Shown piece by piece: positions 1-64,000 of a DNA stretch of 64,000 nt (the stretch's first letter is position 1; the number at the start of each line of letters is the position of its first letter). The stretch covers positions 138,250 through 202,249 of the forward strand of contig PCXL01000011.1 of the NCBI GenBank assembly GCA_002787695.1, written 5' to 3'. This stretch comes from Candidatus Zambryskibacteria bacterium CG10_big_fil_rev_8_21_14_0_10_42_12. Its GTDB lineage: Bacteria > Patescibacteriota > Minisyncoccia > Phycocordibacterales > 1-14-0-10-42-12. Made by a program: the position numbers and the translations under genes. The notes under the pieces are model-generated. The model was not told where the DNA came from and searched no databases. It saw nothing but the letters and a program-made list of their open reading frames with translations.

Positions 1-579
1 GCAATTACTACAGAAGACGTTAAAAAACTCCGTGACGAAACAGGTATCTCTATTATGCAGTGCAAAAAAGCACTTGAAGAGGCAGGAGGTGATTTAGAAA
101 AAGCACGTGTGATTTTAGAAAAGCAAAGCAAGGCGGTTGCTTCAAAAAAGGCGGATCGTGAACTGGGAGCAGGGGCTGTGGCTTCGTACGTTCATAATAC
201 GGGTACAGTTGGGGCTATGGTGCTTCTCTTATGCGAAACAGACTTTGTGGCACGTAATGAAGAGTTTAAGGCTCTTGCCTACGATATTGCGATGCAGGTT
301 GCGGCTACAGCACCTGAATTTAAATCACTCGATGAGATCCCTGAAGACGCTAAAGAAAAGGCAAAGGAGGTGTTTACAGAGGAGGTGAAAGATAAGCCTG
401 TGGATATGCAAGAAAAGATTTTGGCAGGCAAATTGGACAGCTATTTTAAGGAAAAAGCACTTCTAAACCAGGCCTTTATTAAGGATCCGGCAGTAACAAT
501 TAGCGAGATGCTTGAGCGCGGAACACAGAAATTTGGAGAGAAAATTGATATTGGTTCTTTCTCACGTGTCGCGGTATAA
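1..579 (+). CDS. tsf: Elongation factor Ts, 5'-truncated by the window edge (short CPR-type form)
   Basis: Frame 1 is open from base 1. The N-terminal UBA-like segment (ITTEDVKKLRDETGISIMQCKKALEEAGGDLEKA) and the EF-Ts core (GAMVLLLCETDFVARNEEF) are present. Confidence 0.85.
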   Translation, partial: AITTEDVKKLRDETGISIMQCKKALEEAGGDLEKARVILEKQSKAVASKKADRELGAGAVASYVHNTGTVGAMVLLLCETDFVARNEEFKALAYDIAMQVAATAPEFKSLDEIPEDAKEKAKEVFTEEVKDKPVDMQEKILAGKLDSYFKEKALLNQAFIKDPAVTISEMLERGTQKFGEKIDIGSFSRVAV

Positions 580-593
580 TCAATAGATACATT

Positions 594-1034
594 ATGGCCA
601 TTATATGGACATTTGGGGTTGCACTTTGTGGGATTATATTAATCTTTGCAAACAAGCTCTACGAGCTTAAGCACAGAAAAGAGACGTTTATCACACGTTT
701 CTTTTCTCGTTACGATAAAACACTTGAGCGTATGATGCTCCGGCTTTACTTTGTGTTTAGACGCATTGAAGATTGGGTAAAAATGCACACGCATAAAACG
801 TTTCCAAGTAAAGTGCGTGCGACTGAAAGGATTGTGATTGAGGCCGTAAGTGATTTTACAGATAGGTTTGTCCATTTCTGGAGAGGTAAGAAAGAATTGT
901 TGCCACGGGCTAAGGTTTCAAAATTTATTGCATCTATTCTTGAATACAGGTATCATAGCGAGCGCGAACGCAAGAAGCTTGTCGGGAACGGACGAATGGA
1001 TTTGGAGAGAGCGTTCGGATCACTGAAAGACTAG
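594..1034 (+). CDS. Hypothetical protein with an N-terminal transmembrane helix
   Basis: 146-aa ORF with a hydrophobic N-terminus (WTFGVALCGIILIFA) and no recognisable domain. Confidence 0.35.
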   Translation: MAIIWTFGVALCGIILIFANKLYELKHRKETFITRFFSRYDKTLERMMLRLYFVFRRIEDWVKMHTHKTFPSKVRATERIVIEAVSDFTDRFVHFWRGKKELLPRAKVSKFIASILEYRYHSERERKKLVGNGRMDLERAFGSLKD

Positions 1035-1057
1035 GTTTGAAAAAATATATAAGCCGC

Positions 1058-1100
1058 CCCCGCCTGCCAGCGCCTGAAGTCGCAGACAATGGCGGGCAGG
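1058..1100. repeat. ~43-nt imperfect palindromic hairpin repeat, copy 1 (cccgcctgcc...ggcgggcagg), inserted in a tRNA-Thr 5' fragment
   Basis: A 10-bp stem (cccgcctgcc / ggcgggcagg, one mismatch) with a 22-nt loop. It is preceded by gccgcc and followed by ttagctca, which match tRNA-Thr positions 1-6 and 8-15. A reverse-complement copy lies at 1498-1542. Confidence 0.5.
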
Positions 1101-1358
1101 TTAGCTCAAATAAAATGGGGTATGTACTACACATACGTTCTAAAAAGTCAGAAAGATTATAACTTATATGTTGGCTGGACTGATGATTTGAAAGCGCGTA
1201 TACTTGCTCATAATTCTGGTAAAGTAATTGCAACGAAACCCAGAACTCCTTTGAGTCTTGTTTATTACGAAGCATGCTTATCAAAGGAAAAAGCAATTGC
1301 ACGAGAAAAATATTTAAAGTCAGGATTTGGGCGTAAGTTTTTGAAAAGCAGAATATAA
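1089..1358 (+). CDS. GIY-YIG nuclease family protein (UPF0213-like, ~80-89 aa)
   Basis: YTYVLKSQKDYNLYVGWTDDLKARILAHN plus KYLKSGFGRKFLK are GIY-YIG hallmarks (GIY..YVG, then R, then H/N). The true start may be the ATG at 1120 (MYYTYVL). Confidence 0.75.
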   Translation: MAGRLAQIKWGMYYTYVLKSQKDYNLYVGWTDDLKARILAHNSGKVIATKPRTPLSLVYYEACLSKEKAIAREKYLKSGFGRKFLKSRI

Positions 1359-1431
1359 GCCGCCTTAGCTCAGTTGGTAGAGCAACGCTTTTGTAAAGCG
1401 AAGGTCCCCAGTTCGAGTCTGGGAGGCGGCT
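1359..1431 (+). tRNA. tRNA-Thr (anticodon UGU)
   Basis: Manual cloverleaf: 7-bp acceptor stem gccgcct/aggcggc, D-arm gctc-agttggta-gagc, anticodon loop tttgtaa (34-36 = TGT), 5-nt variable loop, T-arm cccag-ttcgagt-ctggg. No CCA is encoded. Confidence 0.8.
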
Positions 1432-1497
1432 CTGAGTAAAACGAAGAGGTGCCTCCCAGACGGGGAAAGGGTCGGAAAATGGGAGTTTTCCGTGAAG

Positions 1498-1542
1498 CCT
1501 GTCCGCCATTACCTGTGCGGCTTCAGGCGTTGGCAGGCAGGG
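1498..1542. repeat. ~43-nt hairpin repeat, copy 2 (inverted copy of 1058-1100, ~85% identity)
   Basis: cctgtccgccattacctgtgcggcttcaggcgttggcaggcaggg aligns to the reverse complement of copy 1. Together the two copies bracket the GIY-YIG ORF and tRNA-Thr. Confidence 0.5.
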
Positions 1543-1708
1543 AAGGATTGGGGAAACCGTGGGTGAGATATGGGACGGGACCCATATTGCAAGACCTTTT
1601 GAGACGGTACTCCGTCCAAAAGGTGTACAGAATCTGTAAGATTTCCAATTTGTCTGCGGTGGCGGCGGTTTCTATAGACTTTTATTTTATTGCGAGAAAA
1701 ACTAAAAA

Positions 1709-2470
1709 CTAGTTCTCCTCCGTACTTGTCGCACTCTCTAGTTTTGCCGCTCCCGCTTCGACTTCGTCTTGGCGAGGCGAGTCTTCACGGGCTTTTTTGA
1801 GCTCCTCTAGCTCTGGTATAAGCTCTTCCAAATCGGTGAGTGTCTTGAGACCATAATAATTCTGATTTTTGATTTTAAGTGCTGGAAATTCAGGGTCCAC
1901 ATTATGTACAGAAACAAGTGCTTCAACGGCAGGAGTATCAAGATAGTAATCAAACGGATATACACGGACTTCAGGGTAGAGTTCTTGTAGGCGTGTCAGC
2001 ACCGCTCCTTGTTTGCCGCAGTCTTCACAGTCTTCTTCTTTGTTTGAATAGAAGTAGAGTATTGTAATTGTGTCGGTATTACATTTTTCTGCAACTTGTT
2101 TTGTGAGTAATTGATCTTTTATAAGGAGGAGAGAGTAATATTTTTTAAGATTCAAAAATTCAGGATCATTAGGATCACGTTCGCGTTCCATGAATTGAAG
2201 CTGTGACCCGATTGAGGCGAGCTCCTTAGAGAGGAATGTTGATCCTATGTCACTACATGAGAGATCTTCAAGAAGAGAGAACTGTGTTTCAATAGAGAGG
2301 ATGTCTACAGCGATCTTGCTTTCGATACTGCGGATCTCCTCGAGCCTTTTTTGGTTTAGTGTATTACTCAAACCAAACGCAAGCGCAAAAATTGTGCTCG
2401 TAATAACAAAAGCTATGATATATGTGCGCCAGGCAATTCTTTTCATAAGTTGGCAATACCTTACCTCCAA
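1709..2470 (-). CDS. Membrane-anchored thioredoxin-like protein
   Basis: N-terminal transmembrane helix (IIAFVITSTIFALAFG) and a CxxC redox motif (EEDCEDCGKQG) in a thioredoxin-like context. The start may be the second Met (2446). Confidence 0.5.
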   Translation of the reverse strand: MEVRYCQLMKRIAWRTYIIAFVITSTIFALAFGLSNTLNQKRLEEIRSIESKIAVDILSIETQFSLLEDLSCSDIGSTFLSKELASIGSQLQFMERERDPNDPEFLNLKKYYSLLLIKDQLLTKQVAEKCNTDTITILYFYSNKEEDCEDCGKQGAVLTRLQELYPEVRVYPFDYYLDTPAVEALVSVHNVDPEFPALKIKNQNYYGLKTLTDLEELIPELEELKKAREDSPRQDEVEAGAAKLESATSTEEN

Positions 2471-3702
2471 GCAGGTTTTTTGGCAAGAAGTGCTTTAATT
2501 GAGGCGGAAAGCAGCCAGTATGTAGCTATAAAGCCATAAACGAAAGTATAAAAGAGTAGTCCGCGAGATATTCTAAATTTCTCTTTTGCTATGGTGAGGC
2601 CGGCCAGAAGCATGCAAAATACGAGTGCAATCATAGCGAAACCGATAATGACAGGCGTGCTTGTGTTTATGTAGAACCAATTGAAGTCAAACGATGGTAT
2701 ATTGAAATAAAAACCGGTTGCTACATATTCACCAACACGAGTCCAGACTTTGATTGCAGTATTGATGACGAGAGAAATACCAAAGTAGATCGCTGAATAA
2801 ATTGATATGGTAGAAATCGGAAGAATGAAAAATCCAAGGTTACCGTGCTGACTTCGAAAAAAGAAAGAACGATAATAGTCTTTCATGTTTCTGAGAAAGC
2901 CATAGATCCAGCGTACGCGTTGTTTGTACAGTGTTTTAAGGGTGCGAGGCGATATGGTGTATACGACAGCATCATGAGCGTTTACAATTTTCAGGTGCTT
3001 TTCTTGCATACGGAGGCAGATTTCCAGATCTTCTGTATTGTGCGCATGTCTATAAGGCCCAACGAGTTCATAAACTTCTTTTCTAAAGAATGAAAAAGGA
3101 CCTGGGGTGACAAATACAGATCCAAGCCATGAAAAGACTTTTCTGATAAAGATGCTCAGTGTGTATTCGACGGCTTGGGTATGTTGCAGTATTGTTTCGG
3201 CATTTCCTATTTTAATAGCAGGAATAACCGCCATAGTTTCTTTGTCTTCAAATCCCGCTGCAATATGTAGCAATGCATCTTGCTCAACATATGAGTCAGC
3301 ATCAAGACAACCAATTATGTCACCTTTTGCATATTGGAGACCATAGTTTAGTGCGGTAAATTTACCTCCATTTTTCTTTGAGAGCAGGCGAATTTGTGGA
3401 TGGTTCTTGTACTGCGCAAGTACTCTTTGTGTATTGTCAGTACTACCGTCGTCAATTACAAGAATTTCAAGTTTATCTTTTGGATAGGCAAGATTCAAAA
3501 GCGAACTAATCGTCTTAACAACAGTTTTTTCCTCGTTGAATACGGGGATCATTACCGTTGCAAATGGAAGCTGATTTTTAGGTAGAGCAACCTTCTTTTT
3601 TGTAAGAGAAATTTCATGGCGACGCTCTAAAAACACCAATAAAACAAACACCTCAAAAAAGAGGGACAAATATAAAAGCGCGTATACCACCATTTCGCTC
3701 AT
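2461..3702 (-). CDS. Membrane glycosyltransferase, family 2
   Basis: GT-A motifs MIPVFNEE, ILVIDDGSTDNT and DADSY, with multiple C-terminal transmembrane helices (polysaccharide-synthase-like topology). Confidence 0.8.
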   Translation of the reverse strand: MSEMVVYALLYLSLFFEVFVLLVFLERRHEISLTKKKVALPKNQLPFATVMIPVFNEEKTVVKTISSLLNLAYPKDKLEILVIDDGSTDNTQRVLAQYKNHPQIRLLSKKNGGKFTALNYGLQYAKGDIIGCLDADSYVEQDALLHIAAGFEDKETMAVIPAIKIGNAETILQHTQAVEYTLSIFIRKVFSWLGSVFVTPGPFSFFRKEVYELVGPYRHAHNTEDLEICLRMQEKHLKIVNAHDAVVYTISPRTLKTLYKQRVRWIYGFLRNMKDYYRSFFFRSQHGNLGFFILPISTISIYSAIYFGISLVINTAIKVWTRVGEYVATGFYFNIPSFDFNWFYINTSTPVIIGFAMIALVFCMLLAGLTIAKEKFRISRGLLFYTFVYGFIATYWLLSASIKALLAKKPAWR

Positions 3703-3753
3703 GTGGCCAATAATACTTGTTTTTAGCCAAATTTACAATATACTTGGGTTTAT

Positions 3754-4485
3754 ATGGTTCACGAAAAATTCACCGGCCATTTACACCCTGTGACGCATAT
3801 ATCGAGACGCATTGTTGGTATTTTGATGGATCTTGGCTTTGAGGTGGCATTAGGACCGGAACTTGAAGAAGATCACTACAATTTTAAGGCACTTAATTTC
3901 CCTGATGATCATCCAGCAAGAGACATGCAGGACACATTTTGGCTTAAAGATTTTCCGGGGCGCCTGTTGCGAACACAGACGTCAAACGTACAGGTGAGGT
4001 ATATGGAGGGTCACGAGCCGCCACTTAAAATAGTTGTTCCAGGTAAGGTCTTTCGTAATGAAGCAACAGATGCAACACATGAGATGCAGTTTCATCAGAT
4101 AGAAGGGTTGGTTGTAGGGAAAGATATTTCACTAGCAAATTTAAAATTTACCCTCGACGCATTCATTAAAAAAATGTTTGGCGAAGATGTGGAAACTCGT
4201 TTTCGTCCCGGTTACTTTCCGTTTGTGGAGCCTGGTATCGAAGTCGACATGAAGCGACCAGAGAAAGGTAACTCAAAAAAAAGTAATGAATGGATTGAAA
4301 TACTCGGGGCAGGCATGGTGCATCCAAATGTTTTGGAAAACGCTGGGGTTGATCCAAAGATATGGCAAGGATTTGCCTTTGGTGTTGGAGTAGATCGAAT
4401 AGCTATGATGAAATTTGGTCTCTCAGATGTGAGAGATTTGTATAGTGGTGATCTGCGTGTTGTTAATCAATTTCCGGGAATATGA
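3754..4485 (+). CDS. pheS: Phenylalanine--tRNA ligase alpha subunit (catalytic core only, 243 aa)
   Basis: Class II motifs FPDDHPARDMQDTFW, GKVFRNEATDATHEMQFHQIEG and GAGMVHPNVL...GFAFGVGVDRIAMM. Overlaps pheT at ATGA. Confidence 0.9.
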   Translation: MVHEKFTGHLHPVTHISRRIVGILMDLGFEVALGPELEEDHYNFKALNFPDDHPARDMQDTFWLKDFPGRLLRTQTSNVQVRYMEGHEPPLKIVVPGKVFRNEATDATHEMQFHQIEGLVVGKDISLANLKFTLDAFIKKMFGEDVETRFRPGYFPFVEPGIEVDMKRPEKGNSKKSNEWIEILGAGMVHPNVLENAGVDPKIWQGFAFGVGVDRIAMMKFGLSDVRDLYSGDLRVVNQFPGI

Positions 4486-6386
4486 AAGTAAGTTACAAAT
4501 GGCTCCAATCTTATTTTAAAGAATCCCTACCAAGTCCTCATGAGTTGGCAGATATACTTAATACACGCGCATTTGAAATCGAGAGCGTTGATGAAATTCC
4601 CGGAGGGGATGCGGTTATAGATGTTGATATTTTGCCAAATAGATCACACGATTGTTTAGCTCACCGAGGAATTGCACGCGAAATTGGTGTGCTCTTATCT
4701 CGTACCACAGAGGAACCTGTTTTTGATTTGACACAAAGTGTAGACGCTCTCGGGTTTACCGTTGATGTAGAGGATCCAATTTTTTGTACGCGTTTTGTGG
4801 GTGTGAGAATGCACAGCGTGTCCGTGACCGATTCTCCGAAGTGGATTGAAGAAAGACTGGCGACCATTGGGCAGAGATCAATCAATAATATTGTCGACAT
4901 TACAAATTTTGTGATGTTTGATCTTGGTAAACCGATGCATGCATTTGATGCAGATAAAGTTGTCGGCAATTTGGTGGTGCGTATAGCAAAAGAAGGGGAA
5001 AATATTACGACTCTCGACGGCAAAGACGTTGCTCTAAATGCTTCTATGCATGTTATTGCAGACGATATAAGCCCTCTCGCTATAGCCGGCGTAAAAGGTG
5101 GTATTCGTGCTGAAGTTACAAAAGAGACTAAAAACATTTTAATTGAATCTGCAGTTTTTGATGGTAGTACAATTCGTAAAACAAGTAGGACTGTTGGTAT
5201 TAAAACAGATTCATCTCGTCGTTTTGAAAATGGTATTGCCAACCAATTAGCCATGGATGGTTTCATGGAGACAGTCGCTCTTATTGCCGAGCATGCGAGA
5301 GGGGATGGATTTACCATCGGAGCAACAGTTGATGTGTATCCAAAGCCTGATGAGGAACATGTGGTTAATATGCGTGTTTCAAAACTACAGAGTCTGCTTG
5401 GTGTGGATCTTACTCAAAAGGAGATTGAATCTATTTTTGACCGCTTTGGATTTGTATACGAGAAGAAGGATGGCTCATACGACGTGACTATTCCCGAACT
5501 TCGGCTCGATCTTCGGATTGAAGAGGATGTGATTGAAGAGATTGGTCGTGTGTATGGGTATGAACACATACAAGCGCAACCTATTGCGGATATGGATTTT
5601 AAACCTCAGAGTACGAAGGAGTATAAAGTTATAGAAAACATAAAAAATATTCTAGCCCAGGCAGGGTTTTCAGAAGTACAGACGTATATGTTTGGTGATA
5701 AAGGAGAAGTAGAAGTCTTATATCCTGCGGCGAGTGATAAAACAAAGGTGCGAGCAGACCTCAAGACTCGTTTTGAAGAAACCTTGCAATCCAATGCACG
5801 CTACGCTGATCTTCTTGGTATTTCGGACGTGAGAGTGTTTGAGATTGGTAAAGTGGTCAAAAAAGACGGGGAACACTCACTCCTTGCTCTTGGAGTGCAA
5901 AATGTAAAAAAAGATAAAAAGAAAGAGAGTGAAAAAATTACTGAGGTATTGCAAATGCTTTCGGAAAAATTAGGTTATACGCTCGACACAGAGGTTGCTC
6001 ATCATATTGTCGAAATAGATTTGCAGGAAGTCATTGAGAAATCAGCTGACATATCTGAGCGTGAGCTACGAGACATTATTTCGCACGCAGATGACACAGT
6101 GGAAACAAAGCCAGTATCTTCATACCCGTTTGTTCTCAGAGACATTGCGGTATGGACTCCAGATGGAACACAGGAATCGGATGTGTACGACATTATAAAA
6201 GAACAGGGAGGAGAGCTGTTGGTACGTATTGCATTGTTTGATGAATTTAAAAAGGACGGAAAAACATCGTATGCTTTCAATCTTGTTTTTCAGTCTCATG
6301 AGAGAACGCTAACTGATGAGGAAATAAATCAGATTATGGAAAAAATTTCTACCGTGTTTATTAAACAAGGATGGACAGTAAGGTAG
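4482..6386 (+). CDS. pheT: Phenylalanine--tRNA ligase beta subunit
   Basis: MKVSYKWLQSYF start, B3/4 and B5 regions, and a C-terminal anticodon-binding-like region. 634 aa, translationally coupled to pheS. Confidence 0.9.
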   Translation: MKVSYKWLQSYFKESLPSPHELADILNTRAFEIESVDEIPGGDAVIDVDILPNRSHDCLAHRGIAREIGVLLSRTTEEPVFDLTQSVDALGFTVDVEDPIFCTRFVGVRMHSVSVTDSPKWIEERLATIGQRSINNIVDITNFVMFDLGKPMHAFDADKVVGNLVVRIAKEGENITTLDGKDVALNASMHVIADDISPLAIAGVKGGIRAEVTKETKNILIESAVFDGSTIRKTSRTVGIKTDSSRRFENGIANQLAMDGFMETVALIAEHARGDGFTIGATVDVYPKPDEEHVVNMRVSKLQSLLGVDLTQKEIESIFDRFGFVYEKKDGSYDVTIPELRLDLRIEEDVIEEIGRVYGYEHIQAQPIADMDFKPQSTKEYKVIENIKNILAQAGFSEVQTYMFGDKGEVEVLYPAASDKTKVRADLKTRFEETLQSNARYADLLGISDVRVFEIGKVVKKDGEHSLLALGVQNVKKDKKKESEKITEVLQMLSEKLGYTLDTEVAHHIVEIDLQEVIEKSADISERELRDIISHADDTVETKPVSSYPFVLRDIAVWTPDGTQESDVYDIIKEQGGELLVRIALFDEFKKDGKTSYAFNLVFQSHERTLTDEEINQIMEKISTVFIKQGWTVR

Positions 6387-6387
6387 C

Positions 6388-6537
6388 TTACAGGCTTTTA
6401 CCCCATTCTTCCCAGATGGGATATATAACTGCTGCAATTAAAAAAGCGGGAAATACAATGATGCCAACAAGTAGCCATGCGAATCGTTGAAGTACTTTTC
6501 CTACATCCATACAAGCAGATAAGGTAACACACTTCAT
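6388..6537 (-). CDS. Candidate 49-aa single-pass membrane peptide
   Basis: MKCVTLSACMDVGKVLQRFAWLLVGIIVFPAFLIAAVIYPIWEEWGKSL lies directly downstream (minus strand) of an intrinsic terminator. The longer ORF track call 6388..6738 runs through a GC-rich structured segment and is probably spurious upstream of this Met. Confidence 0.25.
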   Translation of the reverse strand: MKCVTLSACMDVGKVLQRFAWLLVGIIVFPAFLIAAVIYPIWEEWGKSL

Positions 6538-6567
6538 TTTCTTAACAAAATAAAACTTGTGGAATAT

Positions 6568-6715
6568 GAAAAAACGCACGTCCCCAGAGGGAGCGCGCGA
6601 TAGGTGGTGATCGCCCAAGTGGTAAGCTACCCAGGTGTCTGAGCGGTCTAGCCGCCGCATCAGTGACTCGGGTAAGAGCAATGGAATGTGGGCGACCACC
6701 GCGTACAATAATAGC
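6568..6715 (-). ncRNA. Candidate structured small RNA or cis-regulatory leader (~140 nt, GC-rich) ending in an intrinsic terminator
   Basis: On the minus strand a long closing stem GGUGGUCGCCCA...UGGGCGAUCACCACC encloses internal hairpins (GCGG-loop-CCGC; UACCC/GGGUA). It is followed by hairpin cgcgctccc-tctg-gggacgtgcg plus UUUUUU. No match to a known RNA family was established. Confidence 0.3.
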
Positions 6716-6823
6716 ATATTATCTATATTTGTAAACACACTTATTCAGTGTTTTGAACAGTAAAAATAGGTAGATTTTTAGCTGTAAATTTGCTATAATA
6801 CTTCGGTAAAAAATACAAAAAAT

Positions 6824-8908
6824 ATGGCTAAAACGGAGGCTAAAAGTGAGAAAAAAGCAGGCAGCTATGGTGCTGCCGATATTACTGTCCTTGAAGGTCT
6901 CGAGCCGGTACGTAAACGTCCGGGTATGTACATTGGTACAACGGGTCCTGACGGTCTTCACCACCTGATTTGGGAAATTTTTGATAATGCACGAGATGAA
7001 GCAATGGCGGGGCACGCCAACGATGTCGAGGTTGCTCTACTTCCCGATAACTATATCCGTGTAGTGGATAACGGTCGCGGTATTCCGGTTGATACACACA
7101 AGCAGACAAAAGTGTCTGCACTTGAAACTATCATGACGACACTGCATGCCGGCGGCAAGTTTGGTGGCGAAGGGTATAAAGTGTCTGGAGGTCTTCATGG
7201 TGTAGGTGCATCTGTAGTGAATGCGCTTTCTACTCATATGAAAGTGTTGGTGCACAAAAGCAATGGGGATGTCAAAAGCGGTGTGTACATGCAGGAGTAT
7301 GAAATCGGCAAAGCAAAAGCGAAGGTCAAAGTGGTGGGAGACACAAAACACAATGGTACCGTTGTGCTGTTTCAAGCCGACGAGACAATTTTCAAAGAAA
7401 TAAAATTTGATTTTAAGCGAGTGGTAAATCATCTGCGTCAACAGGCGTATTTGGTTAAAGGTCTTCGCATTACCGTGATAGATGCCCGTAACGCCGATTC
7501 AAAACTCAACACGGACAAAGAGTTTTATCTTCGTGAGCTTGGACTTGATATGCCAAGCATGAGTTTCTATTTTGAAGGAGGACTCAAATCACTCATTACA
7601 TTTTACAACCACACGCAAAAGCCGATTCATAAGAATATTTTTTATGTTGAGAAAGAAACGGCAGAATACGAAACCGTTGAAGTTGCTCTCCAGTATGTAG
7701 ATGATATTTCCGCACGTATTCTACCTTTTGCGAATAATATTTATAACCTCGAAGGCGGTACACATATCACCGGTTTCAAAACAGCATTGACTCGTACACT
7801 CAACTCATACGCCAAGAAGAATAAACTTGTTAAAGATGGTGAAGACGCCTTTACGGGAGATGATGTGCTCGAAGGTTTGACAGCGGTCGTGTCTGTTAAG
7901 CTCCGTGAAATTCAATTTGAAGGACAAACGAAGGGGAAGCTTGGCTCTACAGAAGCACGCGGTATGGTTGAGAGCGTTTTTGCAGACAGTTTTTCTATGT
8001 GGCTTGAAGAACACCCTGATGATGCTAAGGCAATTATCCAAAAGGTTACACTTGCACTCAAGGCACGCAAAGCGGCTAAGGCCGCAAAAGATTCTGTGCT
8101 CAGGAAGGGTGCGCTTGAAGGCATGACACTTCCGGGTAAATTGGCTGATTGTCAGACAAAATCAGCAGAAGAATCAGAACTCTTTATTGTGGAGGGAGAT
8201 TCTGCTGGTGGTACTGCAAAGACGGGGCGAGATCGTCGTACACAGGCAATTCTGCCACTGCGAGGAAAGATTTTGAACATTGAGCGTGCACGACTCGATA
8301 GGGCACTTGCATCAGAGCAGATTAAGAACTTGGTGGTGGCGCTTGGTACTGCGATTGGAGACACATTTGATATTGCGAACCTTAGGTACCACAAAGTTAT
8401 TATCGCGACAGATGCCGATGTTGACGGAGCGCACATTCGCACATTGCTTTTGACGTTATTCTACAGATATTTCAGACCGCTGATTGACGGAGGATTTATC
8501 TATATTGCGCAACCACCTCTTTATAAAATAAAGATGGGTAAGGAAATTCATTATGCATATACTGATGCAGACAAAGCAAAGATTGTTGGTGATGATGTAG
8601 ACATTGAAGAGGTAGAAAATATGTCGGAAGGTGAGGAGGTAGAAGAAACATCCGAAGAAGAAGTTGAAGAGACAAAAGGCAAGAGAGTTAGCAAACCGTC
8701 TATCCAACGATACAAAGGTCTTGGAGAAATGAATGCAGAGGAACTCTGGGAAACCACTATGGATCCAGCGCGACGCGTGCTTAAACAGGTAACAATTCAC
8801 GACGCACAAGGCGCCGATAAGATATTTGATATCTTGATGGGTACCGACGTGCCATCACGCAAAAGCTTTATTCAAAGCAACGCCAAGATGGCGAATCTGG
8901 ATCTCTAA
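6824..8908 (+). CDS. gyrB: DNA gyrase subunit B
   Basis: GHKL ATPase motifs (DNGRGIP, GLHGVGASVVNALS), TOPRIM (EGDSAGG...PLRGKILN...DADVDGAHI) and a C-terminal acidic insertion (EEVENMSEGEEVEETSEEEVEE). Confidence 0.95.
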   Translation: MAKTEAKSEKKAGSYGAADITVLEGLEPVRKRPGMYIGTTGPDGLHHLIWEIFDNARDEAMAGHANDVEVALLPDNYIRVVDNGRGIPVDTHKQTKVSALETIMTTLHAGGKFGGEGYKVSGGLHGVGASVVNALSTHMKVLVHKSNGDVKSGVYMQEYEIGKAKAKVKVVGDTKHNGTVVLFQADETIFKEIKFDFKRVVNHLRQQAYLVKGLRITVIDARNADSKLNTDKEFYLRELGLDMPSMSFYFEGGLKSLITFYNHTQKPIHKNIFYVEKETAEYETVEVALQYVDDISARILPFANNIYNLEGGTHITGFKTALTRTLNSYAKKNKLVKDGEDAFTGDDVLEGLTAVVSVKLREIQFEGQTKGKLGSTEARGMVESVFADSFSMWLEEHPDDAKAIIQKVTLALKARKAAKAAKDSVLRKGALEGMTLPGKLADCQTKSAEESELFIVEGDSAGGTAKTGRDRRTQAILPLRGKILNIERARLDRALASEQIKNLVVALGTAIGDTFDIANLRYHKVIIATDADVDGAHIRTLLLTLFYRYFRPLIDGGFIYIAQPPLYKIKMGKEIHYAYTDADKAKIVGDDVDIEEVENMSEGEEVEETSEEEVEETKGKRVSKPSIQRYKGLGEMNAEELWETTMDPARRVLKQVTIHDAQGADKIFDILMGTDVPSRKSFIQSNAKMANLDL

Positions 8909-8914
8909 AACAAT

Positions 8915-8935
8915 AAGCCCCGCAATGCGGGGCTT
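8915..8935. terminator. Bidirectional hairpin terminator between gyrB and the small basic protein gene
   Basis: aagccccgcaatgcggggctt is a perfect 8-bp GC stem, flanked by A/T runs on both sides. Confidence 0.6.
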
Positions 8936-8939
8936 ATTG

Positions 8940-9050
8940 TTATTTCTTCTTCTTTGAAGAAGCTTTCTTTTTTGCTGCAGGCTTTTTAGTTGCCTTTTTT
9001 GCTGCAGGCTTTTTAGTTGCCTTTTTTGCTGCTTTTTTCTTTGCTGGCAT
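8940..9050 (-). CDS. 36-aa lysine/alanine-rich basic protein (histone H1/Hc1-like), absent from the ORF track because it is under 60 aa
   Basis: Minus-strand ATG (9050) to TAA (8940) encodes MPAKKKAAKKATKKPAAKKATKKPAAKKKASSKKKK. It contains a perfect 27-nt tandem duplication (8974-9000 and 9001-9027). Confidence 0.5.
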   Translation of the reverse strand: MPAKKKAAKKATKKPAAKKATKKPAAKKKASSKKKK

Positions 9051-9259
9051 GATGTGATATTTACTCAAAAGAGTTAATGGTTCGACCACGTGTGTAGCCG
9101 TCTGGAGTTGGTATGAAAGTCGTGAGACTCTCAGACACTTTCACTACACTTTGATTATATGCTGTGTATAGAAACTGAAAAGATGGGGACAACGATGGCG
9201 GGTGTCAGGTACTAGTTATTAGGTTTTAGTAAAAATACTTTATAGATAAAAAAGAATGT

Positions 9260-9300
9260 CCCTCGACAACGGTTCCTCCTGGCGCCGTTCTGTCGAGGGA
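9260..9300 (-). terminator. Intrinsic terminator downstream of thrS (minus strand)
   Basis: Minus-strand stem CCCUCGACAGAACGG...CCGUUGUCGAGGG is followed by ACAUUCUUUUUUAU. Confidence 0.5.
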
Positions 9301-9401
9301 GCTTTCTTGTGGAAGGCGAGGAGAGCAAATCACCTGGCATCCACTTATCTTTTTGAACCAGATGGAGGAACCATCTTCCCACTGATTAGAATAATAAGGT
9401 T

Positions 9402-11132
9402 TTATTTTTTATTTGCAACTATTTCTTTTAGATATGAAATTGTGTCTGAGATAGATTTGGCACCAATTTTTTCTTCGCGCCCTTCAATAGTAAGTGTTTT
9501 TTCCTCAACTTCTTTGTCTCCAATGACGAGTAAATAAGGAGTTCGTTCTTCTTTTGCTGCTCTGATCTTCTTTCCAAGACTTTCTTTTCTGTCATCAAGT
9601 TCTACGCGTAGTCCCGCTTCTTTCATCTCCTTCAAGACTTCTTCTGCGTATGGGAGATGAGTGTCGCTAATAGGGAGAATCATGGCTTGTACAGGGGCGA
9701 GCCAGAGCGGAAAGTGTCCGCCAAAGTGTTCGATCATGACACCCATGAATCGTTCAAGTGAACCAGAGATGGCGCGGTGAATCACGACAGGACGTTCTTT
9801 CTCACCTTTTTCATTTGTAAACGATAGTTCGAATCTCTCTGGAAGATTGAAATCGCATTGAATGGTTGCGAGTTGCCATTCACGCCCGATCGCATCTTTG
9901 AACATGAAATCGAGTTTTGGTCCGTAAAAGGCTGCTTCGTCTCGTCCAACGACATAGTTGAGGTCATTTGCTTTTGCTGCAGATTCAAGCGCCGCTTCTG
10001 CTTTTTCCCATACATCGTCTCCGCCCAGATATTTACTAGTGTCATCTCCGCGAACAGAAAGGCGCACCCAGTAACCATCGAACATATTCATGGTGGTATA
10101 GAATTCTCGGATGATAGAGACGATAGTACTTACTTCTTGCTCTATTTGATCAACACGACAAAATAGATGTCCGTCGTCTTGTGTTATTGAGCGAACACGT
10201 GTCAGTCCTGCAAGTTGCCCAGCCTTTTCATAGCGGTACACCGTACCTGGTTCAAAATATCTCACCGGCATGTCTCGATATGAAAATGTGTTGTCTGCAA
10301 AGATTTGCATGTGGTGTGGGCAGTTCATCGGCTTCATAAAAAATTCCTCATCCCCACCTTTGACGCGGAAAAGTTCATCACCAAATTTGCTTGCATGTCC
10401 AGATGTCTCATATAAATCTTGTTTTGCGAGATGGGGTGTCCACACTCTCTGATAACCTTTGCTCTGGTGAAGATCCCATAGGTAATTCTCAATTTCTTGT
10501 CGAATAGTCATTCCTCGTGGTTGCATCAAGGGAAGTCCTGGGCCGACGAGGTCAGAGATTGTAAAGAGCTTCATTTCTTTTCCAATTTTTCGGTGATCTC
10601 TTTTTTTGGCTTCTTCCATCATCCACTCATACTTTTCAAGCGCCTCTTTATTCTCAAATGCGAGTCCATAAATACGAGTAAGCATTTTATTTTTTTCATC
10701 TCCTCGCCAGTATGCTCCTGCAATACGATCCAGTTTGAATGCGTCAGGAGAAATTTCTTTACTGAGATTCTCGCTGTGTCCACCGCGACAGAGGTCGGTG
10801 AATTCACCTGATGTATAAAAAGTTATTTTTTCTCCTTTTTCTTCGAGTTCTTTGATGAGCTCTAGTTTGTACGAGTTGTTTTTAAAGTGTTCTTTGGCTT
10901 CAGAGGCTGTCACTTCACGACCCTCAAAAGACGTCCATGAAGGCAAAATCTCTTTCATTTTCTTCTCTATTTTTGCAAGATCTTTTTCTGAAATAGGAGT
11001 AGAGAATTCAAAATCATAATAAAACCCGTTTTCGACAGCAGGACCAATTGTTGGTTTTGCATCCGGGTAAAGTTCCTTAACCGCAGCCGCAAGCAGGTGG
11101 GCTAAACTGTGTCTCATGGGTTCAAGATTCAT
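9402..11132 (-). CDS. thrS: Threonine--tRNA ligase (576 aa, lacks the N-terminal TGS region)
   Basis: Class II aaRS motifs (FRVKGGDEEFFMKPMNCPHH, RVRSITQDDGHLFC, GPKLDF) and a C-terminal anticodon-binding domain. Confidence 0.9.
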   Translation of the reverse strand: MNLEPMRHSLAHLLAAAVKELYPDAKPTIGPAVENGFYYDFEFSTPISEKDLAKIEKKMKEILPSWTSFEGREVTASEAKEHFKNNSYKLELIKELEEKGEKITFYTSGEFTDLCRGGHSENLSKEISPDAFKLDRIAGAYWRGDEKNKMLTRIYGLAFENKEALEKYEWMMEEAKKRDHRKIGKEMKLFTISDLVGPGLPLMQPRGMTIRQEIENYLWDLHQSKGYQRVWTPHLAKQDLYETSGHASKFGDELFRVKGGDEEFFMKPMNCPHHMQIFADNTFSYRDMPVRYFEPGTVYRYEKAGQLAGLTRVRSITQDDGHLFCRVDQIEQEVSTIVSIIREFYTTMNMFDGYWVRLSVRGDDTSKYLGGDDVWEKAEAALESAAKANDLNYVVGRDEAAFYGPKLDFMFKDAIGREWQLATIQCDFNLPERFELSFTNEKGEKERPVVIHRAISGSLERFMGVMIEHFGGHFPLWLAPVQAMILPISDTHLPYAEEVLKEMKEAGLRVELDDRKESLGKKIRAAKEERTPYLLVIGDKEVEEKTLTIEGREEKIGAKSISDTISYLKEIVANKK

Positions 11133-11224
11133 ATATGGCTATAGTATCAGGTTTTATGTTTATGGGGAATAAATTTTTTACAGTAGATAAATTACAAGGG
11201 GCACCCTTGTAATTTTTTGTTTTT

Positions 11225-14200
11225 TTACAACTTCTTTACTTTATCAATCTTCAGTGTTTTTTCATCGTTTCGGATTGAAACATGTCCCTTGAAAGCAACG
11301 ACTGATTCGGGTACCAGAACGGTTTTGTATTCTTCAAGTGTTTTTGGGAAGGCCACGCATTCTATAGTGTCGGTGAGGTCACGAAGTTTGATAAACGCCA
11401 TCTTATCTCCTTTCTTTGTGTAAATTTCTCGCATGTCTTCGATGATACCGCCGACAACAACTTCTTGTTCTTCTTCACCTTCTTTTTTCAGATCGGCGAG
11501 TTGTACTTTTCCATTCTCGAGCTTATCCTTGATGCGATCGAGTGGATGACCGGAAATGTAGAGACCCAAGAGTTCTTTTTCCCAGGAGAGTTTATCTTCC
11601 ATACTTGCTTGCTCACTCGGTTTTAGATTGAGTGTATTGCCACCTGGCAGAGATCCAAAAAGAGAGTCTTGTCCGGCATTCTTTTGCATCTCTTTGTTAT
11701 GAGCGAGGAGTAGGTCAAGGTTCTCGAGCATTTCACCACGTTCACCGAACTCATCCATGGCTCCTGATTTGATAAGGGACTCGAGTGATTTTTTATTGAG
11801 GTTCCGGTCTTGCACACGCTCGAGAAAGTCGGTAAGTGAAGCAAACTTTCCGCCGCGTTTACGTTCAGCAATAATGGCTTCAGAAATTCCCTCACCAAAG
11901 TTTTTTATGGTTGTGAGTCCAAAGCGGATATGATCTTCTCCTTTTTCATCTTTTACTACGGTAAAGTCACTAAAACTTTCATTAATAGCTGGTGGCATGA
12001 CGTCGATTCCCATACGCTTACATTCAGCAACCATTTCTGCGACGCGCTCTGTATCTCCTGATTCTGCAGTGAGTACGGCAGTCATATAGAGAACGGGATA
12101 GTTTGCCTTGAGATAGGACGTGAGATACGCAATACGGCCATAACTCGCGGCGTGAGCTTTGTTAAAGCCGTACGCGGCGAATGTCTCGATAGAGTCCCAC
12201 AGTTCTTGTGTTTGTTTTTCTGTGAGGCCGCCAACTTCTTGACATCCTTTAGAAAATTTTTCTTTCTGCGCCATCATCACTTCGGGAATTTTCTTACCCA
12301 TAGCTTTACGGAATTTATCGGCATCTCCCCATGAGTATCCAGCAAAATGCACGGCGATAAGCATGATGTCGTCTTGATAAATGAGGATCCCAAATGTTTG
12401 TTCTAGGATGTCTTTAAAACGATTGTCTATATAGCGAACGCGTTCGGGATTGTGTTTACGTTCAATATAGTCTGGGATAAAGGCCATCGGACCCGGACGA
12501 TAGAGAGCCACCATGGCATTGATATCAAATATGTTTGTCGGCTTTAGTTCTTTGAGAAAACGAGTCATACCATCTCCGTTTAGCTGGAATGTTGCAGCAG
12601 TTTCTCCACGTGCGAGCATGTCGTATGTTTTTGTATCATCGAGCGGAATAGTATCGATGTCGAGCTCAACTCCCTTGAGTTTATGAATGAGCTCGAGTGT
12701 GTTACCCATGATGGTCAAGTTCTTAAGACCGAGGAAGTCAAATTTCAAAAGACCGACTCCGTCTTCACCGACAGAATGCATGTCAAACTGCGTGATGAGT
12801 TTACCTTCGCCTTTTGGATCCCACTGGATGGCTGCATCTTCTGTTAGTGGGCGCGGTGAGATCACCACGCCGGCAGCGTGAACACCAATATGTCTTGCAC
12901 AGCCTTCAATTTTCTTTGCCATGTCGAGAATGTCATGTACGTCACGTTCTTTTTTATAGATTTCTTTGAGTTCAGGTACTTCGTCCATTGCACGGTCGAT
13001 AGTCATCGGAAAACCTTGTGCACCCATAGGGATCAGTTTGGCGATACGGTCTCCGGTGCTATATGGGAACCCAAGGGCTCTTGCTACGTCACGCACTGCG
13101 CCACGAGCCGCCATGGTACCGAAGGTACCGATCTGTGCTACGTTATCTTTTCCGTATTTCTCGCGTACATAGGTGATAAGTTCATCGCGTCGTGCATCGG
13201 CAAAGTCCATGTCGATATCAGGAGCAGATGGACGACCAGGGTTTAGAAAACGTTCAAAGGGAAGCCCGAGCTCTATTGGGTCAACAAGAGTAATACCGAC
13301 AAGGTATGAGACGAGAGAGCCAGCAGCGGAACCTCGGGTATTGCTCAATATTTTTGTTTTCTTTGCGTGTGCCAATATGTCCGCCACCACCAGAAAATAT
13401 TTTGAGTATCCTTTTGTTTTGATAACCTCGAGCTCATAGTCGATACGTTTCTTAAGATCTTCTGTTAGTTCCATTCCGCGCCACGAAACACCTGCGTATG
13501 CTTTGTCACGGAGTTCGTCGTCAGGAGATTTGCCACTTTCAGTTTTGAGATCGGGAAATTTCCACGCTTCTTGTCCGAGTACGATTTCCAGATTGCATGA
13601 GTCGGCTATTTTTACAGTATTTTCAAGTGTCTCTGGATTTTTTTTGAAAAGTTTTACTGCTTGTTTTTGGGTAATGAAAGAGAAATCTTCCTCACTTTCA
13701 TCAAAACCGCCGAGACTTGTTTTTCCTCCGCCGATTGAGACAAGAGTTTCTCGTGCAGAACGATCCGTAGGTTTTAAATAGTAGACATCGTGTGCAGCAA
13801 CGATAGGGACGCTCGTTTCTTGGGCAAAAGACATGATGTGTTCCATATGCTCCTCATGCATGTCGATTTCTGGATGATGGGTGATTTCGAAATATAGGTT
13901 TTCTCCATACGTTTTTTTATAAAATTCAAGAGTTTCTTTTGCACGAACAGTGTCATTGGTTTTTAGTATTTGCACAATTTCACCGGAGAACGACGGGATG
14001 ATAGCAATCAACCCTTCGCTGTAGGCTGCAAGAAGTTCTTTGTCGACTCGTGGTTTGTAGTAGAATCCCTCGAGGTACGAGAGACTCGAAAGTTTTAACA
14101 AGTTTTTCCAACCCTTTTCGTTTTGTGCCAACAAAACAAGACGTGTACTCCCTCGGTCGATTTTGCCATCTTTGTCGTGGCGGGTGCGCGGTGCAACATA

Positions 14201-14404
14201 GACATCGAGCCCGAGGATCGGTTTAATCTCTTGTTTTTTACATTCCTGATAAAACTCTATTGCCCCGTAAAGACCTCCATTGTCTGTGAGTGCGAGTGCA
14301 GTTTGTCCATCATCTTTTGCCGCTTTTACCAAGTCCGGGATCTTTGGTAGGGCATTTAAAAGACTGTAGTGGCTATGTGTATGGAGATGTACGAATTGAG
14401 ACAT
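11225..14404 (-). CDS. dnaE: DNA polymerase III alpha subunit
   Basis: N-terminal PHP domain (HLHTHSHYSLLN), polymerase core (GLLKFDFLGLKNLT) and an OB-fold C-terminus. 1059 aa. Confidence 0.95.
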   Translation of the reverse strand: MSQFVHLHTHSHYSLLNALPKIPDLVKAAKDDGQTALALTDNGGLYGAIEFYQECKKQEIKPILGLDVYVAPRTRHDKDGKIDRGSTRLVLLAQNEKGWKNLLKLSSLSYLEGFYYKPRVDKELLAAYSEGLIAIIPSFSGEIVQILKTNDTVRAKETLEFYKKTYGENLYFEITHHPEIDMHEEHMEHIMSFAQETSVPIVAAHDVYYLKPTDRSARETLVSIGGGKTSLGGFDESEEDFSFITQKQAVKLFKKNPETLENTVKIADSCNLEIVLGQEAWKFPDLKTESGKSPDDELRDKAYAGVSWRGMELTEDLKKRIDYELEVIKTKGYSKYFLVVADILAHAKKTKILSNTRGSAAGSLVSYLVGITLVDPIELGLPFERFLNPGRPSAPDIDMDFADARRDELITYVREKYGKDNVAQIGTFGTMAARGAVRDVARALGFPYSTGDRIAKLIPMGAQGFPMTIDRAMDEVPELKEIYKKERDVHDILDMAKKIEGCARHIGVHAAGVVISPRPLTEDAAIQWDPKGEGKLITQFDMHSVGEDGVGLLKFDFLGLKNLTIMGNTLELIHKLKGVELDIDTIPLDDTKTYDMLARGETAATFQLNGDGMTRFLKELKPTNIFDINAMVALYRPGPMAFIPDYIERKHNPERVRYIDNRFKDILEQTFGILIYQDDIMLIAVHFAGYSWGDADKFRKAMGKKIPEVMMAQKEKFSKGCQEVGGLTEKQTQELWDSIETFAAYGFNKAHAASYGRIAYLTSYLKANYPVLYMTAVLTAESGDTERVAEMVAECKRMGIDVMPPAINESFSDFTVVKDEKGEDHIRFGLTTIKNFGEGISEAIIAERKRGGKFASLTDFLERVQDRNLNKKSLESLIKSGAMDEFGERGEMLENLDLLLAHNKEMQKNAGQDSLFGSLPGGNTLNLKPSEQASMEDKLSWEKELLGLYISGHPLDRIKDKLENGKVQLADLKKEGEEEQEVVVGGIIEDMREIYTKKGDKMAFIKLRDLTDTIECVAFPKTLEEYKTVLVPESVVAFKGHVSIRNDEKTLKIDKVKKL

Positions 14405-14437
14405 AAGGCGTGTAACAGAAGTATTATACTAGAGAAG

Positions 14438-15055
14438 ATGGCGAAGCCGAAAAAAACATATTTTTCATATATTGTCGGGATTGATGAAGCGGGCCGTGGC
14501 CCACTTGCGGGTCCCGTGGCGGTTGGACTTGTGTGCATTCCGGTAAATTTTAATAAAAAGCTTTTTGGAAAAGCGAAAGATTCAAAACAGCTTTCCGAAA
14601 AAATACGGGAAGAAATATTTCTTGAGACAAAGAAGCTGCATAGAGATGGCGTGCTTACGTACGCAGTATCGATGGTGCATGCAGATGTGATTGATACAAA
14701 AGGTATTACATACGCCATAAAACTATGTATCAAAAGGTGTCTTAAAAAATGTGGCGTAAGCCCAGAAGAAACAATGGTGTTGCTCGATGGGTCATTAAAA
14801 GCGCCAAGGGTATATGTACACCAAAAAACAATCATAAGAGGGGATCAGAAAGAAAAAGTGATTTCGCTTGCTTCAATTATGGCGAAAGTGACAAGAGACA
14901 GATGGATGAAGAAAGTTGCTCTCAAATATCCGGAATACGGGTTTGAAATCCATAAAGGATACGGGACCAAAATACACAGAGAGAGTATTAAAAAGAATGG
15001 TTTATCCTCTGTGCATAGAAAGAGCTTCTTGACCCGTATCGAGATAGGCCCGTGA
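14438..15055 (+). CDS. rnhB: Ribonuclease HII
   Basis: YIVGIDEAGRGPLAGPVAVGLV catalytic motif. Start placed at ATG 14438 (MAKPKK), because the ORF track start at 14369 overlaps the dnaE start. Confidence 0.9.
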   Translation: MAKPKKTYFSYIVGIDEAGRGPLAGPVAVGLVCIPVNFNKKLFGKAKDSKQLSEKIREEIFLETKKLHRDGVLTYAVSMVHADVIDTKGITYAIKLCIKRCLKKCGVSPEETMVLLDGSLKAPRVYVHQKTIIRGDQKEKVISLASIMAKVTRDRWMKKVALKYPEYGFEIHKGYGTKIHRESIKKNGLSSVHRKSFLTRIEIGP

Positions 15056-15093
15056 TACTTGATTAATTTCGGAGACCTGTTAGAATAGCGCCT

Positions 15094-15345
15094 ATGGTTA
15101 TTCGAATGAGACATACCAAATCCCATACAAAAAATCGTCGATCGCATCATGCGATTAGCCGAGGTGGTGTTTCTGTGTGCCCAGAATGTGGAGCATCGAA
15201 AATGGCACACCGTGCATGTATGGCTTGTGGCTCATATCGTGGCCGTAAGGTTGTAGGTAAAAAGGAGGTTGTAAAGACAGAACCTGCAGCCAAAACAGAA
15301 CCTCAAAACAAAAAAACAAAAACAGAAGCAAAAAAGAGCAAATAA
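15094..15345 (+). CDS. rpmF: 50S ribosomal protein L32 with a lysine-rich C-terminal tail
   Basis: MRHTKSHTKNRRSHHAIS matches the L32 signature and CPECGASKMAHRACMACG is the zinc ribbon. The start may be 15106. Confidence 0.85.
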   Translation: MVIRMRHTKSHTKNRRSHHAISRGGVSVCPECGASKMAHRACMACGSYRGRKVVGKKEVVKTEPAAKTEPQNKKTKTEAKKSK

Positions 15346-15411
15346 TATCCCCATTTGTTCTTTTTTGTTAATTGCCTAAAGGAGGTATACTGTTTTTGAA
15401 GACCTCTAGTT

Positions 15412-16293
15412 ATGGCAAACAGGCACCTTGGAAGATCGATAGCACTACAAACTCTTTTTGAGTGGGATTTCCGTAATCTCTCAAAATCAGATCTGGACTC
15501 AGTTATCAAACGAAACATTGAAGAATTTGCCCCTGGGGCAAGCGACGCTTCGTTTGTTGAGAATCTGGTCAATAGTGTTGTTGAAAAACAAATTGATCTG
15601 GATGCTATTGTGACTAAGGCTGCTCCTGAGTGGCCAATTGATAAGATTTCAAATATCGATCGCAACGTCTTGCGCATCGGTCTTTACGAACTTCTCTTTG
15701 CCCCACATGACGAGGTGCCTCCTAAGGTTGCTATCAATGAAGCTATCGAGATCGCTAAATCATTTGGAGGCGAAACCTCAAGCCGTTTTGTAAACGGTGT
15801 ACTCGGTGCGGTATATAAGGAGATGGGGGAGCCAGGCAAAGATGATGGTCCCAAGGAAAAGAGGGCGCCTATCAAAGAAGATCTTGTGGGCGCAGTGGTG
15901 TACGCCAAAGACAAGGGGGAAATAAAAATTGCTCTCGTACATGATATTTTTGGCCACTGGACACTGACGAAAGGTCATTTGCCAGAAGGTGTAACCGATC
16001 TTAAAAAAGGACTTGTGCAAGCGGTACAAGATGAGCTCGGCATTGATGTTTCTGTAAAGCAGGAAATAGGGGAAAACGAGTATGGTACGTATGATCCAGA
16101 CAAGGGGAAACTAAAAAAACACGTGACCTATTTCTTGGCCGAGACTACATTTAAAAAATTGTCTCTTAAGGAAAGTGGCGGACTAGACAACGCAAAATGG
16201 TTTCCGCTTGAAGGTATTGCAGAGCTCAATTTTTACGATGACATGATGCCGATTGTTACAAAAGCAATCGAGGAACTTGCAAAAGAAGATTAA
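15412..16293 (+). CDS. nusB: NusB antitermination factor fused to a C-terminal Nudix-fold domain with a degenerate Nudix box
   Basis: The N-terminal 150 aa are NusB-like (RSIALQTLFEWDF, RNVLRIGLYELLF, PKVAINEAIEIAKSFGGE). The C-terminal 140 aa read GAVVYAKDKGEIKIALVHDIFGHWTLTKGHLPEGVTDLKKGLVQAVQDELGI...HVTYFLAE, which is Nudix-fold-like, but the box REx2EE is replaced by QAVQDE. Confidence 0.75.
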   Translation: MANRHLGRSIALQTLFEWDFRNLSKSDLDSVIKRNIEEFAPGASDASFVENLVNSVVEKQIDLDAIVTKAAPEWPIDKISNIDRNVLRIGLYELLFAPHDEVPPKVAINEAIEIAKSFGGETSSRFVNGVLGAVYKEMGEPGKDDGPKEKRAPIKEDLVGAVVYAKDKGEIKIALVHDIFGHWTLTKGHLPEGVTDLKKGLVQAVQDELGIDVSVKQEIGENEYGTYDPDKGKLKKHVTYFLAETTFKKLSLKESGGLDNAKWFPLEGIAELNFYDDMMPIVTKAIEELAKED

Positions 16294-16309
16294 TCACTAA
16301 AAGAAAGAT

Positions 16310-17014
16310 ATGTTTGATACTAATGCATGTGAAGAAAGAATAGGGGTGACATTCAAAGACAAGAGTATTTTAGAGCAAGCATTTACACACCGTTCATATT
16401 TGAATGAAAACAAAGATACGGGGCGCGAACACAACGAACGTCTCGAGTTTTTAGGGGACGCGGTTTTAGAGCTTGTTATCACTCATTTTCTGTATGAGAA
16501 ATATCCAGATAAAAATGAGGGTGAGCTTACTGCATATCGTAGTGCACTCGTAAAAACAGAAACACTTTCGAGCGTTTCTGAGAGTCTTGGGTTTAATGAC
16601 TTCCTCTTACTCTCTCGTGGTGAAGCAAAGGATACGGGGCGAGCGCGACAATATATTTTGGCGAATACGTTTGAGTCGGTTGTCGGGGCTATATATCTCG
16701 ATCAAGGATATGATACGGCAAAGCAGTTTATTTATGACCACATTACCAACTTGATCGATGCGATTTTGAAGGAGGGAACGTGGATTGATGCCAAGAGTCG
16801 TTTTCAAGAGAAGTCACAAGAAGTTGTGGGAACGACACCTTCATACAGAACGGTAAAAGAGGAAGGGCCAGATCATGACAAGCATTTCACCGTAGGTGTA
16901 TTTCTAGGAAAAGAAAAAGTTGCCGAGGGTTCTGGTAAATCAAAACAAGATGCGGAACAGGCTGCCGCTAAAGCTGCGATGGATGCGAAGGGATGGGAAT
17001 ATGATAGGTTGTAG
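16310..17014 (+). CDS. rnc: Ribonuclease III
   Basis: ERLEFLGDAVLELVITHFLY catalytic signature plus a C-terminal dsRBD (GPDHDKHFTVGVFLG...GSGKSKQDAEQAAAKAA). Confidence 0.9.
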   Translation: MFDTNACEERIGVTFKDKSILEQAFTHRSYLNENKDTGREHNERLEFLGDAVLELVITHFLYEKYPDKNEGELTAYRSALVKTETLSSVSESLGFNDFLLLSRGEAKDTGRARQYILANTFESVVGAIYLDQGYDTAKQFIYDHITNLIDAILKEGTWIDAKSRFQEKSQEVVGTTPSYRTVKEEGPDHDKHFTVGVFLGKEKVAEGSGKSKQDAEQAAAKAAMDAKGWEYDRL

Positions 17015-17040
17015 GTAGTGGGGAAATACAAAAAGAAATT

Positions 17041-17067
17041 GCGGCGCCTCCTTTCGGGGGGCGCCGC
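17041..17067. terminator. GC-rich hairpin terminator between rnc and the convergent minus-strand gene
   Basis: gcggcgcctcc-tttcgg-ggggcgccgc, with a T-run following on the minus strand. Confidence 0.55.
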
Positions 17068-17088
17068 TACTGACTCTGGTAAAATCTG

Positions 17089-17520
17089 TCATTCCGTCGT
17101 TCGTTCGAACACGAAACGGATTGTCGCAGGTCGTTCCCAGCCTACGACATAGCAGTTTTCTTTCAGCATTCCTTGGCAGGAGACTGTCAAGGTTTGAGTT
17201 TCGGCTTGCAGGTGGCTGGATTTGAGATTGCTCGACGACGGACCCTCGGTCAATGAGTAGGTCACTGTCTTCGCGACACTTTCTCCTGGACCTGTTGGAC
17301 CTCCTGTGACCGGTTCGAGCCTCGCAGGAAATTTGAACACGATAGTCCCGCCTGGTTTGCGAACCCCGTCGACTTGAGTGTCGTCAATACGGACAGTTCG
17401 CTCGGCTGACTCTGGCCACGAAGTTACCAAACTGGCGACAAAGACGCCGAATCCTAAGCATAGGAGAATTATGACGGCACGCAATATCTTCTTACTTGTC
17501 ATACGACACCTCAAGCTCAA
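17089..17520 (-). CDS. Hypothetical secreted or membrane-anchored protein in a locally GC-elevated segment
   Basis: Signal/transmembrane segment AVIILLCLGFGVFVASLV and no recognised domain. Local GC is about 50%, against roughly 40% nearby. Confidence 0.4.
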   Translation of the reverse strand: MSLRCRMTSKKILRAVIILLCLGFGVFVASLVTSWPESAERTVRIDDTQVDGVRKPGGTIVFKFPARLEPVTGGPTGPGESVAKTVTYSLTEGPSSSNLKSSHLQAETQTLTVSCQGMLKENCYVVGWERPATIRFVFERTTE

Positions 17521-17590
17521 TGGGCGATTGCCCGGCGAGCTTTCTCTAAAGAGAACTTTACATATTTTTTATCAATTGTCAATAAACAAA

Positions 17591-17610
17591 AACCACCCAG
17601 CTGGGTGGTT
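17591..17610. terminator. Bidirectional hairpin terminator
   Basis: aaccacccagctgggtggtt is a perfect palindrome flanked by A-runs and T-runs. Confidence 0.6.
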
Positions 17611-17615
17611 TTTGT

Positions 17616-19640
17616 TTAGTTAGTTGCGAGTGCCTCTGTTTGTTCTTCTAGTTTTGGAATGATGAGTTCAGTATCGTGTGAGATAAGTGCCTGTTCACCA
17701 TTTGGTAAGAATGAGATCTTGTCTGTGTTCTTGTCTCGAATAAAGATCCACTTTGAACCCTCGTTGTAATACGTAGTTGCCAAGTACCAAAGCGTTTCCC
17801 CATAAACAACACGATGAACCGCGAGAATGTCATCGTTGAAGGCGATAAATTTGTAATTATCTGAAGATAGTTCCTGATTAGCGCTTCGGTATGTTGTTGT
17901 ACTTGTGTTTCTCAAGATATCAATCTGGCTATCCGTGTTAGAACTAATACTATATAGACTCCCCGCTATTGTGCTAATAATTATTAGAACTAATATCGGT
18001 ATTGTGTATGAGCTTTTAATTTTAATTGGGTTTAAAGTAGTAACTCGCTTCAGTGCCCTTTCTCTAACATTTAGTCCGTGCCAGCTATTGATAACTGTCT
18101 GCGAGAACCCATAGATGAGAATGATAGACCATGCCCAAAGTAATATATTGGTTGTAACTTGGTCAGGCGTTAATCTTAATATACTTCCAATAATACTTAG
18201 AGATAACATAAGTATAATTATCTTTTGGACGAGAGTTTCTTTCCAATACCACGCATGTTGATGGAACTTTCTCGTCACTTTATATGCCGGTTTTCTATTA
18301 GGACCATTGAACAGTGCCTGAAAAAAGGCGGCAACAAAGACGGGAGATAGGCCTAACCAGGTTTGTCGTGCGAGTAGTTGTTCCTTGTAAGAGATTCCCC
18401 ATATTTCTGCTAAATAATAAAGTTCCATAGCAACTGTAAGAAATGCTAATGAAATAAGGAATGAGAGGGAAGTGCTATCTACTGGAGAAACTCCAAGTCC
18501 TAATGTTGTCGCTAAACTAATAGCGAAGATTAAAAATGAGAAGCTTTGTACATATGCGAATTGCAACTCAAAGAACTGCAGCTTTTGTCTCAAAGAGAAC
18601 CCCTTAACAAATAATGGATTTTTGAAGAAAAATAGACGTAGGGTATCTATTGCCCATGTACCACGTTGTTTAAAGTGGTTTGGAATATCTTCTGGTGAGA
18701 TTTGGGCAACAGTACCTACAGTATAGAGGTACTCACCCTTACCGCCTTTTCGGAGTATTTCATATCCAGATTGGAGATCTTCCACAAGGTTCCATGCAGG
18801 AAATCCACCAATTTTTTCAAGTTCTGATTTTCTCCACACAAGTCCAGTACCACAAGGGAAAGCAGCGTTTGCTGCTAATCTTGATGGCATAATACGTCGG
18901 TAAAAAACGGTTGCCATGTTGTGGAACGGGTCACCTTTAGTTGTTTGTGTTTCTTTAATTGTTTGTACGAAAGAAAGTTCTCTATCATCTGTAAGTGATC
19001 GTAGACAATACGAAAGAAAGTTCTTTGTACCAACAAGGTCGTCAGCATCTCGAGTTTCAATAAATTCTATCTTTGGATAATTCTGATTTATGAAATCAAA
19101 AGCGTAGTTTAAGTTACCTGCCTTGCTCTCTCCTTTTCGTTGCGGGTGGTCTTTTGCATGTGGCAGAACATAGTGGATATCTGCACCAGTTGTTTTTCTT
19201 AGTTTGAGAATTGCTTTTTCAAGTTCCGGATTTCTTGCGTCATCACTAACTACTATAACCATTTTTTCTTTTGGCCAGTCTTGTTCGATTACTGACTTCG
19301 CGGTGTTTATAACCATGTCTACAGGCTCTTCATATGTTGGGATAAGAGTAGCAACCAGTGGCTTCTCTTTGTCTTCAAGGAATTTAAGAGGTCTCTTAAA
19401 CTTAAAATTCCAACGATTAATGACCATGACTAGACCACCAATAGTGATCAGGGTTATTGCAAACACGAATATATATCCGTAAATAGTAGTAAAGAAAGAA
19501 GAGTGATTTATGTTTGAGATTGCCCAATTAAGGTTCCAGATAAGTGATACGGCAAAAAGAATACCTGTAAGACGTACTGCATTAACCCAAAGGGTCTCTT
19601 TGTGGGTGTTTTTCTGTATTTTAGCGTTGTTTTTCTTCAT
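17616..19640 (-). CDS. Membrane glycosyltransferase family 2 (cellulose-synthase-like) with a C-terminal LysM-like segment
   Basis: N-terminal transmembrane helices, a GT-A core (LIPTYEEP...VVSDDARNPE...TRDADD), a QRGTW motif in the Q(R/Q)xRW position, further transmembrane helices, and the C-terminal segment HRVVYGETLWYLATTYY. Confidence 0.65.
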   Translation of the reverse strand: MKKNNAKIQKNTHKETLWVNAVRLTGILFAVSLIWNLNWAISNINHSSFFTTIYGYIFVFAITLITIGGLVMVINRWNFKFKRPLKFLEDKEKPLVATLIPTYEEPVDMVINTAKSVIEQDWPKEKMVIVVSDDARNPELEKAILKLRKTTGADIHYVLPHAKDHPQRKGESKAGNLNYAFDFINQNYPKIEFIETRDADDLVGTKNFLSYCLRSLTDDRELSFVQTIKETQTTKGDPFHNMATVFYRRIMPSRLAANAAFPCGTGLVWRKSELEKIGGFPAWNLVEDLQSGYEILRKGGKGEYLYTVGTVAQISPEDIPNHFKQRGTWAIDTLRLFFFKNPLFVKGFSLRQKLQFFELQFAYVQSFSFLIFAISLATTLGLGVSPVDSTSLSFLISLAFLTVAMELYYLAEIWGISYKEQLLARQTWLGLSPVFVAAFFQALFNGPNRKPAYKVTRKFHQHAWYWKETLVQKIIILMLSLSIIGSILRLTPDQVTTNILLWAWSIILIYGFSQTVINSWHGLNVRERALKRVTTLNPIKIKSSYTIPILVLIIISTIAGSLYSISSNTDSQIDILRNTSTTTYRSANQELSSDNYKFIAFNDDILAVHRVVYGETLWYLATTYYNEGSKWIFIRDKNTDKISFLPNGEQALISHDTELIIPKLEEQTEALATN

Positions 19641-19806
19641 GAACGTTTATTTTATTGCCTCAATCTCAAATTAATAAATTTTAGAAGCAAGGCATAATTT
19701 TACATATATTTGTATAAAAGTCAACTATATGTCATAATAATATATAAAAGTGCTTTTGTAGAGCCGTATTTTTGTCACATAAAGATCAAAAAAGTCTTCT
19801 GATATA

Positions 19807-20847
19807 ATGATTCCCATGGCGTATATCGCACTCTATCGAAAATACAGACCACAGAAGTTTTCTGATGTTATTGGACAGGATGTAGTGGTCTCACAGCTCT
19901 CTGAGCAAATCAAAAATAAAACGATCGCTCATGCGCATCTCTTTTCAGGTGGACGTGGAACAGGTAAAACATCGGTGGCACGCATTTTTGCCAGAGAAAT
20001 AGGATGTAGCGATGAGGATATTTACGAAATTGACGCCGCGTCAAACAGAAGTATTGATGATGTGCGTGCCATTCGTGATGTCGTGCATATCTCTCCATTT
20101 TCTTCTCCATACAAAATTTACATAGTGGACGAGGCGCACATGCTCACCAAAGAGGCATGGAATGCGCTTCTCAAAACTCTGGAGGAACCGCCGGCACATG
20201 TCATTTTTATCTTAGCAACGACGGAAAAACACAAAGTGCCAGATACGATTATTTCCCGCTGTCAGGTATTTGATTTTCGAAAGCCGTCTCGTGCCGAGCT
20301 CGTACAAACGATAGAAAAAGTTGCTAAAGCCGAAAAATATTCATTACCCAAGGCAGGTGCTGAACATATTGCACTCCTCGGTGATGGGTCGTACCGCGAT
20401 ACGTACGGAATTTTGGAAAAAGTGATTCAATCGTCAAAAGATACAAAGATAACGCTTGATGAAATTTTAGAAGTTACTGGTGCGCCACAGAGTGACTTGG
20501 TACTGAATGTCATCAAGTATGTTGGGGAGAAAAAAGCGGATGATGCAATTGGTGAAATACAAAAGGCGAGCGTTAAGGGTGTAGATATGAAAGTGTTTAT
20601 GGAACTACTGCTCTTGAGACTTCGTCTCGTACTCTTGATCCGCTATGCTCCAAAGACGGGGAATATATTAAAAGAATCAGTTCCAGAAGAAGAACAAAAG
20701 ACACTCGAAGAAATGGCAAAGGATAAAGATCTAAAATTTACAGGAGAGACTCTCCTCGCATTTCTCGATGCTTCTAAAATGCTTTCATTTGCAACGGTGC
20801 CTGAACTCCCTATAGAACTCGCTATTATAAAATTGTGTGAAAAGTAG
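19807..20847 (+). CDS. dnaX: DNA polymerase III subunit gamma/tau (short form, 346 aa)
   Basis: YIALYRKYRPQKFSDVIGQ, Walker A GGRGTGKTS, and the clamp-loader motifs DEAHML and SRCQVFDF. The likely start is MAYIALY at 19816. Confidence 0.9.
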   Translation: MIPMAYIALYRKYRPQKFSDVIGQDVVVSQLSEQIKNKTIAHAHLFSGGRGTGKTSVARIFAREIGCSDEDIYEIDAASNRSIDDVRAIRDVVHISPFSSPYKIYIVDEAHMLTKEAWNALLKTLEEPPAHVIFILATTEKHKVPDTIISRCQVFDFRKPSRAELVQTIEKVAKAEKYSLPKAGAEHIALLGDGSYRDTYGILEKVIQSSKDTKITLDEILEVTGAPQSDLVLNVIKYVGEKKADDAIGEIQKASVKGVDMKVFMELLLLRLRLVLLIRYAPKTGNILKESVPEEEQKTLEEMAKDKDLKFTGETLLAFLDASKMLSFATVPELPIELAIIKLCEK

Positions 20848-20952
20848 AATCGGTGCCACAATGTGGTTTGCTTTCTTTTGGTTGGCTAATTCAAATCGAT
20901 TTTTTGTTAATTAGAGAGTGCCCGAGACCACGTGTGGTCCCGGGCATTGCGC

Positions 20953-21072
20953 TTAGCCGTTGTTCATCGTCAGCAGCAGTAAGACGAGTCCGAGGAAGGC
21001 AAGGAAGTTTTTGAGGATGCGTTTAGTACGGCCGATTACTGGCGGGTAGTAACGTTCGTTGACGGACATGGC
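20953..21072 (-). CDS. Candidate 39-aa hydrophobic peptide (MSVNERYYPPVIGRTKRILKNFLAFLGLVLLLLTMNNG)
   Basis: AGGAG lies 5 nt upstream of the ATG and a hairpin terminator follows (gcccgagaccac / gtggtcccgggc). Not in the ORF track because it is under 60 aa. Confidence 0.25.
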   Translation of the reverse strand, partial: AMSVNERYYPPVIGRTKRILKNFLAFLGLVLLLLTMNNG

Positions 21073-21322
21073 GGAACTCCTACTAATAGATTGAGGTTCT
21101 TCATGTATGTTGTCAAACAAAACTGTTGATATAGAAAAAAGCGTTGATTTTTGCTACACTTGCCTCGTATCTGTATTGCTCCGAGATCGCTCGCCTCGCG
21201 TCGAGGAGCTTGCGAGTCGAGGCGGGTCTAATGCTCCCATTTTGTTCAAGAGCTAAGCGATTGAATACAAAACGCAGTGCGCCGAAGCTTTAGCGGAGGC
21301 GTAGTAGGACACAGTGAAATTT

Positions 21323-21393
21323 TGCGGGATCGTCTAATGGTAGGACACCAGGTTTTGGTCCTGGGTATCTAGGTTCGAGTCCTAGTCCCGCAG
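21323..21393 (+). tRNA. tRNA-Gln (anticodon UUG)
   Basis: Manual cloverleaf: acceptor tgcggga/tcccgca with the U1-A72 pair and G73 typical of tRNA-Gln, D-arm gtct-aatggta-ggac, anticodon loop ttttggt (34-36 = TTG), T-arm ctagg-ttcgagt-cctag. It is followed by hairpin tgggatat-gac-atatccca. Confidence 0.8.
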
Positions 21394-21656
21394 CCTAAAA
21401 CAAAAGATTGGGATATGACATATCCCAAGAGTATTGTTTTACTGTAGAGACAGGACTCGAACGGCGGAGCGCACAAAGTCCGAGCATAGCAATGCGAGGG
21501 CGCGAGCCGGTGCCCAGACCTTGTATGAGTGACGACGAGTACAAGAGTCGAGGGAGAGAAGCGAAGCGGTCCTAGTCCCGCAGCAATGAACAGAAGCAAG
21601 AAATAAGTCTAATGGCCAGTCTCGCCAAAGCGTGAGCCTAGGCGGATAGGACGCTT

Positions 21657-21717
21657 GGTTTTGGTCCTGGGTATCTAGGTTCGAGTCCTAGTCCCGCAGC
21701 CTAAAACAAAAGATTGG
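21657..21717 (+). repeat. 61-bp exact direct repeat of the tRNA-Gln 3' half plus flank (ggttttggtcctgg...cccgcagcctaaaacaaaagattgg); a pseudo-tRNA attachment-site-like scar
   Basis: Identical to 21351-21412. The upstream part (gtctaatgg + 32-nt insert + aggacgcttgg) resembles the tRNA-Gln D and anticodon arms but carries mutations and lacks the acceptor 5' strand. Further tRNA-Gln fragments lie at 21569-21584 (direct) and 21462-21471 (inverted T-arm). Confidence 0.55.
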
Positions 21718-21745
21718 AATAAGTGGTATTTGATATAATAGTCAT

Positions 21746-22036
21746 ATGAAAGTACGGCACATTTTACGAGTAACACTCATTACAGGACTCATATTGCTTG
21801 TGCCTTTAGTATTGCAACTGACTATCGGTAGTGGTATAGATGGTCAAGGTTTCAACTGGAAACTGAATGACTTTGTGTTTATGGGAGGTTTGATATTTAT
21901 AGCTGGGCTTTTGATTGATGTGGCGAGAAGAAAAATGGGCAAGAATCGATTGATTGCGATTGGTGTGATTGTCGTACTGTTCCTCTGGCTCTGGGCAGAG
22001 CTTGCGGTTGGTGTGTTTACAAATTGGGGGAGTTAA
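21746..22036 (+). CDS. Hypothetical small membrane protein (3 transmembrane helices)
   Basis: 96-aa ORF with hydrophobic stretches (LITGLILLVPLVLQL; FMGGLIFIAGLLI; IGVIVVLFLWLWA). Confidence 0.4.
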   Translation: MKVRHILRVTLITGLILLVPLVLQLTIGSGIDGQGFNWKLNDFVFMGGLIFIAGLLIDVARRKMGKNRLIAIGVIVVLFLWLWAELAVGVFTNWGS

Positions 22037-22049
22037 TTTTTTAATATAT

Positions 22050-22415
22050 ATGGCTACATACGTAGATGGGTTTGTATTTTCAGTACCGAAAGATAAGCGA
22101 AACCAGTATAAGAAAATTGCGCGTGAAGCGAAAGATGTGTGGAAAAAATTTGGCGCACTCGACTATAAAGAATGCCGTGCTGACGATGTAACACCACCGT
22201 TGGTCACGTTTACATTTCCTAAAATGGCAAAGACTAAAGAAGATGAAGAGGTCTGGTTCTCTTTTATTGTTTTTAAGTCAAAAAAAGAACGTAACGAAAT
22301 AAACAAAAAAGTTATGGCATACTTTGATGAAAAATATAAAGGTAAAAATATGCCGATGCCGTTTGATATGAAGCGCTTTGCGTACGGTGGCTTTACAACA
22401 GAGGTTGAAATGTAG
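22050..22415 (+). CDS. DUF1428 (YbaA-like) family protein
   Basis: MATYVDGFVFSVPKDKRNQYKKIAREAKDVWKKFGALDYKECRADDV resembles the DUF1428 N-terminus. Start chosen at ATG 22050. Confidence 0.55.
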   Translation: MATYVDGFVFSVPKDKRNQYKKIAREAKDVWKKFGALDYKECRADDVTPPLVTFTFPKMAKTKEDEEVWFSFIVFKSKKERNEINKKVMAYFDEKYKGKNMPMPFDMKRFAYGGFTTEVEM

Positions 22416-22476
22416 AGTCTGGTAGACAAAAAATAGACCTTACATACAATGGATATGTGCGTAATTTGTTAAATGT

Positions 22477-22854
22477 ATGAAAAAGATACTTATAATTATT
22501 GTACTTATATTGGTTGTGGGCGGGTTGTGGTATGTCATGGGTAGAGGTGATAGCGCGACACCAGAAAACGCGACTGAAAATGGATCTGTAGTGAGTGGTG
22601 TAGTGATCGGAGTTGATATGGAAGGTGTGGCAGTAGATGGTCCTGCGCTTGTTATGATTGAGACGGAGGAAGGCGACGTGAAGACGATCGCGATTCCATC
22701 TATGGGAATTTTGCTCTGTGAAGCATCTCGTATTGATGATGTGTTTGCAGTAAAAGCAGGAGATCGTGTGAGAGTTCAGGGAGACATAACACCGGACGGA
22801 TACATTTTACCGTGTGAAGAGGAGGAGCATTATTTTGAAGTGAGTGCAATATAA
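22477..22854 (+). CDS. Hypothetical secreted protein
   Basis: Signal/transmembrane segment KKILIIIVLILVVGGLWYV, then an acidic, Gly/Val-rich body. Confidence 0.45.
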   Translation: MKKILIIIVLILVVGGLWYVMGRGDSATPENATENGSVVSGVVIGVDMEGVAVDGPALVMIETEEGDVKTIAIPSMGILLCEASRIDDVFAVKAGDRVRVQGDITPDGYILPCEEEEHYFEVSAI

Positions 22855-22862
22855 AAATATGT

Positions 22863-22907
22863 AAAGCACGAAAAAACCTCCTAAAATAGGAGGTTTTTTC
22901 GTGCTTT
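22863..22907 (+). terminator. Intrinsic terminator
   Basis: aaagcacgaaaaaacctcc-taaaat-aggaggttttttcgtgcttt is a long perfect stem with a T-run. Confidence 0.7.
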
Positions 22908-23876
22908 ATGGCTTTCCGAATATCTTTTTCGTATAGTGAACATATGGAAAAAGTGGCTAAACTAGGCATAAAGTGCGTACTCCATGGAAGTTTCAGAAAG
23001 CATTTTGATCTCATTCAACAAACGCGCCAGGTTTTTACGGATGCAGGCATAGAGGTTATCGCACCCAAACTGTCTGATATAGCAGGAGAAAAGGATGGTT
23101 TTGCATATCTTGAAGGAGAAGAAAACGCTGACCCAAGACTGATTGAACTTCTGTATCTCCACAATCTAAAAGATCTCGGACAAAATGGATTTAGTTATTT
23201 TGTAAATCCGGAAGGGTATATTGGAAAAAGTGTGTCGTACGAACTGGGTATTGCACAGCTCTCAAACATACGATGTTTTTTTATGGAAAACCCGAATGAT
23301 CATCCGGCTTATGTACATAAAAATTCTGTGTGGAAGCCTGAAAAACTTGCCGAATATATATTGGATAAAGGTGTACCACCCGACCCTCTCATCAAAAGAA
23401 ATGAAAAAGCACTTCATAAACTATGGGAAGATTTGATGGTGCCAGGTTCTATTGTGGCAGCAGGCGCGATGATTCAATATGAACCGAGGAAGACGACAGA
23501 TAAAAAGGAAATTCTCTTGGTAAAAACACACAAATGGGGAGACAGATATTCTATGGTGGGTGGAAAGGTGCGTCGAAATGAATTGTTTAAAGATGCTTTG
23601 TTGCGCGAAGTGAAAGAAGAAACTGGTCTTTCTGGGAAAGTTGATAGACATGTTTGTACCTTTGATCAAATAAAAAACTCCGGCTATTACAGATCAGGCA
23701 TTCAGCATATTTTTATTGATAACGTAGTAAAAGTGGACAGCAGACGAGTGACACTTAATGAAGAGGCGCAAGACTATATATGGATTACGGCAGAAGAAGC
23801 ACTGGCGTCTCTTCATATTGAACCAAATGCGCGACATACCATAGAGTTATATATAAATTTAATGCCACAACGATGA
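22908..23876 (+). CDS. Two-domain protein: N-terminal nucleoside 2-deoxyribosyltransferase-like (NDT/Rcl-like) fold fused to a C-terminal NUDIX hydrolase
   Basis: The C-terminus carries a perfect Nudix box, GGKVRRNELFKDALLREVKEETG (G-x5-E-x7-REVxEEtG). The N-terminus has VLHGSF (compare YLAGPFF) and GKSVSYELGIAQ (compare DSGTAFEIGYA), both typical of the NDT-like superfamily. The start may be 22944, since the terminator abuts 22908. Confidence 0.65.
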   Translation: MAFRISFSYSEHMEKVAKLGIKCVLHGSFRKHFDLIQQTRQVFTDAGIEVIAPKLSDIAGEKDGFAYLEGEENADPRLIELLYLHNLKDLGQNGFSYFVNPEGYIGKSVSYELGIAQLSNIRCFFMENPNDHPAYVHKNSVWKPEKLAEYILDKGVPPDPLIKRNEKALHKLWEDLMVPGSIVAAGAMIQYEPRKTTDKKEILLVKTHKWGDRYSMVGGKVRRNELFKDALLREVKEETGLSGKVDRHVCTFDQIKNSGYYRSGIQHIFIDNVVKVDSRRVTLNEEAQDYIWITAEEALASLHIEPNARHTIELYINLMPQR

Positions 23877-24072
23877 AAAATATTCTTCATAAGATTTTAA
23901 TCTGAAAATTTTATAATGGGTATGACACCAACGGATCAATAATATACATATATAAAAAGCGTTGTGTGTCTCATAAAGGGCAAACCGTTCTCGGTTTGCC
24001 CTTTATGATAGTTTTGGAAATTCCGTTAAAATATCCTGCGCAAGCCGGACCCTGTTTTGATATAATAAAGCT

Positions 24073-24366
24073 GTGCGTATCATCAAAACATATCTCGAAT
24101 ACGTAAAAGATAACCCGGAAGGGTATTGGTTTAAGAGAAAGCTTTTTGGCTGGGGTTGGACGCCTGTTACATGGCAAGGCTGGTTGATTATACTTGTATA
24201 TATAGGACTAGTGCTTGCATTTGCGTTTACCATTGATGAATCCTCATCAGATTCGGAGGTAGTATTTACTTTCATTTTGCCTGTTGTGCTACTCACCATT
24301 ACACTCATTCGTATTGGATATAAAAAAGGTGAAAAACCAAAGTGGCAATGGGGATTGCCCAAGTAA
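24073..24366 (+). CDS. Hypothetical 2-transmembrane membrane protein
   Basis: 97-aa ORF (WLIILVYIGLVLAFAF; FTFILPVVLLTITLI). An upstream hairpin at 23978-24010 (aaagggcaaaccg-ttct-cggtttgcccttt) acts as a terminator for the preceding gene. Confidence 0.4.
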   Translation: MRIIKTYLEYVKDNPEGYWFKRKLFGWGWTPVTWQGWLIILVYIGLVLAFAFTIDESSSDSEVVFTFILPVVLLTITLIRIGYKKGEKPKWQWGLPK

Positions 24367-24407
24367 GGGCAAGACTGAAGTGGTAAAAAATGGATGTATT
24401 GTAAGAA

Positions 24408-25340
24408 TTGGAAACATCAGCGTCTTATAATGTACATATGAAAAATATAAATTATATATTGGGAATTGGGGCGATAATTATTCTTACATTGATTGGATTC
24501 TTTGTGTTTTCAAATGGTTCGGCGAAGTATATATCAGAAGTAGATAGTGCTCTTGAGGATCTTGGAGAGCAATTGGCAGATGCGCAGGAAGAAATCAGTA
24601 CAGGCACACTGACGACTGATAAGGCGACAGCAATTAAAGAGAAGATTTCAGGTAGACTGACAATAATCAATAATTCAATTGCCGGCGCATCACGTAATAC
24701 ACAATTGAATACCGAACAAAGACTGCAGATTGCAGCATCTCTTACAAAAATGAAAAACATGCTCGAACAGTATATTGAGACACTGTCGGTGATTGACCAG
24801 AGTGCGGGACGTAGTGATGAACGATTGACACAGTCGTTTAATGAAGTAGTACAGACGTTTGAAGAGCATGTAGAAGAGATTGAGCGTGAAGCGGAGGCGG
24901 AAGCGATTGAGGGTGATGGTGGTGAAGAAGAAAATAACGAGGAAGATCTTGGACAGATAGTACCAGAAGAAGGTTTTGAGGGTGAGGCCGATCCGTCGGT
25001 GATGACTCTGGGAATGACTACGTGGAATTGGATTCAAACTACATACAACAATGGTGATGTTGTAGAGCCGGACACGGCAGGAGAATTTACCCTTATTTTT
25101 AATGATGATGGCACATTTTCTGCGACGACGGATTGTAACGGAGTTGGCGGGAATTATACAACTGGAGATGGGCAACAACTGACATTTGGTGAGATGGTTT
25201 CAACACTAATGTTCTGTGAAGGATCGCAAGAAACGGAGTTTAGAGAAATGCTTGAAAATACATCTTCGTATTCGTTCACGTCTCGTGGCGAATTGGTCCT
25301 CGATCTCAAGTTTGATAGCGGATCAGTGATTTTCCGATAA
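24408..25340 (+). CDS. Membrane-anchored META-domain (HslJ-like, DUF306) protein
   Basis: N-terminal transmembrane helix, a coiled-coil/acidic linker, and a C-terminal TDCNGVGGNYTTGDGQQLTFGEMVSTLMFC segment typical of META domains. The likely start is MKNINY at 24438. Confidence 0.6.
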   Translation: METSASYNVHMKNINYILGIGAIIILTLIGFFVFSNGSAKYISEVDSALEDLGEQLADAQEEISTGTLTTDKATAIKEKISGRLTIINNSIAGASRNTQLNTEQRLQIAASLTKMKNMLEQYIETLSVIDQSAGRSDERLTQSFNEVVQTFEEHVEEIEREAEAEAIEGDGGEEENNEEDLGQIVPEEGFEGEADPSVMTLGMTTWNWIQTTYNNGDVVEPDTAGEFTLIFNDDGTFSATTDCNGVGGNYTTGDGQQLTFGEMVSTLMFCEGSQETEFREMLENTSSYSFTSRGELVLDLKFDSGSVIFR

Positions 25341-25382
25341 TACGCGTATTACATCGTTAAAGAATTCGGTATCCTTTGCAGG

Positions 25383-26036
25383 ATGTCGAATTCTTTGTAT
25401 CCTAAATACATGAAAAAGAATTATCTCATCACAGTCCTTGTGCTGTTTATTGTGGTATTAGCATTTAATAAATTTACAGAGCCACAAGAAGAAGTTCCTA
25501 GTGCCGATCTTATGAGAAACGGAACGTATACTATTAATGACGAGATGCGTCGCCGAGTCACTTTAGATGATTTCGGGGGAATACAGTATGAATTTCGAAC
25601 AGAACCAAATGGTTACATACTTGTAGAGCAAGGACTCGTAGAAGGTGATGATGCGGACCTTCAAAAAATATATGTTCTCATGTTAGAAAAAGACTACGCG
25701 GAATTTACCGACAGTACAGAACCACGCGAAGGACCGCCGGCAATCACTATGTATATTTTTGAAAATTCGCAAATCATGTTTCCGTTACAATGGGCACAAA
25801 ATCATGCAATCTATTCAAACATAAATACTGCAGCACTTGATGTAGCAGAGGTGACGGTGGGAGGAGCAAATACGATTCGGTATACTGCAGATGGATTGTA
25901 TATGACGGACAATGTAGTGGTTGCACATGGAGGGTATGTATATGTGATATCTGGCGCACATCTTGCAAATAATGATGTGTATCAGCAAGGATTTGAAAAT
26001 TTGGTAAAGAGTATAAAGTTTGTCGCAACACCTTAA
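25383..26036 (+). CDS. Hypothetical secreted protein
   Basis: N-terminal transmembrane/signal segment LITVLVLFIVVLAF and no recognised domain. Confidence 0.45.
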   Translation: MSNSLYPKYMKKNYLITVLVLFIVVLAFNKFTEPQEEVPSADLMRNGTYTINDEMRRRVTLDDFGGIQYEFRTEPNGYILVEQGLVEGDDADLQKIYVLMLEKDYAEFTDSTEPREGPPAITMYIFENSQIMFPLQWAQNHAIYSNINTAALDVAEVTVGGANTIRYTADGLYMTDNVVVAHGGYVYVISGAHLANNDVYQQGFENLVKSIKFVATP

Positions 26037-26063
26037 CAGTTGGAAGGCACTGTAAACTAGTAT

Positions 26064-26187
26064 GGTCCCGTTAGAGATCACGGACGCTTGAAGGTAAAAT
26101 ATTGGATATGTATGATTACAAAAAGTTTGTTATTAATTAACTTTAGGTCGAGGACAATACGGTCCGCGTCCTATCTCTAACGGGATG
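26064..26187 (+). promoter_or_regulatory. Copy A of a ~125-nt conserved structured element: terminal inverted repeats tcccgttagagat..cggacgc / gcgtcctatctctaacggga, whose 3' arm contains the start codon of the downstream gene
   Basis: Long-range stem of about 20 bp, an internal ggac-loop-gtcc mini-hairpin just before the 3' arm, a conserved ttaattaa in the loop closing a ~10-codon uORF (MYDYKKFVIN*), and the ATG of the 26185 gene embedded in ...taacgggATGa. A second copy lies at 48269-48390. Confidence 0.5.
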
Positions 26188-26403
26188 ACAAAAAATAAAA
26201 ATATAATTGTAAGCCTTGGTAAAAATGTTTCTATTGTCGCAGGAATTGTACTTATCTGGAGAGGTATTTGGTATACGCTTGATAAAATAGATCTGGCCTT
26301 GTTTGGAGGTAGTCATGCATGGACAGCTATTGGTGGCATTATACTAGGGCTCATCATTCTTTATATCCCTGATGGCGATTGGCACGAAATTGAGAAACTT
26401 TAG
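26185..26403 (+). CDS. Hypothetical 72-aa 2-transmembrane membrane protein
   Basis: VSIVAGIVLIWRGIWY and WTAIGGIILGLIILYI. Its start codon sits inside the 3' arm of structured element A. Confidence 0.45.
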   Translation: MTKNKNIIVSLGKNVSIVAGIVLIWRGIWYTLDKIDLALFGGSHAWTAIGGIILGLIILYIPDGDWHEIEKL

Positions 26404-26420
26404 TATGAGCAATATGAACT

Positions 26421-26460
26421 AAGCCACAAAAAGAGCCTGACGAAGCCGTTTTTGTGGCTT
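26421..26460 (+). terminator. Intrinsic terminator
   Basis: aagccacaaaaa-gagcctgacgaagccg-tttttgtggctt. Confidence 0.65.
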
Positions 26461-26499
26461 ATTGGATACTGATCGCTCTAGTTTGGTACAATATAATAT

Positions 26500-27402
26500 A
26501 TGAAAAACGCAATTATTACATTGGTAGTCATTATTCTTATTGGCTTGGGGGTCTATATGTTTACTAGAGATAATGGAGAAGTGGTCGTACCGGAGGGCAA
26601 TGAAATTACAACTGAAAATGGTACACAATCAGAACAGGTACAAGATGAGACACGAACTGTTATCGGTCAGTCTGTAGAGGGTCGTGACATTGTTGCATAT
26701 CACTATACGTCGGATGCAACGACAACACCTGATACGAATGTATTGTTTGTCGGAGGTATTCACGGTGGATACGAATGGAATACAGCACTCGTTGCATTTG
26801 AGGCGATGGACTACTTTGAAAATAATCCAAATAATATTCCAGACAATGTTCGCGTGACAGTTATCCCTGTATTGAACCCAGATGGTCTTAACAAAATCGT
26901 AGGGACCAGCAGTCAATTCACAAAGGCGTATGTACGAAGTGGCGTAGATACAGTACCCGGCAGATTTAATGCAAACAATGTAGATCTCAACCGTAACTTT
27001 GATTGTGATTGGCAGGCGAAAGGTACGTGGCAGGACAAAACGGTGGATGCGGGAGACAGTGTGTTTTCTGAACCAGAAAGCCGCGCTATTCGTGATTATG
27101 TAAATGCAAATAACCCGGATGCAGTAATTGTCTGGTACAGCGCAGCGGGTGGGGTGTTTGCATCAAGTTGTCACAACGGCGTTCTTCCTGAGACACTCGC
27201 ACTTACCAATGCCTTTGCAAAAGCTTCTGGTTACAGAGCATACGAAGAATTCAACTTCTACGAAATTACCGGAGATATGGTGAACTGGCTTGCAAAAGAA
27301 AATGTACCTGCAATCAGTGTCCTTCTTACCACACATACAGATACAGAATGGAGTAAAAACCAAAAAGGTATTGATGCAATCTTAGAATATTACGCAGAAT
27401 AG
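26500..27402 (+). CDS. M14-family zinc carboxypeptidase-like protein (paralog 1), membrane-anchored
   Basis: HGGYEWN (HxxE zinc ligands), NRNFDCDWQ (the NRNF arginine motif) and FSEPESRAIRDY (substrate-binding) motifs, with an N-terminal transmembrane helix. Confidence 0.7.
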   Translation: MKNAIITLVVIILIGLGVYMFTRDNGEVVVPEGNEITTENGTQSEQVQDETRTVIGQSVEGRDIVAYHYTSDATTTPDTNVLFVGGIHGGYEWNTALVAFEAMDYFENNPNNIPDNVRVTVIPVLNPDGLNKIVGTSSQFTKAYVRSGVDTVPGRFNANNVDLNRNFDCDWQAKGTWQDKTVDAGDSVFSEPESRAIRDYVNANNPDAVIVWYSAAGGVFASSCHNGVLPETLALTNAFAKASGYRAYEEFNFYEITGDMVNWLAKENVPAISVLLTTHTDTEWSKNQKGIDAILEYYAE

Positions 27403-28272
27403 ATGAATCTTACTTCTAAAACAAAATTTGGTGTAGTCGCAATCCTGCTAATAATAATTGGCGGGATTGTGTGGTTTGTAAATACACGCCCGGAGCCGAT
27501 TGTGGTGCCGGAAGTCGTGGAAGAGCCGACATATTCAGAACAGGTAATTGGCACATCGGTTGAAGGGCGCGAGATCGAAGCTATTTCATTTGGAAATGGC
27601 GAGAGGAAGCTACTTTTTGTGGGAGGTATTCATGGCGGATACGAGTGGAATAGTGTGTATTTGGCATATCGTGCCATTGATTATCTCAAGGAAAATCCAA
27701 TGATAGTACCAGCGGATGTGCAAGTTACTATTATTCCGAATCTCAACCCTGACGGACTATATATAGGTATTGGTGCTGAAGGGCGCTTTGATCCAAACAC
27801 AACGCCTTCTATAGAAGAAACTGTTTCGGGCAGGTTCAATGCAAATGACGTTGATCTCAATCGCAATTTTGATTGCAAATGGCAGCCATCTGCAACATGG
27901 CGAAGTGCAACTATCAGCGCTGGTGATGCGCCATTTTCAGAACCGGAAGCGAGAATATTGCGAGACTATATTTTAGAGACAAATCCAGACCTCGTAACAT
28001 TTTGGCACAGTCAAGGGGGAGCGGTGTATGGGGCGGAGTGTGAAGAAGAAATTTTGCCGGCAACCAAACAAGCTGTGGATCTGTACGCAACAGCATCAGG
28101 ATACAGTGGGCACGATGTTTTCGACGCCTATCCGGTAACGGGCGATGCCGAAGCGTGGCTTGCATCAATCGGTATCCCGGCGATTACGGTAGAGCTCGAA
28201 ACTCATGAGACTATTGAATGGAATCAAAATTTAGCGGGAATCAAAGCGTTGTTGCAATATTACGGAAAATAG
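27403..28272 (+). CDS. M14-family zinc carboxypeptidase-like protein (paralog 2), membrane-anchored
   Basis: Same motifs as the upstream paralog (GGIHGGYEWN, DLNRNFDCKWQ, FSEPEARILRDY). The two are tandem and abutting (stop at 27402, start at 27403). Confidence 0.7.
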   Translation: MNLTSKTKFGVVAILLIIIGGIVWFVNTRPEPIVVPEVVEEPTYSEQVIGTSVEGREIEAISFGNGERKLLFVGGIHGGYEWNSVYLAYRAIDYLKENPMIVPADVQVTIIPNLNPDGLYIGIGAEGRFDPNTTPSIEETVSGRFNANDVDLNRNFDCKWQPSATWRSATISAGDAPFSEPEARILRDYILETNPDLVTFWHSQGGAVYGAECEEEILPATKQAVDLYATASGYSGHDVFDAYPVTGDAEAWLASIGIPAITVELETHETIEWNQNLAGIKALLQYYGK

Positions 28273-28278
28273 AATTGT

Positions 28279-30021
28279 ATGCAACTCCTTTTCGCTGAGG
28301 TTAAAAAATATAAGAAGACGCTTGCGGGCGCGCTTGTGCTTGCGACTGTCAACCAGGTTTTTTCTTTGCTTGATCCGCAGATTTTCCGAATTATTATTGA
28401 TAACTATGCGACAAGAGTTACAGAGCTTACGAGGCAAGAATTTCTAACTGGAGTACTCCTTATGCTCCTCGCCTACATGGGTGTTGCATTTATTTCTCGG
28501 ACTGCAAAAGCGTTTCAAGACTACTATACGAATGTCATGACCCAGCGAGTTGGGACCAACCTCTACGCGCAAAGTGTTGCGCATGCATTTTCACTTCCGT
28601 TTTCCGTTTTTGAAGACGAGAGGAGTGGAGAGCTTCTCAATAAATTGCAGAAGGCGCGTACCGATACTCAGACACTCATTCAAAATTTGGTGAATATTTT
28701 GTTTCTCTCAGTTATTGGTATTGTTTTTGTGCTTATTTACGCGGCGACTATACATTGGCTCATTGGACTTGTATTTTTCTTGATGATTCCAACACTCGGA
28801 TTCATTATTTTTTTCTTGAGCAAGAAGATAAAGGAAGCGCAGGCAATGATCGTGAAAGAAACTGCTGCACTTTCAGGGTCTACGACGGAGACACTTCGTA
28901 ATGTAGAGCTGGTAAAGAGTTTAGGGCTTGAGGGGCAAGAAATCGGACGACTAAACTCTGTAAACGAAAAAATTCTTGACCTTGAGCTCAAGAAAGTGCA
29001 AATGGTGAGAAAGCTCGATTATATCCAGGGCACACTCATCAATGCGCTCCGGAGCCTTGTATTGTTTGTCATCCTCTGGCTTGTCTTTACACAGGTGGTC
29101 TCAATCGGTGAGTTTTTGACACTGTGGATCTATACATTTTTCGTCTTCGGGCCGCTCTCTATGATAGGCCAGGTGACCGCTTCATATCAGGAGGCCAAGG
29201 CGAGTTTGGAACAGCTTGAAGCAGTATTTAAGATAAAGCCCGAACCAGTGCCGGCTGATGCGGTGCGTATCGAACACGTGGAGTCTGTGGCTTACGAACA
29301 GGTATCACTCTCCTATGAAGAGAAAGGCAAAGCGGCACTAGATGGTATTAGTCTCAACATCAAAGCGGGAGAGACGGTGGCGTTTGTTGGCCCATCTGGA
29401 TCCGGAAAAAGTACCATGGTGAAATTACTTGCAGGATTGTATACACCTACGGAAGGTACGATACGTATCAATGATACTGACATGCGCAAGCTTGATATCA
29501 CCAGTCTCCGCCATAAAGTGGGACTTGTGGTGCAAGAAACGCAGTTGTTTGCCGGAACACTTCGAGAAAATTTGTTGTTTGTAAAACCAGACGCAACAGA
29601 TGAGCGGTGTTTGGAAGTTTTGAAAGCGGCACAAGCGCAGAGCATTCTAGACCGCGGAGAAGGACTCGATACGGTTATTGGTGAAGGAGGTATCAAACTT
29701 TCTGGTGGAGAAAAGCAGCGTCTTGCTATTGCGCGAGCACTTTTGCGTGATCCTGATTTGATCGTCTTTGATGAAGCAACATCGAGCCTTGATTCAATCA
29801 CAGAAAAATCTATCACCGATACCATTAAAAAAATTGAAGAGACGCATCCGAATATGATCAAGGTGCTTGTGGCACACAGACTTTCAACGATTATGCATGC
29901 CGATCGGATTTACGTATTTGAAAAAGGGAAAATTGTAGAGATGGGCCGACATGATGAACTTGTTCAACGCGGCGGCCTTTACAACGCCCTCTGGCGCGAA
30001 CAGATAGCAGCAAACTCATAG
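28279..30021 (+). CDS. ABC transporter, fused permease/ATPase (MsbA/exporter type)
   Basis: Six-transmembrane N-terminal domain, then Walker A GPSGSGKST, the LSGGEKQRLAIARA signature, Walker B LIVFDEATSSLD and an H-loop. Confidence 0.9.
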   Translation: MQLLFAEVKKYKKTLAGALVLATVNQVFSLLDPQIFRIIIDNYATRVTELTRQEFLTGVLLMLLAYMGVAFISRTAKAFQDYYTNVMTQRVGTNLYAQSVAHAFSLPFSVFEDERSGELLNKLQKARTDTQTLIQNLVNILFLSVIGIVFVLIYAATIHWLIGLVFFLMIPTLGFIIFFLSKKIKEAQAMIVKETAALSGSTTETLRNVELVKSLGLEGQEIGRLNSVNEKILDLELKKVQMVRKLDYIQGTLINALRSLVLFVILWLVFTQVVSIGEFLTLWIYTFFVFGPLSMIGQVTASYQEAKASLEQLEAVFKIKPEPVPADAVRIEHVESVAYEQVSLSYEEKGKAALDGISLNIKAGETVAFVGPSGSGKSTMVKLLAGLYTPTEGTIRINDTDMRKLDITSLRHKVGLVVQETQLFAGTLRENLLFVKPDATDERCLEVLKAAQAQSILDRGEGLDTVIGEGGIKLSGGEKQRLAIARALLRDPDLIVFDEATSSLDSITEKSITDTIKKIEETHPNMIKVLVAHRLSTIMHADRIYVFEKGKIVEMGRHDELVQRGGLYNALWREQIAANS

Positions 30022-30156
30022 ACAATAATGAATATGAAAACGATCATTGTCATGATCACCGAATTTATTTTGTGGAGAAATCTGTAAAAAGAGCACAATA
30101 ATTAGGTTACGATACGACAAGTATTATGATCTGATTTCTGATATTATCAATATAGT

Positions 30157-30903
30157 ATGAAAACATTTTATATTATTTTAGGTATATTACTCGTAGTATT
30201 AGGTGGTTTTTGGCTATTGGGTAGTAGGGAGGCTGGGGACGATACTCAGAACATAACGACAGAATTAACAGAATATTTTGCAGAGAGAATGACAACCCTT
30301 GGCGTACGTGGAGGCATGATGCCGATTGAAGGATTTGATGCAGGGCTACTTATAGGAGCATTTCCAGGATTGATAAAAGCTGACTTTCAGGACGTGGAGA
30401 CATTTGAAGGCCACTATGAGATTCAGGCGGGAGAATTGGTATTTGTTCGAGATCAAGAACAGCCAATTTCTTCAGCTGAACGAACAGTCTCTAATGAAGG
30501 ATATGGTACATTACTGCAAAACCTGTCTACACGTCTTGATATGACTGTAAACTCTGAGAGTGATATTGATGCAATTATTGATACTATTAATATCAGTGAG
30601 ATAATTGAAACAAAGATTGATCAAGGTGCATCCGCCTACAGCATCACAATAGTTCCTCAGGAAGTACTAGAGGACAGCAGGTGTCCAATAGATGTTGAAT
30701 GTATTCAAGCAGGAACAGTGAGGGTAAAAGCGGTGGTAGAGAGTGATACAGGATCTGCAGAATATATATTTGAACCATTTAGTACGCTTACAATTGATGC
30801 GATAGATGTAACTCTTGTGCAGGTTGCACCCATGCCGGAAAGTGGAGTGACGATTGATCAAGATACATACGCATTTGTCTTTGAAGTTGTTGATAGAACG
30901 TAG
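30157..30903 (+). CDS. Hypothetical secreted protein
   Basis: N-terminal transmembrane/signal segment YIILGILLVVLGGFWLL and no recognised domain. Confidence 0.4.
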   Translation: MKTFYIILGILLVVLGGFWLLGSREAGDDTQNITTELTEYFAERMTTLGVRGGMMPIEGFDAGLLIGAFPGLIKADFQDVETFEGHYEIQAGELVFVRDQEQPISSAERTVSNEGYGTLLQNLSTRLDMTVNSESDIDAIIDTINISEIIETKIDQGASAYSITIVPQEVLEDSRCPIDVECIQAGTVRVKAVVESDTGSAEYIFEPFSTLTIDAIDVTLVQVAPMPESGVTIDQDTYAFVFEVVDRT

Positions 30904-30980
30904 AACCATACACCGCGCACGCGGTGTATAGTCCTAACTTCTTCATGAAAAATTCATATGAATAGCATTAATATAAAGGT

Positions 30981-31652
30981 ATGCGCATAGCACTTGTTGA
31001 AGATGAGGAAAAATTGGCAGACGTATTAAGTAATGGACTGGAACAAAAAGGGTATGCAGTAGATGTGTTTCATCACGGAGATAAAGCACTTAAGCATATG
31101 TCTGTTAACCATGCAGATTATGATGTAATGCTCCTGGATTTAATGTTGCCTGGTGCAGATGGCTTAACGATATGTAAGTCTCTTCGTGATGTGGGATCCA
31201 CGATACCAATTTTGATTCTCACTGCGCGTGACGAGATTGACACCAAGGTTGATCTGTTGATGACAGGTGCAGACGATTATATTGTTAAACCTTTTTCATT
31301 CAATGAGCTTGTGGCTCGTATCGCGGCAATTTCACGTAGACCTACGCATATGTCTCCTACAAAGCTTGTGGTAGGAGGTATTGTATTAGATCCCAAGACA
31401 CGTACCGTCAAAAAGGATGGTAAAGAAGTGCCACTTACACTAAAAGAGTTTGTGATGCTCGAATATTTTATGAAAAGACCAAATGAAGTCGTAAACAGAG
31501 AAGATCTATTGACTCATTTATGGGATTTTAATTTTTCATCATTTAGCAATGTAGTCGATGTCCATGTTAAAAACCTTAGGAAAAAGCTTGGTGATGATAA
31601 CCAAGACATATTGGAGACAATTCGCGGGGTGGGTTATCGCCTTAAAGCATAA
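30981..31652 (+). CDS. Two-component response regulator, OmpR/PhoB family
   Basis: Receiver domain (LVEDEE, LLDLMLPGADG, TARDE, DDYIVKPF) plus a winged-helix DNA-binding domain (VVDVHVKNLRKKLG...TIRGVGYRL). Confidence 0.9.
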   Translation: MRIALVEDEEKLADVLSNGLEQKGYAVDVFHHGDKALKHMSVNHADYDVMLLDLMLPGADGLTICKSLRDVGSTIPILILTARDEIDTKVDLLMTGADDYIVKPFSFNELVARIAAISRRPTHMSPTKLVVGGIVLDPKTRTVKKDGKEVPLTLKEFVMLEYFMKRPNEVVNREDLLTHLWDFNFSSFSNVVDVHVKNLRKKLGDDNQDILETIRGVGYRLKA

Positions 31653-32727
31653 ATACGGCACCGATCCATTTTTCAAGACTGAATTTAATGTTGTCAGTTT
31701 ACAAATATTATTTGCGACATGTTTAATCATCATTGTTGCAATTTATTTCAATAGTCTCTTTCAAGATACTACGGAGTCATTATTGGAAAATATTATTTCT
31801 GTTGTAGAAGGGAGACAAAATGTTGATTCTGCGAGCATCATCGAATTATCGCGGCAAGAAATGAAAAAAAGTCTCTTTTCTTTTTTTGGTGTTGCTATAG
31901 CACTGACAGTTGTATTTAGTTATGTGATCGGACGTATTACGCTCAAGCCAGCTCGAACTGCTCTCAAAACGCAAAAACGGTTTATTAGTGATATTGCACA
32001 CGAACTCAGGACACCAATTTCTGTGATTAAGACGAATATTGAAGTAACGCTCATTGATCAAAACATTGACCCGCGTATTAAAGCAATGCTTGAAAGTAAT
32101 ATTGAAGAACTTGACCGGACATCAGAAATTATCAATAACCTTCTCAGTTTTAACCAATTAATTCGTCCAGGTAAGATGCGGTTTGCAGAGGTGCATGTGG
32201 GACACGTAATCGATAAAAGTGTGGCACACCTTAAGCAGTTGGCAGCGAAGAAGCATATTGAAATCACTGTACATAAAGTTGAATCGTGCGTTGTTTTTGG
32301 TAATGCTACGGCAATTGAGCAAATAGTGACTAATTTGGTAAAAAATGCGATTACGTATACTTCTGATGGTGGTTTTATAAAAATAGTGGTGGAACCGTAT
32401 TATGGAGAAAACGTACTTATTTCGGTGGAGGATACTGGGGTAGGTATATCACAAGATGATTTGGCGCATATATTTGAACCATTTTATCGTGCGGAGCGAT
32501 CACGAAACAAAAATATAGGTTCTGGCGGCAGTGGTCTTGGTCTCACAATCGTGAGTGAGCTTGTAAAGTTACATTCAGGTAGAATTTCAATTCGTAGTTA
32601 TCCTAATAAAGGTACAACTGTTAACGTGCTGTTGCCTATTAATAATGCTACGCATCTACGCATTAAGGAAAAAGTTAACCAGAAAAATGAAGTTACGGTT
32701 GATTTTTATAATACACACAATACGTAA
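31558..32727 (+). CDS. Sensor histidine kinase (HisKA + HATPase_c), membrane-bound
   Basis: H-box ISDIAHELRTPISVI, N-box LVKNAITYT, and G boxes DTGVGI and GGSGLGLTIV, with two N-terminal transmembrane helices. The start is uncertain (the ORF overlaps the response-regulator 3' end); a later Met such as 31591 is possible. Confidence 0.85.
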   Translation: MSMLKTLGKSLVMITKTYWRQFAGWVIALKHKYGTDPFFKTEFNVVSLQILFATCLIIIVAIYFNSLFQDTTESLLENIISVVEGRQNVDSASIIELSRQEMKKSLFSFFGVAIALTVVFSYVIGRITLKPARTALKTQKRFISDIAHELRTPISVIKTNIEVTLIDQNIDPRIKAMLESNIEELDRTSEIINNLLSFNQLIRPGKMRFAEVHVGHVIDKSVAHLKQLAAKKHIEITVHKVESCVVFGNATAIEQIVTNLVKNAITYTSDGGFIKIVVEPYYGENVLISVEDTGVGISQDDLAHIFEPFYRAERSRNKNIGSGGSGLGLTIVSELVKLHSGRISIRSYPNKGTTVNVLLPINNATHLRIKEKVNQKNEVTVDFYNTHNT

Positions 32728-32944
32728 CTTTGTTTCATATTTTCTTCACGCACTATCTTTATAATAAGAAACAGAACAGATGGTGCACTCTGTAAGTTCC
32801 TATCTATTACTTGACTAATAAATTACCAAATTACTTATTGGTTTTATAATATTCTTTATATAATATGAAATACGTAAACACTATGGTGTGTGCGTGTGGT
32901 GTTTTAGAAGGTGGTGTGCATATATACACAATTAGCAATTTGTA

Positions 32945-32982
32945 GGGGAGGTCACGCGTTGTTCGCCACGCGTGACCTCCCC
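32945..32982 (+). terminator. Very stable 14-bp perfect hairpin (ggggaggtcacgcg / cgcgtgacctcccc) followed by gcttttata, about 70 nt upstream of typA
   Basis: Perfect GC-rich inverted repeat with a 10-nt loop and a T-rich tail on the + strand only. It is either the terminator of an upstream transcript or small RNA, or an attenuator in the typA leader. Confidence 0.55.
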
Positions 32983-33054
32983 GCTTTTATATACTCCTTC
33001 CTAAAATTGCATAAATATGCTTTAATTCACCTCTTTGTGCAAAAGCACTAAGGG

Positions 33055-34854
33055 GTGAATTACATTATGGAAATCAGAAACATAGCCATTATTGCTCACG
33101 TTGACCACGGTAAGACTACGCTTACTGATGCTTTAATGCGTGAGACCGGAATGGTTGAAGAAGGAGTGAGTATGGACTCAAATACGCTTGAAAAGGAGCG
33201 CGGTATTACGATTTACTCAAAAAATACCTCAATCAACTACAAAGGGACGAAGATAAATATTGTTGATACACCAGGACACGCCGACTTTAGTTCAGAGGTT
33301 GAGCGTGTACTCCGGTCTATCGATTCTGTCGTGTTGCTTGTTGACGCACAGGAAGGTCCTATGCCACAGACTCGGTTTGTGCTCAAAAAATCTCTTGAAC
33401 TCGGCCATAAGCCTATTGTCGTACTTAACAAAATAGACAAACCGGCCGCAGACCCAAAACGAGTGCATGACGAAATCCTAGAGCTCTTTTTTGATCTGGG
33501 AGCAAGTGAGAACCAGGTAGAATTTACTACGGTCTATGCTATTGGCCGCGATGGTGTAGCGATGAAAAACATCGACGATGAACGAAAGAATCTCGAACCA
33601 TTACTCGATGTGATTCTTGAAGAAGTTCCTGCGGCTTCAGGTAAGAATGATGCGCCTCTCCGTGCCCAACCATTTAACCTCGGATACGATAACTTCCTTG
33701 GACGTCTCGCTATTGCACGTGTCTATGAAGGAACACTCTCCGTCGGAGATCAGGTATTTAGGCACAAAGTTTCTGGAGGTGTTGAGAAAGGAAAAATCAC
33801 GAAATTATTTACCTTTGAAGGGCTTACTCGAAGAGAAGTTAATACTGTCGAATCGGGTGATATTGTAATGATCGCTGGTATACCAGAGGTTTATATTGGA
33901 GATACTATTTCAAAAGACGAGAACACAGAACCGCTACCAGCTATTTCGGTTGATGAACCAACCATTGCGCTGACATTTTTAGTAAACGATTCTCCATTTG
34001 CAGGACGAGAAGGCAAATTTGTCACTGGTCGACAGATTCGTGAACGACTGGAAAAAGAACTTGAAGTAAATGTCGGACTCAAAGTATTTTTCATAGATGA
34101 TGGGATTAAGGTGTTGGGTCGTGGTGAACTTCATATTGCAATTTTACTTGAAAACATGAGCCGTGAAGGGTATGAGGTACAAGTCTCACAACCACAAGTT
34201 ATTATTAAAAACATTCTCGGTGTACGAAAAGAGCCGTTTGAAGAAGTGACTATTGATGTACCAGCGGGTGTCGAAGGATCTATCATTGAAAAGCTTTCAA
34301 AGCGAGGATCTATCATGACCAATATGAAGCAGGATGGAAACGTCGTGCGCCTGACCTTTGAAGGACCAACACGAGGACTTCTCGGATATCGTGGTCAGTT
34401 TATTGTTGATACAAAAGGTGAAGGTATTTTTGCGTCTCGTGTGATTGGCTTTAAACCATACGCAGGTGTTATCGAGAAACGACAAGTTGGCTCTATGATA
34501 TCTATGGAAAATGGTAAGGCGCTTGCTTTTGCACTCGACAACCTTCAGACACGCGGAACACTTTATATCGAACCGGGAACAGAAGTATACGAAGGTATGG
34601 TTGTAGGTAACACCGTCAAAGGAGAAGAAATGACAGTGAATCCAACGAAAGGAAAACAGCTCACTAACATGCGTGCATCTGGGTCTGACGGCTCTGTTTA
34701 TCTCAATCCTGCACTTAAAATAACTATTGAACGAGGACTTGAGATCATGTCTGATGACGAATATCTCGAAGTGACTCCTAAAAACGTCCGCCTCCGTAAA
34801 AAATATCTCACCGAAACAGAGCGTAAGAAGCATGAGAGGAAGAGTGAAGTATAG
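33055..34854 (+). CDS. typA: Translational GTPase TypA/BipA
   Basis: IAIIAHVDHGKTTLTDALM, DTPGHADF and NKIDK G-motifs. The domain order and 599-aa length match BipA. The start may be 33067 (MEIRN). Confidence 0.9.
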   Translation: MNYIMEIRNIAIIAHVDHGKTTLTDALMRETGMVEEGVSMDSNTLEKERGITIYSKNTSINYKGTKINIVDTPGHADFSSEVERVLRSIDSVVLLVDAQEGPMPQTRFVLKKSLELGHKPIVVLNKIDKPAADPKRVHDEILELFFDLGASENQVEFTTVYAIGRDGVAMKNIDDERKNLEPLLDVILEEVPAASGKNDAPLRAQPFNLGYDNFLGRLAIARVYEGTLSVGDQVFRHKVSGGVEKGKITKLFTFEGLTRREVNTVESGDIVMIAGIPEVYIGDTISKDENTEPLPAISVDEPTIALTFLVNDSPFAGREGKFVTGRQIRERLEKELEVNVGLKVFFIDDGIKVLGRGELHIAILLENMSREGYEVQVSQPQVIIKNILGVRKEPFEEVTIDVPAGVEGSIIEKLSKRGSIMTNMKQDGNVVRLTFEGPTRGLLGYRGQFIVDTKGEGIFASRVIGFKPYAGVIEKRQVGSMISMENGKALAFALDNLQTRGTLYIEPGTEVYEGMVVGNTVKGEEMTVNPTKGKQLTNMRASGSDGSVYLNPALKITIERGLEIMSDDEYLEVTPKNVRLRKKYLTETERKKHERKSEV

Positions 34855-34901
34855 ACACATCCTGATAATCAAATGTAAATAGGAGAAAATAAAACGTAAT
34901 T

Positions 34902-35687
34902 ATGGATCCTAATATAAAGTTAAATAGGGCACGAAAACGCCTTGATGAGCTTCAAATCTGGATCGATAAGTATTTTTCTGTGACTCCATATAAAGTGTCA
35001 GTGCGTACCAACTCAGAAAATAGATCAGAATATTACCTGTGTGACGTAGTACCTGTTCCGGTCGATATTACATTACTGGCTTGTGAAGTCATACAAAACT
35101 TAAGAAGTTCACTAGATCATCTTGTGTATAAAGCTTTTAAAACTGATCCTGCAAATAATAAAAAGGATGGGTCACGTATTTGTTTTCCCATAAATGATAG
35201 TAAAGAAGGATATGATCTTGAAAAGAATAAAAAAATTGTAGGTGTGCCACAAGCAATTAGAGACAAAATTGACGTGTATAAACCGTATAAAGAAGGAAAT
35301 ATTATACTTTGGCAGCTACATAAGCTAAATAATATTGATAAACACCGCTTACCTGTGACGGTTGGTTCAAGAAATGGTGGGGTTGATATAATGCCTAGTA
35401 TTTTGCAGACAATGGGCGCAATAACAAATCTAAAAAAATTTGATGAACTTCAAAAAAATACGGGACCACTTTATCTTGTTCCCTCTGACAATTCTCCAGT
35501 AAAGAAGGGAGATATACTCTTCGTTGATTTACCGGGTAAATCTCCGATACAAATGGATTTCCAATTTTTCATAACTTTTTATGAGCCTGGAATAATAATG
35601 GGAAGTGAAATTAAAATAACTCTAGAAAGTATGTATTCGGAAGTATCAAAAATCGTGCGTGAAGTTAATGAATTGTTTGTTGTTTAG
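34902..35687 (+). CDS. Hypothetical protein in a low-GC island, with a candidate N-terminal HEPN-like Rx4H motif (LRSSLDHLVYKAF)
   Basis: 261 aa and about 35% GC against roughly 43% for the window. No family recognised. The R-x4-H motif and a predicted alpha-helical N-terminus suggest HEPN. Confidence 0.4.
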   Translation: MDPNIKLNRARKRLDELQIWIDKYFSVTPYKVSVRTNSENRSEYYLCDVVPVPVDITLLACEVIQNLRSSLDHLVYKAFKTDPANNKKDGSRICFPINDSKEGYDLEKNKKIVGVPQAIRDKIDVYKPYKEGNIILWQLHKLNNIDKHRLPVTVGSRNGGVDIMPSILQTMGAITNLKKFDELQKNTGPLYLVPSDNSPVKKGDILFVDLPGKSPIQMDFQFFITFYEPGIIMGSEIKITLESMYSEVSKIVREVNELFVV

Positions 35688-36045
35688 CGTTGATTATACA
35701 CACAAGAATTCTAGTATTGAATTAGACAAATATTGACTTTTATCTAAATACTTGCTATTGTGGCTTGCGTAAGGAATCTCCCCACATGCTTAGGGCATTT
35801 TAGAAAGAGAAGCCCTACAGCAGATAATCGAAGCTTTATATCTATTACTGCTTTATTTAACCAGAACTTTGTTTAAAATTCTGGACTACTACGAATTCGT
35901 ATAACGGGCTGCAAACCAGCGCTTCGAAAACCTCAACGTAACGCTGTTATGTTTCGCTTTTCTCAGCGAGTTTTCGCCTCGTTCTACATCTTCTCGTTAC
36001 GTCAATAATTTTAAACAAAGTTCTTATCCCTAAGGGTGCTTATTT

Positions 36046-37350
36046 ATGTATAAAACAAAAAACAATTTTAAAAGTGGCAAGCGGTCATTTGGTGGTCGCG
36101 GCTCATTTCAGAAACGACGTGGCAGCCAGAATCATGGTTCTCGCGGTCGTGGTCCGAAACCTTCGTATATCGATGAATCGAAGCTTATTAATCGTGCAGA
36201 AGTAGAAACTGTTACTGAAGCGTATGTACCGACACATACGTTTAATGACTTTGCGGTTGATGAACGGATTAAACAAAACTTGTCACGAAGCGGTTTTGTA
36301 ACGCCAACACCTATTCAGGATCAGACAATTCCACATGCGCTCAAAGGAAGAGATGTCGTAGGTATTGCAAACACCGGAACAGGAAAAACGCTCGCGTTTA
36401 TCTTGCCGCTTTTGGATAAGGCACTCAAAAACCCACGTGAGAAAATGCTCATCGTAGCGCCGACTCGTGAGCTTGCACAACAGATCGAAGCAGAGCTATT
36501 TAAGTTTACAAAAGGACTTAATATCTTTTCTGTTGTGGGTGTAGGTGGTCTGCCTATTTACAAGCAAATATCGTTCTTGAAGCGCGGGTATACATTTGTG
36601 ATCGGTACACCAGGGCGCCTCATGGACTTGCGAGACCGCAAAGCACTTGATTTTTCAAAGTTCAATACAGTTGTACTCGACGAAGCAGACCGCATGTTAG
36701 ACATGGGATTTATTAAAGACATTGAATCGATGCTTAAAGAAATGCCGGCGAATCGTCAGACACTCTTTTTCTCAGCGACTATGTCACGAGAAATCGAAGC
36801 ACTTATCGGACGATTTTTGAAAGACCATGTGACCGTATCTGTAAAGACACGCGAGACATCAAAGACTATTGATCAGGACGTGGTGCGTATTAACGGAGGT
36901 GCATCAAAACTTGAAACTTTGGCAGAAATGCTCATTAAAGAAGAATTTGAAAAAGTACTTATCTTCGGAAAAACAAAACGAGGTGTAGAAGATCTGTCAC
37001 GATCACTCGTAGCGAAAGGTTTTAAATCCGAATCTGTTCATGGTGATAAGGCACAGTCACAAAGACAGCGATCCCTCCTTGCCTTTAAACGAAACAATGT
37101 GCAAATCCTTGTTGCAACGGATGTGGCCGCACGTGGTCTTGATATCCCAAATGTGAGTCATGTGATCAACTTTGATATGCCAGCAACATATGAAGACTAT
37201 GTGCACCGTATCGGACGAACTGGTCGTGGTGGTAAAACAGGAAAGGCACTTACGTTTGTTGAAGAACGTGCACCTAGACATTCACAAGGAGACAGACCAA
37301 AAAGGCAGTTTACACCACAAAGACACGCAGCAAACCGCTATAGTCGGTAA
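36046..37350 (+). CDS. DEAD-box ATP-dependent RNA helicase with an N-terminal Arg/Gly-rich tail
   Basis: Q-motif (FAVDERIKQNL...PTPIQ), motif I ANTGTGKTLAF, motif II VLDEADRML, SAT, and motif VI HRIGRTGRGG. The N-terminal tail is GKRSFGGRGSFQKRRGSQNHGSRGRG. Confidence 0.9.
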   Translation: MYKTKNNFKSGKRSFGGRGSFQKRRGSQNHGSRGRGPKPSYIDESKLINRAEVETVTEAYVPTHTFNDFAVDERIKQNLSRSGFVTPTPIQDQTIPHALKGRDVVGIANTGTGKTLAFILPLLDKALKNPREKMLIVAPTRELAQQIEAELFKFTKGLNIFSVVGVGGLPIYKQISFLKRGYTFVIGTPGRLMDLRDRKALDFSKFNTVVLDEADRMLDMGFIKDIESMLKEMPANRQTLFFSATMSREIEALIGRFLKDHVTVSVKTRETSKTIDQDVVRINGGASKLETLAEMLIKEEFEKVLIFGKTKRGVEDLSRSLVAKGFKSESVHGDKAQSQRQRSLLAFKRNNVQILVATDVAARGLDIPNVSHVINFDMPATYEDYVHRIGRTGRGGKTGKALTFVEERAPRHSQGDRPKRQFTPQRHAANRYSR

Positions 37351-37360
37351 ACAAAATTGA

Positions 37361-37705
37361 GTGTTTGTGGTAGGTTGGGTATACTATTGGTATATGTCAG
37401 CAGAAAGTGAACTAAAAATGGTAGAGAGTCGTATTGAGCGTTTAGTCCAAGAAATTGAGAAGCTTCAATTTAATTTGGAGGCTGAAGAAAATAAACAGAA
37501 ACAGGTGCAACAACAAATCGATAAACAAACTCAAGAACTTGATAAGCACAACAAAGAAGTCAGCAGGATCAAACAATTAATTTTAAAAATGGATAAAGAT
37601 CGTATCCAAGAAGAAAATCGTAAAAATAAGCTTGCTACAGAAGTTGCAAACGAGGAAAGAAAAAAACAGGAAGAAGACATGGCAAAACGTAATAAAGCAG
37701 CATAA
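37361..37705 (+). CDS. Hypothetical coiled-coil protein
   Basis: Heptad-rich, charged sequence (ERLVQEIEKLQFNLEAEENKQKQVQQQIDKQTQELDKHNKE). The start may be 37394. Confidence 0.4.
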   Translation: MFVVGWVYYWYMSAESELKMVESRIERLVQEIEKLQFNLEAEENKQKQVQQQIDKQTQELDKHNKEVSRIKQLILKMDKDRIQEENRKNKLATEVANEERKKQEEDMAKRNKAA

Positions 37706-37712
37706 AACAAAT

Positions 37713-37748
37713 AACCCCTCACATGGGTCCCATGTGAGGGGTTATTTT
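37713..37748. terminator. Bidirectional intrinsic terminator
   Basis: aacccctcacatggg-tcc-catgtgaggggtt, flanked by A/T runs. Confidence 0.7.
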
Positions 37749-37769
37749 GTGTACACGGAGTTGAGTTAA

Positions 37770-39479
37770 TTAGTCATCATCTTCCTCATCGCCGTCATTA
37801 TCATCATTGAGCTTCTTAATCTTTTTGATGAAATCGAAAGCGTCATCTAATCGGTCAAACCTGTTAGCATTATATCGTGCGTAGTATGAGGTTTTGCCAG
37901 ATGCTACATAACTTACACACTGACCTTGGTTCTTGAATCCTAGATCTGGGTAGTTTTGCCACCCGCCTTTCTTACAATCATCCTTGTCCTCTGGCTCATC
38001 ACCGTGGTCGTCATTGTCGTCATCATCGTCATCTCCGTTTTCATCATCTTCTACTGTAGTGGTATGAGAATCACTGTTGTTTGAGAGATTCGTATCAGTG
38101 TCGTCATCACTACTATCTGCTGTTGCAGTGTTTATGATAGTACCAGTTGCGTTTGCTAGTACACGTATATGAAGTGTTGCAGATTCATCATCGGCAAGTG
38201 TGCCAACTATCCACTTGCTCGTAGATGCCGTGTATGTACCTTTCGTAGATGAAGCACTCTTGAATTCAAGACCACTAGGTAATACATCTGTCACTACAAC
38301 GTCTGTCGCTTCTTCAGGACCATTATTTGTAACGATAATGGTGTATGTGAATTTGTGATCAATTTCTACTGTATTTGTTGCTGTCTTTGAGATAGCAAGG
38401 TCAATGTTGTTATCTTCCTCTACAACTGTTTCGTCGATGTTGAATTCACGAGTGAGGCGAAGATCTGGCTGACCCGCATCATCTGTTGGATTAAAGATGA
38501 AACAATATGTACCAGGAGTGGTGGTGCTAGTATCAATCGTTGCACTGAATGATGCTCCGTTCCATGAGAATACATCACTTTTACCATCTACGTTTCCAAA
38601 GACTGTCGTCGTTGCTGCTACACAAGTTCCTGCGCGTACGGCCCACTGCACTGCGTCGTCGTTTATATCATCCCCATCATCATATGTTGCGGACAATGTT
38701 GTTGTGCCAGTAACATGTTGATTTTCGGTGGGAGCAGTAATAGCGCCAACTGGTTCAATCATCGTTTCACTTGGCTCAAAGTCAAAGATATTGGTATGCT
38801 CGTCAATTTCAATGATGAAATTGTCTACATTACCTTCAAATCCTCCTGCCCAGGGTCCGCCTGCTTTGAATTGAATAGCGCCTGTTGTTGTGCCTGCATT
38901 TCGTACGCCTGCATTAGGGAATGCCGTGAGTACCTCAGTCCATGTACATGGATTGCTTTGAGGACATGTTGCGTCACCTGGGGCGCCTGAAAACCACCAG
39001 TTTCCGTCAGGTGCATTGTCGAGCGTGTTCCATGTCTGCCATTCTCCTGTGTTAACGGTATTCGTAAAGTATGGTTCGTACACGAGACGACCTTGCCATG
39101 TGGTTGTTGCGTCTGTGGTGTCCGTGTCAATATCTAACTGGAGTGATGGAGCTAGTGCGGCTGTACCTGTTGCGCGGTAGCTGTTGTACGCAAGTGTTTC
39201 AATAGTATCAAGTCGTATTCCTTGGAATGAAAATGTACCAAGAAGGAGACGGCCTGTATCGTCAACACTCATATGAGCGCTACCTTCGCCTGCAGGCGCT
39301 GTCAAAGGTCCGAGCTCAAATGAGCCGTTACCTTCTGCTATTTCCTCATAAAACCACCAGTCATTCATGTTGTCCGGAGAAACTACTGTGGTGGTGCTAT
39401 GATCGGCGAGCACAAACAGTGGACCCGCGATCAGTGCAGTAGCAGCTCCTATTGATATAAGAATTTTTTTATATGTCAT
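37770..39479 (-). CDS. Secreted surface protein with a DUF11 repeat domain and a C-terminal poly-Asp/Glu tail
   Basis: Signal peptide (KKILISIGAATALIAGPLFVLA). A DUF11-like segment (TYTIIVTNNGPEEATDVVVTDVLPSGLEF...GTL..ESATLHIRV). A C-terminus of ENGDDDDDDNDDHGDEPEDKDD...DDNDGDEEDDD. Confidence 0.6.
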   Translation of the reverse strand: MTYKKILISIGAATALIAGPLFVLADHSTTTVVSPDNMNDWWFYEEIAEGNGSFELGPLTAPAGEGSAHMSVDDTGRLLLGTFSFQGIRLDTIETLAYNSYRATGTAALAPSLQLDIDTDTTDATTTWQGRLVYEPYFTNTVNTGEWQTWNTLDNAPDGNWWFSGAPGDATCPQSNPCTWTEVLTAFPNAGVRNAGTTTGAIQFKAGGPWAGGFEGNVDNFIIEIDEHTNIFDFEPSETMIEPVGAITAPTENQHVTGTTTLSATYDDGDDINDDAVQWAVRAGTCVAATTTVFGNVDGKSDVFSWNGASFSATIDTSTTTPGTYCFIFNPTDDAGQPDLRLTREFNIDETVVEEDNNIDLAISKTATNTVEIDHKFTYTIIVTNNGPEEATDVVVTDVLPSGLEFKSASSTKGTYTASTSKWIVGTLADDESATLHIRVLANATGTIINTATADSSDDDTDTNLSNNSDSHTTTVEDDENGDDDDDDNDDHGDEPEDKDDCKKGGWQNYPDLGFKNQGQCVSYVASGKTSYYARYNANRFDRLDDAFDFIKKIKKLNDDNDGDEEDDD

Positions 39480-39596
39480 ATAAGATTTTAAATAATAAAA
39501 TAATAATGAGAGGGATACACACCCTTCAAAGTAAAGACGTATGAGAAATATAAATATTACCTCTCAAGTAAATTAGACAACCAAATACGTAAATGT

Positions 39597-40286
39597 CTAT
39601 CCTTGTAAAATTCCGAGGGCAGTGAGGAAACGAGAAAGTTCATCACCCTCAAGGTATCGGTATTCACCAGGTTTTAGATTGCCCAGCTTGATGTTCATAA
39701 TACGAATGCGACAGAGCTCTCTGACTTCATTAAACAAAGCAACGACCATGCGTCGTATTTGGTGGCGCTTGCCTTCGGTTAGTATAATTTTGAATTTATT
39801 TTCACCGAGTATATCTACACGGGTTGGTTTTGTAGTATATCCTTCGATTTTTACGCCGCCTTCCATCTTCTCTTTAAAGCTTGAGCGAAGTTTATCTTTG
39901 GTTGTGACGAGATATTCTTTTTCGTGTCCTGATTCTGGGTTGAGTAATTTGTCAGTAAGACGCCCGTCATTGGTGAGGATAATGAGTCCGTGAGAATTTT
40001 TATCGAGTCTGCCAACTGGAAATACTCCTTTGATATCAAGTATGTCTTTTATTTCTTGCTCAGATCCTTGCGGAGAGTGAGTTACGATTCCTACCGGTTT
40101 GTTAAAGGCTAGGTATACGTATTTATTCTTTTGCTTCCTTCGTACTTCGACTTTGTCAGTTTTTGAGATTGTTTGACCCAAGACAGCTTTTTTCCCATTC
40201 ACAAATACAAATCCTTTTTCAATAAGATTATCGGCCTCTCGTCTAGTCGCGATACCTGTATGGGCTAGGTATTTATTTATGCGCAT
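39597..40286 (-). CDS. Pseudouridine synthase, RsuA/RluB family (S4 domain + catalytic domain)
   Basis: MRINKYLAHTGIATRREADNLIEKGFVFVNGK is the S4 domain. The catalytic Asp motif is HGLIILTNDGRLTDKL, with a conserved KEY region. Start chosen at MRINKYL (40286). Confidence 0.8.
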   Translation of the reverse strand: MRINKYLAHTGIATRREADNLIEKGFVFVNGKKAVLGQTISKTDKVEVRRKQKNKYVYLAFNKPVGIVTHSPQGSEQEIKDILDIKGVFPVGRLDKNSHGLIILTNDGRLTDKLLNPESGHEKEYLVTTKDKLRSSFKEKMEGGVKIEGYTTKPTRVDILGENKFKIILTEGKRHQIRRMVVALFNEVRELCRIRIMNIKLGNLKPGEYRYLEGDELSRFLTALGILQG

Positions 40287-40394
40287 GGGATATTTCTCCG
40301 GTTCCATAAGAGGCGAGTATAACACTATTTATCTAAAATTTGAATTATTTTTTAAATATGGTAAAAATATGTTGGGTTTGATCTAGGAGGAAGC

Positions 40395-40586
40395 TTGAAA
40401 ATCGATACGTATGAAATTGCGGGAGAGCTAGGAGGATTCGTGATTCTCTTCGTTTGGCCACCTTACTGGCTCAGCGGGTTGAAAACTGAATCTGGCGCCG
40501 CAAAGAAGGCACTGCTCTCAGGTGTGCTCGTCGCAAACAGTGCGATTATCGGAGCAGGCTTGATGGCGCTCTCTTTGTTTTGGTAG
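40395..40586 (+). CDS. Candidate 63-aa membrane peptide
   Basis: Two hydrophobic stretches, followed by a GC hairpin terminator (cggccgcaacc-tacg-ggttgcggccg, 40597-40625). Confidence 0.25.
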   Translation: MKIDTYEIAGELGGFVILFVWPPYWLSGLKTESGAAKKALLSGVLVANSAIIGAGLMALSLFW

Positions 40587-40660
40587 CTCTCACAGACGGC
40601 CGGCCGCAACCTACGGGTTGCGGCCGTACCTATTTTATTTGTTACAATAAAGTAACTGGT

Positions 40661-41242
40661 ATGACTCATGCGACACGAAAAATTTTTCTGCAAATTATTG
40701 CAGTCGCGCTCATTTTAATATTTGCGCTCTACATAGCGTATCTAGCACAAGGGAGTGATACGATCCAACAAATCGTTCTTGATTATGGATACGTCGGTAT
40801 TTTTCTACTTGCCTTTGCTACCGGTTTTAATCTGGTGGTACCTATTCCGGCTATCGCTTTTATGCCACTCTTTTTGGAATCTGGACTCGATTTTTGGGTC
40901 ACGATTATGCTCATTACTGTTGGTATTACAGCAGCTGATTCATTTGCGTATCTAATCGGCGGCATAGGTCATGACATGCTTATGAAAAATGAAAAATACA
41001 GAAGGGAACGATCGATATTTCAGAAACTTCTTATATTAAAGAAAAAGCATGTATATGCACCACTCATTTTTCTTTTTTTCTACTCAATTATAGCCCCGCT
41101 TCCAAACGAACTCATGGTTATTCCGCTCGCGCTTTTGGGTTATAGGTATCTACAAATTTTCCCCATAGTCCTTGTGGGCAATTTCATCTTTAATATTATT
41201 TATGCACAGGGAGTTGAGGGTTTATTTGAACTTTTTATGTAA
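40661..41242 (+). CDS. DedA/VTT-like integral membrane protein (putative)
   Basis: YGYVGIFLLAFATGFNLVVPIPAIAFMPLFLESG resembles the DedA/TVP38 core. About 5 transmembrane helices. Confidence 0.45.
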   Translation: MTHATRKIFLQIIAVALILIFALYIAYLAQGSDTIQQIVLDYGYVGIFLLAFATGFNLVVPIPAIAFMPLFLESGLDFWVTIMLITVGITAADSFAYLIGGIGHDMLMKNEKYRRERSIFQKLLILKKKHVYAPLIFLFFYSIIAPLPNELMVIPLALLGYRYLQIFPIVLVGNFIFNIIYAQGVEGLFELFM

Positions 41243-41328
41243 GTTGTTCTCAATATAGATTGAGGTAGCTTTTGAATCTTAGATAGATTATAATATAAAG
41301 TTGTTTAGTATTTAAAATACTGTTTTTT

Positions 41329-44300
41329 ATGTATATCGGCACTACCAGAGAAAAAATGCTTTTGATCATATCTAGTATACTGTTCGTTGGTGGTTTATTT
41401 TTTTATTTTACAATATTTCGTATTGCGCATGCGGCGGCGATAACATCTGCACAAACTGGAAACTGGTCTGATACGTCGACGTGGACCGGTGGTGTGGTGC
41501 CAGGTGATGGAGATACAGTCACTATTTCAAATGGACATACAGTGACGGTGAATACTGATACTATCGTAGGGGCGAGTGGAGCGGCACTTAGAGGTTCGCT
41601 CACTACAGTGGGTCAGCAGGATTCTGGTTCGGGCTATACGGGGGCATCGTCTTGCTCTGCTGCATTTAGTGGAGGATCTGGTTCAGGTGCTACGGCATCA
41701 TGTGCTATCAATGGCGATGGTGTAACGGTGACTCTAACATCTGGTGGCACATGGTATTCTTCTGATCCTACAATCACTATTAGTTGTACGGGTTGTGGTG
41801 GCACGCCCACACAACCGACTTTTGATCCATCCGGTAATTATGGTGGAACAGCTGCTATCACTTTGTCAGGTACAGGGAGGATTAATGTTGCGGAAGATGT
41901 AAGTTTAACAGTTAAGGGTGATATTGCCTACACAACCGGCAGTGTGCAAAATACATATTTTTATATGAATCCGGGTAGCAGTTTAATTTTTGATGCAAGT
42001 GACTCTGCGGACCCAACAAATTATAGGTATGTTATCGGACAGCACAATACTGGATTTGGGTATAGAGAATTTTTTGCTGATTGTACGAGCGCTAAACGAT
42101 GTACAGTCACATCAGATGCGGGGGGAGCAAATGCTATGTTTGGTATGAGAGGAAATGCCTATGGGGGCACAGTCATTGCTCATTATACTGATTTTTCTCG
42201 GTTGGGTACTGCGACCGTAAACGCGTTTGAAGCATGGAGTTTTGCCAGTGCAGTCGGTAAGCCTAATTGGAATGTTACAAACTCCACATTTGATTCAATA
42301 GGTGGCATTTATCTCATAGCAATGCCGCAGGCAGATGAAGACATGATACACAATTATAATGTACATACGAATAGTCTTGTTGACAACAGTCTTTATTTTG
42401 GGGCTAGTGCAACCGTAACAACGGGTACTCGAGAATTGATAGGCAATGTTTTTGATAAGATAGTAGGAAAAAGTATAAACAATGCAACATCTCTTTGGAC
42501 TGGTTTTACGGTTACAGATAATTATTTTGCGTTTGCGCCTAGTATATCTGTTACCGGGGATACTATTAGATGGACAGAATTTACAAGAAACCTCATTCGT
42601 TCTCTTGGTGGTATAACTGCTGGCGGAAATATTAGTTGGACCTATATGATCAATGACCATGATAATGGGGATCCACATTATTTTGCTACGCCAGCTACGT
42701 ATACGTCTGGTGTGACACATACGTACAATATTTTTGAATTATCTGGGGAAGAAGCAATTAGTGGTGGCGATGGTTGTCTTGACCCTTCCTCAAATCCATC
42801 AAGCTTGGTGACTATGGAATGTTCGTATACACTGTCTTTGCCGAGTTCTGAAACAACATCAGGAGTACAAGGTTCTACTGCAAACATTATTACTATGTAT
42901 GGTGGTAAGACTAATAACAGAGTTATTGGAAACCACAATACTGCAATGAATAACAACATTCTCTTTCTTGCGACCGCAGGCGGAAATAACCCTTCTGGGA
43001 GTATAACGTCTTTGAGAAGTAATATGATCTATAGCTTTGCGTCGACTACTGCAAAGATTTTTGATAACAATGTAGGTGGAACACCTAGTACTGATCTTTG
43101 TGAAAGCGAAGGTGTTTGTGATTATAACTTTGGATATAATTTTAAAGAAACAACGGGTTCAGTTAATTATACCAATGAAGAAAATGGGTATCTCGCTGCG
43201 TGGAGTGCTCTTGATATGGGGCCACCCTCCGGTGTAGGTGCTAACGATGTTACAGCTGACCCAGAATTTCTTGATCCAACAAGAAGTTTTGTAAACTTTG
43301 ACACTGGATATCTAAGTAAGGCAACAGGTACACCGTGGTCTTCGGGCACTTCATATAGTGTAGGCGATATTGTGTCGCATTCAGACTCAACCGTTTATTC
43401 AGGAAGGACTATTAATTTTCGTGCCACATCAACACATATTGCTTCTACTGATAATGAACCAGGTGTAGGTGCCAATTGGCGTGGTTATTGGGAGTGGTCA
43501 GCACTGTACTGGGTAAGACAAGGTGTTGCCAATCAAGATACATATACTGATACAACGATTGGGGCTACAGACGACGGTATTATTGAAACGCTCATGAAGT
43601 GGGTACGATATGGTTATTCACCAACCAACGCAGCGTATCGCAACGCAGGACATGACGGTGTTACTGTAGGTGCTGTTGAATTTGTTGATACGACTGCCCC
43701 AACTGTTTCTATATCTGCTCCAACAAATGCCGCATCTGTGAGTGGAACAGTTACACTCACTGCGTCTGCAACTGATGATGTGTCCGTTTCTTTGGTTCAG
43801 TTTAAACTGGATGGTTCAAACATTGCTTCGAGTTTATCTTCAAGCCCGTATACAACTACGTGGGATAGCACAACTGTTTCTGATGGTACATATACACTGA
43901 TAGCAGTAGCGTCCGATGGTACAAATACTGCTACATCTACATCAATTTCAATCACTGTTTCAAATACAAGTTCTGACATAGTCGAAAGTGGTCGAGGTGC
44001 TGGCGCACTGTACACGGCAGAAGAAGAGAAAGAACGGACACTATTGCGAGAAATGGAAAGGCAGGTCCGTGATCTCCAAGAAAAGTTGAAAGCTCTTCTA
44101 TCTGGTAGCAATTTATCAGATACAATTAATAATTCATCTACGTGTCTGTTTGAGAAAGACTTATATGTAGGATCTCAAGGGGAGGATGTTCGTTGTTTAC
44201 AACAATATTTAAATAATAATGGGTATGTACTTGCAGAATCAGGGATTGGTTCGCCAGGCAATGAGAGTACGTTTTTTGGGTTGTTAACAAAAAATACACT

Positions 44301-44424
44301 CAAGACATTCCAAGAATTTTATGGAGATGTTATTCTTAAACCACTCGGGTTAACCTCTGGCACTGGCTATTTTGGTGAGTCTACACGTACATTTATAAAT
44401 AAAACTATAACCAATGAAAATTAA
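41329..44424 (+). CDS. Large (1031 aa) cell-surface protein: N-terminal anchor, Gly/Thr/Ser-rich beta-helix-like region, Ig-like (Big) domains, C-terminal peptidoglycan-binding domain
   Basis: Signal/transmembrane segment (LLIISSILFVGGLFFYFTIF). Repeats of the form SGxG/TxTxT. Ig-like segments (APTVSISAPTNAASVSGTVTLTASATDDVSVSLVQFKLDG...TYTLIAVASDG). The C-terminal LYVGSQGEDVRCLQQYLNNNGYVL...FGLLTKNTLKTFQEFYG matches PG_binding_1. Confidence 0.65.
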   Translation: MYIGTTREKMLLIISSILFVGGLFFYFTIFRIAHAAAITSAQTGNWSDTSTWTGGVVPGDGDTVTISNGHTVTVNTDTIVGASGAALRGSLTTVGQQDSGSGYTGASSCSAAFSGGSGSGATASCAINGDGVTVTLTSGGTWYSSDPTITISCTGCGGTPTQPTFDPSGNYGGTAAITLSGTGRINVAEDVSLTVKGDIAYTTGSVQNTYFYMNPGSSLIFDASDSADPTNYRYVIGQHNTGFGYREFFADCTSAKRCTVTSDAGGANAMFGMRGNAYGGTVIAHYTDFSRLGTATVNAFEAWSFASAVGKPNWNVTNSTFDSIGGIYLIAMPQADEDMIHNYNVHTNSLVDNSLYFGASATVTTGTRELIGNVFDKIVGKSINNATSLWTGFTVTDNYFAFAPSISVTGDTIRWTEFTRNLIRSLGGITAGGNISWTYMINDHDNGDPHYFATPATYTSGVTHTYNIFELSGEEAISGGDGCLDPSSNPSSLVTMECSYTLSLPSSETTSGVQGSTANIITMYGGKTNNRVIGNHNTAMNNNILFLATAGGNNPSGSITSLRSNMIYSFASTTAKIFDNNVGGTPSTDLCESEGVCDYNFGYNFKETTGSVNYTNEENGYLAAWSALDMGPPSGVGANDVTADPEFLDPTRSFVNFDTGYLSKATGTPWSSGTSYSVGDIVSHSDSTVYSGRTINFRATSTHIASTDNEPGVGANWRGYWEWSALYWVRQGVANQDTYTDTTIGATDDGIIETLMKWVRYGYSPTNAAYRNAGHDGVTVGAVEFVDTTAPTVSISAPTNAASVSGTVTLTASATDDVSVSLVQFKLDGSNIASSLSSSPYTTTWDSTTVSDGTYTLIAVASDGTNTATSTSISITVSNTSSDIVESGRGAGALYTAEEEKERTLLREMERQVRDLQEKLKALLSGSNLSDTINNSSTCLFEKDLYVGSQGEDVRCLQQYLNNNGYVLAESGIGSPGNESTFFGLLTKNTLKTFQEFYGDVILKPLGLTSGTGYFGESTRTFINKTITNEN

Positions 44425-44845
44425 AAGAGCATTTCTCGCTAGTATGTATACATACCTCGCTTCACTTGCGGTAGCTATTATTGGTGCATTTATTTTTAAT
44501 GCAGGAACGGCAGATCCAAACGAGATTCATCCGGTATTGTGGATTGTTGGCGTGCTTGGTCCGATTGTTTTCGCATGGATTTTTTCTACGTGGTATTTTC
44601 GAGGATCACATGTGGCCCAAGGTCGCGGACAAGGTTTGTTGCTCGGAATCCTGATGATTATTACTGGATTTGTACTCGATGTTATAACAGTTTTACCTAC
44701 GGCAGGAGGGTTTGATAACGCGATTACATTGCTCGTCTCATATTACACACAGTGGGCATTTTGGGTTACTGCTGTACTCGTCATTTTTATGTGTGTTCTT
44801 GTTGGTGGCAATGTCCGCCAAGCAGCAAGCTCTAGTTCATCATAA
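44414..44845 (+). CDS. Hypothetical 4-transmembrane membrane protein
   Basis: Hydrophobic helices and a Ser-rich C-terminus; no recognised domain. Confidence 0.4.
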   Translation: MKIKRAFLASMYTYLASLAVAIIGAFIFNAGTADPNEIHPVLWIVGVLGPIVFAWIFSTWYFRGSHVAQGRGQGLLLGILMIITGFVLDVITVLPTAGGFDNAITLLVSYYTQWAFWVTAVLVIFMCVLVGGNVRQAASSSSS

Positions 44846-44850
44846 TTAAT

Positions 44851-45264
44851 ATGTGGATTGTCTATGCGTTACTTGCAGCCTTGTTTGCTGCACTTGTCGC
44901 ACTATTTGGAAAGGTGGGACTTAAAAATGTAGACTCAACACTTGCTACCGCAGTACGTAGTATTGTTATGGCCGGTTTTTTGGTTGTTACCGCAGTTAGT
45001 CTAGGCAAGATAAAACTTCTTGGCACGATTGATTCTAAAGCACTCACCTTTATTATTCTCTCTGGTATTGCAGGAGCTTTATCATGGCTCTGCTATTTTT
45101 TGGCACTTAAAATCGGCCCAACTTCTGGAGTAGCAGCACTCGATAGGCTAAGTGTTGTCTTCGTCGTGATTCTTGCCGCTTTATTTCTCGCAGAATCCAT
45201 TACATGGAAAACTGGTCTTGGTGCTAGTTTAATCACAATTGGCGCTTTATTATTTGTACTATAG
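44851..45264 (+). CDS. EamA-like (DMT superfamily) half-size 4-transmembrane transporter
   Basis: 137 aa with 4 transmembrane helices, and GALSWLCYFLALKIGPTSGVAALDRLSVVFVVILAALFLAE, which resembles the EamA repeat. Confidence 0.5.
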   Translation: MWIVYALLAALFAALVALFGKVGLKNVDSTLATAVRSIVMAGFLVVTAVSLGKIKLLGTIDSKALTFIILSGIAGALSWLCYFLALKIGPTSGVAALDRLSVVFVVILAALFLAESITWKTGLGASLITIGALLFVL

Positions 45265-45268
45265 ATAT

Positions 45269-46156
45269 ATGGCAGTTATCACAATCATCGGTAGTGGACG
45301 CATAGGTGATGCGCTCTATAAAACACTCACGGTGCGTGAGGATCATGATGTTCGCATGTGGGATGTTGATCCTACAAAACTAGAAATACCAATGACTCTT
45401 GAAGAATCTTTGCGAGACTCCGCGTATGTTCTGATGTGTGTATCATCCTGGGCTCTAAAGGCGGCATGTGACGAAATTGCATCATATATAGATGATGACA
45501 CCAAGGTCATCGCACTCACTAAAGGAATCGAGCCAACAACTCATTTATTTGTTAATGAGTATTTAGAAACTAGATTTCCAGGAAGATACGCATTGCTTAT
45601 TGGTCCCATGATCGCAGAGGAGATGGATGGTGAAAAACCTTCGGTTGCACTCTGTGCTACGGAGCATGTGTGGGATGAAAATATTTTTGAGGGCACAGCA
45701 TTGACGGCACTTTTTACAACAGATATTACAGGGACCGCTCTTTCTGGTATTTTAAAAAATGTATATGCTCTGGGTCTCGGTATTACCGACGCATTGAATC
45801 TCGGACAAAATTTTAAAGCAAGTTTTGCTGTGAGGGCGATTCACGAAATGGAACAGATTATTGTAAGTCTCGGCGGCAAAAAAGAAACAGTCTACTCGTT
45901 CGCCGGTCTTGGAGATTTGATCGTCACCGGATGGAGTCCTACATCCCGCAATAGAACACTTGGTGAAAAAATCGCCAAAGAAGGAGTCGAGGTTTTGAAA
46001 GGTGGGGAAGGAAGCGAGGGTATGCAGTCCATTGTTCATTTGGCACGGAGAATAAAAGGTGGTATTCCGCCGCTCTACAGCGTAGTACTCGACATTATCG
46101 AAGGGCAAGAGAAACAGCCGCGTGAACGTTTTATGAAAGTTGTGCAGGAGGGATAG
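45269..46156 (+). CDS. gpsA: NAD(P)H-dependent glycerol-3-phosphate dehydrogenase
   Basis: IGSGRIGDAL Rossmann motif, the C-terminal signature GLGDLIVTGWSPTSRNRTLGEKIAKEG, and the GMQSIVHL motif. Confidence 0.8.
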   Translation: MAVITIIGSGRIGDALYKTLTVREDHDVRMWDVDPTKLEIPMTLEESLRDSAYVLMCVSSWALKAACDEIASYIDDDTKVIALTKGIEPTTHLFVNEYLETRFPGRYALLIGPMIAEEMDGEKPSVALCATEHVWDENIFEGTALTALFTTDITGTALSGILKNVYALGLGITDALNLGQNFKASFAVRAIHEMEQIIVSLGGKKETVYSFAGLGDLIVTGWSPTSRNRTLGEKIAKEGVEVLKGGEGSEGMQSIVHLARRIKGGIPPLYSVVLDIIEGQEKQPRERFMKVVQEG

Positions 46157-46170
46157 TCGGAGGTTGTTTT

Positions 46171-46458
46171 GTGTGGTATGATATCGCCATGGTTACTATA
46201 CAAGGTAAAAAACTTTATCGGTCACAGACAGACAAAGTCTTCACAGGGCTTCTTGGGGGTATTGGTGAATTTTTTGATCTTGACCCTGTACTGTTGCGAC
46301 TCGGTTTTGTGGTGTTGGTGTTACTCAGCGGCTTTTGGCCAGGGGTAGTCGTGTATATTATCGGTGCACTTATTGTACCGGTGGCGCCAGGAGGTGCTCG
46401 GGTGCACGAGCAGGAAAAAGAAGAGAAATCAGAAAAAGAGGGCGAAAAAACAGAGTAA
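46171..46458 (+). CDS. PspC-domain protein
   Basis: LYRSQTDKVFTGLLGGIGEFFDLDPVLLRLGFVVL is the PspC motif, followed by a transmembrane helix and an acidic tail. A hairpin terminator (cagagta-loop-tactctg + T8) overlaps the stop codon at 46451-46482. Confidence 0.65.
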   Translation: MWYDIAMVTIQGKKLYRSQTDKVFTGLLGGIGEFFDLDPVLLRLGFVVLVLLSGFWPGVVVYIIGALIVPVAPGGARVHEQEKEEKSEKEGEKTE

Positions 46459-46489
46459 TACACAGTACTCTGTTTTTTTATTTGACATC

Positions 46490-47045
46490 TAACAGTAATA
46501 GCGGTACGGTATTAAGCGGTACCTGCCAGGAGTCACCTTGGTAGGAAGCAATGGAGGTACGAAAGTTGTATTCACATGTAGGTCGTGTGCCACAGAGCGA
46601 CGGCAAGGTCGTTCGTCTTAATCCTTCGCAAGGAAGAAGGATGAACAGGCCTGTTCCCCCTCCGGTGTTTCGGCAGGAAGTCGGCGACATTGGAGATCTC
46701 ATCGCGCTGCTTCAACACATTCGGTCGCGTCATGGAAGGAAGGTGAGAGCATGGCTCGATCCTAAGATCTGTGGCGTACTGTGTGTACTCACTGGATTCG
46801 AAGTCCAAGGGGCGAAAGATGCAGTGTGTGCGCCTGATCAGCCACCTCTGTTGTTACTCGATGATGCAAAGGGAAGTCTTTGCGCACCGAGCAGCTTCAG
46901 AGATGCGAAGGCGGATGACCCGAAGCTCCAAGAGTGGGTTCTCAGCGCCATCGTGGGACGAGCGTTTAAGCTGCGGCACTAACGAAGCCCGGTGGTCGCC
47001 TAGCCGCGACCACCGGCACCAGAAGCTTTCCGTTCGAAAGAAAAA
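46490..47045. other. GC-elevated ~550-bp segment without a convincing ORF, bounded by intrinsic terminators; candidate structured ncRNA or foreign or decayed DNA
   Basis: All six frames carry only short, overlapping ORFs with no protein-like motifs. Strong hairpins include gcccggtggtcgc-ctagc-cgcgaccaccggc (46988-47017) and a T-arm-like tgga-ttcgaag-tcca (46792). It ends at a bidirectional terminator at 47045-47075. Confidence 0.25.
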
Positions 47046-47075
47046 AGTCCAGCATGTGCTGGGCGCTTTTTTTAT
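47045..47075. terminator. Bidirectional intrinsic terminator
   Basis: aaaaaagtccagcatgtgctgggcgcttttttt. Confidence 0.65.
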
Positions 47076-48175
47076 TCTAATTTTTTACCTGAAAAGATAT
47101 CCGTTTCTATTGCATCAATTTTGGCTGCCATAATAAAGTCGTTTTCGGTGAGGCCTTTTACCGCATGAGTAGAGAGTGTTACGTCTACACGATTCCAATC
47201 ATGCACTGAAAAATCCGGATGATGTCCTTCTTCATCTGCGATATCTGCCATGTTTTCGACAAAATCCATTGCTTCTTCAAAGTTTTTAAATACAAAGTAT
47301 TTATGAAGTCTCTTATTCTCGATCAAATCCCAGCCAGAAATATTGTCCATGTAGTCTTCGCATGCTTCTCGAGTGAGAGGTTCACCACCTGATTCGCACG
47401 GTACACAATGTTGTTTTTCAAGATCAAATGGATGGCTGGCACTAGCACTATCGCGTTCGAGTTCACCGTGTCTACCGTGTCTGAGACCGTTTCTTACCGG
47501 AGTTTTACCAATGAGCTCAACAATTTCATCTTCATCATCCAAGACTGTAAACAAATCGAGGTCTTCTTTAGAAATATTGTGCTCATTTTCATAAAGAGTG
47601 TCTTTAATATAGGAGACGAGAGGATCCCAAAATTCACTTCCGACAAGCACGACTGGTACATGAGGTATTTTACCCGTCTGAACAAGTGTCAGGATCTCAA
47701 ATAATTCATCAAGCGTACCGAATCCACCTGGAAAATATACATATGCTTCAGCTGCAAATGACAGCATTACTTTTCTACTAAAGAAATAGTGGAACATGAT
47801 TTCGTCAGTGACAAATTTGTTTGTTGCCTGTTCTTTAGGTAAGCGAATCGTAAAACCAACTGCATGTCCGTCTGCTTCTTTAGCCCCTTTGTGTGCTGCC
47901 TCCATGATGCCTGGTCCACCGCCAGTGATAACAGAGAACCCTTGTTCTTTTGCAAGTCTATAACCAAGACGTTCTGCCTTCTTGTAATACATATTGTCTT
48001 CTGGTGTTCGAGCGCTGCCAAAAAACGTAACCGATTTAGGGTGTTTTACCAAAAAATCAAAACCCATTTTAAACTCTTTGGTAATAAGAGAGACTCGCTT
48101 GCGTGTTGCATCATGGATTTCGGCAACAGTTAGAGGTTTGTATTTTGGGTCGAGTGGAGTGTTAATATCTTCCAT
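47072..48175 (-). CDS. Fusion protein: LOG-family (TIGR00730) Rossmann domain + C-terminal pterin-4a-carbinolamine dehydratase (PCD/DCoH) domain
   Basis: LOG motifs: FGSARTPEDNMYY, ITGGGPGIMEA and PGGFGTLDELFE. C-terminal PCD signature: EEGHHPDFSVHDWNRVDVTLSTHA. Confidence 0.75.
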   Translation of the reverse strand: MEDINTPLDPKYKPLTVAEIHDATRKRVSLITKEFKMGFDFLVKHPKSVTFFGSARTPEDNMYYKKAERLGYRLAKEQGFSVITGGGPGIMEAAHKGAKEADGHAVGFTIRLPKEQATNKFVTDEIMFHYFFSRKVMLSFAAEAYVYFPGGFGTLDELFEILTLVQTGKIPHVPVVLVGSEFWDPLVSYIKDTLYENEHNISKEDLDLFTVLDDEDEIVELIGKTPVRNGLRHGRHGELERDSASASHPFDLEKQHCVPCESGGEPLTREACEDYMDNISGWDLIENKRLHKYFVFKNFEEAMDFVENMADIADEEGHHPDFSVHDWNRVDVTLSTHAVKGLTENDFIMAAKIDAIETDIFSGKKLE

Positions 48176-48268
48176 AAAAACGTTAAAAATTGTCTATTTA
48201 TTGTACCGATAAGTGCTCATGTAAGCAAAACAGTTATGCACGGTTTTGTGATACAATAGCTCTCGTAT

Positions 48269-48390
48269 GAGTCCCGTTAGAGATAGCGGACGCTCAAGGA
48301 TAAAGACAGTGAATATATTAAAAGTACATTATCAACTTAATTAAGATAGGATTAAGGACACTGTGTCCGCGTCCTATCTCTAACGGGATG
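48269..48390 (+). promoter_or_regulatory. Copy B of the ~125-nt structured element (arms tcccgttagagatagcggacgc / gtccgcgtcctatctctaacggga) overlapping the start codon of the FKBP gene
   Basis: Same terminal arms as copy A (26064-26187), the ggac-actgt-gtcc mini-hairpin, a conserved ttaattaa in the loop, and the ATG of the 48388 gene embedded in ...taacgggATGa. Confidence 0.5.
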
Positions 48391-48879
48391 AGAAAATTAC
48401 ATACGCATGAATGGATTGGCGTTATTATCGCCATCACGGTGGTTGCTTTTTTAGTAATAGAAGGGGTGTTTGGTGATCTATTCAAAATTGAAGACGATCA
48501 TTCGCTTGTTAATTTAGAAAATCAAGGGGAACTTATGGATAATGAAAATACTCAGTCGCTCGGAGGACTCACTATAGAAACAATTGCAGAGGGTACTGGT
48601 GCTGAAGTGCGTGCGTTTGATGAGCTTACGGTACATTACACAGGGACACTCACAAATGGAACCGTGTTTGATAGTTCAGTTACGCGAGGTACGCCATTTA
48701 CATTTGTAATTGGTCAAGGCAGTGTTATTGCTGGTTGGGAAGAAGGTTTACTTGGTATGAAAGTTGGTGAAAAGCGACGACTTACTATTGCGCCTGAGAA
48801 AGCGTATGGCAGAGCGCAGGGACACGAATTGCAGAACGAGACGCTTGTATTTGAAGTCGAATTGCTAGACATTCAGTAA
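48388..48879 (+). CDS. FKBP-type peptidyl-prolyl cis-trans isomerase, membrane-anchored
   Basis: N-terminal transmembrane helix (WIGVIIAITVVAFLVI), then an FKBP core (VHYTGTLTNGTVFDSS...FTFVIGQGSVIAGWEEGLLGMKVGEKRRLTIAPEKAYG). Confidence 0.8.
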   Translation: MRKLHTHEWIGVIIAITVVAFLVIEGVFGDLFKIEDDHSLVNLENQGELMDNENTQSLGGLTIETIAEGTGAEVRAFDELTVHYTGTLTNGTVFDSSVTRGTPFTFVIGQGSVIAGWEEGLLGMKVGEKRRLTIAPEKAYGRAQGHELQNETLVFEVELLDIQ

Positions 48880-48899
48880 TCGTCTAGTATGGAGCTCTT

Positions 48900-50111
48900 A
48901 TGAGCCAACCTATCTCGTTTACAAAAACAAAGGATATACCCGATGCGTTAGGACGCGCGGGTATTATTCATACTCAACATGGTGATATCGAGACACCGGC
49001 ATTTGTAACTGTGGGGACAAAAGCAACGGTAAAGTCTCTTACGCCAGAACAGGTTAAAGACCTCGGGGCGCAGGTGGTGCTTGCAAACACGTATCATTTA
49101 TATCTAGAACCTGGCGATGAGATAGTAAAAGAAGCAGGAGGACTCCATGCGTTTATGAATTGGAAAGGACCAACGATTACTGATTCCGGAGGGTTCCAAG
49201 TTTTTTCACTCGGTGAGGCGCTCGGCAAAGGTGTCTCAAAAGTAGCGACTGGTGAAGCAGTAACGGACGCGGGTGATGTGGCTCGGACGGATGAGTTTAC
49301 AAACAAGAGGGCGAAAATAGATGAAGAGGGGGTTACGTTTGTATCACATAAAGATGGCAAAAAACATCGTATGACCCCTGAAGACTCCATGCGTATTCAA
49401 CACAATATTGGAGCAGATATTATGTTTGCATTTGATGAGTGTACTTCTCCGCATGCAAAGAAGGAGTACCAAAAAGAAGCAATGGAACGGACGCACAGAT
49501 GGGCAGAAAGATGTATTGCGTATCACAAAGAAAGCGGTCAAGACAAAACACAAGGTCTTTTTGCTGTGGTACAAGGTGGAAGATTTGAAGAACTGCGTAA
49601 AGAGAGTGCAAAAGTATTGAGTGAAATGGATTTTGCCGGATTTGGTGTCGGCGGATCGTTTGTTAAAGAGGATATGGATACTGCGGTTGGGTGGGTAAAT
49701 GAAATCTTGCCCGCAGATAAACCGCGGCATTTGCTCGGCATTGGTGAGCCACTCGATATTTTGAAAGGAGTAGAACAAGGGTGTGACACATTTGATTGTG
49801 TAGCAGCAACACGCATGGCGCGTAATGGTGGAGTATATATTGACGGAGGAAAAATAAATCTGCTGAATGCACAGTTTAAAAAAGATTTTACTCCCATAAT
49901 GGATACTTGTGATTGTTATACGTGTGCGCACTATACGCGTGCGTATATAGCCCATCTCTTTCGAGCAAAAGAAATGTTAGCGGCCACACTCGCGTCTATT
50001 CACAATTTACGATTCATAATCAGATTTACTGATGAAATAAGAGAATCTATAAAAGAAGGAACATTTACAGAACATAAAAAGGAGATATTGCAAAAATACG
50101 GCTTATTGTAG
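48900..50111 (+). CDS. tgt: Queuine tRNA-ribosyltransferase
   Basis: TIM-barrel Tgt motifs (LANTYHL, DSGGFQV, GVGG) and the zinc site CDCYTC...H. Confidence 0.9.
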   Translation: MSQPISFTKTKDIPDALGRAGIIHTQHGDIETPAFVTVGTKATVKSLTPEQVKDLGAQVVLANTYHLYLEPGDEIVKEAGGLHAFMNWKGPTITDSGGFQVFSLGEALGKGVSKVATGEAVTDAGDVARTDEFTNKRAKIDEEGVTFVSHKDGKKHRMTPEDSMRIQHNIGADIMFAFDECTSPHAKKEYQKEAMERTHRWAERCIAYHKESGQDKTQGLFAVVQGGRFEELRKESAKVLSEMDFAGFGVGGSFVKEDMDTAVGWVNEILPADKPRHLLGIGEPLDILKGVEQGCDTFDCVAATRMARNGGVYIDGGKINLLNAQFKKDFTPIMDTCDCYTCAHYTRAYIAHLFRAKEMLAATLASIHNLRFIIRFTDEIRESIKEGTFTEHKKEILQKYGLL

Positions 50112-50163
50112 GCGTATCCACAGTTGTATTTACAAAATTTAAAAAATATGGTAAAAACACTAT

Positions 50164-50745
50164 ATGAGTAAACTAGGTGTCTGGGTAAAATCAATTTGGT
50201 ATATAACCAAAGCGCTTTTGCAGGGCAATGATCCTCTGAAAGATATTGCTCGTCTCAACACTGATCCTTTAACAGGCTTGGACAATAGACGTGGTGCACT
50301 TACGATATTAAGTATTGAGTTAGCACAAGCGGCAGATGCGAAAGGCTCTATCACGATTGCATTTATTGATCTTGATGGACTCAAAAAAATAAATGATACA
50401 GAAGGCCATGCTGCAGGAGATGAACACATTAAGAGTTTTGCTGACGTATTTCCTCACTATTTTAGACGATATGGTGAGATTGCAACCTTTGCTCGCTTAG
50501 GGGGAGATGAGTTTTTGGCTGTTACCACAATGAATCCTAAATCGTTTGAAAATCGTGTGGCATGGATTCAAGAAAATAGTGGCACATCATTTAGTTTTGG
50601 AGTACATACACGACAATTTAGAGAACAAAAACGCCTATCACGTGATGAGGCCTATACTATGGCAGAACATATGATCTCTCATGCAGATAAAAAAATGTAT
50701 GCTGACAAAACGGCACGCAAGGCAGGAAGAGATTTTGAAAAATAA
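50164..50745 (+). CDS. Stand-alone GGDEF-domain protein (putative diguanylate cyclase)
   Basis: LTGLDNRRG, IAFIDLDGLKKINDTEGHAAGDE and the intact RLGGDEFLAV active-site motif. No sensor domain. Confidence 0.8.
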   Translation: MSKLGVWVKSIWYITKALLQGNDPLKDIARLNTDPLTGLDNRRGALTILSIELAQAADAKGSITIAFIDLDGLKKINDTEGHAAGDEHIKSFADVFPHYFRRYGEIATFARLGGDEFLAVTTMNPKSFENRVAWIQENSGTSFSFGVHTRQFREQKRLSRDEAYTMAEHMISHADKKMYADKTARKAGRDFEK

Positions 50746-50782
50746 AAATGAGCGAGCGCGCGTCCAGGGACGCGCGCTTTGC

Positions 50783-50926
50783 TTATCTCATCCATTTGAA
50801 CCAGGTGTACGGCCAGAACAGCGCCTGAAAAAGTGGATGTTTTTCTCCAGAAAGAACTGAAGTAAGAAATGTGAGTGCAACCATAACGAGGTATAGGCAC
50901 CCCATTTGCATGTAGGTTATGTCCAT
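50783..50926 (-). CDS. Candidate 47-aa hydrophobic peptide (MDITYMQMGCLYLVMVALTFLTSVLSGEKHPLFQALFWPYTWFKWMR)
   Basis: Minus-strand ORF with GAGGTG 7 nt upstream. It is followed by the GC hairpin agcgcgcgtcc..ggacgcgcgct (50755-50778). Not in the ORF track because it is under 60 aa. Confidence 0.25.
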   Translation of the reverse strand: MDITYMQMGCLYLVMVALTFLTSVLSGEKHPLFQALFWPYTWFKWMR

Positions 50927-50967
50927 ATAGGCACCTCTTCTTCAATTAACTTAACACACTGAAGAAT

Positions 50968-51690
50968 TTATTTCCCGAGCATCTTTTTGATAGTAAACAT
51001 CATGTCGTCTACCATAGGATCGATGCCGTCTGATTCTTTTTGATTCCAAAGCCACTCGAGATATCCTGCATCTCTTGTCGCAATATTCTCAATACTTTCT
51101 CCTTTGTATTTTCCAAAGGTAAATTTTTTAAGGAGTGATGGTTCCATGGAAACACGAAGCATTTCTGCTACCGCAGAATCTTCATCACCTGTTTCTGCTT
51201 GCATCTTTGTAAAAAGTCTTTCAAAAAGTGCACGGAGTACCTTGACGTCTCCTGTGGCGTCATGGGCGATAGCATCTTTCACGTCTAGATCTAGATAGTA
51301 CCGGAGGAATTGTAAATTATATTCAGGAATAATTGCATCTTTATCTAAATATCTCGCAACACGCATGGTACAAATGAATTGTGGAACCTCTAATCCCTCC
51401 GCTTCTATAATTGCTTTATCAAAGAGTGCATTATGTGCAACAAAAATATGATCTTTGAGGAGTTCTTCTAACTGCTTGTATAAATCACTTCCTTGAAATG
51501 GGGACTCGTTTTCAACCATCTTGTTGGTAATGTGAGTAATACTCATTGATTTAACCGAGATAGGGAGCGGTGGTTTGAACATGCCACTGTACATCGTGTC
51601 TTCAACCTCAAAAGAAACTTGCGCAAGGCGATCTTTTTCTGGTTCGTTGCCTGTTGTTTCCGTATCTAAAAAAATGAATTTGTGTGCCAT
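50968..51690 (-). CDS. DEDDh 3'-5' exonuclease (DnaQ/epsilon-like) with a C-terminal extension
   Basis: Exo I FLDTETTG, Exo II VAHNALFDKAII, and Exo III HDATGDVKVL. Start chosen at MAHKF. Confidence 0.75.
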   Translation of the reverse strand: MAHKFIFLDTETTGNEPEKDRLAQVSFEVEDTMYSGMFKPPLPISVKSMSITHITNKMVENESPFQGSDLYKQLEELLKDHIFVAHNALFDKAIIEAEGLEVPQFICTMRVARYLDKDAIIPEYNLQFLRYYLDLDVKDAIAHDATGDVKVLRALFERLFTKMQAETGDEDSAVAEMLRVSMEPSLLKKFTFGKYKGESIENIATRDAGYLEWLWNQKESDGIDPMVDDMMFTIKKMLGK

Positions 51691-51958
51691 ACGAGCATTG
51701 TACCACGGCACCATTCGGGATATAGTCCGCGCACTTAAGGAACTATATTAATGATCTATATCCACGTGTTCTTAAGTGCGGGATTCCGTGTTTTATATAA
51801 GCAATTTTAAATATGTTTTGTGATAGAGTGTAACTGTGCTTATATAAAACACTTCATACTTCCATGTCTGTTTGTAATATCAAAAGTGAATTTGCGCCTG
51901 CAGGTGACCCAAGCACTATCGGAAAAGTGCTGGGCGCGACGTGGTAATGTAGATATCT

Positions 51959-54106
51959 ATGGCAGACTCGAACATTTTCAATTTGGTCTCTGAATTTAAG
52001 CCTTCTGGAGATCAGCCGCAGGCTATAAAGGCTCTGACAGAAGGTGTTAAATCTGGTCTCAAACACCAGACGCTGTTGGGTGTGACCGGGTCGGGTAAAA
52101 CATTTACGGCGGCAAACGTGATTCAAAATATTGGCAAACCGACTCTTGTTATTGCACATAATAAAACACTCGCCGCGCAGCTCGCTCAAGAATACAAAGA
52201 ATTTTTCCCTGAAAACGCAGTGCATTATTTTGTCTCTTATTATGACTATTATCAGCCGGAGGCCTATATGCCGGTTACTGATACATATATCGAAAAAGAA
52301 GCGATGATCAATGAGGAGATTGAGCGCCTTCGTCATGCGACAACGCAAGCACTCCTTACAAGACAAGACTGTATTATTGTCGCGTCTGTTTCGTGTATCT
52401 ATGGTTTGGGTTCTCCTATTGAATACGAAAAAGTAAATATGCGGATTGAGGTCGGACAAGCAATTTCTCGTAATGACTTTGCACGAAAGCTCATTGATAT
52501 TTTTTATAAACGAACGAATGCCGACCTCACACCAGGAGAATTTCGCGCGCTTGGAAATACGGTTGAGATTATGCCGGTATCAGAGAAAATCGTGTATCGC
52601 ATAGAATTTGCCGGAAATAATATAGAACATATTACAATAATCGATGCGATTACAAGAAGTGTGTACGAAGATAATGTGCCATCCTTCTTCCTTTTTCCTG
52701 CAAAGCACTTTGTGACGCCGGAAAACGAAATAAAGCGTGCAATAAAAAGTATTAAAGAAGAACTTGCTGATAGGCTTGCGGTTTTAGAAAAAGAAGGAAA
52801 GATCTTGGAGGCTGAACGACTCAAACGTCGGACAAACTATGATCTCGCCATGATCAAAGAAGTTGGATATACAAATGGTATTGAAAATTATTCTCGCCAT
52901 TTTGATAACAGAGCTCCTGGTGAACCACCTTATACACTCCTTTCATATTTTCCACATAAATCGGATGGGAGTCCGGATTTCCTCACCATCATTGATGAAT
53001 CGCACGTCACTATTCCGCAACTCGGTGGCATGTATGCGGGGGATCAGTCTCGTAAACAAAATTTGGTAGATCACGGATTCCGTCTGCCGAGTGCCCGAGA
53101 TAACAGACCTCTTAACTTTGAAGAAGTTGAAGAGAGGCTAGGACAGCGGATTTATACGAGTGCTACACCTGGAGAATATGAGAAAGAACATTCAAAGGAT
53201 CCGGCAGGGCAAGCCCGCCTGTCAGCGCCTGAAGGCTTAGTCGATGGCGGACAGGTCGTGGAACAAGTTATTCGTCCGACAGGACTGATTGATCCGCCTA
53301 TTTTTGTGCGCGGTGTTGTAGAGAGTGGTCCGTATAAAGGTCAGATTCAAGATTTCATAAAAGAGACAGTTGAGGTAGTAAAAGGGGATGGACGAGTAAT
53401 CGCAACGACGCTCACCAAGAAAATGGCAGAAGATCTCTCTGAATATTTGAAAGAGAAAAAAATAAAAGCAGAGTATCTACACAGCGACATTAAAACCATT
53501 GAGCGTATTGAGATTTTGACCGATTTTCGCCGTGGAAAGTTTGATTGTTTGGTTGGCGTGAATCTCCTTCGAGAAGGCCTCGATCTTCCCGAGGTTGAAT
53601 TTATTGGCATTCTGGATGCAGACAAAGAAGGATTTTTGAGGAGTGAGACGTCACTTATTCAAATCATTGGTCGAGCGGCGCGAAATATAAAGGGGCGCGT
53701 AGTTCTCTATGCCGACAACATAACCGGTTCAATGGAGAGGGCAATTGGCGAGACGAATCGTCGCAGAGATATTCAGATTGCGTATAACAAAAAACATAAT
53801 ATTACGCCGAAGACAATTATCAAGAAAATTGCCGATATCACCGAGCACATGAAAAGTGATCATGATAAGGCGGTCGCGGCAGATCTCAAGCGTGATGAAA
53901 AAATCTATAAGAAAAATCCAGAAAAACTGATTCGCATCAAAGAGAAACAAATGAATGCGTCAGTGAAAATCTTGGACTTCGAAACGGCAGCGCTCTTGCG
54001 TGATGAAATTACAGTGATAATGCAAAAACTAAAACAAGAGGAAAAAGAAAGTAATAAAGTGATAAAACAGGAGAAGGAAAGGAGTCAAAAAAGGAATACT
54101 CTGTAA
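51959..54106 (+). CDS. uvrB: Excinuclease ABC subunit B
   Basis: GVTGSGKTFT Walker A, DESH, helicase motifs, and a C-terminal UVR domain (ETAALLRDEITVIMQKLKQ). Confidence 0.95.
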   Translation: MADSNIFNLVSEFKPSGDQPQAIKALTEGVKSGLKHQTLLGVTGSGKTFTAANVIQNIGKPTLVIAHNKTLAAQLAQEYKEFFPENAVHYFVSYYDYYQPEAYMPVTDTYIEKEAMINEEIERLRHATTQALLTRQDCIIVASVSCIYGLGSPIEYEKVNMRIEVGQAISRNDFARKLIDIFYKRTNADLTPGEFRALGNTVEIMPVSEKIVYRIEFAGNNIEHITIIDAITRSVYEDNVPSFFLFPAKHFVTPENEIKRAIKSIKEELADRLAVLEKEGKILEAERLKRRTNYDLAMIKEVGYTNGIENYSRHFDNRAPGEPPYTLLSYFPHKSDGSPDFLTIIDESHVTIPQLGGMYAGDQSRKQNLVDHGFRLPSARDNRPLNFEEVEERLGQRIYTSATPGEYEKEHSKDPAGQARLSAPEGLVDGGQVVEQVIRPTGLIDPPIFVRGVVESGPYKGQIQDFIKETVEVVKGDGRVIATTLTKKMAEDLSEYLKEKKIKAEYLHSDIKTIERIEILTDFRRGKFDCLVGVNLLREGLDLPEVEFIGILDADKEGFLRSETSLIQIIGRAARNIKGRVVLYADNITGSMERAIGETNRRRDIQIAYNKKHNITPKTIIKKIADITEHMKSDHDKAVAADLKRDEKIYKKNPEKLIRIKEKQMNASVKILDFETAALLRDEITVIMQKLKQEEKESNKVIKQEKERSQKRNTL

Positions 54107-54150
54107 AGAGACAAGTGAAACGAAGTCCCGCACATGTCCGCTTGTGCGGG

Positions 54151-54231
54151 ATGATGAAAAAAGAAGAGAAAGAAGTTGGTAAGGTTATTAAAGCAGAGGG
54201 GGAACGAGATAAAAAACGAAATAAACTGTAA
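54151..54231 (+). repeat. Degenerate tandem duplicate of the uvrB 3' end (a 26-codon ORFlet, MMKKEEKEVGKVIKAEGERDKKRNKL)
   Basis: Nucleotide and peptide similarity to the uvrB C-terminus (KQEEKESNKVIKQEKERSQKRNTL). It follows the hairpin tcccgcacatgtccgcttgtgcggga. Confidence 0.4.
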
Positions 54232-54293
54232 TTATGGTATAGTATTTCTACCCTAATAACCCCTATACGTCAGAGACGGGGAGTTTTTGCCTT

Positions 54294-56906
54294 ATGACAC
54301 CTAATAAAAAGAAAGAAGAAAACGAGGATAAAATTATCGTAAAAGGTGCTCGCACACACAATCTAAAAGACATTACGGTAGAAATGCCTCGAAATAAAAT
54401 GGTGGTGTTTACCGGACTTTCCGGAAGTGGAAAGTCGTCTTTGGCATTTGACACTATTTTTGCCGAAGGGCAACGGCGCTATGTTGAGTCACTTTCTTCT
54501 TATGCTCGTCAGTTTTTGCGACAAATGCAAAAACCAGATGTAGATGAAATCGTGGGACTTTCTCCTGCTATTTCTATTGATCAAAAATCTCGATCAAACA
54601 ACCCTCGATCTACAGTGGCAACCATCACTGAAATTCATGATTATCTTCGTGTGCTCTATGCGCGTATAGGGAAGCCTCATTGTTTAGTGTGTGGACGTGA
54701 AATAGAGCGACTTTCAACAGATGAAATCAGAAAGTTTATTGTAGAGCGGATTGAAAAAGTTTCTAAGGACGTGGCGGCTAAAAAAACTCTTCTCCCTACA
54801 TACATTGAACTATGGGCACCTGTCGTACGTGGACGCAAAGGTGAATATTATCAATTACTCTATGACCTTTTGGGTTCTGGATATACAGAAGTGATGGTGG
54901 ACGGGGTGCGCAAAAAACTGCGTGAGCAAATCACGCTTTCAAAAACTAAACGACATGATATTGATGTGCTTATCGATGCGATCAGTATTGAGGAATGGCA
55001 AGAAGACAAAAAAAGTGCCGGAGAGCGTCTTGTTGAATCACTTGAAAAATCAATGGAAGAATCAGAAGGGCTCGTACGGATTGTCATAAACGAAATGACT
55101 CGCCAGAAGGAAAAAGAGTATGTGCCAGAGAGTTTTGTCATGTCGTCAAAATTCTCTTGTCCGCATGATGGCTTTTCTTTCCCTGAAATAGAGCCTCGCC
55201 TCTTCTCATTCAACTCTCCATATGGCGCATGTCCAGAATGTAATGGGCTTGGTACGAAGTATTTCTTTGGTGATGAAAAATGTCCTGTGTGTGATGGTGC
55301 GCGACTTCGTCCTGAGGCGCTCAAGGTACTTATTGGCGGGAAAAATATAGTGGAGTTTGCATCTCTTTCCATTAAGGATGCATATGACTTTTTCGTAGAA
55401 CTCGACCTTTCAAAAAGAGATCAGGAAATTTCAAAGGTTGTTGTGAAAGAAATCACATCACGACTGGAGTTTATGTTGAACGTCGGTATTGAGTATCTTT
55501 CGCTCGACAGGCGCGCCCATACACTTTCAGGTGGTGAGGCTCAGCGTATCAGGCTTGCCAGTCAGCTTGGCTCAGGGCTCGTAGGAGCGCTCTACGTGCT
55601 CGATGAACCAACGATTGGTCTTCACTCTCGTGATAACGATAGACTTATTGAAACGCTGCTACATCTGCGTGACTTAGGAAATACGATTATTGTGGTTGAG
55701 CACGATGAAGATACTATTTATGCATCAGACTATATTGTCGATATTGGACCTGGTGCAGGTGTACACGGAGGAGAAGTTGTAGTTTCTGGGTGGCTTGATG
55801 AACTGCTTTCAAAAAAGAAATTAGAGAAAGGTGAAGAATCACTTACTCTTGAATACCTCCGTAAAGAAAAAGAAGTTCCTATCCCAGACGAACGAAGAAT
55901 GCAAGATAAAGGATCACTCAAAATAAAAGGGGGTAAGGTGTTTAATATTCAAAATATGAACATAGACGTACCGCTCAGCCGTTTTGTTTCTGTGACGGGT
56001 GTGTCGGGATCCGGTAAGTCTTCGTTTGTGTACGAGATTCTCTACAAAAACTTACAGGCACGATTTGAGAAAAAATATCGTTCAAATGATGTGTACAATT
56101 GTTCAAGTTTTACCGGGACTGAATATATCAGTCGTTCTATCTTGATCGATCAGTCGCCGATCGGGAGAACGCCACGCAGTAACCCGGCGACATACACGGG
56201 TTCGTGGACCTATATCAGGCAACTGTTTGCAGAGACTAGTGAAGCGCGTGTGCGTGGTTGGGGACCTGGAAGATTCTCATTTAATACCAAAGGCGGTCGT
56301 TGTGAGACGTGTCAGGGCAATGGAGAGATTGCCGTTGAAATGCATTTTTTGCCAACGGTGTATGTGCCGTGTGATGTATGTAACGGAAAACGATTTACCA
56401 AAGATACACTTGAGGTTAAATATAAAAAGAAAAATATCTTTGAAGTTTTGAAGATGACTGTCGAAGAAGCCGTTACATTCTTCGAAGACATTCCTGCTAT
56501 TTATGACAGACTCAAAACACTTGAGGAAGTGGGTCTCGGCTATCTAGAGCTCGGTCAATCAGCAACCACACTCTCTGGTGGTGAGGCACAACGTGTGAAG
56601 ATCTCTTCAGAGCTCTATAGACCACACATGCAAAAGACTTTGTATATTCTCGATGAACCGTCTATCGGTCTTCATTATGAAGACGTACGGAAATTGATTG
56701 AGATTCTTGATCGTCTCGTACAAAAAGGCAACTCGGTCATCGTGATCGAGCACAATATGGATATTATAAAAAGTTCGGACTATGTGATCGACATTGGACC
56801 AGAAGGTGGTGAAGGTGGTGGAAAAATTGTAGCAAAGGGTACTCCAGAAGAAGTAGCTAACAATAAAAATTCTTATACAGGGCAGTATTTAAAGAAAATT
56901 TTATAA
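54294..56906 (+). CDS. uvrA: Excinuclease ABC subunit A (compact, 870 aa)
   Basis: Two ABC modules ([12 protein letters not shown]; [11 protein letters not shown]; two LSGGE signatures), zinc-finger cysteine clusters, and DEPTIGLH / DEPSIGLH. Confidence 0.9.
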
Positions 56907-56928
56907 ACGAGAAACAGCCAACTCATTT

Positions 56929-57273
56929 TCACAAGTTGGCCGTTGTGTAGATTTTCACTATCCGTAGAGGTGATTCACAGGGAAGGGGGAAGTGCTTGAC
57001 TTGTTCCCCGACAAACTCTTCGATTCGTATGAGAGCTTTCTCCTCCATGAGATTGCTGAGTATCCGATCGAACGATCTTTTGTCGGCTTCCTCAAATAAA
57101 TCATAGGGACGATTTGTCCAGGTCAGCCGTGCACCCAATCTGCCCGCCCTGTGTACTGCCGTCACCACGGTGTTTTCACCGAGATACACGAGAAAGTAAA
57201 GATTGACCTTCTTGCGCATCACTAAGTACCACAACCGTAGATCTTGAAGTTTGCGTAGTATAAGAGATAGCAT
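56929..57273 (-). CDS. Hypothetical 114-aa protein (the N-terminal 120 codons of the ORF track call are probably spurious)
   Basis: A minus-strand intrinsic terminator at 57313-57357 lies inside the 234-aa ORF track call. The Met at 57273 is preceded by AAGGAG. No recognised domain. Confidence 0.3.
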   Translation of the reverse strand: MLSLILRKLQDLRLWYLVMRKKVNLYFLVYLGENTVVTAVHRAGRLGARLTWTNRPYDLFEEADKRSFDRILSNLMEEKALIRIEEFVGEQVKHFPLPCESPLRIVKIYTTANL

Positions 57274-57312
57274 ACCTCTCTTTCTCCTTTGTACAGACTG
57301 TTCCACATTGTA

Positions 57313-57357
57313 ACAAAAAACAAGCCGGCGCGGAGTTTCGGGCAACTCCGGCCGGTT
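57313..57357 (-). terminator. Intrinsic terminator (minus strand) located upstream of the 56929-57273 gene; terminator/attenuator of a ~360-nt GC-rich minus-strand RNA
   Basis: Minus strand reads accggccggag-ttgcccgaaa-ctccgcgccggc followed by UUGUUUUUUGUU. Confidence 0.55.
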
Positions 57358-57723
57358 AGGAGCAAACTTACTCTCCAGATGTGTTAGTTTGGTCCTTATC
57401 TTTTGGGGGTGCTGGGTGAGAAGGCACCACCTGTATTTCCCTTTGAACAGTAATTGGTCGTGGCCGACTGGATCGCGCGACCAGATCAGGATCTGTGTCA
57501 GAGGGGGGTTGTGGTACGCCAGCTGTTCCGATGAAGTACATTTTCTATCCTCCCGAAGTGTCAGGGGTCCAAGGAAAGATGATAACATATTTTTTAAATG
57601 AATGGATGCCGGATCGTCCGAGCTGGCACCCACCTTTGTGCCTCCTTGGGCGCTTTAGCACCCAGCCATTCCGCGCTGAATCGTGCGCAAGAATGAGTCT
57701 TCTTGTTTTGATGTTTCGGGCAT

Positions 57724-59061
57724 ATGTCACCTACCTGTATTGATTTATATCATTTTTTGTTTTATTGTCAATATGTGCACACTGCTCAATTTAAAAAAAT
57801 AACAGCAAATTTACCAGATACTCCTGGTGTTTATTTTTTCATTGGCTCGCCGAAACAACGTGAAGGCGGCTCGGGGAAAAACTTGTCTACAGAGTCATCT
57901 AAAATCCTCTATATCGGCAAAGCAACGTCTCTCAAGAGTCGTGTTAAAAGTTATTTTGCTTCTGATCTATTTGAGCGTCGCGGGCCAAAGATAGTCAAAA
58001 TGATTGAAGAGGCACATGATGTTACGTTTGAAAAAACAGAGTCTGCACTTGAGGCGATGATTTTAGAAGCGGTTCTTATCAAAAAACACAAGCCGCTCTA
58101 TAACACGCTTGGCATTGATGACAAGAGCTACCAGTATGTGGTGATAACTGATGAAGAGTTTCCGCGTGTTGTGCTCGTGCGTGCAAATGATCTCATGCAG
58201 GCTGAAATGGGTGCCTATGAATTGCCGTACAAAATTAAAAAGAAATTTGGACCGTATCCTTACGGATCTTCGCTTAAAGAGGCACTTCGTATTATTCGGA
58301 AAATTTTTCCATTTCGTGATGAAAAAGCAGTAATCGCACACAATGAACGTTTTTATCGAACACTAGGGTTGTCTCCAAACATTGATGGTGCGGAAGCAAA
58401 AAAAACATATGCAAGAACTATTCGTCACATCATCTTGTTTTTTGAAGGTAAAAAGAAAACGTTGATAAAAGAGCTTGAGCGAGAGATGAAAAGTTTGGCG
58501 CGTGAGCAAAAATTTGAAGAAGCAGAGAGAGCAAAACATACCATGTTTGCTCTTACACATATTCGTGATATTTCACTCATAAAACGAGATTTTTATGCAG
58601 ACGAGACACGCACACAAACTGGTTTCAGGATCGAGGCATACGACATTGCGCATACTGCAGGTAAAGACGTTGTCGGGGTCATGACCGTGCTTGTTGACGG
58701 TGAGCCGGACAAAGGTCAATACAGAAAATTTAATATAAAGGGTGGTACGGGAAATAACGACGTGGCGGCGCTTAAAGAAATTTTAAACAGGCGCCTGGAA
58801 CGAACTGAGTGGCCAATGCCAAAACTTATTGTGGTAGATGGTGGAAAACCGCAGATGAATGCGGCAGAAGATGTACTAGAAAAAGCGGGTGTGCAGATAC
58901 CAGTTGTATGTGTGACAAAGGATGAATTTCATCGACCGAGAACTATTGGCGGTTCAAAAGAAGTGATAAAAAATCAAGAAGACGATATTATTTTTGCAAA
59001 CGCAGAAGCGCACCGATTCGCACTCGCATTTCATAAAAATAAAAGAGGAAAAATAAAATAA
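57724..59061 (+). CDS. uvrC: Excinuclease ABC subunit C (short form: GIY-YIG + UVR + RNase-H-like endonuclease, no HhH)
   Basis: GIY-YIG (PGVYFF...ILYIGKATSLKSRVKSYF...E), a UVR domain (MKSLAREQKFEEAERAKHTMFALTHI), and the endonuclease motif EAYDIAHTAG. The exact start is uncertain. Confidence 0.8.
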   Translation: MSPTCIDLYHFLFYCQYVHTAQFKKITANLPDTPGVYFFIGSPKQREGGSGKNLSTESSKILYIGKATSLKSRVKSYFASDLFERRGPKIVKMIEEAHDVTFEKTESALEAMILEAVLIKKHKPLYNTLGIDDKSYQYVVITDEEFPRVVLVRANDLMQAEMGAYELPYKIKKKFGPYPYGSSLKEALRIIRKIFPFRDEKAVIAHNERFYRTLGLSPNIDGAEAKKTYARTIRHIILFFEGKKKTLIKELEREMKSLAREQKFEEAERAKHTMFALTHIRDISLIKRDFYADETRTQTGFRIEAYDIAHTAGKDVVGVMTVLVDGEPDKGQYRKFNIKGGTGNNDVAALKEILNRRLERTEWPMPKLIVVDGGKPQMNAAEDVLEKAGVQIPVVCVTKDEFHRPRTIGGSKEVIKNQEDDIIFANAEAHRFALAFHKNKRGKIK

Positions 59062-59311
59062 AACATAAGGCGCCGCACGACTAACTTCACGGGGAGGTGT
59101 GAAATACTAATCGTGCGGCGCTGCCTCTCGGTCTCCGACACGCGCCGGGCGCGAGAGCGAAGGAGGAGGAACCAAGAGGCGAACTAAAATCTGCTAACAT
59201 AGATGATATATACATGTACCACAGATTTCAATTGATTTTTTTACTATTTTATTTTATAAAAGATAATCTTCCACATCACGAAAATTGTTCAAGTGATATA
59301 TAATAAAGCAT

Positions 59312-60274
59312 ATGTCAAAACTTACCGTCGGTGTTTTACGTGGTGGACCATCGCATGAATACGAAGTCTCTCTCAATACTGGTAGAACAGTTCTTCAGCA
59401 TATGCCCGATACATATAGACCAGTAGACATTTTTATCTCCAAAGATGGCGAGTGGCATATTGATGGCATTGTGAGAAAACCAATGGATGCACTTCGTGGT
59501 GTAGATGTTGCTTTTAATGCGCTCCATGGTGAATATGGGGAAGATGGTCAGGTACAACGACTGCTTGAAGATATCGGCATTCCGTTTACTGGCTCTGATG
59601 CTATAGGAGCAGCGCTTTCTATGCACAAGGCACAGGCAAAAGAAATGTTTAAAAAAGCAGGTATTAAGGTTCCATCACATAGAATTGTGCAAAGAGAAGA
59701 ACCTCGCAATAATCTTGTTAGAGAAGTCTTTGAAACAATGTTTTTACCTCTTATGATCAAGCCGGTAGCCGCAGGTTCGTCTGTCGGCATGACTATTTTA
59801 TTTAATTATCACGATATTCCAAAAGCACTTGATGATGCATTTGAATTTAGTGATAGTGTATTAATTGAACATTTTATTAGAGGACGTGAAGCAACATGTA
59901 GTATCGTTGAGGACTTTAGAAACAGTCGTCATTACGCACTTTTACCAATCGAGATCGTGTGTCATCCGCATAAGAAGTTTTTAGATTACGAAGCAAAATA
60001 CGATACGGGTGCTGATTCATTTTGTCCGGGTAATTTTTCATACGAAGAAAAACAGAGAATTGAACAAGCCGCAATCTTGGCGCATGATGTGCTTGGACTT
60101 CGACATTATTCTCGATCCGATTTTATACTGACCCCTAAGGGAGAAGTTTATATTTTAGAAACAAATTCACTTCCTGGACTAACTGACCATTCATTTTTAC
60201 CAAAATCACTCACCGCTGTTGGGTCCAACATGCCCGAGTTTCTAGATCATGTAATACATTTAGCAGTGAGATAG
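59312..60274 (+). CDS. ddl: D-alanine--D-alanine ligase
   Basis: ATP-grasp motifs (LHGEYGEDG, KPVAAGSSVGM, EIVCHPHKKFLDYEAKY, LETNSLPGLT). Confidence 0.9.
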   Translation: MSKLTVGVLRGGPSHEYEVSLNTGRTVLQHMPDTYRPVDIFISKDGEWHIDGIVRKPMDALRGVDVAFNALHGEYGEDGQVQRLLEDIGIPFTGSDAIGAALSMHKAQAKEMFKKAGIKVPSHRIVQREEPRNNLVREVFETMFLPLMIKPVAAGSSVGMTILFNYHDIPKALDDAFEFSDSVLIEHFIRGREATCSIVEDFRNSRHYALLPIEIVCHPHKKFLDYEAKYDTGADSFCPGNFSYEEKQRIEQAAILAHDVLGLRHYSRSDFILTPKGEVYILETNSLPGLTDHSFLPKSLTAVGSNMPEFLDHVIHLAVR

Positions 60275-60279
60275 GGTTC

Positions 60280-61348
60280 TCACCTAATATTGAGTACATT
60301 TTGGTCAGTAATGGCTTGATCAAGTGATTGACTCCATGAATTATCAGTAAAGGTCAACTCCTGTAGTTCCTGACTACTTGTGTACACTATAAATGAATTC
60401 TTATTTCGAACATCAGTTTTGTATGTAAACGTGTTGTTGCGTATAACAACGTCATTAGAAAGTTCAAACCATAAAAGGGTAGTACGTGGCGCATCCGTTT
60501 CAGGAGTACTCATGTGGCGAACCGTATTTTCAGTTATAAAAACATTGTCTGTATTTGTTAGTAATATTTCAAGAGCATTATTTTCAAGAATGTTATTCTC
60601 AATATATATATATCTTTTATACGTTCATGTGCATTATAAGCGTGTATACCGGCACCCGCATGTTCACGTATTATATTTCCCTTAATTACAATATCGGACA
60701 TACTTTTTTGTAATAATCGGACAGATAAATTCCGTGAACATGCCATGGACTGTAATTGGTTAAACCGTTTTGTTCAATACGATTATTTTCAATAAGGATG
60801 TCGTGTGCAGATACAACGAGAATGCCTTGTCCGCAAAATTCTTTTACTACGCATGAGTCTCCATTATTATGAATATAGTTGTTTCTTACGATATTATGTG
60901 AACCGTTTACAACGATTCCATCCCATCCGTTTCGAATTTCAAATCCGTCAATTATTTGCCACTCTCCATTTAGAGCAACAAAATCTTTGTATGTCGTTCC
61001 ACGAGGTTCGATTATCGGATTTTCATCTGTAAAATTCTTTAATGTAATAGGTGCATTTTTGGTTCCACTAGTGTTCCATTCAATTTTTTCATTATAAACT
61101 CCTTCTCGAACTAAGATCGTATCACCTGGCTTGGCATTATCGAGGGCTTCTTGAATAGTTGAAAATTGTGCGTTTGGTATTTTGGCTACGATCAAAGGGT
61201 CATCTGACTCGGCCTGTACAGTAGCTGTTTCGTTTGTATGTTGCAGTGTTACCTCCGAATCAGTTTGTTTTGACGTACTGCTACGTACAATGATTACGAG
61301 TAAAACACACACGAGAATCAACAAAATCCCTTTTTTAATCATGCTCAT
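60280..61348 (-). pseudogene. Secreted right-handed beta-helix (pectate-lyase/NosD-like) protein, apparently split across three frames; probable pseudogene or frameshifted gene
   Basis: 60686-61348 carries a signal peptide plus beta-helix repeats (IVVNGSHNIVRNNYIHNNGDSC). The ORFs at 60558-60746 (NIIREHAGAGIHAYNAHE) and 60280-60513 (VVIRNNTFTY) continue the beta-helix in shifted frames, with a repetitive atatatat stretch near the junction. Confidence 0.4.
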
Positions 61349-61445
61349 ATTGTATATCAGATCTAGGAATAATCCTTTGGAGAGCAGTTTAGTGTACTTG
61401 CTTACCTAGTTTTGCTCTTTTAGTATTACATTTGTAGCACTTCGT

Positions 61446-62156
61446 ATGAAGCGGATCAAAACAAACAATCAGAAAAAAGTTGCCATATTTGATATAGACG
61501 GAACAATTTTCCGGTCTAGTTTATTGATCGAAGTAGTAGAGGCACTTATTGATAAGGGTATTTTTCCTGATACTGCCAGAAAAACATATATTCGTGCACA
61601 AAAGGCGTGGCATGATCGTACCGGTAGTTATGAAGATTATATTGATAAAGTAGTTGCAAGTTTTTTAAAACATATAAAAGGTGTGTACTATAAAGATTTT
61701 ATTAATACTGCTGAAGAAGTTGTAGAACGAGAAAAATTTACCGTATATCGATACACTAGAGATCTTATTGCTGAGTTAAAAAAGAAAAAGTATTTTCTTT
61801 TGGCAATATCGCAGTCTCCGAAAGGAATACTTGATAAATTTTGCAAACATTTAGGATTCGATAAAGTGTATGGCAGATTTTATGAAACTGGACCCATGGA
61901 TGCATTTACGGGGCGTGTTGTTGATGAACATTTGATAGGGAATAAAGCCAATATAGTTTGGCGGGCAGTTGAGAAAGAGAACCTTACTTTAAAAGATTCT
62001 ATTGGCGTAGGAGATACTGAGGGTGACATTCCGGTCTTGGAGCTTGTCGATAGGCCAATCTGTTTTAATCCAAATGCACTCCTCTATAAATGGGCCAAGA
62101 AATCAGGTGCCGAAGTGATAGTTGAGCGCAAGGATGTTGTATACAAAATACAATAA
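61446..62156 (+). CDS. HAD-superfamily hydrolase, subfamily IB (SerB-like)
   Basis: Motif I VAIFDIDGTI, motif II ISQSP, and motif IV GVGDTEGDIP. Confidence 0.75.
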   Translation: MKRIKTNNQKKVAIFDIDGTIFRSSLLIEVVEALIDKGIFPDTARKTYIRAQKAWHDRTGSYEDYIDKVVASFLKHIKGVYYKDFINTAEEVVEREKFTVYRYTRDLIAELKKKKYFLLAISQSPKGILDKFCKHLGFDKVYGRFYETGPMDAFTGRVVDEHLIGNKANIVWRAVEKENLTLKDSIGVGDTEGDIPVLELVDRPICFNPNALLYKWAKKSGAEVIVERKDVVYKIQ

Positions 62157-62186
62157 ATTCAAACACAACGGTGACATTATTTTAAG

Positions 62187-63392
62187 CTAGTTTGGTAGAG
62201 ACACGATGTCTTCGCCAGGGAACAGTTTATCTTCAGTGTTACCAGTCTTGAAGTAGATACCCACCTTTGGAAATGTGGGAGCTATGTATTGTGGTAGCCA
62301 GCCATTATCACAATTGTTTTGGTTTACAACTGCACTTGTATGATCCCATGTTGGAATTTCACCAGCGGCTCTATTTTCATTAGGAACCTTTTTCACACAG
62401 TACCATGCGCCGATCGGCACAGACAGCTCGTTCCGTGCAGTGGGATTTTCAGGACCGTAGTGACTCACTTCTAATCGCCGTTTAAGACCAAAGGCACCAG
62501 TTTTGTTCCATGTGTCCTTATTCATAATATCCCCCTTGTGTTCATCTGGAATAAAGAATGTGGATGCTTCACAAATAGTTAAACCAAAATCCCATGAAAG
62601 AAAACTGTTTGCCGTTCCATACCATTGTTCACATCTCTTATAATCATTCCAGTCTTCTTGGTCGGGTGATGCAATAATAAATTGGTCACGGCCAGGCCAT
62701 GTGATGCCATACGTGTCGTCGTATCCACCAAATTCTCCTGCGCGCGTCATTCGTTGATTGCGCATTTCTGGATATCCAAAAAACATCCATCCTTGCCAGA
62801 AGGAAACTCCTCCAGACTGATCCTTTGCGTACACCTCATATGAGTGAAGCGGACCACTTCTTCCGTGTGGATTACTTTGTGCGTGGAAACGGATATAGAG
62901 CTCAACACCGCTGGCTGTCATTGAGTAACCCTTGTATGCCTGGTGTTTCATCTCGTTTTCTTTTGGAGTTGATTCATCTCCGCCCCAAATGACGGGGTGG
63001 CCAAATTTTTCTATACTCCATTCGTTTGCCCATGCCGGCGGTTCATCTCCGTGTTCGTGTGGATTGAGTCCATCGTGTGCGCCTGGTGCATGCCAGCGTG
63101 TCATTGACAATGCTTCTGTGTTGTATGAAATGGGAGCATGAGTAACTTGATTTTTAGATGTTGTTTCTAGGTTATCTTTTATTTTTTCTGTGTGAGTAGT
63201 CGTTTCTAGAACAGCATCATGTTCATATACTTTTGTATTAGTTACAAGGTTGTTATCCTGTTTTTCTTGTATCCGTTCTGTTTTTTCAGATGCTTCAATT
63301 GGTTTGTTATTTTTAGAAACTATATGTGCCCCTAAACCTATAAGTAACAAGATAACTACGGCGACAATCAATTGTATTTTTGAAAATATCAT
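62187..63392 (-). CDS. Hypothetical secreted Trp/His-rich protein
   Basis: Signal/transmembrane segment (QLIVAVVILLLIGLGAHIV). No recognised domain. Confidence 0.5.
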   Translation of the reverse strand: MIFSKIQLIVAVVILLLIGLGAHIVSKNNKPIEASEKTERIQEKQDNNLVTNTKVYEHDAVLETTTHTEKIKDNLETTSKNQVTHAPISYNTEALSMTRWHAPGAHDGLNPHEHGDEPPAWANEWSIEKFGHPVIWGGDESTPKENEMKHQAYKGYSMTASGVELYIRFHAQSNPHGRSGPLHSYEVYAKDQSGGVSFWQGWMFFGYPEMRNQRMTRAGEFGGYDDTYGITWPGRDQFIIASPDQEDWNDYKRCEQWYGTANSFLSWDFGLTICEASTFFIPDEHKGDIMNKDTWNKTGAFGLKRRLEVSHYGPENPTARNELSVPIGAWYCVKKVPNENRAAGEIPTWDHTSAVVNQNNCDNGWLPQYIAPTFPKVGIYFKTGNTEDKLFPGEDIVSLPN

Positions 63393-63568
63393 AGAACCAG
63401 ATTATCTCATTAATTAAGTCTTGCAAAGAATATGGATTGTTGTGTATTTATATAATAAAAATGATGCCGAGTTAAAAATCAGGAATTCATCTTTTCTTAA
63501 TGATTATCTTCATATACTTAAAAGGAGTTAGTATTATTAGTCTCGCTAATGTTTCTTTTAAACAAAAT

Positions 63569-63811
63569 ATGAATTATCAAAAAGGAAATGGTCTCGTGTG
63601 GACGACGCTTGTTATTGCAATTATTGCTCTCATCCTCGCCTGGGTTGCATACAATAGAACTGGTGTAAATATTGAGGAGCAGGTGCAGGCAGAAATAAAT
63701 GAGGCGTTTGCAGAGCTTAATATTGAGCTCGATACACTCGAGAGGCAAATACGCGAAGGGACAGCGGATACTCTGCAGGATGGCGCAGATGAAGTTCGGA
63801 CAGATGAATAG
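63569..63811 (+). CDS. Hypothetical small membrane protein with an acidic coiled-coil tail
   Basis: MNYQKGNGLVWTTLVIAIIALILAWVAY, followed by EEQVQAEINEAFAELNIELDTLERQ. Confidence 0.35.
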   Translation: MNYQKGNGLVWTTLVIAIIALILAWVAYNRTGVNIEEQVQAEINEAFAELNIELDTLERQIREGTADTLQDGADEVRTDE

Positions 63812-63822
63812 ATAAAAAATTC

Positions 63823-63846
63823 AAAAAGGGGCATAACCCCTTTTTG
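63823..63846 (+). terminator. Intrinsic terminator
   Basis: aaaaagggg-cataa-cccctttttg. Confidence 0.6.
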
Positions 63847-64000
63847 AATTCATGGCTTCTTCATGATGTTTAGTGTATTGTTGTAATTACGACTAACAAA
63901 AAAATAAAAAAAGGGGATACCCCTGATCCTTTAAATGATCCAGAATACGGCCATATTCTGACGCGCGCAATAATTGACACTATCCACGAACCACTTATTG

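Follow-up and report, generated by a model that had tools for sequence, protein, structure and literature searches.

A minimal stand-alone GIY-YIG gene and a dispersed palindrome at a split and regenerated tRNA-Thr gene of a CPR bacterium

Results

Organization of the tRNA-Thr locus

The analysed stretch of DNA, hereafter called the window, comprises 64,000 nt of contig PCXL01000011.1 of Candidatus Zambryskibacteria bacterium CG10_big_fil_rev_8_21_14_0_10_42_12. Within it, the gene for tRNA-Thr(UGU) is split between nt 6 and 7 by a block of 306 bp, which consists, in this order, of a 42-nt hairpin palindrome (HP), tRNA nt 7-14, a 13-nt spacer, a GIY-YIG ORF of 78 aa and a new copy of tRNA nt 1-6 (Table 1). 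Since the block lies between nt 6 and 7 and brings along fresh nt 1-6, the tRNA gene is not destroyed.

An exact 12-mer, ATATAAGCCGCC, was found at 1047-1058 and again at 1353-1364. This repeat had been recognized in an earlier note on the same DNA, which placed its first copy at 1046-1057 and gave a spacing of 307 nt; the spacing is 306 nt. The placement of a hairpin directly after tRNA position 6 was likewise correct, while its length is 42 nt (1059-1100) instead of 43 nt. HP1 is inserted cleanly, without a target-site duplication. From the tRNA segment that was said to follow it (positions 8-20), 8 nt are indeed tRNA-derived and correspond to nt 7-14, whereas the rest (aataaaatgg) is mismatched. 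If HP1 is excised in silico, a 20-nt exact copy of the flank and the tRNA start is obtained. The GIY-YIG ORF had also been seen before; it is open from 1089 to 1358 and has a Pfam match. However, its true start, based on homologues (MYYTYVLKS...), is the ATG at 1122, which is located 21 nt behind the end of HP1, and its stop codon TAA (1356-1358) abuts tRNA-Thr with a gap of 0 nt.

The hairpin is a quite imperfect palindrome; folded as DNA, it reaches -7.7 to -9.9 kcal/mol with a z of only -0.7 to -1.8 against shuffles. An 18-nt hairpin core occurs three times in the 64 kb, compared to 0.05 occurrences expected from shuffles. Employing Rfam, only two tRNAs were detected at the gathering score and nothing credible was found in the region 900-1800 up to an E of 10. 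An intron (group I or tRNA) or a known RNA element was rejected as an explanation, since Rfam gives tRNAs only. Our search for a cassette promoter delivered one weak promoter-like match, which lies inside the ORF and is no more than shuffles yield, and no terminator was found in the cassette. A second GIY-YIG gene is absent from the 64-kb window, and with respect to an integrase the neighbouring ORFs (594-1034, 1449-1712 and 1709-2470) gave no Pfam match.

Table 1. Features of the tRNA-Thr locus and the solo palindrome copy in uvrB (positions within the window).
Feature	Position	Strand	Description
Stub A	1047..1058	+	left direct-repeat copy ATATAA+GCCGCC, i.e. 6 nt of flank and tRNA-Thr nt 1-6
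HP1	1059..1100	+	42-nt GC-rich imperfect palindrome, class III, CCCGCCTGCCAGCGCC...ATGGCGGGCAGG, directly after tRNA nt 6
Stub B	1101..1108	+	TTAGCTCA, copy of tRNA-Thr nt 7-14; contiguous with stub A if HP1 is removed
Spacer	1109..1121	+	13 nt, not tRNA-derived, ends at the GIY-YIG start codon
GIY-YIG gene	1122..1358	+	78 aa and TAA; predicted stand-alone Slx1-like/UPF0213-type domain
Intact tRNA-Thr(UGU)	1359..1432	+	ARAGORN 1359-1432 (TGT); Rfam 1359-1431, 67.3 bits
Trailer hairpin	1417..1461	+	inverted repeat between the 3'-terminal 17 nt of the tRNA and a segment that lies 11 nt downstream
HP2	1498..1542	-	inverted HP copy within a conserved trailer module (about 1462-1560)
Possible degenerate tRNA-Thr 3'-end copy	1645..1666	+	ccaatttgtctgcggtggcggc compared to ccagttcgagtctgggaggcggc; weak similarity by eye, also in L089
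HP3	53214..53255	+	solo 42-nt copy in frame inside uvrB (ORF 51959-54106)

The GIY-YIG protein

The 78-aa protein matches Pfam PF01541 with E=2.7e-14 and 53.6 bits (cut-off 22.6), and the match extends over profile positions 1-73 of 78. We found 785 homologues, which are mostly 78 aa long and almost all derive from CPR bacteria. In 38 homologues the residues Y3, Y5, Y16, G18, R26, H30, E50 and E62 are invariant, and the Tyr/Tyr, Arg and Glu among them presumably fulfill the catalytic roles known from the GIY-YIG family. The window protein consists of a single domain without auxiliary domain, and no invariant Asn was found past E62. The closest solved structures are 1ZG2 (E=4.5e-5) and 1YWL, two bacterial minimal GIY-YIG domains of the Slx1 family that lack the C-terminal Asn (PMC1564403). 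By sequence, the protein is assigned to the stand-alone Slx1-like/UPF0213 GIY-YIG group. A sequence-specific DNA-binding module, as expected of a homing endonuclease, was not found in it; the catalytic domain fills all 78 aa. The eukaryotic relatives of this group are structure-specific nucleases, which cut branched or hairpin DNA and not specific sequences. Judged from the substitution pattern, the ORF is under purifying selection (dN/dS of 0.12 at a dS of 1.28 between the window gene and the copy in locus L092). Carriage of the gene by phages is unlikely, since only a single relative was found in IMG/VR.

Empty and occupied sites in relatives

In three syntenic loci (L088, L089 and L090), tRNA-Thr directly follows the same upstream gene, with neither GIY-YIG gene nor stub in between. 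The tRNA-Thr of the empty site in L089 is 100% identical to that of the window and the stub A copy of the 12-mer is missing there. These sites support the earlier claim that a GIY-YIG gene was inserted into the 5' part of tRNA-Thr and left a functional tRNA, and the proposed comparison with orthologous loci that lack the insertion delimits it at nt 6/7. Locus L092 is occupied likewise at tRNA-Thr nt 6/7, and its HP copy, 83% identical, lies at the same tRNA position. With three sites empty, and the window and L092 occupied, one conserved target displays the presence/absence polymorphism that is expected of a homing gene. Furthermore, stub A matches the local tRNA, with GCCGCC in the window and GCCACC in L092, despite a dS >1. 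A single old insertion would not predict that stub A tracks the local tRNA sequence.

Recurrence at tRNA and protein genes

A tRNA gene on the same strand lies no more than 100 nt, mostly 1-16 nt, behind the GIY-YIG stop codon in 42 of 83 homologous loci. About 12 isotypes are represented, including Gln, Asn, Thr, Lys, Glu, Val, Met, Phe, Leu, Pro, His and Ala, and nearly all of these 42 loci follow the order 5' stub A, HP, stub B, GIY-YIG gene, intact target. The search for GIY-YIG ORFs that adjoin tRNAs in related genomes, suggested in the earlier note, hence recovered the same architecture at many tRNAs in other CPR genomes. A GC-rich palindrome is located within 60 nt before the ATG in 43 of 47 tRNA-adjacent loci, while in the remaining four HP lies between GIY-YIG gene and tRNA or the HP copy is diverged. 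Based on nhmmer, the HP of 37 loci precedes the ATG by 9-44 nt (median near 18 nt), 24 times in plus and 13 times in minus orientation. The exact junctions of about 30 loci place HP behind tRNA nt 5-20 without target-site duplication; the position ranges from nt 5 to 20, and no insertion-point consensus was obtained across the tRNA targets.

Besides tRNAs, NAD-epimerase genes are hit in the same layout, at the GGAGF Rossmann motif. In two of these targets (L002 and L013) the N-terminal codons differ between the stub and the intact copy, and a duplication of the Rossmann motif as in these two was found in L069. Tandem units occur in L001, L019, L060 and L067, and the tail of the GIY-YIG ORF is found within the left repeat in L020, L042 and L166. 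In a second GIY-YIG subfamily, the position of HP before the ATG is taken by an inverted repeat of another kind, particular to that subfamily. In L108, L167 and L128 an HP-split tRNA stub and a regenerated tRNA are present with no GIY-YIG gene between them; thus the duplication may not need the GIY-YIG gene, or the gene is often lost later.

The palindrome as a dispersed element

The HPs are GC-rich and 36-47 nt in size. An HP-first metagenome scan yielded 82 copies, of which only four have a GIY-YIG gene nearby, while the other 78 have none within the fetched locus. The earlier note had named a generic, REP-like hairpin, scattered irrespective of GIY-YIG and tRNA genes, as evidence against its model. 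HP is indeed generic in this sense, but seen from the GIY-YIG side the association is nearly complete (37 loci). Among the 47 copies of 36 nt, 25 are identical in sequence, and nested HPs occur. Within ORFs, 13 of 14 HPs have a length divisible by 3, compared to 39 of 68 elsewhere. UvrB has an extra segment of 18 residues (DPAGQARLSAPEGLVDGG), about 14 of which come from HP3; compared to the UvrB structures of Bacillus caldotenax, the segment appears as an insertion between EHS and VVEQ. This third copy in the window was absent from the earlier note.

HP identity does not covary with GIY-YIG identity (Mantel r about 0), and identical 36-nt HPs are found beside GIY-YIG genes of about 53% mean nucleotide identity in an ungapped, position-by-position comparison. 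Since the HP sequence is independent of the GIY-YIG sequence, the unit does not simply pass HP on as one of its components, and co-inheritance of both as one unit was rejected. Insertion of HPs into predicted hairpin loops (tRNA D/T loops and HP loops), an idea that came from the individual cases L102, L047 and L008, found no statistical support, with 27 of 80 sites against 225 of 800 controls. Neither a target consensus nor a universal target-site duplication was found for HP. A subset of the solo HPs has flanking repeats of 6-10 nt; a perfect 7-nt duplication is present in 3 of 81 flank pairs and a shared 6-mer in 11 of 81, compared to about one expected. We infer from these comparisons that HP is a separate, MITE-like element of CPR genomes, far more numerous than the gene, mostly solo and often in frame.

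The downstream side

The trailer hairpin is kept in L089 and probably lies outside of the GIY-YIG insertion. The second, inverted hairpin copy claimed in the earlier note is present at 1498-1542, with 82-83% identity to HP1 in two gapless blocks. The module that holds this HP2 is common to L166 and L127 and also occurs without a GIY-YIG gene. However, the proposal of a cassette bracketed by two hairpin repeats does not hold: L089, which lacks the GIY-YIG gene, has a short related palindrome, cctgcctgcgcaggcaggg, at the position of HP2, and an HP downstream of the tRNA was found only in the window and L166 among about 50 GIY-tRNA loci. HP2 is, as far as the compared loci indicate, an independent or older insertion and not a cassette end.

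Discussion

At this locus, we find a minimal selfish element of about 260 bp, namely the gene of a 78-aa stand-alone GIY-YIG protein, a predicted nuclease. This gene sits in the presumably transcribed leader of its target, between a dead 5' stub and the regenerated, intact target. The layout recurs at dozens of tRNA and protein genes and appears to represent an undescribed family of mobile DNA; no description of the arrangement or of the HP family was found in the open-access literature. We consider it probable that a selfish gene of the homing type and a MITE-like palindrome are combined at this locus, where the mobility of the gene is apparent from its relatives and the link between nuclease and hairpin is the conditional part. 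The GIY-YIG nuclease would probably cut unoccupied targets within their 5' part, and repair of such breaks from the occupied allele, as in homing, probably spreads the element. An epimerase 5' end downstream that differs from the stub is what a donor-derived replacement would be expected to look like, and the tandem units and the left stubs with GIY-YIG tails point toward repeated re-copying. HP may be the cognate DNA structure of the nuclease, so that both would form a pair of autonomous and non-autonomous partners comparable to RAYT and REP. This idea is based on the Slx1-like, domain-only nature of the protein and on the fixed spacing of about 18 nt that separates HP, in whichever orientation, from the ATG. 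In addition, HP might disrupt the old target site in the stub. Against this combined reading it has to be noted that the intact downstream target should stay cleavable. The split stubs without a GIY-YIG gene, the solo HPs, the missing covariation of HP and gene, and a stub A that follows the local tRNA also count against it.

Alternatively, two unrelated parasites could meet at these loci. The GIY-YIG gene would then insert with a long, variable target duplication, while HP, moved by another enzyme, would land secondarily in the dead left repeat, where it is neutral and, by interrupting the direct repeat through which the gene would otherwise be deleted, keeps the insertion stable. Such independence fits to HPs that are overwhelmingly solo, uncorrelated with the GIY-YIG gene in identity and present in both orientations, as well as to the nested or multiple HPs in the stubs of L008, L047, L049 and L167 and to the 6-10-nt flanking repeats of some solo HPs, which are typical of transposase-made insertions. 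However, a stub of merely 20-40 nt is occupied in essentially every tRNA-adjacent GIY-YIG locus, by our estimate hundreds-fold over the flank density, and the distance between HP and ATG is near-constant while the tRNA position varies from nt 5 to 20. Furthermore, a non-systematic look at the window and the loci revealed no candidate transposase. We thus regard two unrelated parasites as unlikely.

Quite improbable, in our opinion, is the model that follows from the earlier note, in which a composite cassette (HP1, GIY-YIG gene, tRNA, HP2) was inserted as a whole into a resident tRNA-Thr gene, brought its own tRNA and left 5' and 3' stubs. It finds its best example in L166, an independent tRNA-Thr(tgt) locus with stub and HP1, GIY-YIG gene, tRNA, trailer, inverted HP2 and, behind it, the tRNA 3' end with its flank repeated exactly. 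The weak 3'-end-like segment of the window at 1645-1666 would fit as well, and so would L137, where an intact tRNA-Glu lies between HP half-arms inside a dead tRNA-Glu. Yet in L089 the tRNA, the trailer, the 3'-like segment and a palindrome in the place of HP2 are all present without GIY-YIG gene or 5' stub. A downstream copy of the tRNA 3' end was detected in 5 of 49 GIY-tRNA loci, compared to three in upstream control regions, and a downstream HP in two loci only. The layout of L089 and the rarity of downstream HPs and 3'-end copies thus disfavour a composite HP1-HP2 transposon.

That the GIY-YIG protein serves the host in housekeeping (e.g., in DNA repair or tRNA/RNA metabolism) and is co-transcribed with tRNAs, and that the stubs are by-products of ordinary tandem duplication, would agree with the strong purifying selection, with a gene placement that would give co-transcription with the tRNA and with prokaryotic Slx1-like domains fused to a TrmH-type tRNA methyltransferase (PMC1564403), but is rendered highly improbable by the patchy presence among close syntenic relatives, the dozen tRNA isotypes plus epimerase genes as neighbours, the tandem copies and truncated tails, and the report that CPR GIY-YIG genes occur in several copies within a contig set and have been called as HGT (PMC12455944).

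The favoured homing-type reading can be compared with several known systems. Free-standing GIY-YIG homing endonucleases are found in T4-like phages, with SegB in the tRNA gene cluster of T4 (PMC2330249; review PMC2988022). As in our case, the GIY-YIG gene lies among or next to tRNA genes without intron or intein, and it is polymorphic between relatives. The preferential inheritance of Seg genes comes about as the allele that lacks the endonuclease is broken and the flanks are co-converted, and a counterpart of this process would be expected here. Seg proteins comprise about 200 or more aa with a C-terminal DNA-binding domain, whereas the window protein has 78 aa, is domain-only, stems from an Slx1-like lineage and resides in a cellular (CPR) host. 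In addition, Seg insertions come without target duplication and without hairpin.

Free-standing ORFs of the GIY-YIG or LAGLIDADG type in the mitochondria of fungi and chytrids insert at the end of a gene together with a replacement end, as in Allomyces atp6. The same genomes contain mobile GC-rich hairpins, such as double-hairpin elements and yeast GC clusters, which are sometimes in frame. There, too, the mobile endonuclease gene brings a substitute for part of its target and the resident piece is left as a pseudo-fragment; however, these systems are organellar, usually replace the 3' end, encode larger proteins and have no known fixed arrangement of hairpin and ORF.

REPs are short imperfect palindromes, dispersed in many intergenic copies, and RAYT is an HUH/Y1 transposase that acts via covalent DNA intermediates, whereas GIY-YIG enzymes are hydrolytic nucleases. 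Both systems share dispersed imperfect palindromes, a few enzyme genes flanked by them and the palindrome as proposed substrate. Our data show this composition, with 82 HP copies on the one hand and 37 loci in which HP lies 9-44 nt ahead of the ATG on the other, but the adjacent protein is of the GIY-YIG type and not an HUH/Y1 transposase. Furthermore, HP is often in frame in genes, and a single HP lies upstream instead of a flanking pair.

Rickettsia palindromic elements (RPE) are mentioned in passages of PMC1779305 and PMC10969869. They resemble HP as palindromes in frame within protein genes, here represented by uvrB and by the 13 of 14 in-ORF HPs with a length divisible by 3. RPEs measure about 100-150 bp, in contrast to the 36-47 bp of HP, and we know of no nuclease gene associated with them. 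As HP has no relation to RPEs in sequence or size, the resemblance is one in the way of working and not of family membership.

Finally, islands and prophages with tyrosine integrases, several kb in size, insert into tRNA genes and regenerate the 3' end by site-specific recombination. A functional tRNA is regenerated and a partial direct repeat is left in both cases. However, in our locus the 5' end is duplicated, the element has a size of about 0.3 kb and no integrase turned up in the scan of its neighbouring ORFs.

GIY-YIG proteins of this small, stand-alone type (UPF0213/Slx1-like) are encountered very frequently. From the comparative pattern, many of their CPR members are selfish genes that target tRNA and other conserved genes at the 5' end and keep the target alive. 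In parallel, palindromes of 36-47 nt are scattered widely over CPR genomes and also lie in frame within essential genes like uvrB. Because they give rise to spurious N-terminal extensions (MAGR.., WRAG.., PPAIA..) of database proteins, HPs matter for gene calling; they also bear on protein alignments and on the tolerance of tiny genomes toward parasites. If the link between nuclease and hairpin holds true, a 78-aa enzyme and a 36-nt DNA structure would constitute a compact system that could be reconstituted in vitro. One might go further and speculate that the CPR Slx1-like GIY-YIG proteins and the 36-47-nt HPs form a new class of transposable elements, in which a structure-specific nuclease, active on hairpin or cruciform DNA, is the sole enzyme, HP is the non-autonomous partner that spreads through genes in frame, and the nuclease gene persists because it settles in leaders, of tRNA genes as well as of other conserved genes, and regenerates the 5' end of its target. 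We put this forward as a possible, though rather doubtful, extension. If true, it would provide the first biological role for the large UPF0213 family.

Results

The tRNA-Thr Locus

The locus was checked by reading positions 1-3000 of the window and by ARAGORN, Rfam and a repeat finder, which confirmed the layout described in the earlier note, although its coordinates were off by one: a GC-rich imperfect palindrome (HP; this copy, HP1), a stand-alone GIY-YIG nuclease gene (GIY), an intact tRNA-Thr and an inverted palindrome copy (HP2). Behind HP1, that note had recognized tRNA positions 8-20; nt 7-14 indeed match, while the remainder does not. Once HP1 is removed, flank and tRNA start again form an exact copy over 20 nt, and the GIY stop codon directly abuts the tRNA. 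The ORF matches the Pfam GIY-YIG family (E = 2.7e-14), and its start was set at the ATG at 1122 because homologues are almost all 78 aa long and begin with MYYTY. In this window of 41.6% G+C, the HP core occurs three times, while 0.05 occurrences are expected.

Coordinates of features in the window and in loci fetched from other genomes or contigs (L numbers)
Locus	Feature	Position (nt)	Remark
Window	Upstream hypothetical gene	594-1034	
Window	12-mer ATATAAGCCGCC, direct repeat	1047-1058 and 1353-1364	Repeat finder
Window	HP1	1059-1100	42-nt GC-rich imperfect palindrome
Window	TTAGCTCA	1101-1108	tRNA nt 7-14
Window	GIY-YIG ORF	1122-1358	Start backed by homology
Window	tRNA-Thr(UGU)	1359-1432	67.3 bits
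Window	Trailer hairpin	1417-1461	Last 17 nt of tRNA-Thr (1417-1433) inverted 11 nt downstream (1445-1461), 88% complementary
Window	Trailer module	1433-1700	
Window	HP2	1498-1542	Inverted HP copy
Window	Extra nucleotides relative to L089 trailer	about 1563-1640	~80 nt
Window	tRNA 3'-end-like segment	1645-1666	Weak
Window	uvrB ORF	51959-54106	
Window	HP within uvrB	53214-53255	Solo, 42 nt, in frame
L089	Trailer module	3516-3670	
L166	Trailer module	979-1260	
L127	Trailer module	5990-6200	
L108	HP-split tRNA stub, no GIY	3858-4058	
L167	HP-split tRNA stub, no GIY	594-734	
L128	HP-split tRNA stub, no GIY	2033-2110	
L137	Intact tRNA-Glu inside dead tRNA-Glu	583-800	
L102	Intact tRNA-Thr(GGT) nested in dead tRNA-Thr(GGT)	1440-1700	

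Empty and Occupied Alleles

Orthologues of the upstream hypothetical gene sit in a conserved block (rpmE-prfA-rpsB-tsf-hypothetical gene-tRNA-Thr-...-glycosyltransferase-pheS), so that orthologous tRNA-Thr sites could be compared, as the earlier note had proposed. Three of them, L088, L089 and L090 (hypothetical gene 83, 67, and 61% identical to that of the window), are empty: tRNA-Thr(UGU) follows the hypothetical gene without GIY, stub or HP1. The tRNA of L089 is identical to that of the window, which carries a 306-bp extra block between tRNA nt 6 and nt 7. The fourth site, L092 (62%), is occupied and reads GCCACC, HP, TTAGATCAGTT, spacer, GIY, TAG, tatt, GCCACCTTAGCTCAGTT. Its HP, which shares 83% identity with HP1, likewise follows tRNA nt 6. 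Occupancy is patchy relative to relatedness, indicating that the insertion was gained or lost among these genomes. The GIY proteins of L092 and the window share 79% identity, and since the gene copies differ with a dS of 1.28 at a dN/dS of 0.12, the gene is apparently both functional and old. Despite this divergence each stub matches its own local tRNA, which points to continuing turnover or homogenization.

GIY Loci across the Family

Over-long database homologues translate the hairpin arms in various frames (MAGR, WRAG, LAMAGGS, PPAIA). Because of these hairpin-derived N-terminal extensions, the DNA of homologous loci was examined. Spurious extensions made of hairpin and stub DNA were seen in the database proteins P0034, P0036, P0052, P0057, P0058, P0072, P0087, P0093, P0111, and P0120; P0002 (134 aa) seems to be a tandem fusion of two GIY-YIG units. 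The window-type layout recurs at tRNA-Gln (L001, L006) and at the 5' end of a NAD-epimerase gene (L002). A family profile scan, employing one genome per species, added 80 loci to give 83. In 42 of these a same-strand tRNA, of about a dozen isotypes in all, starts within 100 nt past the GIY stop, mostly after 1-16 nt.

The order before the ATG in tRNA-adjacent loci is stub A (flank and first 5-20 nt of the locus' own tRNA), HP, stub B (next 5-18 nt) and a spacer. A GC-rich palindrome lies within 60 nt of the ATG in 43 of 47 tRNA-adjacent loci; in the other four, HP stands between GIY and tRNA (L012, L027, L062) or is a diverged copy (L020). Searching 485 kb with an nhmmer HP profile gave 56 places, of which 37 precede a GIY ATG by 9-44 nt (24 copies in one orientation, 13 in the other); a palindrome is almost always present, at a distance of about 18 nt. 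Removing HP regains exact contiguity with the intact tRNA in ~30 loci (ambiguity 0-2 nt), and no target-site duplication was found at the HP junctions of these loci. Units occur in tandem in L001, L019, L060, and L067. The left repeat takes in the last 10-30 nt of a GIY ORF in L020, L042, and L166, and 6 such nt are also shared by that of the window. At the epimerase targets L002 and L013, the GGAGF Rossmann motif is present in both stub and intact gene while their N-terminal codons differ, which suggests that the intact 5' end was delivered by the element; this motif is duplicated likewise in L069. Separately, L012, L024, L027, L062, and L034 are arranged as GIY, ~60 nt, HP and tRNA, with HP after only 3-4 nt of tRNA and its GGG end restoring the tRNA 5' end. 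The HP of L027 (Levybacteria) is nearly identical to HP1, which belongs to class III.

HP as a Dispersed Palindrome

HP copies fall into size classes of 36, 42, and 47 nt and share the termini CCCGCC(C/T)GC...GC(G/A)GGC(A/G)GG. In an HP-first scan of metagenome contigs (counts from the first 80 loci, 506 kb), only four of 82 copies lay beside a GIY gene. Fourteen were within 450 nt of a tRNA, an estimated ~4-fold excess over tRNA-density expectation, and 14 lay deep in long ORFs. HP length is divisible by three in 13 of these 14 in-ORF copies, compared to 39 of 68 elsewhere, and 11 are antisense to the ORF. The third copy in the window, missed by the earlier note, lies in uvrB: compared to solved UvrB structures it contributes to 18 additional residues (DPAGQARLSAPEGLVDGG) inserted between EHS and VVEQ. 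Among 36-nt HPs, 25 of 47 are one identical sequence, CCCGCCTGCAACGCTATGCGTAGCATTGCGGGCAGG, in unrelated contigs. Identical HPs adjoin GIY genes with only ~53% mean nucleotide identity (ungapped comparison), and HP identity was not correlated with GIY identity.

HPs are nested in HPs in L047, L008, and L049. In L108, L167, and L128, a 5' tRNA stub split by HP is followed after 20-85 nt by an intact tRNA of matching isotype, and GIY is absent from the interval. In L137 the dead tRNA-Glu bears a full HP and also encloses the intact tRNA-Glu, which has an HP half-arm on either side; in L102, HPs occupy the D- and T-loops of the dead copy. Both of these loci lack a GIY gene and appear to be cases of self-rescuing tRNA replacement. 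Neither a target consensus nor a preference for predicted hairpin loops was found for HP. A subset of copies has 6-10-nt flanking repeats, and three solo copies (L099, L141, L164) show perfect 7-nt target duplications.

HP2 and the Trailer

The earlier note had taken HP2 as the right boundary of a two-hairpin cassette, which does not hold. L089, without GIY, keeps the conserved trailer past the tRNA, including the trailer hairpin (which lacks a T-run), a short related palindrome (cctgcctgcgcaggcaggg) at the HP2 position and the tRNA 3'-end-like segment. HP downstream of the tRNA was found only in the window and L166, while a downstream tRNA 3'-end copy occurs in 5 of 49 loci compared to 3 in controls. 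A module of GGGGTCGG-hairpin, HP and GAAA..AAACCG is common to the window, L089, L166, and L127, unrelated loci that all adjoin tRNA-Thr(UGU); it has no Rfam match. Given this evidence, HP2 is best regarded as a separate layer and not as the boundary of the GIY element on its right side.

The Protein and a Second Subfamily

The nearest solved relatives of the GIY protein, 1ZG2 and 1YWL, are classed as bacterial Slx1-family proteins (PMC1564403), a minimal, stand-alone form of the GIY-YIG domain that lacks the C-terminal Asn seen in the UvrC/homing lineage. A second subfamily of 84-86 aa, mostly from outside the CPR (including L058, L068, L072, L073, L078, L085, L086, and L087), has its ORF bracketed by another inverted repeat, perfect over 9-14 nt (e.g., CCCCGTTAGAGA...TCTCTAACGGGG). 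The left arm of this repeat precedes the ATG by 14-40 nt, and the right one overlaps the stop codon. Both arms vary by locus yet are complementary in 13 of 27 loci, which would fit a general nuclease-palindrome partnership.

Discussion

At ~0.3 kb, the element is a mobile insertion that is polymorphic among relatives. The interpretation in the earlier note is thus partly supported: its tRNA-regenerating GIY-YIG insertion is real, as empty and occupied alleles and recurrence at many targets demonstrate, whereas its two-hairpin cassette does not hold. Judged from sequence, a functional nuclease gene is placed between a dead 5' stub and the intact target at many conserved targets.

Slx1 enzymes cleave branched as well as hairpin-like DNA and not specific sequences. 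Since a protein of 78 aa has, in addition, no room for a sequence-reading domain, we propose that the nuclease is directed to DNA structure, with HP as its putative cognate structure. Unoccupied targets would be broken in their 5' part and then repaired from an occupied allele, in the manner of homing, and HP would disrupt the old copy of the target. The upstream tRNA promoter and the downstream tRNA might provide free expression and RNase P processing of GIY; within the element, no signal for an own promoter or terminator stands out. Several points argue against this model: HP does not co-diverge with GIY, the majority of HPs are solo, and stubs without GIY exist. Nor does the model explain why the intact target would be immune or how a new target type is first colonized.

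The closest known systems each share one trait with the element, but not the others: T4 SegB, a free-standing GIY-YIG homing gene in a tRNA cluster (PMC2330249), endonuclease ORFs of organelles that supply a substitute end of the gene, REP/RAYT pairs, Rickettsia palindromic elements, and tRNA-integrating islands. For CPR bacteria, GIY-YIG ORFs were reported within non-intronic rRNA insertions (PMC11270868), as was horizontal transfer of GIY-YIG genes (PMC12455944), in both cases without this arrangement. In the open-access literature searched, no account of a stub, HP, GIY and intact target in this order was found. Taken together, the element combines known kinds, a selfish endonuclease gene and a MITE-like palindrome, and there is a real chance that GIY and HP constitute a new class of element.

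Follow-up and report, generated by a model that had tools for sequence, protein, structure and literature searches.

The window (the whole 64-kb stretch of DNA that was analysed) contains one gene with a NusB or a Nudix domain, and this gene carries both. It lies between the genes for ribosomal protein L32 and RNase III. The following features were assigned:

15094 to 15345, forward strand: rpmF (ribosomal protein L32), upstream neighbour (PF01783)
15357 to 15365, forward strand: BoxA-like GTTCTTTTT in the rpmF-nusB spacer, a motif match that is weak in the window
15412 to 16293, forward strand: nusB-Nudix fusion gene, a single ORF of 293 aa plus stop in which both Pfam domains pass
15412 to 15828, forward strand: NusB domain, residues 1-139, seven helices (PF01029, 119.9 bits; TIGR01951, 124.2 bits)
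15829 to 15882, forward strand: linker, residues 140-157, E-P-G-K and then a Lys-rich, poorly conserved stretch (from pLDDT and identity)
15883 to 16290, forward strand: Nudix-fold domain, residues 158-293, NUDT2/Ap4A-hydrolase type (PF00293, Foldseek, phmmer)
15973 to 16044, forward strand: degenerate Nudix box, residues 188-211, GHLPEGVTDLKKGLVQAVQDELGI (by alignment to the canonical box)
16310 to 17014, forward strand: rnc (RNase III), downstream neighbour (PF14622, PF00636, dsrm)

The fusion gene runs from ATG to TAA with zero internal stops. In the Pfam search of the 293-aa product, NusB (PF01029) covered residues 8-136 with 119.9 bits (cut-off 23.1) and NUDIX (PF00293) residues 159-274 with 30.0 bits (cut-off 21.1, E=5.9e-7). 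PF00293 was the only Pfam model to match the Nudix half. The NCBIfam nusB equivalog TIGR01951 was passed with 124.2 bits against a cut-off of 88.35. The AlphaFold2 model (pLDDT 89.5) consisted of NusB, then a disordered linker, then a Nudix fold, and Foldseek gave a probability of 1.00 for each half. In the PDB, the sequence matched NusB (1e-18) and Ap4A hydrolases (1e-4). The assignment of NusB plus Nudix is far beyond chance. The first-pass annotation had proposed this pair of domains and had suggested a domain search and a structure prediction as checks. Pfam, TIGR01951 and AlphaFold2/Foldseek now agree with it: both domains score above the curated cut-offs, and the C-terminal half is a Nudix fold with TM 0.86 to an Aquifex Ap4A hydrolase. 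The motifs it quoted were all located in the 293-aa sequence, namely GHWTLTKGHLPEG at residues 181-193, QAVQDE at 203-208, HVTYFLAE at 237-244 and WFPLEG at 263-268.

An identical protein (100%, P0001) is present in jgi, logan and ena assemblies, on contigs of up to 191 kb. The search yielded at least about 600 candidate fusions. The best 80 species-level Paceibacteria genomes were checked, and all 80 encode the full-length fusion, matching from residue 1 to about 290. Likewise, the 120 closest protein clusters (NCBI, JGI, ENA, Logan) are all full-length at about 290-305 aa, with both domains annotated in 114. In a search seeded with a divergent member, every match was again a fusion of about 300 aa, and the matches carried the names Paceibacterota, Minisyncoccia or Nomurabacteria. 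The fusion is the standard NusB across Paceibacteria/Minisyncoccia (Parcubacteria), a large group of bacteria of ultra-small size. Thus, the architecture described at first as unusual is real, but it is not an oddity of one genome. Public pipelines label the fusion plainly as 'NusB', and this annotation hides the Nudix domain in public records.

That a frameshift, a missed stop or an assembly chimera had fused two separate genes is close to inconceivable. One observation pointed that way: in the metagenomic contig L086, nusB and Nudix are called separately, as two genes. However, one in-frame TAA, in place of the invariant Tyr135 codon, accounts for this split, and the rest is collinear with the fusion. 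The same single ORF is repeated in hundreds of independent assemblies, in addition to the 80 species-level genomes, and the junction motif E-P-G-K is invariant. The two grounds on which the first-pass annotation would have given up its reading, a C-terminal region that does not model as Nudix and a chimera, therefore both fail, since the Nudix fold was modelled and the same ORF recurs in hundreds of assemblies. A genuine two-gene state, ancestral or split, was also considered and rejected; the only example found (L086, P0139) is the in-frame TAA within a fusion. The cluster of P0228 includes a 294-aa member, which makes P0228 a fusion fragment. True stand-alone Nudix relatives are found in unrelated contexts, P0150 in a phage-like or mobile-element-like locus and P0237 in a generic locus. 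The contig of another stand-alone relative, P0221, is too short to judge its context.

The gene neighbourhood is shared across the family. We found rpmF upstream of the fusion in 78 of 80 loci and also in the divergent locus L081. Downstream, rnc is present in 77 of the 80, which is every locus where the contig allows, and it often abuts or overlaps the fusion stop; in the window it starts 16 nt past the stop codon. This position between rpmF and rnc is unlike the nusB contexts of model bacteria, for example ribH-nusB in E. coli. The window scan revealed no terminator-like site between the genes of the rpmF-nusB-rnc cluster, and the promoter/terminator scan of the window gave nothing beyond shuffled expectation. 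Within the window alone, the BoxA-like GTTCTTTTT is not above chance; across loci, a BoxA-like motif was detected in the rpmF-nusB spacer in 25 of 79, against a background of about 3%. No rRNA was found in the 64-kb window, which has two tRNAs only.

The NusB half was compared with Aquifex NusB from the NusB-NusE-BoxA complex (3R2C/3R2D). The helices of the model have pLDDT values mostly above 90, and residues 1-139 superpose on the Aquifex protein with TM 0.89 and 1.8 A (Foldseek). Aquifex NusB recognises BoxA through helix alpha-7 and the 69-81 loop (Aa F122, E81, G78) (PMC3177189). By sequence alignment to this protein, with residue roles taken from the same study, the BoxA-U8 pocket is kept: F126 (Aa F122) is conserved in 120/120 and D83 (Aa E81) in 119/120 close homologues. 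S80 aligns to a backbone contact for BoxA, and R84-N85 are invariant. The NusB half should pair with S10/NusE and bind BoxA in the usual way. In the Aquifex complex BoxA runs along alpha-7, with F122 on U8 and S128 on C6 (PMC3177189), and therefore the C-terminus of NusB points to the 5' side of BoxA. The linker that follows has a mean pairwise identity of 43%, compared with 71% for NusB and 62% for Nudix, although its first residues E140, P141, G142 and K143 are invariant or nearly so. The interdomain orientation is not fixed in the model, because residues 143-150 have pLDDT below 50 and the pTM of the whole model is 0.49. Judged by its mean identity of 62% against 43% in the linker, the Nudix domain is under purifying selection.

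For the Nudix half, the structural matches were to Ap4A hydrolases and their like. Foldseek returned the Aquifex Ap4A hydrolase 3I7U (TM 0.86, 2.4 A) and the Thermus Ap6A hydrolase 1VC8 (TM 0.84), with 1KTG, 4MPO and 3U53 as further matches. With phmmer, human and C. elegans Ap4A hydrolases matched at 1e-4, and the PDB sequence matches were all Ap4A/Ap6A hydrolases. RppH was not among the top 50 Foldseek matches, and NudC came at rank 42 with an rmsd of 8.5 A. As the closest relatives are of NUDT2 type and not NudC, the comparison favours ApnN or a 5'-polyphosphate, rather than NAD caps, as the probable ligand class. The domain is acidic (pI about 5.1-5.6), as in soluble Ap4A hydrolases. A basic RNA-binding surface was therefore dropped as a candidate, and the acidic pI gives no support for an extended RNA-binding surface of any kind.

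In human NUDT2, K42, K89 and F128 are the P1-phosphate and adenine-stacking residues (PMC4734340). When the fusion was aligned to the solved enzymes, K187 corresponded to human K42, K236 to K89 and Y275 to F128 (Y121 in C. elegans). Y224, W183 and T184 likewise match residues that contact phosphate or adenine in enzymes of NUDT2 type. Among the 80 species, D178, F180, W183, T184, K187, Y224 and W263 are conserved in 80/80, Y275 in 79/80 and K233 and K236 in 76/80 each. In the deepest fusions, W183, T184, K187, Y240 and Y275 are each kept in 39/40. The equivalent of Tyr82 is ambiguous (Y224 or Y227), since the beta-hairpin exceeds that of NUDT2 by about 5 residues. The conserved aromatics of the domain could have a structural role.

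The catalytic box gave a different picture between clades. Compared with the canonical box, G-x5-E-x7-R-E-U-x-E-E-x-G-U, the query reads G188-HLPEG-V194-(T195 inserted)-DLKKGLV-Q203-A204-V-Q-D207-E208-L-G210-I. The Glu of Gx5E is replaced by Val and followed by a one-residue insertion, R203Q, E204A and E207D are changed, and E208 is kept. One of four Glu is thus retained, the Arg is replaced by Gln, and four of the five core residues are lost. In addition, the query has G257 where distant stand-alone relatives have a Glu aligned with E103 of the C. elegans Ap4A hydrolase, a residue which we take to be catalytic. These changes predict a loss or strong reduction of Ap4A hydrolysis in the query. 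We also considered a rewired active site using H177 or the GGLDD aspartates. It was rejected, since neither is conserved in deep fusion lineages.

Seen over the whole family, the box forms a mosaic. The complete E-R-E-E-E set is kept in 28/120 close homologues and in 38/80 nearest species; the Zambryskibacteria protein P0029 is one orthologue with a canonical box. Therefore, the earlier description of a dead box holds for the query, but not for the family as a whole, which is not uniformly non-catalytic; from these alignments the degenerate box is clade-specific. An intact Glu triad was seen in 6/40 divergent fusions compared with 17/22 stand-alone relatives (Fisher p=3e-6). Of the 'stand-alone' entries with a non-canonical box, those whose origin could be traced (P0139, P0228) are pieces of fusions. 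On NJ trees, the box changes state at least 17-20 times, with repeated loss. Among the 133 positions of the Nudix domain, that of the 'RE' Glu ranks 13th in variability; E208 does not vary, and 113/120 close homologues have E or D at position 207. Some fusions are without any catalytic Glu and without a Pfam signal, yet retain their length and synteny. Together, an invariant binding cradle, a box lost again and again and a domain that is never lost form the conservation pattern that marks an enzyme converted to a binding module. Taken as a whole, the interpretation in the first-pass annotation is partly supported.

We compared the fusion with known systems. Characterised NusB proteins are single-domain and of about 130-150 aa, whereas the fusion has an extra C-terminal extension of 150 aa; with Aquifex NusB (3R2C) it shares the fold and the BoxA-U8 pocket. 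The best fold and sequence matches of the extension are NUDT2-type enzymes (human 3U53, C. elegans 1KTG, Aquifex aq_158 3I7U, Thermus Ndx1 1VC8, Chlamydia CT771 4MPO). In common with these it has the HWTxxKG loop, the VxYxLAE strand, WxxL, a second stacking aromatic and the K42, K89 and F128 equivalents. It differs from them in the degenerate box of the query and many relatives, in the longer hairpin (by about 5 residues) that bears the first stacking Tyr, and in being fused to NusB. Dcp2 has the same layout, an all-helical N-terminal domain and then a Nudix domain that acts on RNA 5' ends. Dcp2 is catalytic, however, and homology of its helical domain with NusB is unsupported; it appeared among the Foldseek matches over about 250 columns with an rmsd of about 15 A, so that only its individual domains match.

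The NrtR protein resembles the fusion in using a degenerate Nudix domain as a ligand sensor on a nucleic-acid-binding domain. Its partner is a DNA-binding winged helix and it senses ADP-ribose, whereas the fusion has an RNA-binding partner and its nearest enzymes are ApnA hydrolases. The closest functional analogy is CFIm25/NUDT21, which forms a dimer and recognises UGUA RNA. It is a Nudix protein without the catalytic Glu that binds Ap4A uncleaved within an RNA-processing complex (PMC2425470). CFIm25 is a eukaryotic protein from another Nudix family (among the Pfam families of the clan, PMC5389931), and no specific sequence relationship to the fusion was found. The Pfam search of the query gave no match to the CFIm25 (NUDIX_2) or NrtR family models, and the likeness is therefore one of analogy, not membership. 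By this analogy the fusion follows the CFIm25/NrtR pattern, with the fold kept, catalytic residues lost, apparent purifying selection and a nucleic-acid-binding factor as partner. SuhB of E. coli is an enzyme-fold subunit that binds RNA and protein beside NusB/E on boxA-boxC (PMC6614801). Unlike the fusion, it has an inositol monophosphatase fold, is a separate polypeptide and binds NusA AR2. The NusB-Nudix fusion was mentioned neither in the full-text literature searched on NusB with Nudix or CPR nor in the Nudix clan survey (PMC5389931).

Our tentative reading, which we regard as quite possible but far from secure, is that the protein is a housekeeping NusB with a nucleoside-polyphosphate-binding module, for which hydrolysis is dispensable; this module, tethered near the BoxA site, would probably contact the nascent leader at its 5' end, or else a free ApnN-type ligand. 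The C-terminal domain would descend from a NUDT2-type Ap4A hydrolase. The NusB half would pair with S10/NusE, hold BoxA of the nascent RNA and tether the leader to RNA polymerase. The Nudix half has kept its fold and its phosphate- and adenine-binding cradle in a family that would not need hydrolysis; with four of five core box residues lost, the query domain most likely binds without cleaving. It would hang from the end of alpha-7 by a flexible linker of about 15 residues, on the 5' side of BoxA. From this tether we infer that it could grip a nucleoside-5'-polyphosphate beside BoxA, and the most likely target would be the 5' terminus of the leader that carries this BoxA, either (p)ppN or Np4N-capped. 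NUDT2 acts on 5'-PPP RNA and dephosphorylates it (PMC8616924). With such a grip, the complex may be attached to the transcript at a second point while the RNA folds co-transcriptionally and is processed by RNase III; boxA tethering by NusB has been proposed to promote the leader-trailer helix with the RNase III site (PMC10250234, PMC6614801). Since about half of the nearest species have a perfect box, binding only would apply strictly to the query clade and the other degenerate clades, and in lineages with a perfect box hydrolysis may matter. NusB, a core and near-universal factor of transcription and ribosome biogenesis characterised so far only as a single-domain protein, is in a major CPR lineage permanently joined to a nucleotide-binding-type domain, and its gene keeps a constant place between those for L32 and RNase III. 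This offers a concrete, testable lead on the organisation of rRNA transcription and processing in organisms which are so far genetically intractable.

A more specific form of this proposal is improbable on its own. Here, NusB/S10 would hold BoxA, and at the same time the pseudo-Nudix domain would be clamped onto the first nucleotide of the RNA, which bears a 5'-triphosphate or an Np4N cap; the RNA would be nascent pre-rRNA or a BoxA-containing mRNA, the protein's own mRNA among them. If true, the leader would be closed into a protein-bridged loop on RNA polymerase, an undescribed tether of the transcript 5' end in co-transcriptional rRNA folding and RNase III processing. It might stand in for SuhB in reduced genomes, and in lineages whose box is canonical, decapping or dephosphorylation would come in as a further step. 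The conserved phosphate/adenine cradle would also suit a sensor of free ligand, in which Nudix binds Ap4A, Ap5A, ATP or an alarmone and thereby modulates how NusB engages S10, BoxA or RNAP. In this way rRNA synthesis would become linked to stress or energy state, much as the NrtR Nudix domain senses ADP-ribose on behalf of a DNA-binding domain. That domain, with ADP-ribose, was Foldseek match number 4, and the acidic pI is like that of soluble small-molecule enzymes. CFIm25, without two catalytic Glu, binds Ap4A with a Kd of about 2.4 uM and no hydrolysis inside an RNA-processing factor (PMC2425470). However, the linker is flexible and poorly conserved and no interdomain interface is predicted (pTM 0.49), which leaves no obvious allosteric route; species with a canonical box would also degrade their own signal. 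We consider a sensor somewhat unlikely.

The cradle could instead be a relic, with the pseudo-Nudix serving the antitermination complex as a module for protein-protein contacts or as an RNA scaffold. SuhB sets a precedent as an enzyme fold that serves as an rrnTAC subunit (PMC6614801), and the fusion clades that retain length and synteny without any catalytic Glu or Pfam signal fit this role. So do the family's own motifs, GGLDD, H177 and N273, which are missing from stand-alone relatives. A purely structural subunit is nevertheless unlikely: the best-kept residues of the deepest fusions are the substrate-contact lysines, Trp-Thr and tyrosines of NUDT2 type, and the family-specific H177 and D259 are not conserved in deep members. 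Decidedly improbable is a pyrophosphohydrolase still active on NusB, either RppH- or NUDT2-like on a 5'-ppp or Np4N-capped leader or in local Ap4A clearance, with the query weakly active through D207 and E208. The complete box in 38/80 nearest species, the invariant E208, the E or D at position 207 and the activity of NUDT2 on PPP-RNA (PMC8616924) speak for it. Yet the query is without the Gx5E Glu, the Arg and the highly variable 'RE' Glu, has G257 at the E103 position, and CFIm25, missing just two Glu, is already inactive (PMC2425470); in the family the box was lost many times and the domain never. The active-looking and dead-looking orthologues form a natural series for dissecting the ligand of the domain.

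The fusion protein is encoded by one uninterrupted reading frame, and profile searches bore out the architecture that the first-pass annotation had claimed, a NusB domain followed by a Nudix domain.

15412-16293, forward strand: nusB::Nudix fusion gene, single ATG-to-TAA open reading frame, 293 aa

In Pfam, PF01029 (NusB) matched residues 8-136 with 119.9 bits (gathering score 23.1) and PF00293 (NUDIX) residues 159-274 with 30.0 bits (gathering score 21.1). The NCBIfam nusB equivalog TIGR01951 scored 124.2 bits (cut-off 88.35). The motifs quoted in the first pass were located at residues 181-193, 203-208, 237-244 and 263-268. Among PDB sequences, the N-terminal half matched NusB 1TZT (1e-18), and the C-terminal half matched human and C. 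elegans Ap4A hydrolases, Chlamydia CT771 and Thermus Ndx1 at about 1e-4 to 1e-3. An AlphaFold2 model built from 116 homologues (mean pLDDT 89.5) contained two well-folded domains with a disordered stretch (residues 143-150) as the linker between them; the mutual orientation of the domains is not fixed, because the pTM was 0.49. Both halves reached a Foldseek probability of 1.00 against the PDB. The N-terminal domain superimposed on Aquifex NusB of the NusB-NusE-BoxA complex (TM 0.89, 1.8 Å). The predicted Nudix fold of the C-terminal region was likewise recovered, with Aquifex Ap4A hydrolase 3I7U (TM 0.86, 2.4 Å) and Thermus Ap6A hydrolase 1VC8 (TM 0.84) as best matches, followed by C. elegans 1KTG, Chlamydia CT771, human NUDT2, mycobacterial MutT1/Rv2985 and the NrtR Nudix domain. 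The query belongs to NusB by HMM, fold and RNA pocket; HMM and fold also place it in the Nudix superfamily.

The fusion gene occurs throughout the lineage. The 120 best protein clusters, derived from NCBI, JGI, ENA and Logan assemblies, were all about 290-305 aa long, and 114 of them carried both Pfam domains in precomputed annotation; named clusters were a 'transcription antitermination factor NusB' of Zambryskibacteria, Paceibacterota, Parcubacteria or Patescibacteria. Scanning GTDB with each species represented by one genome confirmed at least 599 relatives, an upper-bound candidate count for fusions since one of the two search patterns falls in NusB. The best 80 of these all matched query residues 1 to about 290 within reading frames of about 290-326 aa, and included Zambryski-, Nomura-, Kaiser-, Lloyd- and Vogelbacteria and a complete 644-kb Paceibacterota chromosome. 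A search seeded with the very divergent member P0242 returned only proteins of about 295-316 aa, with Paceibacterota, Minisyncoccia, Nomurabacteria and Pacebacteria among the names. No second NusB or Nudix gene was found within the 64-kb window. The sole apparent nusB/Nudix split (locus L086, 542-1459; GCA_013565675.1, contig JACCDV010735530.1) was caused by a single in-frame TAA at the invariant Tyr135 codon (GAV*KE) of an otherwise collinear fusion; this stop may reflect a sequencing error, a nonsense polymorphism or a pseudogene. With full-length frames across the best 80 species genomes and this in-frame stop behind the lone split, an assembly or annotation chimera was rejected, and we give an artefact next to no probability.

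Relatives of this Nudix domain were also predicted within larger proteins. On short metagenomic contigs, and possibly as gene-call run-ons, we found proteins with an HEPN-like/STAND NTPase/TPR region (P0260, 1219 aa) or a weak cold-shock-domain match (P0186, 577 aa) before NusB and Nudix, with Fic and Nudix (P0266, 608 aa), and with sigma-70 region 4, DnaA-C HTH and Nudix (P0240, 379 aa). The stand-alone Nudix cluster P0150, with a canonical box, lies at 4001-4453 of a Logan SRR22388351 contig (L084). Its neighbours are integrase, DNA methylase and Phage_rep_O-like genes, a setting suggestive of a phage or mobile element.

Judged by its predicted RNA contacts, the NusB half appears fully functional. 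In the Aquifex ternary complex, BoxA follows alpha-7, the C-terminal helix; U8 is stacked by F122 and recognised by E81 and the backbone of G78, and C6 is touched by S128 (PMC3177189). These residues were mapped by PDB sequence alignment.

Aquifex NusB residues, query equivalents and conservation in 120 homologues
F122: F126, 120/120
E81: D83, 119/120
R82-N83: R84-N85, invariant

RNA positions 8 to 6 run toward the C-terminal end of alpha-7. From two contacts, rather than from a model, we infer that the Nudix domain, attached via about 15 flexible residues, should lie next to the RNA, 5' of BoxA.

The Nudix box was compared with the canonical G-x5-E-x7-R-E-U-x-E-E-x-G-U. In the query it reads G188-HLPEG-V194-T195-DLKKGLV-Q203-A204-V-Q-D207-E208-L-G-I: the first Glu is replaced by Val with a one-residue insertion, Arg by Gln, the 'RE' Glu by Ala and the next Glu by Asp, so that E208 is the sole canonical Glu left. 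The degeneracy noted in the first pass is therefore real, and the query is not to be classed as a hydrolase, because its box does not match the catalytic one that defines Nudix hydrolases.

State of the catalytic box (E-R-E-E-E: Gx5E Glu, Arg and the remaining three Glu)
E-R-E-E-E intact, closest homologues: 28/120
E-R-E-E-E intact, nearest species genomes: 38/80
Glu triad intact, divergent full-length fusions (50%-identity representatives): 6/40, with 4/40 lacking any Glu
Glu triad intact, stand-alone relatives of about 140 aa: 17/22

The difference between fused and stand-alone proteins (Fisher p = 3e-6) is indicative only, as the representatives are not phylogenetically independent. Traceable non-canonical 'stand-alone' entries were fusion fragments (P0139, with an in-frame stop; P0228, whose cluster has a 294-aa member) and others bore fusion-type motifs; all genuinely stand-alone relatives had a canonical box. 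The 'RE' Glu position ranked 13th in variability among 133 domain positions. Neighbour-joining trees of 81 taxa required at least 17-20 changes between intact and non-intact boxes (shuffled mean 27), which argues for many independent losses, although trees of such short domains are poorly resolved. In some clades Pfam no longer detected NUDIX while length and synteny were retained. One sub-clade (P0242, P0222, P0274-P0279; locus L081, 4001-4900) had lost every catalytic Glu (e.g. box 'AAIIKDK'); its C-terminal domain fell below Pfam NUDIX detection, and the proteins were still about 300 aa in an rpmF-fusion-rnc(-khpA) order. Judged from these substitutions, the catalytic box is under relaxed constraint across the fusion family.

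The domain itself is, on the identity pattern, maintained by selection. Mean pairwise identity among 116 homologues was 71% for NusB, 62% for Nudix and 43% for the linker. In the 80 nearest species genomes D178, F180, W183, T184, K187, Y224 and W263 were invariant, Y275 was present in 79, and K233 and K236 in 76; W183, T184, K187, Y240 and Y275 were each kept in 39 of 40 divergent fusions. By HMMER alignment K187, K236 and Y275 correspond to K42, K89 and F128 (C. elegans Y121) of human NUDT2, residues placed at the P1-phosphate site and in adenine stacking by a Plasmodium/human structural comparison (PMC4734340). The first stacking Tyr (human Y82) is Y224 or Y227, a mapping left uncertain by a query hairpin about five residues longer. 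All these cradle residues are present in the query.

The gene order in the window is rnhB-rpmF-nusB::Nudix-rnc, with dnaE divergent upstream. Among 80 related loci, rpmF adjoined the fusion in 78 and rnc in 77, essentially all with a long enough contig, and the fusion stop codon often abutted or overlapped the rnc start. The divergent locus L081 had the same core followed by khpA. In the window, 66 nt separate rpmF from the fusion and 16 nt separate the fusion from rnc, and the window scan, as a whole not above chance, found no terminator-like site before 17171. Co-transcription of the fusion with its neighbours is likely from this arrangement. As listed, rnhB starts at GTG 14369 and overlaps the divergent dnaE start at 14404 (14369-14440). 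An ATG (Met24, 14438) lies ahead of the RNase HII Pfam match, which starts at residue 36; this ATG is probably the true start, and would put about 33 bp between the divergent rnhB and dnaE.

A BoxA-like motif, G[TC]TC[TA]TT, often GTTCTTTA, was about 10-fold enriched within 60 nt upstream of the fusion start codon in related loci (L001-L080); frequencies at neighbouring genes were 1-6%.

BoxA-like motif upstream of genes
Fusion gene: 25/79 loci
rnc: 1/77 loci
rpmF: 2/78 loci
rnhB: 3/49 loci
Background 60-nt windows: 2.8%
15357-15365, 55 nt upstream of the fusion ATG: GTTCTTTTT, sole BoxA-like site in the window, not above chance alone

Most sites lay at -7 to -16 and some abutted the ATG. Several extended to GTTCTTTAACT or GCTCTTTAATC, matching 10/11 of the gamma-proteobacterial consensus GYTCTTTAANA. 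GYTCTTTAANA mediates translational autoregulation of Nus-factor genes in gamma-proteobacteria (PMC5725501), and the sites suggest BoxA-mediated nusB autoregulation in this lineage. At 15380-15391, an AGGAGG that is 26 nt 5' of the ATG, too distant for a normal Shine-Dalgarno, runs straight into a -10-like TATACT; L012 and L015 have similar 'TATACTGTTC...' blocks upstream of the fusion. These features together hint at an internal promoter with a very short 5' UTR; a consensus scan called no promoter at 15380-15391.

When NusB/S10 binds BoxA, the leader is tied to the polymerase during elongation; it has been proposed that the tethered leader can then pair with the trailer as the latter emerges, forming a helix with the RNase III site (PMC10250234, PMC6614801). 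The best explanation, drawn from synteny, the selection pattern, the NusB BoxA pocket and the literature on the NusB/S10 tether, SuhB, CFIm25 and NUDT2, is put forward tentatively. The Nudix domain would be a module that binds nucleoside 5'-polyphosphates and can do without hydrolysing them; in the query organism hydrolysis is probably absent. Held next to BoxA, it would most likely engage the nucleotide or polyphosphate at the leader's 5' end, and the transcript would be held at a second point while it folds co-transcriptionally and is processed by RNase III. NUDT2 can use 5'-PPP RNA as a substrate (PMC8616924). The acidity of the domain (pI about 5) counts against this 5'-end reading, as does the perfect box kept by half of the nearest species.

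CFIm25, a Nudix fold without two catalytic Glu in an RNA-processing factor, binds Ap4A (Kd about 2.4 μM) without hydrolysis (PMC2425470). A sensor of soluble ApnN or nucleotide is a rather unlikely alternative for the fusion. SuhB, an enzyme-fold protein, is an RNA- and protein-binding subunit of the antitermination complex (PMC6614801). A purely structural SuhB-like subunit, with the cradle as a relic, is likewise unlikely. Residual or real hydrolysis is quite improbable for the query, and considerably more plausible in canonical-box orthologues.

The non-catalytic Nudix regulators CFIm25 and NrtR are closest in mode of working, but the query lies outside their families. Dcp2 decapping enzymes, which act on RNA 5' ends, similarly place a helical N-terminal domain before Nudix. 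Dcp2 appeared at Foldseek ranks 19, 28, 30 and 48 with about 250 aligned columns and an rmsd of about 15 Å; the architecture is analogous, with no sign of homology between the helical parts. No mention of the fusion turned up in full-text literature searches on NusB with Nudix or with CPR, nor in the comprehensive Nudix clan survey (PMC5389931). The fusion proteins are already in databases as 'NusB', and their entries carry precomputed matches to both Pfam domains.

Follow-up and report, generated by a model that had tools for sequence, protein, structure and literature searches.

Fragments of a tRNA-Gln gene in a Patescibacteria contig include a degenerate copy of a multi-copy structured element that reproduces the tail of its neighbor tRNA

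Partial tRNA copies are usually taken as fossil integrase sites. The stretch of DNA analyzed here (64,000 nucleotides, referred to as the window) carries an intact tRNA-Gln gene followed by fragments of the same gene in both orientations. This raises the question of whether the fragments are scars of integration and excision, as the initial annotation proposed, or belong to something else. The locus comprises the following features.

21127-21233, + strand: conserved upstream region, presumed promoter and leader of the tRNA, with 88% identity to the relatives L137-L139
21304-21312, + strand: GTAGGACAC, exact 9-mer match to tRNA positions 18-26
21323-21395, + strand: intact tRNA-Gln(UUG), called by ARAGORN
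21396-21441, + strand: long hairpin directly 3' of the tRNA (AAAACAA...TTGTTTT; inner stem 21408-21428)
21442-21462, + strand: inverted copy of the tRNA 3' part, in which 21442-21451 is the reverse complement of the acceptor 3' strand in diverged form
21463-21568, + strand: GC-rich structured core of an element termed R1 (tRNA-tail element), a degenerate copy, in the order GGCGGAGC, hairpin P2, GCGAGCCGGTGCCCAG, hairpin P3, GAGGGAGAGAAGCG
21569-21584, + strand: copy B, the 3' end of the R1 element, an exact 16-nt copy of tRNA positions 57-72
21585-21606, + strand: flank of copy B, homologous to but diverged from the 3' flank of the tRNA itself (21569-21608 compared with 21685-21724, 78%)
21607-21700, + strand: copy C, a decayed tRNA-Gln copy made up of a D-loop fragment GTCTAATGG (21607-21615), an insertion (21616-21646) and tRNA positions 19-72 (21647-21700)
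21701-21717, + strand: duplicated 3' flank that completes the 61-nt repeat

The Rfam tRNA model scores 60.9 bits at 21323-21393, exactly where the intact gene had been annotated. A direct repeat pairs 21341-21415 with 21647-21721 (75 nt, 95% identity) and places copy C at a spacing of 306 nt from tRNA-Gln. It contains an exact run of 61 nt (21351-21411 = 21657-21717), which starts at tRNA position 29 in the anticodon stem, 261 nt separating the tRNA from the second copy of the run, and extends 17 nt into the flank. This run had been described with its correct length, its first copy ending one nucleotide too late at 21412. A 40-nt probe from the direct repeat occurs twice, against 0 occurrences expected. 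The 16-mer GTCCTAGTCCCGCAGC is found exactly three times, at 21379, 21569 and 21685, and the middle occurrence is the third fragment reported previously at 21569-21584, 173 nt from the tRNA; the chance expectation is 0.19 matches even with 3 mismatches allowed. The inverted T-arm fragment AGGACTCGAAC is also real and lies at 21452-21462, not at 21462-21471. It is an exact 11-nt reverse complement of tRNA positions 53-63 (T-loop and T-stem 3' strand) and terminates a longer inverted copy, which covers the tRNA 3' part and its flank (21416-21462, 78% over 50 nt). The hairpin at 21396-21441 is terminator-like on both strands and constitutes the apex of the palindrome formed by the tRNA 3' part and this inverted copy. 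Neither the 61-nt repeat, nor the 16-nt copy of the 3' end, nor the inverted T-arm is expected by chance.

Copy C has an anticodon stem weakened by 3 substitutions and no 5' acceptor strand, as noted before; the insertion in its D-loop measures 31 nt rather than 32. It reaches 19.4 bits with Rfam (threshold 29) and is not called by ARAGORN. A second functional, split or permuted tRNA was rejected, as the + strand holds no second 5' acceptor strand and copy C stays below threshold. We also rejected a minus-strand tRNA or tRNA-like gene at the position of the inverted fragment: its T-stem would not pair, and ARAGORN was negative. Where they overlap the window, independently assembled contigs of other samples match it at 100% identity (L003 from 21351; L002 and L004 from 21658), and the arrangement is thus not an assembly chimera. 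We set aside the contig ends at 21351, 21381 and 21658 as evidence of excision because assemblers are expected to break at a 61-nt repeat. Contigs of several relatives also end at tRNA-Gln.

The inverted T-arm piece and the 16-nt copy flank the GC-rich core, and the three together make up one unit. A covariance model of R1, built from 14 other copies with the window left out, identifies 21448-21566 by cmsearch (60.5 bits, E 2.5e-13) as the only copy in the 64-kb window. It lies 69 nt behind tRNA-Gln on the tRNA strand. In the element, nucleotides 21442-21462 supply the 5' strands of helices A and T, and copy B supplies the T-stem 3' strand, the acceptor 3' strand and the discriminator. The core blocks that define R1 are GGCGGAGC, GCGAGCCGGTGNCCAGCCCGA and GAGAGGCGAGG, and the window has partly altered versions (CCCAGACC, GAGAGAAGCGAAGCG). 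The fold z-score of the window core is -7.1 on the + strand and -4.0 on the - strand. Positions 21442-21584 represent one degenerate copy of this structured, non-coding, multi-copy element, which belongs to genomes of the CPR/Patescibacteria type. The third and the inverted fragment, previously read as independent scars, are the two ends of one conserved structured element of ~110 nt that accompanies many tRNAs.

All 18 true metagenome matches of R1 are located on the same strand as a tRNA gene and 48-80 nt behind it, next to tRNAs with 14 anticodons and nine amino-acid identities. The host contigs are low-GC and CPR-like. The layout begins with a reverse complement of the acceptor 3' strand of the neighbor tRNA, followed by hairpin P0 and a reverse complement of the T-stem 3' strand and T-loop; the conserved three-way-junction core comes next, and then a direct copy of the last 13-20 nt of the tRNA. 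This 3' end is an exact copy of the 3' end of the element's own neighbor in 15/18 copies. The antisense piece tracks even an atypical T-loop (GTCAGCA facing TGCTGAC in L054). The sense copy stays exact, and the antisense strand drifts yet still pairs, sometimes through G-U or tandem G-A. The direct repeats range from 13 to 48 nt, the inverted segments follow each neighbor tRNA and differ from copy to copy, and in L136 and L116 the tRNA flank is duplicated as well. R1 cores beside different tRNAs share up to 94% identity; among the three orthologous tRNA-Gln copies, pairwise identity reaches only 60-69%. Three R1 copies, each behind a different tRNA, occur on one 3.1-kb contig, another contig carries two, and one solo copy was found. 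In L015 a 205-aa ORF is flanked by two R1 copies; L125 and L136 have the element between two tRNA genes of the same strand. The ORF neighborhoods of the 18 loci contain no protein gene consistently linked to R1. We discarded ~45 metagenome matches with a GC content near 0.50, which represent one Gly/Ala-rich coding sequence recurring across samples, and high-GC matches, which were due to chance.

In the R1 alignment, 94% of cells are paired, compared with 31-43% when the partners are slid. Double changes occur in 18 of 28 pairs, values reached by 0/500 shuffles, with all counts taken from the alignment fitted to the model. Single-sequence folds recover helix A, P0, helix T, P2 and P3. The covariation supports a model in which the core, with about 40 invariant nucleotides, is a three-way junction. 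In the predicted fold of the single strand, the tRNA-derived parts pair with each other, and the resulting duplex would reproduce the acceptor/T-arm helix of the tRNA. Its 3' strand is continuous, and its 5' strand is interrupted by a branch exactly at the acceptor/T junction. A closing helix that covaries with the tRNA and an apex that is conserved in sequence fit RNA and single-stranded DNA alike. The + strand (tRNA sense) has the more stable fold in 17/17 copies.

R1 is patchy among relatives, being absent from 28 of the 30 species-level relatives that have dnaX. The initial annotation had suggested asking whether the segment between the repeats varies, and it does. The closest relatives, L137-L139 (DnaX 91%, with a tRNA-Gln 100% identical to that of the window), have the same two boundary sequences around an unrelated core. 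L140, a 78% relative, has the tRNA followed by 1.5 kb of genes including a DpnI-like one, an orthologous degenerate R1 preceded by the orthologous hairpin, and an exact 17-nt copy of the tRNA 3' end. The 3' site is empty in L143, a 65% relative. Insertion or recombination at tRNA-Gln is supported by these data. What holds of the scar proposal is that DNA was inserted or exchanged at a recombination-prone tRNA; what the data do not support is a classical integrase island. An apparent variation downstream of DUF1428 in L003 proved to be a gene-calling difference, the DNA being 100% identical to the window.

We tentatively favor, at just short of an even chance, the reading that a small non-autonomous cassette uses the R1 fold as its attachment site and that tRNA-Gln is a recombination hot spot with nested small insertions, each of which would be bounded by copies of the tRNA's own sequence. 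The R1 fold would have recombined with the T-arm region of the tRNA gene through a recombinase encoded elsewhere and acting in trans. After integration the tRNA would be intact, and its original 3' end would be left behind the cassette as a direct copy. The cassette may then exist in an empty state (the window), in gene-carrying states (L140 and L015) and in swapped states (L137-L139). The outer repeat, copy C with its flank, would represent a separate and more recent event of attL/attR shape, an integration or else gene conversion onto a tRNA-Gln copy that was older and had decayed. The data themselves show the membership of the locus in the R1 family, the architecture and covariation of R1, its association with tRNAs, its patchiness and the differences in cargo; that it moves by site-specific recombination, that the fold is used as a single strand and that the recombinase is supplied in trans are what we infer from these arrangements.

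Such a cassette would follow a logic akin to that of folded single-strand recombination sites, which include integron attC and the CTX-phage attP(+) hairpin mimicking dif. As in these sites, inverted target-like segments ~100 nt apart would pair in the single strand into a target-like duplex, and the structure is kept by covariation; ORFs alternate with R1 copies as in an attC cassette array only in L015 and L140. R1 differs in that no IntI or other dedicated recombinase was found with it, that its apex is a sequence-conserved three-way junction rather than a variable loop, and that the target is the T-arm/acceptor of a tRNA. Like MITEs and other non-autonomous elements, such as CIMEs flanked by att sites, R1 is small, non-coding and multi-copy and has inverted terminal segments and flanking direct repeats of target sequence. 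Unlike in MITEs, its inverted ends copy the individual target instead of being element-specific TIRs, and its direct repeats of 13-48 nt have a fixed start in the T-loop instead of being target duplications of fixed length. We know of no parent element of R1 with a transposase.

Several observations count against the cassette reading. R1 has no linked recombinase. Neither an empty/filled pair between near-identical genomes nor a circular junction was observed. Hopping between tRNAs would be hard for an element that needs a stem matching its target, yet cores beside different tRNAs are nearly identical. The matching ends could arise via gene conversion and not transposition. Finally, the ~40 invariant core nucleotides exceed the needs of the loop of a recombination site and fit a functional RNA.

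This brings in the strongest rival, which we consider rather unlikely: R1 may be a functional small RNA, transcribed with the tRNA or just after it, whose ends mimic the acceptor/T minihelix of the neighbor tRNA. The mimicry could allow RNase P and RNase Z to excise R1, or could make it a decoy or partner of a tRNA-reading factor; the three-way junction would serve as a binding site for a ligand or protein or have catalytic activity; and the match of the ends would be maintained by local gene conversion between direct repeats spaced 150-190 nt. The fragments in the window would then be parts of a decaying copy of an RNA gene. The strong covariation speaks for such an RNA, as do the strict location of R1 on the tRNA strand, the continuity of the 3' strand with the branch in the 5' strand, and the exactness of the sense copy facing a drifting, still pairing antisense strand. 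The better folding of the + strand in every copy and the possible co-transcription of R1 between the flanking tRNAs of L125 and L136 both fit an RNA role. However, many copies are separated from their tRNA by a hairpin and T-run resembling an intrinsic terminator, and pairing in several copies extends to the discriminator and the CC of the CCA end (for example TGGTGCGGGTAG in L056), so that functions of the CCA end would be hindered. The patchiness of R1, with most relatives including the closest ones lacking it at the orthologous locus, the unrelated core within the same boundaries in L137-L139 and the gene-carrying insertions in L140 and L015 also argue against a functional RNA.

tRNA-like domains are known from other RNAs, namely tmRNA, the bacterial Y-RNA-like YrlA and the mascRNA of MALAT1. 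They resemble R1 in having a terminal acceptor/T-like coaxial helix on a larger structured body, which could recruit tRNA-processing enzymes. In R1, however, the T-loop is zipped into the duplex and the core takes its place, and the helix is a copy of the particular tRNA upstream of it. ARAGORN and Rfam returned no match of R1 to tmRNA or a tRNA-like family. In Rfam 15, the window region yields only tRNA and chance-level matches at E values up to 10, and nine good R1 copies yield no family besides tRNA, with chance-level matches only, at E values up to 1. Group I introns of Patescibacteria reside in the tRNA anticodon loop (e.g. at 35/36), are self-splicing, interrupt the gene and are found by group I models (PMC13011429). 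They share with R1 the phylum and the insertion of structured sequence at tRNA genes, but the window tRNA is uninterrupted, R1 lies behind it and no intron model matches.

The reading closest to the initial annotation, in which every fragment is an attL/attR core left by a larger integrase-borne island that had integrated into tRNA-Gln and was later deleted, appears improbable to us. The GC-rich segment would then be a remnant att arm and the small genes downstream a decayed island. The direct repeats of the tRNA 3' part are as expected from this history, and the shape of the 61-nt block, running from the anticodon stem into the flank, is that of a classical attL/attR identity block. Gene content 3' of the tRNA varies among relatives, and in L140 restriction-enzyme cargo lies between the tRNA and the 3' copy. 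A classification by Williams from 2002 reportedly divides tRNA integration sublocations into anticodon loop, T-loop and 3' end. As at tRNA attachment sites of tyrosine-recombinase islands and prophages, the tRNA here is intact, its 3' part recurs as a direct copy on the far side of the inserted DNA, this copy starts in the T-loop (copy B and the R1 family) or in the anticodon stem (copy C), identity may enter the flank, and cargo differs between relatives.

Against this, no integrase adjoins either site in the window, in line with the earlier observation that the window has none: the 20 window ORFs tested include no recombinase domain and no integrase, transposase or reverse transcriptase. Nor does any of these three enzymes occur consistently next to ~20 related loci. 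No recombinase is consistently found beside R1; a Xer-like integrase is present within 3 kb at 1 of ~20 related loci, 2.7 kb away. The supposed cargo is usually ~110-190 nt of conserved, structured, non-coding sequence, always accompanied by an antisense copy of the tRNA end, and a single family accompanies many tRNA species. Behind 14 tRNA species this "arm" keeps both its sequence and its covarying structure, which is not expected of decaying att arms of independent islands. Kilobase-scale cargo of deviating composition between the repeats was not seen in the window, and L140 alone carries 1.5 kb. The proposed downstream island of 4.5 kb is unsupported because its composition is ordinary (GC 0.39-0.40, like most of the window), it has no mobility genes, no further tRNA copy or R1 element marks its far boundary, and gene order among relatives differs on both sides of dnaX.

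Simple tandem duplication of the tRNA gene in place, with subsequent random decay and neither an element nor a recombination system involved, is very improbable as an account of the locus: the resemblance of copy C to a decayed tRNA-Gln pseudogene and the repeat spacing are compatible with it and make it possible for copy C alone, but for 21442-21584 it is largely refuted, as it leaves unexplained the inverted copies, a core common to the loci of other tRNAs in unrelated contigs, and exact sense copies across lineages.

Other origins of R1 were considered and discarded. A phage origin finds no support in IMG/VR, where no match with two patterns was obtained, or in 50,697 phage records, and plasmid matches are limited to chance GC-rich coding sequence. 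The antisense TGG with the reverse-complemented acceptor resembles a primer-binding site; a retroelement is nevertheless a remote prospect, since no reverse transcriptase was found. Patescibacteria are devoid of group II introns (PMC13011429), which also counts against a retroelement. Our literature search returned no description of an R1-like element.

It is possible, and we say so with reserve, that R1 represents a new class of tRNA-coupled structured nucleic acid, either folded single-stranded DNA attachment sites, through which small cassettes could insert and excise on the 3' side of nearly any tRNA gene by imitating its acceptor/T duplex, or small RNAs that mimic the acceptor/T minihelix of the neighbor tRNA and present the conserved three-way junction as a domain, and that it belongs to a tRNA-templated system of CPR bacteria without a described counterpart. 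In either case the partial tRNA copies prove to be integral to a conserved, covarying element, one that repeats the tail of its neighbor tRNA in both orientations. If mobile, R1 would amount to a minimal and protein-less cassette system directed at tRNA genes, and this in the most gene-poor bacteria known, and would point to a recombinase acting in trans, possibly a housekeeping enzyme of the Xer type. If an RNA, it would be an unrecognized tRNA-mimic family whose ~40 invariant nucleotides reach a level of conservation typical of ribozymes and riboswitches. The repeats of 13-61 nt coincide with metagenome contig ends at tRNA loci and can mislead the annotation of tRNAs and islands in CPR genomes.

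An older trace of the same gene, absent from the initial annotation, is present upstream. The region 21127-21233 closes with GCGGGTCTAATG (21222-21233), an old and incomplete copy of the 5' part of the tRNA. In L137-L139 this fragment runs on as ...TCTAATGGTAGGA and is fused to a GIY-YIG ORF. From the comparison with L137-L139 and L143, GTAGGACAC at 21304-21312 is probably the remainder of this old 5' partial copy, split from 21222-21233 by a 70-nt insertion; the 9-mer alone could be a chance match. Upstream of the tRNA there is also a weak similarity of 41 nt to L013.

The locus under study is flanked by housekeeping genes (dnaX, RNase III, a glycosyltransferase, DUF1428, NUDIX and M14 peptidases). 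The top DnaX relatives come from metagenome-assembled genomes labeled Parcubacteria, Paceibacterota or Saccharibacteria, with ∼50–55% identity where the match is full-length, and the window therefore represents a CPR/Patescibacteria genome for which the genome collection has no closely related species. In 22 of 30 such relatives' genomes, dnaX is followed on its own strand by a tRNA-Gln(UUG). ARAGORN calls two tRNAs in the window, one of which is this tRNA-Gln(UUG), and several partial copies surround it:

21222-21233 and 21304-21312, retained fragments of the tRNA 5′ part
21323-21395, intact tRNA-Gln(UUG), 60.9 bits with the Rfam tRNA model
21442-21584, structured tRNA-tail element with a GC-rich core (21463-21568)
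21569-21584, copy B, the 16-nt tRNA 3′ end
21607-21700, copy C, a decayed tRNA-Gln copy (19.4 bits as a tRNA, under the Rfam threshold of 29), followed by duplicated flank

The 3′ part of the tRNA and its flank recur 306 nt downstream as a direct repeat (21341-21415 versus 21647-21721, 95% over 75 nt), which contains the 61-nt exact match noted in the initial annotation; its bounds are 21351-21411 = 21657-21717. The third fragment noted there also holds: the 64 kb contain three exact occurrences of the tRNA's final 16 nt (starting at 21379, 21569 and 21685), compared with 0.19 occurrences expected at up to three mismatches. The inverted T-arm piece does exist, but nine bases to the left of where it had been placed, at 21452-21462. 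It terminates a more extended inverted copy, in which the tRNA 3′ part and flank are matched at 78% over 50 nt, and the tRNA and this copy make up a palindrome centered at 21418. Where they overlap the window, contigs of three further samples match it at 100%, so the arrangement is not an assembly artifact; these contigs are the same strain and are uninformative on variation.

In two of the dnaX relatives (contigs L013 and L015), copies of the genome's own tRNA-Gln tail lie ∼170–190 nt downstream of the original, and L013 also carries an inverted copy of its own T-arm. Reading the sequences, we found common GC-rich blocks, GGCGGAGC, GAGCCGGTGNCCAG and GAGAGGCGAGG. A gapped pattern built from these blocks, which derives from three copies only, such that the family may be broader, has no match in viral contigs and 102 matches in metagenome contigs, falling into three groups. 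Eighteen are low-GC contigs with a real element. About 45 (loci within L036–L135, GC near 0.50) are chance matches to one Gly/Ala-rich coding repeat of an abundant organism found in many samples, and the high-GC matches were also discarded as chance; gapped GC-rich patterns catch coding repeats. The 18 contigs with the real element are assigned to CPR solely by their GC and gene content. In each of them it shares the strand of a tRNA and lies 48–80 nt behind it. Many of these contigs are redundant, leaving ∼17 distinct copies. Counting copies added later, the element's partner tRNAs are Tyr-GUA, Gly-GCC, Gly-CCC, Gly-UCC, Asp-GUC, Gln-CUG, Gln-UUG, Val-UAC, Leu-CAA, Leu-CAG, Arg-CCG, Pro-UGG, Pro-CGG and Lys-CUU.

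A covariance model built from 14 copies, with the window left out, has exactly one match in the window (21448-21566, 60.5 bits, E 2.5e-13). The model-building copies and their exact duplicates in other contigs score 94–118 bits, as expected by construction, and copies outside this set score 54–82 bits; the window copy is therefore a genuine but degenerate member of the family. Rfam 15 gives no match for the element, either in the window or in nine good copies. Literature searches gave no description of such an element, the nearest topic being group I introns in Patescibacteria tRNAs, which are anticodon-loop introns (PMC13011429). Read 5′ to 3′ on the tRNA strand, the loci share one order:

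tRNA
usually a terminator-like hairpin of the intrinsic type
diverging reverse complement of the acceptor 3′ strand (in metagenome contig L056 with the encoded CCA, TGGTGCGGGTAG)
hairpin P0, 7–9 bp, with a loop often containing CUGC
reverse complement of the T-stem 3′ strand and T-loop (antisense piece)
core: GGCGGAGC, hairpin P2, GCGAGCCGGUGNCCAGCCCGA, hairpin P3, GAGAGGCGAGGN'
sense copy of the tRNA, from T-loop to discriminator

The ends match the neighboring tRNA. The sense copy repeats 13–20 nt of it exactly in 15 of 18 loci, and the antisense piece tracks it even in L054, where an atypical T-loop, GTCAGCA, is mirrored by TGCTGAC. The antisense stem of L054 is a perfect complement of the tRNA 3′ strand and not a copy of the tRNA's own 5′ strand; the piece is therefore a true inverted copy, as opposed to the remaining 5′ half of a degraded tRNA. 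In the RNAalifold prediction, the two T-derived pieces pair to form a closing helix, and a three-way junction is present. In an alignment of 19 copies fitted to the model, 94% of cells are paired versus 31–43% with slid partners, and double changes occur in 18 of 28 pairs, values reached by none of 500 shuffles. The single variable base N covaries with N′ (C-G in eight copies, A-U in four, G-C in four). Unconstrained single-sequence folds return the same architecture and additionally pair the antisense acceptor strand with the sense one. In these models, the folded strand thus reproduces the acceptor/T coaxial helix of the tRNA, with a continuous 3′ strand, a 5′ strand broken by branch P0 at the acceptor/T junction, and a zipped-up T-loop with the core in its place. 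The tRNA-sense strand gives the more stable fold in 17 of 17 copies.

The distribution of the element is patchy: 28 of 30 species-level relatives lack it. Core similarity does not track tRNA identity (94% identity between the Arg and Lys copies, 90% between those of Tyr and Leu), and the orthologous dnaX–tRNA-Gln copies of the window, L013 and L015 share only 60–69%. One 3.1-kb contig carries three copies behind three different tRNAs, and in L015 a 199-nt unit of tRNA tail and element recurs 939 nt downstream, around a 205-aa ORF. The copy on L124, a solo Gly-type element (L124:7990-8101), lacks its tRNA, which is cut off at the CCA boundary; the sequence preceding this CCA resembles no tRNA. 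Downstream of the Gly-type element and tRNA-Gly tail, the flank in L041/L056 differs from that in L055/L068/L085, which suggests rearrangements that broke at the element.

The closest relatives, identified via DnaX homologues, differ in cargo. Contigs L137–L139 (DnaX 91%) have a tRNA-Gln identical to that of the window, followed by GGACTCGAAC, an unrelated ∼75-nt GC-rich core of two hairpins without a match to the covariance model, and an exact 17–18-nt tail copy. This core region, between the inverted T-arm copy and the tail copy, lies within L137:8659-8790, L138:7188-7319 and L139:7188-7406, and may represent another family with the same boundary logic. L139 has an extra 88-nt insertion in the core and other genes beyond it, although its DnaX is identical to that of L138; the insertion holds a P0-like hairpin with a CUGC loop. 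In L140 (DnaX 78%; reverse strand, about 560-2220 and 2700-2810 in tRNA orientation), the tRNA is followed by 1.5 kb that include a DpnI-like gene, and then by a hairpin and a degenerate copy of the element, clearly the orthologue of the window's. Past these come an exact 17-nt tail copy, an ORF and a second, truncated element, a layout resembling a cassette array. Besides the DpnI-like restriction endonuclease gene, a 311-aa ORF lies between its tRNA-Gln and the degenerate element. In L143 (DnaX 65%) the element is absent, and the next gene begins 46 nt past the tRNA. The comparison with relatives proposed in the initial annotation thus identifies the inter-repeat segment as variable cargo and not an ancient fixed array.

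The family, its architecture and covariation, its strict linkage to tRNAs with matching ends, its patchiness and the differences in cargo are all observed; the mechanism is inferred. We tentatively favor a small non-autonomous cassette that, folded as a single strand, would offer a duplex copy of the tRNA T-arm/acceptor region for attachment. Exchange with the tRNA gene would be catalyzed by a recombinase from another locus; the tRNA would stay intact, and what had been its 3′ end would come to lie past the cassette. Such a route would explain why tRNA, spacer or cargo, antisense copy, core, sense copy and flank follow one another in this order, why some versions carry genes and how the core came to be swapped. 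Against it, we found no recombinase among the 20 window ORFs tested and none consistently beside about 20 related loci, the core sequence is strongly conserved, and a stem matched to its target should make it hard for the element to hop from one tRNA to another. The main rival is a functional small RNA that mimics a tRNA, with local gene conversion keeping its ends matched; it appears less probable, and we regard it as rather unlikely.

A classical integrase island, as the initial annotation had read the tRNA fragments, is more doubtful still: copy C fits it best, but it leaves the conserved structured core unexplained. Plain duplication and decay fails for 21442-21584 and is highly improbable.

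Copy C comprises tRNA positions 10–18, a 31-nt insertion and positions 19–72; it is diverged upstream of position 29 and matches exactly from that position until 17 nt into the flank. This pattern fits either a recent integration with an identity block starting in the anticodon stem (the classical attL/attR shape) or gene conversion onto an older pseudogene. Copy B and its flank (21569-21608) share 78% identity with the last part of copy C and the flank that follows (21685-21724), so the ∼116 nt ending in copy C were added once the element was already present.

Partial copies also lie 5′ of tRNA genes. In L137–L139 and L143, a copy of about positions 1–24, matching each genome's own tRNA-Gln, is fused to the start of an 81-aa GIY-YIG ORF directly before the intact tRNA (L138:6839-7187, same in L137 and L139; L143:1867-2254). 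In the window the partial 5′ copy persists, but the ORF is replaced by 70 nt of different sequence. The 5′ flank and tRNA 5′ part are also duplicated upstream of the intact tRNA in L015 (8712-8881, 59 nt, 92%, with a D-loop break after GTCTAATGG) and at the third locus on L041, upstream of its tRNA-Pro(UGG) (break after position 27). The D-loop breakpoint coincides with that of copy C in the window. With partial copies both up- and downstream, insertions bounded by them therefore gather on both sides of these tRNA genes. In L060, a GIY-YIG ORF lies ∼120 nt past the element.

Assemblies of related genomes often break at or just past tRNA-Gln (contig ends of L014, L025, L013, L027, L032 and L001), and ends at 21351, 21381 and 21658 are seen in contigs of the window's own relatives, consistent with assembler confusion by tRNA-tail repeats. 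Between dnaX and the presumed tRNA promoter region, a 38-aa ORF (20953-21069, minus strand) has a good ribosome-binding site and no Pfam match. Downstream of the locus, two intergenic near-perfect palindromes between small genes (22862-22908, 47 nt, 94%; 23971-24008, 38 nt, 89%) are probably bidirectional terminators.
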